Translations under genes and position numbers: made by a program
Virus record (IMG/VR): IMGVR_UViG_2711768013_000005
Direction: 5' to 3' (one strand)
Source: a virus
Lineage: Duplodnaviria > Heunggongvirae > Uroviricota > Caudoviricetes
DNA: 4,968 bases
The notes under the pieces: generated by a model
Told to the model about the DNA's origin: nothing
Database searches by the model: none
Seen by the model: the letters and a program-made list of their open reading frames with translations, nothing else
Shown here: positions 1-4,968 of the stretch, piece by piece
Numbering within the stretch: position 1 is the stretch's first letter
Layout of the letters: each line of letters begins with the position of its first letter

Positions 1-17
1 GCCTGTCCAATGTGCAT

Positions 18-51
18 AAAAAAATCCGGAAACAAGTGAGCGTTTCCGGAT
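18..51 (-). terminator. Rho-independent (intrinsic) terminator about 33 nt downstream of the portal stop codon
   Basis: Seen in sequence: minus-strand RNA reads AAUCCGGAAAC-GCUCACUU-GUUUCCGGAUU followed by a U tract (7 T; plus-strand A run at 18-24). Perfect 10-11 bp GC-containing stem (plus 24-33 / 42-51) with an 8-nt loop. On the plus strand the stem is followed by TCTTACACA, so it is functional mainly in the minus direction. Confidence 0.6.
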
Positions 52-84
52 TCTTACACAGCCACTGGATCGGTCAACTGATCC

Positions 85-1241
85 TTAACTGATCGGCATT
101 ACACCACCGGGACGCGGATTCATATCTTCCAGGTCGCGGCAGTCATTGGAAGAGTAAATTCCCCAGTTGATCCCGGTGGCGTAGGCTTCAAAACGGGACT
201 TCATATCCCCGCGCAGTAACGCCCCGGCGTTAAATTTGGCGTAATAAACGCCCTGCTTACTTTTTCGTACCAGTCCGGTGTTGATCCGCTGTTCGATGCG
301 GGTCAGATACGGCACCAGTGAATAGTTGATAAATCCCAGCCCCAGCTCTTCGATATTGTTGAAGGTGGCGCGATCGGTGTTCTGCACCATGTGCAACGGC
401 ACCCGGAACAGACGACAGATTTCTTCCAGCTGAAACTTGCGGGTTTCCAGGAACTGACTGTCCTCGGCGTTCAGCGCCATCGACTTCCAGTCCAGCCCCA
501 TTTCCAGAATCATCGGGCGGTGAGCATTGCCAAGCCCCGTGTGACACTCCTCAAAATCTTTCTTCAGACGCTCGTAAGCATCCGGCGTGAGCTTTTGTTC
601 CGTACGCAACACACCGGATGTCACCGCACCATTACTAAACAACCTGGCACCGTGCTCCTCGGTTGCCGCTGCCAGTGAAATGGCCTCACGCGCATACGCA
701 ATGGGATTCAGCCCGACAAGTCCATCCAGCGTCAGGGTGCGCACATGCCAGATTTCATTCTGGGTCAACACATCCACGGAACCATCCGGAAACGTCACCT
801 GATAAACCGGCTGCCACTGGCTGTTCAGCTTCGGTTCCACACAGCCCGGATCTATCGGAAGAAGCTCCACCACTTCTCCCAGTGCCTTTACCTTGTAGGC
901 GTAAAAATTCCCCCGTAGACACAGGCAGACAATAACCAGCTCCCAGAATTCCTGCGGTGTCATGTAGCCATTAGGTTTTGCCGAAACCAACTTATGCAGT
1001 CGTTCATCCACCGCCCGTGTTTTCAGGGTACCGCTGATTTTGTAGAGACTGCAGGGCAGCATACCAACAGACTCTGCCAGCACCCTGACGCAAGAATAGA
1101 CCGCCGTCAGGCGCATGGCCCGCTGGCTACTGATCCGCTTTCCGGTATAGGTGTCGTATGACAGCCCGATAGCATCAGCAGTTCTGCTGGCGTGGTCACC
1201 GGCACATCGCTTTTTCGTTGAAATAATCCCGAAAAGAACAC
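85..1241 (-). CDS. Phage portal protein, HK97 family; 5' end appears frameshifted (alternative boundaries: in-frame ATG at 1114-1116, or the long ORF to 1332)
   Basis: Minus-strand ORF open from 1332 to TAA at 85-87 (415 codons). Translation carries the portal-like segment AMRLTAVYSCVRVLAESVGMLPCSLYKISG near the N-terminus and has the expected size and position (immediately downstream of terminase large subunit). In this frame there is no ATG/GTG/TTG between the TTG at 1330-1332 (no RBS, overlaps the upstream small ORF) and the ATG at 1114-1116. A GTG at 1239-1241, preceded by GGAGGT with a 5-nt spacer and overlapping the upstream stop (TAGTG), opens a different frame that runs 44 codons to TGA at 1107-1109. 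Family assignment is from memory of HK97-type portals. Confidence 0.85.
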
Positions 1242-1423
1242 TATTTACCTCCGCCGACAGACTGCCGTGTACGGTCGAGATATCGCGCCACCAGCCACGA
1301 CCAGAACAGGCACAGCGCCCCGGCAACAACAAAACCCGCCGGGGGATAAATCAGCCAGGCACCATACGCCAGCAAAAGCGCACCCAGCACGCCCACCAGA
1401 GGCGCGAGAATCAGCATGATCAT
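1241..1423 (-). CDS. Small hypothetical membrane protein (60 aa, two predicted transmembrane helices) between terminase large subunit and portal
   Basis: [63 protein letters not shown]: two hydrophobic stretches followed by a basic tail. ATG at 1421-1423 is preceded by GAGGT at 6-nt spacing, 11 nt after the TerL stop (TAA, 1435-1437). Its stop TAG (1241-1243) overlaps the GTG of the putative portal start. Function unknown; the call rests on RBS, coupling and hydrophobicity only. Confidence 0.55.
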
Positions 1424-1434
1424 AATTACCTCAG

Positions 1435-3168
1435 TTAAAGCGAGCGGATCCCGTAGGACTCAATGTGGTCAGACAGCGTGTCTTCTTTCTCGTACAGCAT
1501 GGCTCTGCCAACCGCCATAATCAGCGCAACTGCACCATCGATTTTGTTTTCCGCCTGCTCTTTGACGGGTTTCACCACATCATCGTTACCCGGCATGTTT
1601 TTGCCGACCACGTTGCCGATACACCAGGTCATGATGGGATTGCCGTCATGATGAAAACGTCCCGATTCAATCGCTGCTTCCAGCTCTTTCATCGGATCGG
1701 ACATATTGGTGAAGTTCTGGACGATAGTGACGGGATTCAGGTCTTCATCAGCAAGGTCATGTGACAACCCGGTCGCCCCGAAGGGGTCGATGGGTGACTC
1801 ACTGACCGGGCTGATTTTGTTCGCCGCTTTGGCCTCCTCGAGGATGTAGCGATAATCCACCTCCGCACCATCGGTAACGGTCAGAACGCCCATTTCCACC
1901 CATTTCTGAAAGCGTTCGGCTGTCCGTCGATCTTCATTTTTCTCGACGCTGTACACCGTGTCATACGGTACCCAGAAACGCGGGGCCACACTGTAGTAAT
2001 GCGTTTTACCGTCAATCTCGCGGGTATAAAGTCGCGCCATGCTGTTCATATCCAGCTTACGCGCCAGGTCAAAGGCCAGAATGCACGGCTGCCCCTCGAA
2101 CTGCTCAAGGGTCAGTGATTTATCCTCGCAGCTCTGCCAGCTCACCAAGTTGAAATACGCCGAACGCGCCGACACCCAGATATTGAGGTGTTTTGTTTTA
2201 AAGACGTTTGCCAGACGGGCGTTATTTTTCGCACGCTGCTGCTGACTTAACAAAAATTCGCGATAAACCGACACGCCAATATTTGGATTGGCTTTTTCCA
2301 GCACCTGCGGGCCGGTCCAGTCGTCACCTTCATCAACGGTATAGATGATCCCGAACAGTTCATCGTTAGGCACCGAGCCGTTGAGCATCTCGATGACTTC
2401 CCGCCGCTTGTCGTAGCACGGCCCCTCAATGTTGTACCCGGCGGTGGTGATGGCCCACATCAGTGGCTGACGTCGCGCCCCCATCCCGGTAAGCATTGTG
2501 GTATAAAGCGCATCGGTGGCATGCTCGTGATATTCATCAACCACGGCACAGTGGGGTGATGAACCATCACCTGGGTTGCCGATCAGCGGTTCAAACCGCG
2601 CGCCATCCTCCGGACGGTTCATGTTTGAGGCGTTAACCTCAATCCCGAACGCTTCCGTCAGCATGGGTGTGCGTTTACACATCAGTCGCGCCGGGCGAAA
2701 GACTTCCCACGCCTGTTTCTCTGTCGTGGCACCGGAATACACTTCCGCGCCAAACTCGTTATCACAGGCAAAACAATACAGGGCAACACCGGCAGAGATT
2801 GCTGATTTGCCGTTCTTACGGGGGATTTCGGTGTACACCTCCCGGAAGCGGCGCAACCGGGTGCCTTTATTGACCCAGCCAAACGCACAGCAGATCACAA
2901 ATAGCTGCCACGGCTCCAGCGTGATGGGCATCCGTTTGAATGCCCACTCCCCCTTGGTGTGCGGCAACAGCTGAATAAATTTCGCGGCCCGTTCAGCCAG
3001 GTCCTTGTCGAAGCGGTAACGAAACGACTTACTTTTTTCCGCCATCAGGTCATCAAGATGGCGCTGGCAGGCCTGAATCACAAACTGGCAGGCAACAATC
3101 TTTCCGCGCACGACATCCCGGGCATACTGATTTGCAGCATTTACGTTGGGGTAAGATTTCCGGCTCAT
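1435..3168 (-). CDS. Phage terminase large subunit (Terminase_1-type, the partner of P27-family small subunits)
   Basis: 577-codon minus-strand ORF with ATG at 3166-3168 and TAA at 1435-1437. Contains an ATPase P-loop-like motif ([14 protein letters not shown]), an acidic DEYHEH segment consistent with Walker B, and C-terminal nuclease-domain length. The ATG overlaps the TerS stop (ATGA at 3165-3168), indicating translational coupling. Family recognition from memory. Confidence 0.95.
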
Positions 3169-3659
3169 GATTCGATAATTTTCAGAAACGGGTTAGTGGC
3201 TTTCTTCTGCCCCGCCAGGCCAATCAGACGCTGGCGGCTGCTGGGGTCGAGTCCGAGCATTGCCCCCGTGCTGCTCATCTCGGACTCCTGTTCTTTTTTG
3301 GCGGTCAGCTCCGGATTTTTGACCCTGCCGCCCATTGCACCGGTGATGGTGTTGCCCTGTATGGCAATATTTTTCACGGCACGTCGCCAGAACTCATAGG
3401 CCACGCACCACCGCTCAAGTACCGCCAGGTCAGTCACGCACAGCAGGCCCTGACCGCAGAGTTCTTTGGTTGTCAGTTGCCACATGATCGTGGCGAGAGG
3501 GAGATCTTCTTCAGCGAACCACTCTGGTGGCTCAACACCTTTGATGGGCGTAAAAACAGGTTCATCTTTGTTCAGGGCTCGCTTGCCGGGGTTTCCGGCC
3601 AGCGCCTTGCGCGCCGTTGGCTTGGGGCGACGCCCGGAACGCCCCGCCGTTCCAGCCAT
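3165..3659 (-). CDS. Phage terminase small subunit, P27 family
   Basis: Translation from ATG at 3657-3659 begins [34 protein letters not shown], the characteristic N-terminal signature of P27-family TerS (GRP.KPT..K.L.GNPGKR.LN..EP). AGGAG lies 9 nt upstream of this ATG. The ORF track starts 3 codons earlier at a GTG (3666-3668) that sits only 1 nt from the SD, so the ATG is preferred. Stop TGA at 3165-3167. Confidence 0.88.
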
Positions 3660-3706
3660 ATGCGGCACTCCTGGTTAAATTTCATTTTTCGCGGGTATAA
3701 AAAAAC

Positions 3707-3760
3707 GATGGGGCGGGCAGTCCGGAAGACGTCAGGTCACAGGGATTTGCCCCGCCCCTC
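3707..3760. other. GC-rich interrupted inverted repeat in the HNH-terS intergenic region; candidate cos / terminase recognition site (alternatively an attenuator-like hairpin)
   Basis: Seen in sequence: GGGGCGGG (3710-3717) and its reverse complement CCCGCCCC (3751-3758) separated by 33 nt, extendable by GCA/TGC with one bulge. On the minus strand the 3' arm is followed by ATCG plus T7. The position, between a terminase-associated HNH endonuclease and terS, is where cos sites lie in HK97-like cos phages (established knowledge). The functional assignment is inference. Confidence 0.3.
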
Positions 3761-3780
3761 CCTACAAGTGAGAATAATTA

Positions 3781-4131
3781 TCACCGGATTCGTTCGCGCG
3801 CTGTTTTCGCTTTATGGCAGGGCCAGCACAGACTCTGCAGGTTGCTGTCTGCGTCTGTTCCGCCATGCGCTTTCGGGATGATGTGGTCGACGGTTTTCGC
3901 CTCGCTCACCACACCGACACGCAGACACAACTGACACAGACCTTTATCGCGCTTCAGAATACGGGCACGAATCACCGTCCATTTTGAGCCATAGCCACGC
4001 TGGTGGCGGCTCAGTCCGCGCTGGTGCTGCACCCAGCCTTCACCGCGATGTTTATCGCAGTAACCCGAACTGTCTGTGGTTGTACCTGCACATCCACGCT
4101 TACGGCAGGCACGTGGGATTAGTGATGGCAT
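3781..4131 (-). CDS. HNH endonuclease (terminase-associated, HK97 gp74-like role)
   Basis: 116-aa ORF with ATG at 4129-4131 (GAGGT 5 nt upstream) and TGA at 3781-3783. Contains the HNH core VDHIIPKAHGGTDADSNLQSLCWPCHKAKT flanked by Cys pairs (CQLC ... CWPC), plus an N-terminal Cys/His cluster (C..C ... C..H). Located immediately upstream of terS, as is typical. Confidence 0.9.
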   Translation of the reverse strand: MPSLIPRACRKRGCAGTTTDSSGYCDKHRGEGWVQHQRGLSRHQRGYGSKWTVIRARILKRDKGLCQLCLRVGVVSEAKTVDHIIPKAHGGTDADSNLQSLCWPCHKAKTARERIR

Positions 4132-4173
4132 AAATACCTCATACCCTGCGAAATGTTTACCACGATAAAAAGG

Positions 4174-4418
4174 CTACTTAATGCACTGAGTGCGGATATA
4201 CTCCTGTGCCCCTTCCAGTTGCATCTGCATCGTCATCAGCCGCTCTCTGAGGGTGAAATAATCCCGTTCAGCGGTGTCTGCCAGTCGGGGGCTGGTTGCA
4301 TTATCCACGCCGGAGGCGGTGGTGGCTTCACGCACTGACTGACAGACTGCTTTGATGTGCAACCGACGACGACCAGCGGCAACATCAGCGCGCAGAGTTT
4401 CATTTTCAGCTTTCGCAT
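4174..4418 (-). CDS. Rz: Rz-like i-spanin, C-terminal fragment (5' portion lost in the N run)
   Basis: Translation after the gap, AKAENETLRADVAAGRRRLHIKAVCQSVREATTASGVDNATSPRLADTAERDYFTLRERLMTMQMQLEGAQEYIRTQCIK, closely matches my recollection of the lambda Rz C-terminus (..DVAAGRRRLHIKAVCQSVREATTASGVDNAASPRLADTAERDYFTLRERL..). Stop TAG at 4174-4176. The N-terminal residues shown in the ORF track before the X run (MNNVAIIT..) are out-of-frame junk. Confidence 0.85.
4236..4418 (-). CDS. Rz1: Rz1-like o-spanin outer-membrane lipoprotein, embedded in the +1 frame of Rz
   Basis: ATG at 4416-4418 lies immediately next to the first N. Translation MRKLKMKLCALMLPLVVVGCTSKQSVSQCVKPPPPPAWIMQPAPDWQTPLNGIISPSESG (60 aa) has the lipobox LVVVGC and proline-rich core, nearly identical to lambda Rz1 as I recall it. 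Stop at 4236-4238. Its RBS lies inside the N run. Confidence 0.9.
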   Translation of the reverse strand: MRKLKMKLCALMLPLVVVGCTSKQSVSQCVKPPPPPAWIMQPAPDWQTPLNGIISPSESG

Positions 4419-4589
4419 NNNNNNNNNNNNNNNNNNNNNNNNNNNNNNNNNNNNNNNNNNNNNNNNNNNNNNNNNNNNNNNNNNNNNNNNNNNNNNNNNN
4501 NNNNNNNNNNNNNNNNNNNNNNNNNNNNNNNNNNNNNNNNNNNNNNNNNNNNNNNNNNNNNNNNNNNNNNNNNNNNNNNNNNNNNNNNN
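4419..4589. other. Run of 171 N (assembly gap or masked sequence)
   Basis: Directly visible. It interrupts the lysis cassette between the SAR-endolysin N-terminus and the Rz1 start. ORF-track entries containing X runs are artefacts of translating N. Confidence 1.
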
Positions 4590-4679
4590 ACCACCTGGGC
4601 CAGTGATTAACACAGATGCTATAGCAACAGCCCCACCACCAATAGCAGCTGCAACAGCCTTGCGTAATGATGGCGACAT
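4590..4679 (-). CDS. SAR endolysin (phage 21 R-type lysozyme), N-terminal fragment truncated by the N run
   Basis: ATG at 4677-4679 with GAGGTG 5 nt upstream, overlapping the holin stop (TAATG). Translation [30 protein letters not shown] matches my recollection of the signal-anchor-release (SAR) N-terminus of the phage 21 endolysin ([30 protein letters not shown]..). The remaining ~135 aa are not present in the window. Confidence 0.75.
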
Positions 4680-4894
4680 TATTCACCTCTCGCAGCCTTA
4701 CGCTTGTCTTCTCTTATTTTGAAATACAGATTTGTCAGATAAGTCAGAAGCCCCAGAAGCAGACTTCCCAGCACACCAATCGCAGCCCACTGTGATGGAC
4801 TGACCTGATCCAACCACTGCAAAAACCAGTAGCCGGCACTGCCGGCGGAGGTGCCGTAGGCAATGCCTGTTGATATTTTTTCCATCTGATACAT
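4679..4894 (-). CDS. Class II holin, S21-type pinholin, with dual-start motif
   Basis: 71-aa [77 protein letters not shown] at 4892-4894 and a second in-frame ATG at codon 4 (4883-4885), two transmembrane segments and a charged C-terminus. Nearly identical to the phage 21 / DLP12-type S holin as recalled. G-rich SD-like sequence (GGGGGGCGGG) just upstream. Stop TAA at 4679-4681. Confidence 0.92.
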
Positions 4895-4925
4895 ATCCCG
4901 CCCCCCGACAGACCTGTGCTATCGG

Positions 4926-4960
4926 AAAGAAAAAAGGCCATCAGCAAAACTCTGATGGCC
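4926..4960 (-). terminator. Rho-independent terminator 27 nt upstream of the holin start (tR'-like late-operon terminator)
   Basis: Seen in sequence: minus-strand RNA GGCCAUCAG-AGUUUUG-CUGAUGGCC followed by UUUUUUCUUUCC (9-bp perfect stem at plus 4936-4960, 7-nt loop, T tract at plus 4926-4935). Assignment as the Q-antiterminated tR' equivalent is by analogy with lambda and phage 21 late operons (established knowledge plus inference). Confidence 0.6.
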
Positions 4961-4968
4961 TGAATCAC

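Follow-up and report, generated by a model that had tools for sequence, protein, structure and literature searches.

The window, by which we mean the whole analysed stretch of 4,968 nucleotides, carries part of the late module of a lambdoid prophage of the HK97 type, with all genes of interest on its minus strand according to the open reading frame (ORF) listing and the Pfam labels. It is part of a phiP27/ST64B-like prophage remnant of about 10 kb in the Shigella sonnei chromosome, the upstream border of which is formed by an IS3-family element adjoining a DnaB-like gene. From the high-coordinate end of the window downwards, the following features were recognized:

4679-4894, minus strand: holin gene.
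Lysozyme, Rz and Rz1 genes, minus strand, broken up by a run of 171 N at 4419-4589.
3781-4131, minus strand: intact gene for an HNH endonuclease of 116 aa, directly upstream of the terminase genes terS and terL.
3165-3668, minus strand: small terminase (TerS) gene.
1435-3168, minus strand: intact gene for the large terminase (TerL) of 577 aa, with the Pfam labels TerL_ATPase and TerL_nuclease.
1241-1423, minus strand: gene for a ymfR-like small membrane protein of 60 aa, the stop of which overlaps the GTG of the portal gene; its homologues are annotated as ymfR or as membrane protein.
102-1241, minus strand: HK97-family portal pseudogene, holding codons 1-380 of about 413, with one frameshift and a cut 3' end.
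102-113, minus strand: 12-bp target sequence of IS4, GTCCCGGTGGTG, repeated at the right end of IS4 in the IMG/VR contig L021.
1-101, minus strand: left end of IS4, which includes a strong hairpin, 17 nt from the start of the transposase gene and the terminal inverted repeat of the element.

An HNH gene beside terS and terL is the usual arrangement in HK97-like phages, in which the HNH protein assists terminase cleavage at cos. The exact TerL product of the window is present in 4305 index blocks, and the loci returned for it include CP000038.1, which we take to be the chromosome of S. sonnei Ss046. TerL and ymfR precede the portal gene in the window; what follows it is the prohead protease gene in the homologues, and IS4 and then chromosomal genes in closed S. 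sonnei genomes.

The 5' end of the portal gene is split between two reading frames, and the features that define the split are:

1247-1252, minus strand: Shine-Dalgarno sequence GGAGGT, 5 nt (AAATA) before the GTG and invariant in the homologue alignment.
1107-1241, minus strand: native portal start frame of 44 codons, from GTG at 1239-1241 to TGA at 1107-1109.
Between 1179 and 1180, minus strand: deletion of 1 nt, one G of a GG pair being gone by alignment with four intact homologues.
85-1116, minus strand: ORF of 343 aa called as 'portal protein' by annotation pipelines, starting at an internal ATG that corresponds to residue 43 of the true protein.

The GTG start with GGAGGT 5 nt upstream and with the TAGTG overlap between the ymfR stop and the portal start, all pointed out in an earlier note on this DNA, is plainly there in the sequence, and the same GTG is used in Escherichia coli A36, E. 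coli C311 and phage phiP27. The ORF listing likewise agrees with that note in that the start frame ends after 44 codons and the portal body is encoded in another frame, which is the -1 frame relative to the GTG frame and lies within an ORF at 85-1332 of the minus strand. The canonical start codons of the body frame comprise three TTG codons (1332, 1329 and 1326) and an ATG at 1116. The proposal that this frame has no plausible start past the ymfR-like ORF holds to the extent that the three TTG codons lie inside ymfR and the ATG is the only one found beyond it. The 343-aa ORF called from this ATG extends into IS4, which supplies the final five codons (V, M, P, I, S) and the TAA stop (...GG-VMPIS*), and the annotation of Ss046 has a 414-aa ORF from an upstream TTG (AAZ89394.1). 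An exact look-up found no called gene for the 44-aa product of the start frame, which is uninformative, since ORFs this short are rarely called.

The lost base was located by a DNA alignment with four intact homologues, from E. coli A36, E. coli C311, phiP27 and ST64B, which contains a single gap (CTGGC to CTGC). At this gap the homologues read GAGCTGGCGGA and the window reads GAACT-GCTGA, and the substitutions on either side (GAG to GAA and GCG to GCT) are silent only if the frame is restored. The idea that the loss of one base had split the gene was thus correct, the window being one base shorter than the intact homologues, while its placement in the minus-strand GGG run (plus-strand CCC) at 1165-1167 was not: all four intact homologues also have GGG there, and the real gap, at 1179/1180, lies 12-14 nt upstream in the gene direction. 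When a G is inserted at 1179/1180, the translation reads ...PAELADAIGLSYD..., as in ST64B and C311, and the repaired peptide at the site, ...PAELADAIGLSYDTYTGKR..., matches both exactly. The repaired N-terminus then reads MFFSGLFQRKSDVPVTTPAELADAIGLSYDTYTGKR..., including a stretch, ELADAIGLSYD, that is identical in ST64B and C311, and the restored N-terminus as a whole equals theirs except for A13V. The junction peptide suggested earlier, ELLMLSGLSYD, occurs in no homologue, ELADAIGLSYD being the ancestral reading. The 44 codons of the start frame consist of 21 authentic residues, followed by out-of-frame residues up to the TGA, so the recognition of an HK97-type portal N-terminus in the GTG frame was right for its first 21 residues. 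A repair at the GGG run was also considered; it is mechanically possible, and it is contradicted by the homologue alignment.

Comparison with intact homologous prophages, a check that the earlier note had proposed, gave a consistent picture. In E. coli A36, E. coli C311 and phiP27, the portal is annotated from the same GTG as one frame of 413 codons, with one base more than the window, and is followed by the HK97 prohead protease; in ST64B, it is annotated from a position 3 nt upstream of that GTG and is also one continuous frame. Intact homologues beginning at the ATG at 1114-1116, which would have spoken for a genuine start there, were not what was found, the homologues starting at the upstream GTG. 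The phiP27 portal (NP_543090.1, L38) and the A36 prophage portal (WP_240745495.1) share with the window the gene order HNH, TerS, TerL, ymfR, portal, as well as the GTG start, the Shine-Dalgarno sequence and the TAGTG overlap, and 370-371 of the 380 residues match those of the repaired window. Both copies are single continuous 413-codon frames, whereas in the window one G is missing and IS4 interrupts the gene past codon 380. Nucleotide identity of the restored gene to these two is 93%, with 9-10 of 380 residues different; since 67-68 codon differences are synonymous and 9-10 non-synonymous, the gene was under purifying selection until recent times. The ST64B portal Sb4 and the portals of Shigella phages SfI, SfII and SfIV come from the same HK97-type module for packaging and head formation, with 86-89% nucleotide identity; these are intact, functional phage genes, that of ST64B differing at 33 of 380 residues. 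A related phage in IMG/VR (L015, 94.8% identical) contains exactly the 30-mer predicted for the intact gene and reads through all 216 codons held by its locus.

The restored 380-aa protein matched the Pfam family PF04860 (Phage_portal) with 359 bits (E=2.5e-107; profile cut-off 39.1 bits) over positions 2-321 of the 321-position profile, the domain covering restored residues 47-373. In a megablast search with window positions 900-1450 (551 nt, the portal start), 1394 E. coli and 20 phage records were matched, and the top matches consistently exceeded the query by one base (552 against 551, for example). The top match among 5426 complete E. coli genomes was 95.5% identical, and no near-identical intact sibling of the portal start was found in that set. 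The name ymfR occurs in the E. coli annotations beneath these matches. A partial parallel may be offered by e14 of E. coli K-12 (the ymfN-ymfR-beeE region), a cryptic lambdoid remnant in which terminase genes and ymfR stand beside a degraded portal-family pseudogene; it belongs to another host lineage and carries other lesions.

A full-length portal might still be produced from two frames by a programmed -1 ribosomal frameshift or by transcriptional slippage, -1 being the direction needed to join the frames and an A5 run (CGAAAAAGC, 1215-1211) lying within their overlap. We regard this as vanishingly unlikely. The start frame has no heptamer of the X XXY YYZ type across the 135-nt overlap, the A5 run is also present in homologues with a single frame, and the two-frame layout is not conserved, the portals of A36, C311, phiP27, ST64B and L015 all being single-frame. 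A shift anywhere away from the deletion site would moreover insert non-homologous residues, and the product would come from a gene without its 3' end and without head genes after it.

The missing base could in principle be an error of sequencing or assembly in an otherwise intact gene, a possibility that the earlier note had left standing beside that of a genuine inactivating mutation in a decaying prophage. The scaffold gap of 171 N at 4419-4589 does mark the source assembly as a draft, and no type of assembly error is more common than a single-base indel. Nevertheless, in each S. sonnei-type locus retrieved (L005-L014 and L016-L029, amounting to 22 distinct records), the 29-mer with the deletion occurs once and the intact 30-mer is absent, and all 22 distinct records share an identical 211-nt stretch carrying the deletion. 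These records include 11 complete-chromosome CP accessions (that of Ss046 and ten others), three draft contigs, each representing 2-15 samples, and six IMG/VR contigs. On the low-coordinate side of the N run, window positions 1-4418 show 100% identity to CP000038.1 and several further closed chromosomes. The N-truncated 343-aa product carries the name portal protein [Shigella sonnei]; it occurs on at least 1000 contigs and in 1695 index blocks. The site itself is a GG dinucleotide and not a long homopolymer, and we know of no sequencing platform with systematic errors at a GG dinucleotide; an independent lesion by IS4 in the same gene also speaks against an intact gene. The case against a sequencing error is one of concordance across assemblies, some of which could share polishing against a common reference. 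Given the same deletion in 22 of 22 distinct records and the 343-aa call on at least 1000 contigs, the portal deletion is to be read as a genuine mutation that is fixed among the S. sonnei records examined, and not as an assembly artefact, which we consider extremely unlikely.

Indels elsewhere in the module vary by assembly (split TerS or TerL in L025, L028 and L029; one-gap differences in L008 and L010), yet the portal deletion never varies among the S. sonnei records compared. The split or shortened TerS and TerL calls in the chromosome-scale records L025, L028 and L029, for example 194 + 341 aa or 498 aa, may reflect either further decay in those strains or indel errors of long reads. Neither the deleted 29-mer nor the intact 30-mer matched anything in a contig collection with one genome per species, from which no inference was drawn; GTDB places Shigella within the species E. 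coli, and such a set presumably holds no S. sonnei.

The 3' end of the portal gene carries a second lesion. While the earlier note had recognized the frameshift at the 5' end, it had missed the cut of the 3' end by IS4 at window positions 1-101. Portal homology ends at window position 102, and positions 1-101 match IS4 copies in 2591 E. coli genomes by megablast, where the features are annotated as IS4 family transposase. The junction ...GTCCCGGTGGTG/TAATGCCGATCAG is common to the S. sonnei loci that span it, and it cuts the portal after codon 380 of 413, removing the C-terminal 33 residues or so. In L008, the full IS4 element is 1426 bp long and encodes a 442-aa product with matches to Nterm_IS4 and DDE_Tnp_1; closed genomes have either this complete 1426-bp element or an IS4 with an IS3-family insertion inside. 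An uninterrupted frame from native start to native stop is thus absent in the window copy, which is frameshifted at 1179/1180 and has its C-terminus replaced by IS4, so that the locus descends from the PF04860 family but is, by this comparison, a pseudogene.

The right flank of IS4 in closed genomes is chromosomal, either raiA-pheL-pheA (confirmed against E. coli) or bamE-recN-nadK-grpE, and these differing flanks point to IS-mediated rearrangement at the site between strains. IS4 adjoins raiA-pheA-tyrA-aroF in L008, L009 and L027, and bamE-recN-nadK-grpE, together with the nested IS3-family insertion, in L022-L026, L028 and L029. In the closed S. sonnei genomes, about 10 kb of prophage is left at the site, with no head or tail genes past the portal.

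The IS4 cut also bears on whether the portal truly starts at the internal ATG at 1114-1116, in which case a functional N-truncated portal would be made and the GTG ORF would be irrelevant. Pipelines call the 343-aa ORF in most S. sonnei records, and this ORF holds the whole Pfam Phage_portal domain. However, the portals of A36, C311 and phiP27 start at the upstream GTG, with a strong Shine-Dalgarno sequence and the stop-start overlap with ymfR (ST64B starts 3 nt further up), and the 42 N-terminal residues that such a start would omit are conserved across phages of 84-95% nucleotide identity. The ORF also ends in IS4-derived codons without the C-terminal 33 residues, and the protease, capsid and tail genes are not adjacent. 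A functional portal from the internal ATG is therefore extremely improbable; a truncated product of the 343-aa ORF, with its whole Pfam domain, could formally still be made.

What may be the distal half of the prophage is seen on the IMG/VR contig L021, in which the right end of IS4 is followed by GTCCCGGTGGTG/ATGTCTATCTC..., the 3' remainder of the portal gene, and then by protease, capsid and tail genes; the junction between the IS4 right end and the portal remainder reads ACTGACTGGCATTAGTCCCGGTGGTGATGTC. In the IMG/VR scan, L021 alone matched this junction. IS4 makes target-site duplications of 11-13 bp, and the 12-bp repeat in L021 looks like one. In closed genomes there is no 12-bp repeat around the IS4 copy, the right flanks being those on the raiA or the bamE side. 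Taken together, the 12-bp repeat and the portal remainder in L021 suggest that IS4 was probably at first a simple insertion, followed by IS4-IS4 recombination. An exact-sequence look-up of the protease and capsid of L021 returned the 228-aa form of the protease, named as an S. sonnei product, for 43 contigs of up to 4.83 Mb.

Positions 1-4300 of L021 (IMGVR_UViG_2663762996_000003) join the frameshifted 5' end of the portal to an uninterrupted portal 3' end and the 5' end of the protease gene; the contig continues with an N, an IS4 from which roughly the first 50-68 nt are missing, and another copy, with small differences, of the portal 3' end and protease. L021 is either a true recombinant or a scaffold chimera that joins two related prophages of one genome. 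Its use as a guide to the order of the two lesions was rejected, because the segment ends at the N join and a second copy of the portal 3' and protease 5' ends follows, so that it may be a chimera.

The reading that we hold with high confidence is that the portal gene is a twice-hit pseudogene of an S. sonnei prophage remnant, struck by a 1-nt deletion and by IS4 as two independent lesions, with no rescue and under neutral decay. By this account, the loss of one G from the GG in codon 23 (1179/1180) shifts translation from the GTG into a frame that stops after 44 codons and deprives the portal body of its start. The entry of IS4 after codon 380 has removed the last 33 codons or so, and a later IS4-mediated rearrangement would have parted the portal from the prohead protease, capsid and tail genes. 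The whole would represent the neutral decay of a defective prophage, its host lineage being one in which IS expansion and accumulation of pseudogenes are known. We infer that no portal is made from the locus and that recombination between IS4 copies moved the distal prophage genes or caused their loss. Both lesions are, to judge from the sequences compared, fixed in the S. sonnei records examined.

The remnant might instead have been kept for a function, with the lysis cassette and the HNH-TerS-TerL genes either domesticated or serving in trans another related prophage, or a satellite, from which a working portal would come; the portal frameshift would then mark a change of function and not simple decay. 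The lysis cassette and the HNH-TerS-TerL module are indeed intact and invariant across S. sonnei, yet TerS and TerL are broken in some assemblies. S. sonnei is a recent clone, and its recent common ancestry leads one to expect such invariance without selection. Nothing in the analysis supports selection on the remnant, and we judge retained function to be very unlikely.

Under neutral decay as a twice-hit pseudogene, the locus exemplifies a kind of event that is already known, IS-driven and indel-driven gene decay being documented for Shigella. According to Hawkey et al. (2020, PMC7373316), IS4 belongs to a set of five IS that have expanded across all Shigella species, and Shigella genes have been inactivated by both IS insertions and frameshift indels; that study is a genome-wide survey. 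A keyword search of the article yielded no mention of the portal locus, and the word 'prophage' is absent from its main text (PMC7373316). A literature search for this specific locus found nothing relevant. The practical outcome is a correction of annotation, with one portal pseudogene, frameshifted at 1179/1180 and interrupted by IS4, to replace the 343-aa or 414-aa 'portal protein'. The two lesions could also serve as markers for the prophage remnant in S. sonnei. Beyond annotation hygiene, the significance is slight.

Two further observations concern the hairpin and the N run. Within the IS4 end, a hairpin of 14-16 bp with a T7 run (window 20-56, minus strand) lies directly upstream of the transposase ATG at 17-15, with a minimum free energy of -22.3 kcal/mol and a z-score of -5.9 against shuffled sequences. 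It looks like a terminator or a translation-masking structure, which is predicted to be capable of protecting the transposase against read-through that enters from the portal side; a sigma-70-like match at 77-50 overlaps it. The scaffold gap of 171 N (4419-4589) corresponds to 624 nt in closed S. sonnei genomes (L005 2127-2750), the sequence replaced running from the 3' part of the lysozyme gene into the 5' part of Rz. Beyond this gap, which may be an assembly break, the sequence is known again from precisely the ATG with which the embedded Rz1 lipoprotein ORF begins (MRKLKMKLCALMLPLVVVGC...).

Follow-up and report, generated by a model that had tools for sequence, protein, structure and literature searches.

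A probable cos site of the SfI/phiP27 type in the gap between the HNH endonuclease and small terminase genes of a lambdoid prophage

Cos sites of related phages and the gene setting of the window

For phage SfI, the termini of virion DNA have been sequenced, and the run-off reads lacked the 10 nt 5'-TGCCCGCCCC-3' when compared to the prophage, from which cos packaging was concluded (PMC3636060). According to the SfIV paper, the cos of SfI, SfII, SfIV and SfV, all of them serotype-converting phages of Shigella flexneri, is identical (PMC3851460). For phiP27, an Stx2e phage, record AJ298298 contains a misc_feature 'cos-site' at 21806-21815, placed on the homologous 10-mer CGCCCGCCCC, which differs from TGCCCGCCCC in one base. 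Coliphage HK97 has ends with 10-nt 3' overhangs, and its HNH protein gp74 stimulates cos cleavage (PMC9410871). The HK97 TerS has a 15-bp site at +15 to +29, with a critical C:G pair beside an A-tract, and has been proposed to stall the motor and thereby place the cut site in the TerL nuclease (PMC11331095). The cos site treated below is therefore already known, being mapped in SfI and annotated in phiP27, and its assignment here leaves the understanding of such sites unchanged.

The window, which is the whole stretch of 4,968 nt that was analysed and to which all coordinates refer, contains a late-gene block with all genes on the minus strand, in the order holin, lysis genes, HNH, gap, terS, terL and portal:

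4679-4894, minus strand: holin gene
between holin and HNH, minus strand: lysis genes, partly N-masked (N at 4419-4589)
3781-4131, minus strand: HNH endonuclease gene (Pfam PF01844 HNH, E=1.6e-16)
3165-3659, minus strand: small terminase gene terS, P27 family (Pfam PF05119 Terminase_4, E=3.9e-20)
1435-3168, minus strand: large terminase gene terL, HK97 type (Pfam PF03354 and PF20441)
85-1332, minus strand: portal gene

None of the terS, terL, portal and HNH ORFs is truncated. The terS start, an ATG at 3659 with AGGAG just ahead of it, is separated from the HNH stop (3781) by a gap of 121 nt (3660-3780), so that the ORFs and Pfam domains give the arrangement of an HK97/P27-type cos: a non-coding HNH-terS gap, followed by terL and portal. 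The same 495-nt terS ORF is annotated in SfV and SfI. TerL is homologous to HK97 gp2, as in this type of cos (26% identity over about 520 aa, E=8e-31 in BLASTP, with the same Pfam domains). At the DNA level the HNH gene is 93.7% identical to L34 of phiP27, and its protein has weak similarity to the HNH protein of HK97 (HK97p62, E=7e-6). Its product serves HK97-type terminases as their accessory nuclease, and the gene is the final one ahead of the right genome end.

Two minor features of the window concern its ORF content. A run of 171 N at 4419-4589, in the lysis-gene region, gives rise to ORFs with long X stretches. Between terL and portal, a 60-aa hydrophobic ORF (1241-1423, minus strand), for which a Pfam search returned no match, overlaps the listed upstream portal start.

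The cohesive end and its flanks

The first-pass annotation had proposed a cos site in the HNH-terS gap from two arms separated by a 33-nt spacer, GGGGCGGG at 3710-3717 and CCCGCCCC at 3751-3758, and from a T7 run on the minus strand. Both are present as described, the arms being complementary at 8 of 8 positions and the T7 run corresponding to a plus-strand A7 at 3699-3705. The proposed location is also borne out, since the left arm plus two bases is the mapped cohesive end of SfI:

3710-3719, minus strand: cohesive end (cosN equivalent), 5'-TGCCCGCCCC-3', containing the left arm at 3710-3717

This 10-mer, identical to the 10-nt SfI cohesive end, occurs once in the window. When the window was compared to phage records by megablast, several of these records were found to start or stop within the HNH-terS gap. 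Specifically, the first base of the SfI record (JX509734) is homologous to window position 3709 and its last ten bases are TGCCCGCCCC; against the joined SfI ends, only three positions of the window differ between 3660 and 3762, where the upstream box (see below) ends. The interval thus holds a cohesive end that was mapped on the virion DNA of a close relative, as expected of an HK97/P27-type cos. Because the left arm is the cohesive end itself, the cos reading is supported, and on sequence grounds the 121-nt interval is very probably (about 0.9) the cos site of a lambdoid prophage of the SfV/SfI/phiP27 type with an HK97-type terminase.

Cleavage would nick the minus strand after 3710 and the plus strand after 3719, and this stagger would leave 10-nt 3' overhangs, a polarity that we infer from HK97 and from the SfI run-off reads without the 10 nt. 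The SfV (U82619.2, locus L002) and SfIV records start 7 nt upstream of the overhang defined in SfI, at TCCGGACTGCCCGCCCC; position 1 of the SfV record is equivalent to window position 3726, that is, TCCGGAC followed by TGCCCGCCCC. For this reason the exact nick positions rest on SfI, on the phiP27 annotation and on the HK97 register.

Relatives were gathered in two sets, (i) 80 viral contigs with TerS about 99% identical, which represent micro-variation only and not diversity, and (ii) 19 genomic loci with TerS 74-99% identical, found by a genome scan with a four-sequence TerS alignment in Shigella, Edwardsiella, Atlantibacter, Kluyvera, Enterobacter, Serratia, Citrobacter, Scandinavium, Lonsdalea, Acerihabitans, Morganella and Providencia. 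To the genomic loci phiP27 and Klebsiella phage Kp4882-1 were added, and 22 relatives (TerS 48-99% identical, at least 13 genera) were extracted by their terS start coordinate. The cos regions of the relatives align gap-free, the 19 loci, which range from Shigella to Providencia and Morganella, retain the architecture, and individual elements are conserved across genera far more than chance would give.

The SfI, SfV, SfII and SfIV cos shares with the window the TGCCCGCCCC end, near-identical flanks and the order HNH-cos-terS, and TerS and its DNA are 97-98.5% identical between SfI/SfV and the window. The HNH gene and the sequence past the G-box are different in SfI/SfV, however, and here the window carries the phiP27 allele. 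The phiP27 cos, in turn, lies at the same position and has the G-box CAAATCCCTG, the 24-nt spacing and the ACCCGCGAAA block in common with the window, but not the spacer sequence, and its TerS is only 48% identical. The alignment to HK97- and P27-like cos regions that had been suggested as a check places the 10-mer of the phiP27 cos-site as a homologue and the HK97 right terminus in register. At the left genome end, on the terS side of the cut, lies a further block:

3678-3705, minus strand: predicted TerS site (cosB equivalent), consisting of T7 (3699-3705), AT and ACCCGCGAAAAATGAAATT (3678-3696)

The block extends from +5 to +32 relative to the cut, with about four variable bases between the 10-nt end and the T-run, and is followed by a Shine-Dalgarno sequence and then the ATG. 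In the form T(5-7)-AT-ACCCGCGAAAAATGAAATT it is found in 22 of the 22 relatives examined, as is ACCCGCGAAA (22/22), and its CCCGCG core, at +15 to +20, lies between the T7 and A5 tracts. The numbering of the HK97 study (PMC11331095) agrees with the HK97 GenBank record (T16, C:G at 21, A:T at 24-29), and hence the boundary of that record is the top-strand cut. Since its position matches that of the mapped HK97 site, 3678-3705 is predicted to be the recognition site of TerS, and the T7 run fits better as a DNA-shape element of this site than as a terminator tail.

On the other side of the cut, towards the HNH gene, the right arm is embedded in a longer conserved element, separated from the cohesive end by a spacer:

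3740-3762, minus strand: conserved upstream box, GGGAGGGGCGGGG (3750-3762) and then CAAATCCCTG (3740-3749)
3720-3739, minus strand: spacer between box and cohesive end, variable in sequence and constant in length
3767-3783: imperfect palindrome (minus-strand GTGATAATTATTCTCAC), overlapping the HNH stop codon

The box, within which the right arm (3751-3758) sits, consists of a G-run followed by (T)CAAATC[C/T]CT, and the distance from the end of CAAATC to the cohesive end is exactly 24 nt in every sequence aligned. In 20 diverse sequences the CAAATCYCT motif never varies at AATC or CT, and the adjoining spacer is variable, apart from its final bases G[G/T]AC (3720-3723), which are conserved. The box is thus under selection, because it is conserved and the neighbouring spacer is not. 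The right end of HK97 has the same layout, namely GGGGGGGGG-A-TCAAATC (with G9), 24 nt of which the last three are GAC, and CGCCGCCAAA, which are the last ten bases of the record; box layout and 24-nt distance recur in the HK97-TerS clade, in about 60 different contigs. As a side observation, the G-run upstream of TCAAATC comprises 7-11 G in the viral contigs of the HK97-TerS clade (L113-L188), about 35 nt before the cohesive end. This variation in length is seen among otherwise near-identical cos regions and may be real polymorphism or homopolymer sequencing error.

HK97 and the window therefore have several elements in common: (i) the G-run with TCAAATC, 24 nt ending in GAC and a 10-nt end starting with YGCC, (ii) an HNH gene upstream, terS downstream and a homologous TerL, and (iii) immediately within the left end, an A/T tract adjoining a C/G core. 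Both flanks expected from HK97, that is, the G-run plus CAAATC at 24 nt and the left-end A/T tract plus C/G core, are accordingly found in the window. HK97 and the window differ in the sequence of the left end, in the overhang (CGCCGCCAAA in HK97), in the HK97 site having no inverted repeat, in the distance of the HNH gene from the end (about 320 bp in HK97 versus about 60 bp in the window) and in TerS, which is unrelated in sequence, HK97 gp1 being without a Pfam match. The left-end DNA of the P27-type and HK97 clades differs in step with TerS. The box is common to phages with a P27-family TerS and those with HK97 gp1, in which TerS is unrelated and TerL and HNH are homologous, and this pattern suggests that the reader of the box is TerL, HNH or the motor. 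We tentatively put forward, from the sequence comparisons, that the box may be a distinct and so far undescribed cos sub-site for TerL, HNH or the portal-motor complex. In the HK97 cos literature that was found, only the downstream TerS site is mapped and no upstream element is described. Possible roles, by analogy, would be a cosQ-like termination signal or an element that positions the second nick. This box, at a fixed distance from the cut and common to P27-type and HK97-type phages, is the only part of the present description that is possibly new. The wider interest lies in the comparative picture, in which the right-end box and the cut site follow TerL/HNH and the left-end block differs along with TerS, and from which testable predictions arise as to the protein that reads each part of an HK97-type cos.

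The palindrome at the HNH stop has the form TGA[G/T]AAT-N-ATT[C/A]TCA and is also present in phiP27, L006, L048, L096 (where it is perfect, TGATAATCATTATCA) and L103, as well as in L187 of the HK97-TerS clade (TGAGAATTATTCTCA); it did not turn up in 13 of 20 scanned loci, among them L013, L022, L092, L097 and L101. Where it recurs, in some P27-type and some HK97-TerS-clade loci, it is located about 5-10 nt upstream of the G-box. The L096 version presumably resembles a Fur box.

Taken as a model, packaging would begin with TerS binding to the conserved A/T-tract and ACCCGCG block inside the left end (3678-3705), and the bound TerS would position TerL and HNH for two nicks 10 nt apart, with 3' overhangs. 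DNA would then enter the capsid from 3709 towards lower coordinates, in the direction of terS, terL and the portal gene. At the next cos, where packaging would stop, the motor would arrive from the HNH side and cross the G-run/CAAATC box 24 nt ahead of the cut. A tripartite logic like that of lambda, with an upstream element met last, a nick site and a downstream TerS region by terS, is plausible by analogy.

In lambda, the cohesive end is a 12-nt 5' overhang with partial two-fold symmetry, cut by the Nu1/gpA terminase and with no HNH protein. The window shares with the lambda cos (cosQ-cosN-cosB) a G/C-rich cohesive end. Unlike in lambda, its 10-mer is asymmetric and its TerS belongs to the P27 family; with a PF05119 TerS and a TGCCCGCCCC end without internal symmetry, the site falls outside the lambda type. 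It is lambda-like in outline only, and not a member of that type.

The inverted repeat and rival readings

The inverted repeat that drew attention to the interval is real, but it is not above chance, because 8.4% of 2000 dinucleotide-preserving shuffles of the 121-nt interval contain one that is perfect over 8 bp or more. The fold energy of the interval is similarly unremarkable (z = -1.0 as RNA, -1.4 as DNA). In the alignment of 20 diverse sequences, pairing across the in-register 8-bp helix holds in 80.6% of cells, a level that 402 of 500 partner shuffles reach as well. The two central pairs are non-standard in 11 sequences and in 9, respectively, and covariation of the arms scores lower than the shuffled mean; RNAalifold gives -4.5 kcal/mol with zero compensatory pairs. 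The arms also change separately: the G-box is altered to GGGGGAGG with cosN unaltered in L021, L094 and L108, and cosN is altered with the G-box unaltered in L041 (TGCCCGCCTC), L096 (CGCCGCCTCA), L107 (CGCCGCCTTA) and L106 (CGCCGCTTCA). The residual pairing is compositional, with a G-run opposite a pyrimidine-rich run, and the inverted repeat is a by-product of one arm lying in the G/C-rich cohesive end and the other in the G-run of the upstream box. The first-pass view of a GC-rich palindromic element acting as a unit does not hold in this respect, the palindrome being incidental, with independently varying arms and the shuffle expectation given above.

Three other explanations can be weighed against the cos reading or against its details. 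If one dimeric DNA-binding protein or nuclease used the two arms as symmetric half-sites, the palindrome itself would be the recognition element of cos; the perfect 8-bp repeat would fit this, and it is also found, with the 33-nt spacing, in phiP27 and most SfV-like contigs. However, the arms change independently, with G-box or cosN altered alone, those of 20 diverse loci that have a changed G-box or cosN keep only 4-7 bp of complementarity, which is out of register in nearly all of these loci, and HK97 has a plain G9 run opposite CGCCGCCAAA. A symmetric binding site was therefore rejected, on the independent variation of the arms and the 8.4% shuffle expectation, and is very unlikely. Equally slight is the chance that the minus-strand late transcript forms an inverted-repeat hairpin which, with U7 behind it, would serve for intrinsic termination or attenuation between the lysis/HNH and terminase genes, the alternative that the first-pass annotation had itself offered as a large-loop attenuator. 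The minimum-free-energy fold of this transcript, which had been named as a check, does pair GGGGCGGG with CCCGCCCC, and U7 begins 4 nt later, but the energy is ordinary (z = -1.0; 35 of 200 shuffles fold equally well) and the loop is 33 nt. A terminator scan of 3100-4300 was empty and an Rfam search returned no match. In the relatives the central pairs are lost as described, shuffled partners pair equally often (402/500), RNAalifold (-4.5 kcal/mol) finds no compensatory pair and the T-run is kept even where the stem is absent. The scan, the fold z, the relatives and Rfam thus all leave the attenuator without support, and with no scan site, a 33-nt loop, a 4-nt gap before U7 and a stem that is lost, the element is not an intrinsic terminator; the hairpin was rejected on the negative scan, the z of -1.0 and -1.4, the lack of covariation and the lack of an Rfam family. 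A hairpin and a cos site are in any case compatible, and not mutually exclusive.

The third explanation concerns function rather than identity, namely that the prophage is defective or packages by headful and that the site is a relic which no longer serves as a terminus. Only 5 kb of the prophage is in view, and its region has some match in 5043 of 5426 E. coli genomes, many of which are likely degraded. Against this, all cos elements are intact, SfI, a functional phage, has exactly the 10-nt end found at 3710-3719, the four ORFs (terS, terL, portal and HNH) have their full length and TerL is of the HK97 cos type; a relic is improbable, if somewhat less so than the two readings above.

Mosaicism and distribution

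The window is a mosaic in which the junction lies inside cos (3740-3790, compared to SfI, L005, and phiP27, L001). More specifically, the part from terS across the spacer to the G-box is like SfI/SfV (97-98.5%), and the part from the G-box to HNH is like phiP27 (93.7%) and unlike SfI/SfV. Crossover between the lysis/HNH and the packaging module may take place at the conserved cos elements.

At least 80% of the packaging module is present in 857 of 5426 complete E. coli genomes. The assignment gives single-base positions for the ends of the virion genome in a prophage type that is very common in E. coli and Shigella, and these can be used in (i) the annotation of prophage ends, (ii) the spotting of satellites or plasmids that carry cos and (iii) analyses of read termini. 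The best full-length E. coli matches to window positions 102-4397 (H39-H46) are only 92-93% identical, and span about 5.1-5.4 kb per 4.3 kb of query, with an iss/bor lipoprotein gene among their features. This suggests that, compared to the window, these matches carry an insertion close to the lysis/HNH region.

Follow-up and report, generated by a model that had tools for sequence, protein, structure and literature searches.

The run of 171 N that interrupts a phage lysis cassette in the 4,968-nt window (the whole stretch of viral DNA analyzed here) is, with a probability of about 0.9, a scaffold gap of a short-read draft in a cryptic prophage of Shigella sonnei and not a biological feature. 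Judged from genomes with identical flanks, the true distance across the gap is almost certainly 624 nt, of which 171 N would be an underestimate. The hidden sequence would almost certainly comprise the ordinary remainder of a 165-amino acid R21-type SAR endolysin, together with the first 73 codons of Rz.

Organization of the interrupted lysis cassette

The window contains a single N run (positions 4419–4589, 171 bases), which splits the first 30 codons of an endolysin gene from the last 80 codons of an Rz gene, both on the minus strand. The cassette begins with a complete class II (S21-type) holin of 71 amino acids (4679–4894, minus strand; PF04971, E 1.5e-35, 121 bits). This exact protein is found in 4969 collection blocks and occupies four or more distinct prophage contexts. 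A terminator-like hairpin (4935–4961, minus strand), which consists of a 10-bp stem with 6 GC pairs and is followed by a T run, lies ∼40 nt upstream of the holin start, at the far end of the window.

The ATG of the endolysin gene (4679–4677) overlaps the stop codon of the holin gene. As the initial annotation had stated, the first 30 codons alone of an R21-type SAR endolysin are present upstream of the gap (4590–4679, minus strand). The visible residues 1–30 are identical to the N terminus of phage 21 R at 27 of 30 positions and form the Gly/Ala-rich SAR membrane domain; the catalytic part falls inside the gap. On the other side, where ∼81 Rz codons had been counted, we found the C-terminal 80 codons plus the stop codon of the i-spanin Rz (4174–4416, minus strand; PF03245 in full-length relatives), and its N-terminal 73 codons fall inside the gap. 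The o-spanin Rz1 (60 amino acids, 4236–4418, minus strand; PF06085, E 6.4e-20) is complete and embedded in Rz. It uses a reading frame different from that of the enclosing Rz, and both proteins match their own Pfam families. The Rz1 ATG (4418–4416) does touch the first N at 4419, an adjacency that had been remarked on before and that is apparently due to chance in the k-mer geometry.

Two open reading frames on the minus strand cross the N run as X residues, one of 170 amino acids (4174–4686) and one of 147 amino acids (4236–4679), the latter resembling an in-frame fusion of endolysin and Rz1. Both are artifacts of the gap, and neither X-containing frame appears as a called gene in the records. 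The length of the N run corresponds to 57 codons and preserves the frame across the gap, which has a one-in-three chance of occurring and was dismissed as meaningless.

Prophage context and relation to phage 21

The left end of the window (1–110) is the end of an IS4 element (98–100% identity to IS4), of which an E. coli genome can carry as many as 32 copies. The IS4 end cuts the portal gene (85–1332, minus strand) short at 343 amino acids, compared with 413 amino acids in related prophages, and in S. sonnei genomes the IS4 transposase follows the truncated portal. The IS4-truncated portal therefore marks the prophage as a decayed remnant without head and tail genes. Between portal and large terminase lies a hydrophobic open reading frame of 60 amino acids (1241–1423, minus strand), which is called in every related locus and for which no Pfam match is on record. 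The large terminase subunit (577 amino acids, 1435–3168, minus strand) occurs as the exact protein in thousands of assemblies (4305 collection blocks), among them CP000038.1. It is preceded by a P27-family small terminase subunit (3165–3668, minus strand).

Downstream of the lysis cassette and beside the terminase genes, an HNH endonuclease (3781–4131, minus strand; PF01844 and annotation in relatives) marks the unique left-hand context. Its gene directly adjoins that of the P27-family small terminase, the usual HNH–terminase packaging arrangement. Positions 3710–4131 are 94.6% identical to phage phiP27, where this region is annotated as HNH endonuclease and cos site.

The gene order and overlaps of the cassette are those of the phage 21 lysis cassette (S21 pinholin, R21 SAR endolysin, and Rz/Rz1) and of its cryptic counterpart essD-rrrD-rzpD/rzoD in DLP12 of E. 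coli K-12. As in phage 21, the holin belongs to PF04971 and Rz1 lies within Rz, and the full-length endolysin and Rz of the relatives are 95.8 and 87% identical to their phage 21 homologs, respectively. In contrast to phage 21 and DLP12, in which bor follows the cassette, the genes for the HNH endonuclease and the P27-family terminase occupy this position here. The holin begins with MYQMEK (4883–4894, minus strand) in place of the MKSMDK of phage 21 S. The dual-start Met1/Met4 motif of S21 is retained, but a Tyr stands where the longer S21-71 (antiholin) form has Lys2. Unlike the phage 21 cassette, the present one resides in an IS4-truncated prophage remnant.

The same locus in closed genomes and proviruses

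Both parts of the window (1–4418 and 4590–4968) are each 100% identical, collinear, and on the same strand in five loci (L004, L005, L006, L010, and L012). L010 is CP000038.1, the complete genome of S. sonnei Ss046 (PMC5447701). Because the flanks are identical to S. sonnei genomes, the source of the window is probably an S. sonnei draft. The exact 30-mer to the right of the gap had no match among the GTDB representative genomes, probably because S. sonnei is not represented there as a species of its own.

We measured the length of the interval between the two 25-nt sequences flanking the gap, a pair that is carried by 14 loci. The interval is exactly 624 nt long in all 14, and 12 of the intervals are identical. 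In CP000038.1 (L010), it spans positions 2,933,409–2,934,032. IMG/VR proviral loci with both flanks (n = 21) gave 624 nt in 18 cases, 623 nt in two, and 622 nt in one. A spacing of 156–186 nt between the flanks was found in neither viral_contigs nor metagenome_contigs. Compared with the identical-flank genomes, the N run thus falls short by 453 nt (151 codons).

In these genomes, the 624 nt are made up of 408 nt of endolysin and 220 nt of Rz, less a 4-nt overlap. The endolysin portion encodes residues 31–165 of a 165-amino acid lysozyme (PF00959, E 2e-45) with 95.8% amino acid identity to phage 21 R. The catalytic triad Glu-35/Asp-44/Thr-50 is present in all identical-flank relatives, and the corresponding positions of the window lie within the gap. 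The remainder encodes the first 73 codons of a 154-amino acid Rz (PF03245, E 2.8e-52), 87% identical to phage 21 Rz.

The initial annotation had placed the N run over the endolysin body and the Rz N terminus and had judged it too small for the missing codons. The closed relatives bear out both statements, since they encode exactly these parts there and hold 624 nt where the window has 171 N. The earlier estimate of ∼600 nt missing (∼135 endolysin and ∼70 Rz codons) comes close to the measured 624 nt. Two alternatives had been offered, of which an undersized or arbitrary gap length agrees with the 622–624 nt of every relative (n = 35), whereas a deletion or fusion finds no counterpart with 156–186 nt in viral_contigs or metagenome_contigs. 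The comparison with intact relatives that had been proposed returned 622–624 nt of ordinary endolysin and Rz sequence, by proxy the signature of a routine assembly gap. The suggestion that the gap might hide something unexpected found no evidence in its favor.

Copy number of the lysis module

Of 5426 complete E. coli genomes, 5066 contain matches to the 624-nt interval, at a median of 2 and a maximum of 8 places per genome. Related genomes hold 2–3 copies of the module, and S. sonnei chromosomes are reported to contain about 23 prophage regions (PMC5447701). Three IMG isolates with two cassettes each share exact runs of 215–483 nt between the copies. Within the interval, exact runs common to the two cassettes of E. 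coli FDAARGOS_944 reach 247 nt, and the holin and SAR regions of its two prophages differ every 10–20 nt. On the basis of this multi-copy status, which was read in related E. coli/Shigella-like genomes, the source strain itself probably holds a second copy of the module.

The best match in E. coli FDAARGOS_944 is 100% identical for the left flank (4100–4418) and 98.9% identical for the right flank (4590–4968). The two matches sit in different prophages, at 0.65 and 4.30 Mb, so that a mosaic joint between cassette types lies inside the hidden interval.

A search with the 165-amino acid lysozyme returned representatives of 90% clusters and not the exact protein. Protein P0006 led to another prophage, which has a terminase of the lambda type and lies in a 4.79-Mb genome. 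Three further proteins from related cassettes (P0008, P0012, and P0068) are single-member lysozyme–Rz and holin–lysozyme fusions, which are probably frameshift or annotation variants.

Recurrent breakage at the left contig edge

An exact-protein look-up of the visible 80-amino acid part of Rz returned Logan contigs. Two contigs from independent runs, L026 (ERR6006230) and L027 (SRR30421534), both begin at exactly window position 4418. L027 (4341 nt, present in 3 samples) is 100% identical to window positions 78–4418, and L026 represents a related prophage. Because Logan builds its de Bruijn graphs on 31-mers (PMC12424806), adjacent contigs share 30 nt. Homology between different lambdoid lysis cassettes sets in at window positions 4388–4391, which is 27–30 nt inside the contig end. 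The contig starts at 4418 and this homology border together identify the left gap edge as a branch point of the graph, and the last 30 nt of the left contig (4389–4418; k − 1 for k = 31) lie within the shared lambdoid module.

Breaks within the cassette are common in draft assemblies. Contigs of 2–5 kb carry the terminase in 1733 collection blocks, contigs of <2 kb carry the holin in 883, and another contig (L013) begins 335 nt into the interval. The assembler behind the window was not a plain k = 31 unitig builder, as the window runs 108 nt into IS4 compared with 31 nt for L027.

At the right edge, the copy-specific base expected for k = 31 (position 4096 of L004) was matched by no proxy cassette. 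Variable sites at the gap edges are found at L004 position 4127 (in L008 and L024) and at 4749/4750 (in L003, L017, and L008). We set aside the observation that both gap edges abut such cassette-variable sites, given that about 1 position in 6 is polymorphic across the compared cassettes.

Origin of the gap and alternative explanations

The gap resembles the repeat-induced scaffold gaps of short-read drafts in that it consists of N only, has flanks collinear with closed genomes and a left contig end at a recurrent de Bruijn branch point, and lies in a prophage module that is multi-copy in related genomes. In the proposed course of events, the main part of the endolysin gene together with the first half of Rz would represent a conserved module carried by several lambdoid prophages per genome. 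The assembly graph would branch on entry into this module, so that contigs end there. A scaffolder would then have linked, via read pairs, the 4418-nt contig, which extends from the IS4 end into the middle of Rz, and the 379-nt contig that carries the endolysin start, the holin, and upstream sequence, and would have written its estimated distance as 171 N.

The distance set by the scaffolder was presumably too low. Naive estimators are said, in work of Sahlin et al. from 2012, to be biased low when only the longest inserts span a gap. Gap-size estimates are less stable with small contigs (PMC4262078), and the undersized value is probably linked to the right-hand contig being only 379 nt long. 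However, 453 nt is a large deviation for paired-end data and exceeds the error usual for repeat-induced scaffold gaps, which counts against the scaffold-gap account.

It is this discrepancy in length that a genuine deletion would remove. In this case, 453 nt (151 codons) of the lysis cassette would be lost, destroying endolysin and Rz, and the ∼171 nt left between endolysin codon 30 and the Rz1 ATG would be repeated elsewhere in the genome and hence unassembled, with the estimate of the scaffolder being correct. The N count is indeed a specific figure and no standard placeholder, and so points to a read-pair estimate. Decay of the prophage has also already set in, with its portal cut by IS4, and related prophages have frameshifted terminase and Q genes. 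Moreover, the break points would be identical with or without a deletion; they account for the gap but not for its stated size and do not discriminate against a deletion.

However, in each of the 35 public loci where both flanks occur, 622–624 nt separate them, and a spacing of 156–186 nt is absent from viral_contigs and metagenome_contigs alike. Genomes in which the cassette is intact match both flanks at 100% identity, and both end points of the deletion would have to fall within the unassembled stretch. Furthermore, the read-pair estimate that favors a deletion involves a 379-nt contig, a situation in which gap estimates are known to be unreliable (PMC4262078). We therefore consider a deletion improbable. 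Less probable still is an in-frame deletion, which would strip the endolysin of its catalytic part and Rz of its membrane anchor and place the SAR domain in frame with Rz1. If true, it would represent a further step in the decay of the cryptic prophage.

A mis-join, in which the 379-nt holin contig would come from another prophage of the same genome or from a collapsed repeat and the 171-N link would be irrelevant to this locus, appears very improbable. The exact holin protein occurs in several prophage contexts (at least four), and the best flank matches in FDAARGOS_944 lie in two prophages (0.65 and 4.30 Mb), as such an error would allow. In complete S. sonnei genomes, however, the flanks neighbor each other with order and orientation as in the window and with 100% identity to it, so that the join reproduces the true local arrangement.

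The least probable explanation is a strain-specific insertion (e.g. an IS element) or a deliberately masked stretch within the gap. IS elements abound in S. sonnei, and IS4 already cuts the portal gene here. With an insertion, however, the contigs would abut in reference coordinates and not lie 624 nt apart, and no relative has one in this interval (14 + 21 loci). A length-preserving mask would give 624 N and not 171, and the graphs of other assemblies recurrently branch at the left edge.

A scaffold gap of understated length remains the preferred reading of the N run. Its relevance is one of data hygiene only, in that the lengths of N runs in draft scaffolds are not to be taken as physical distances. 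The underlying biology is well known, namely an S. sonnei prophage, decayed and truncated by an IS element, with a lysis cassette of the phage 21 type.
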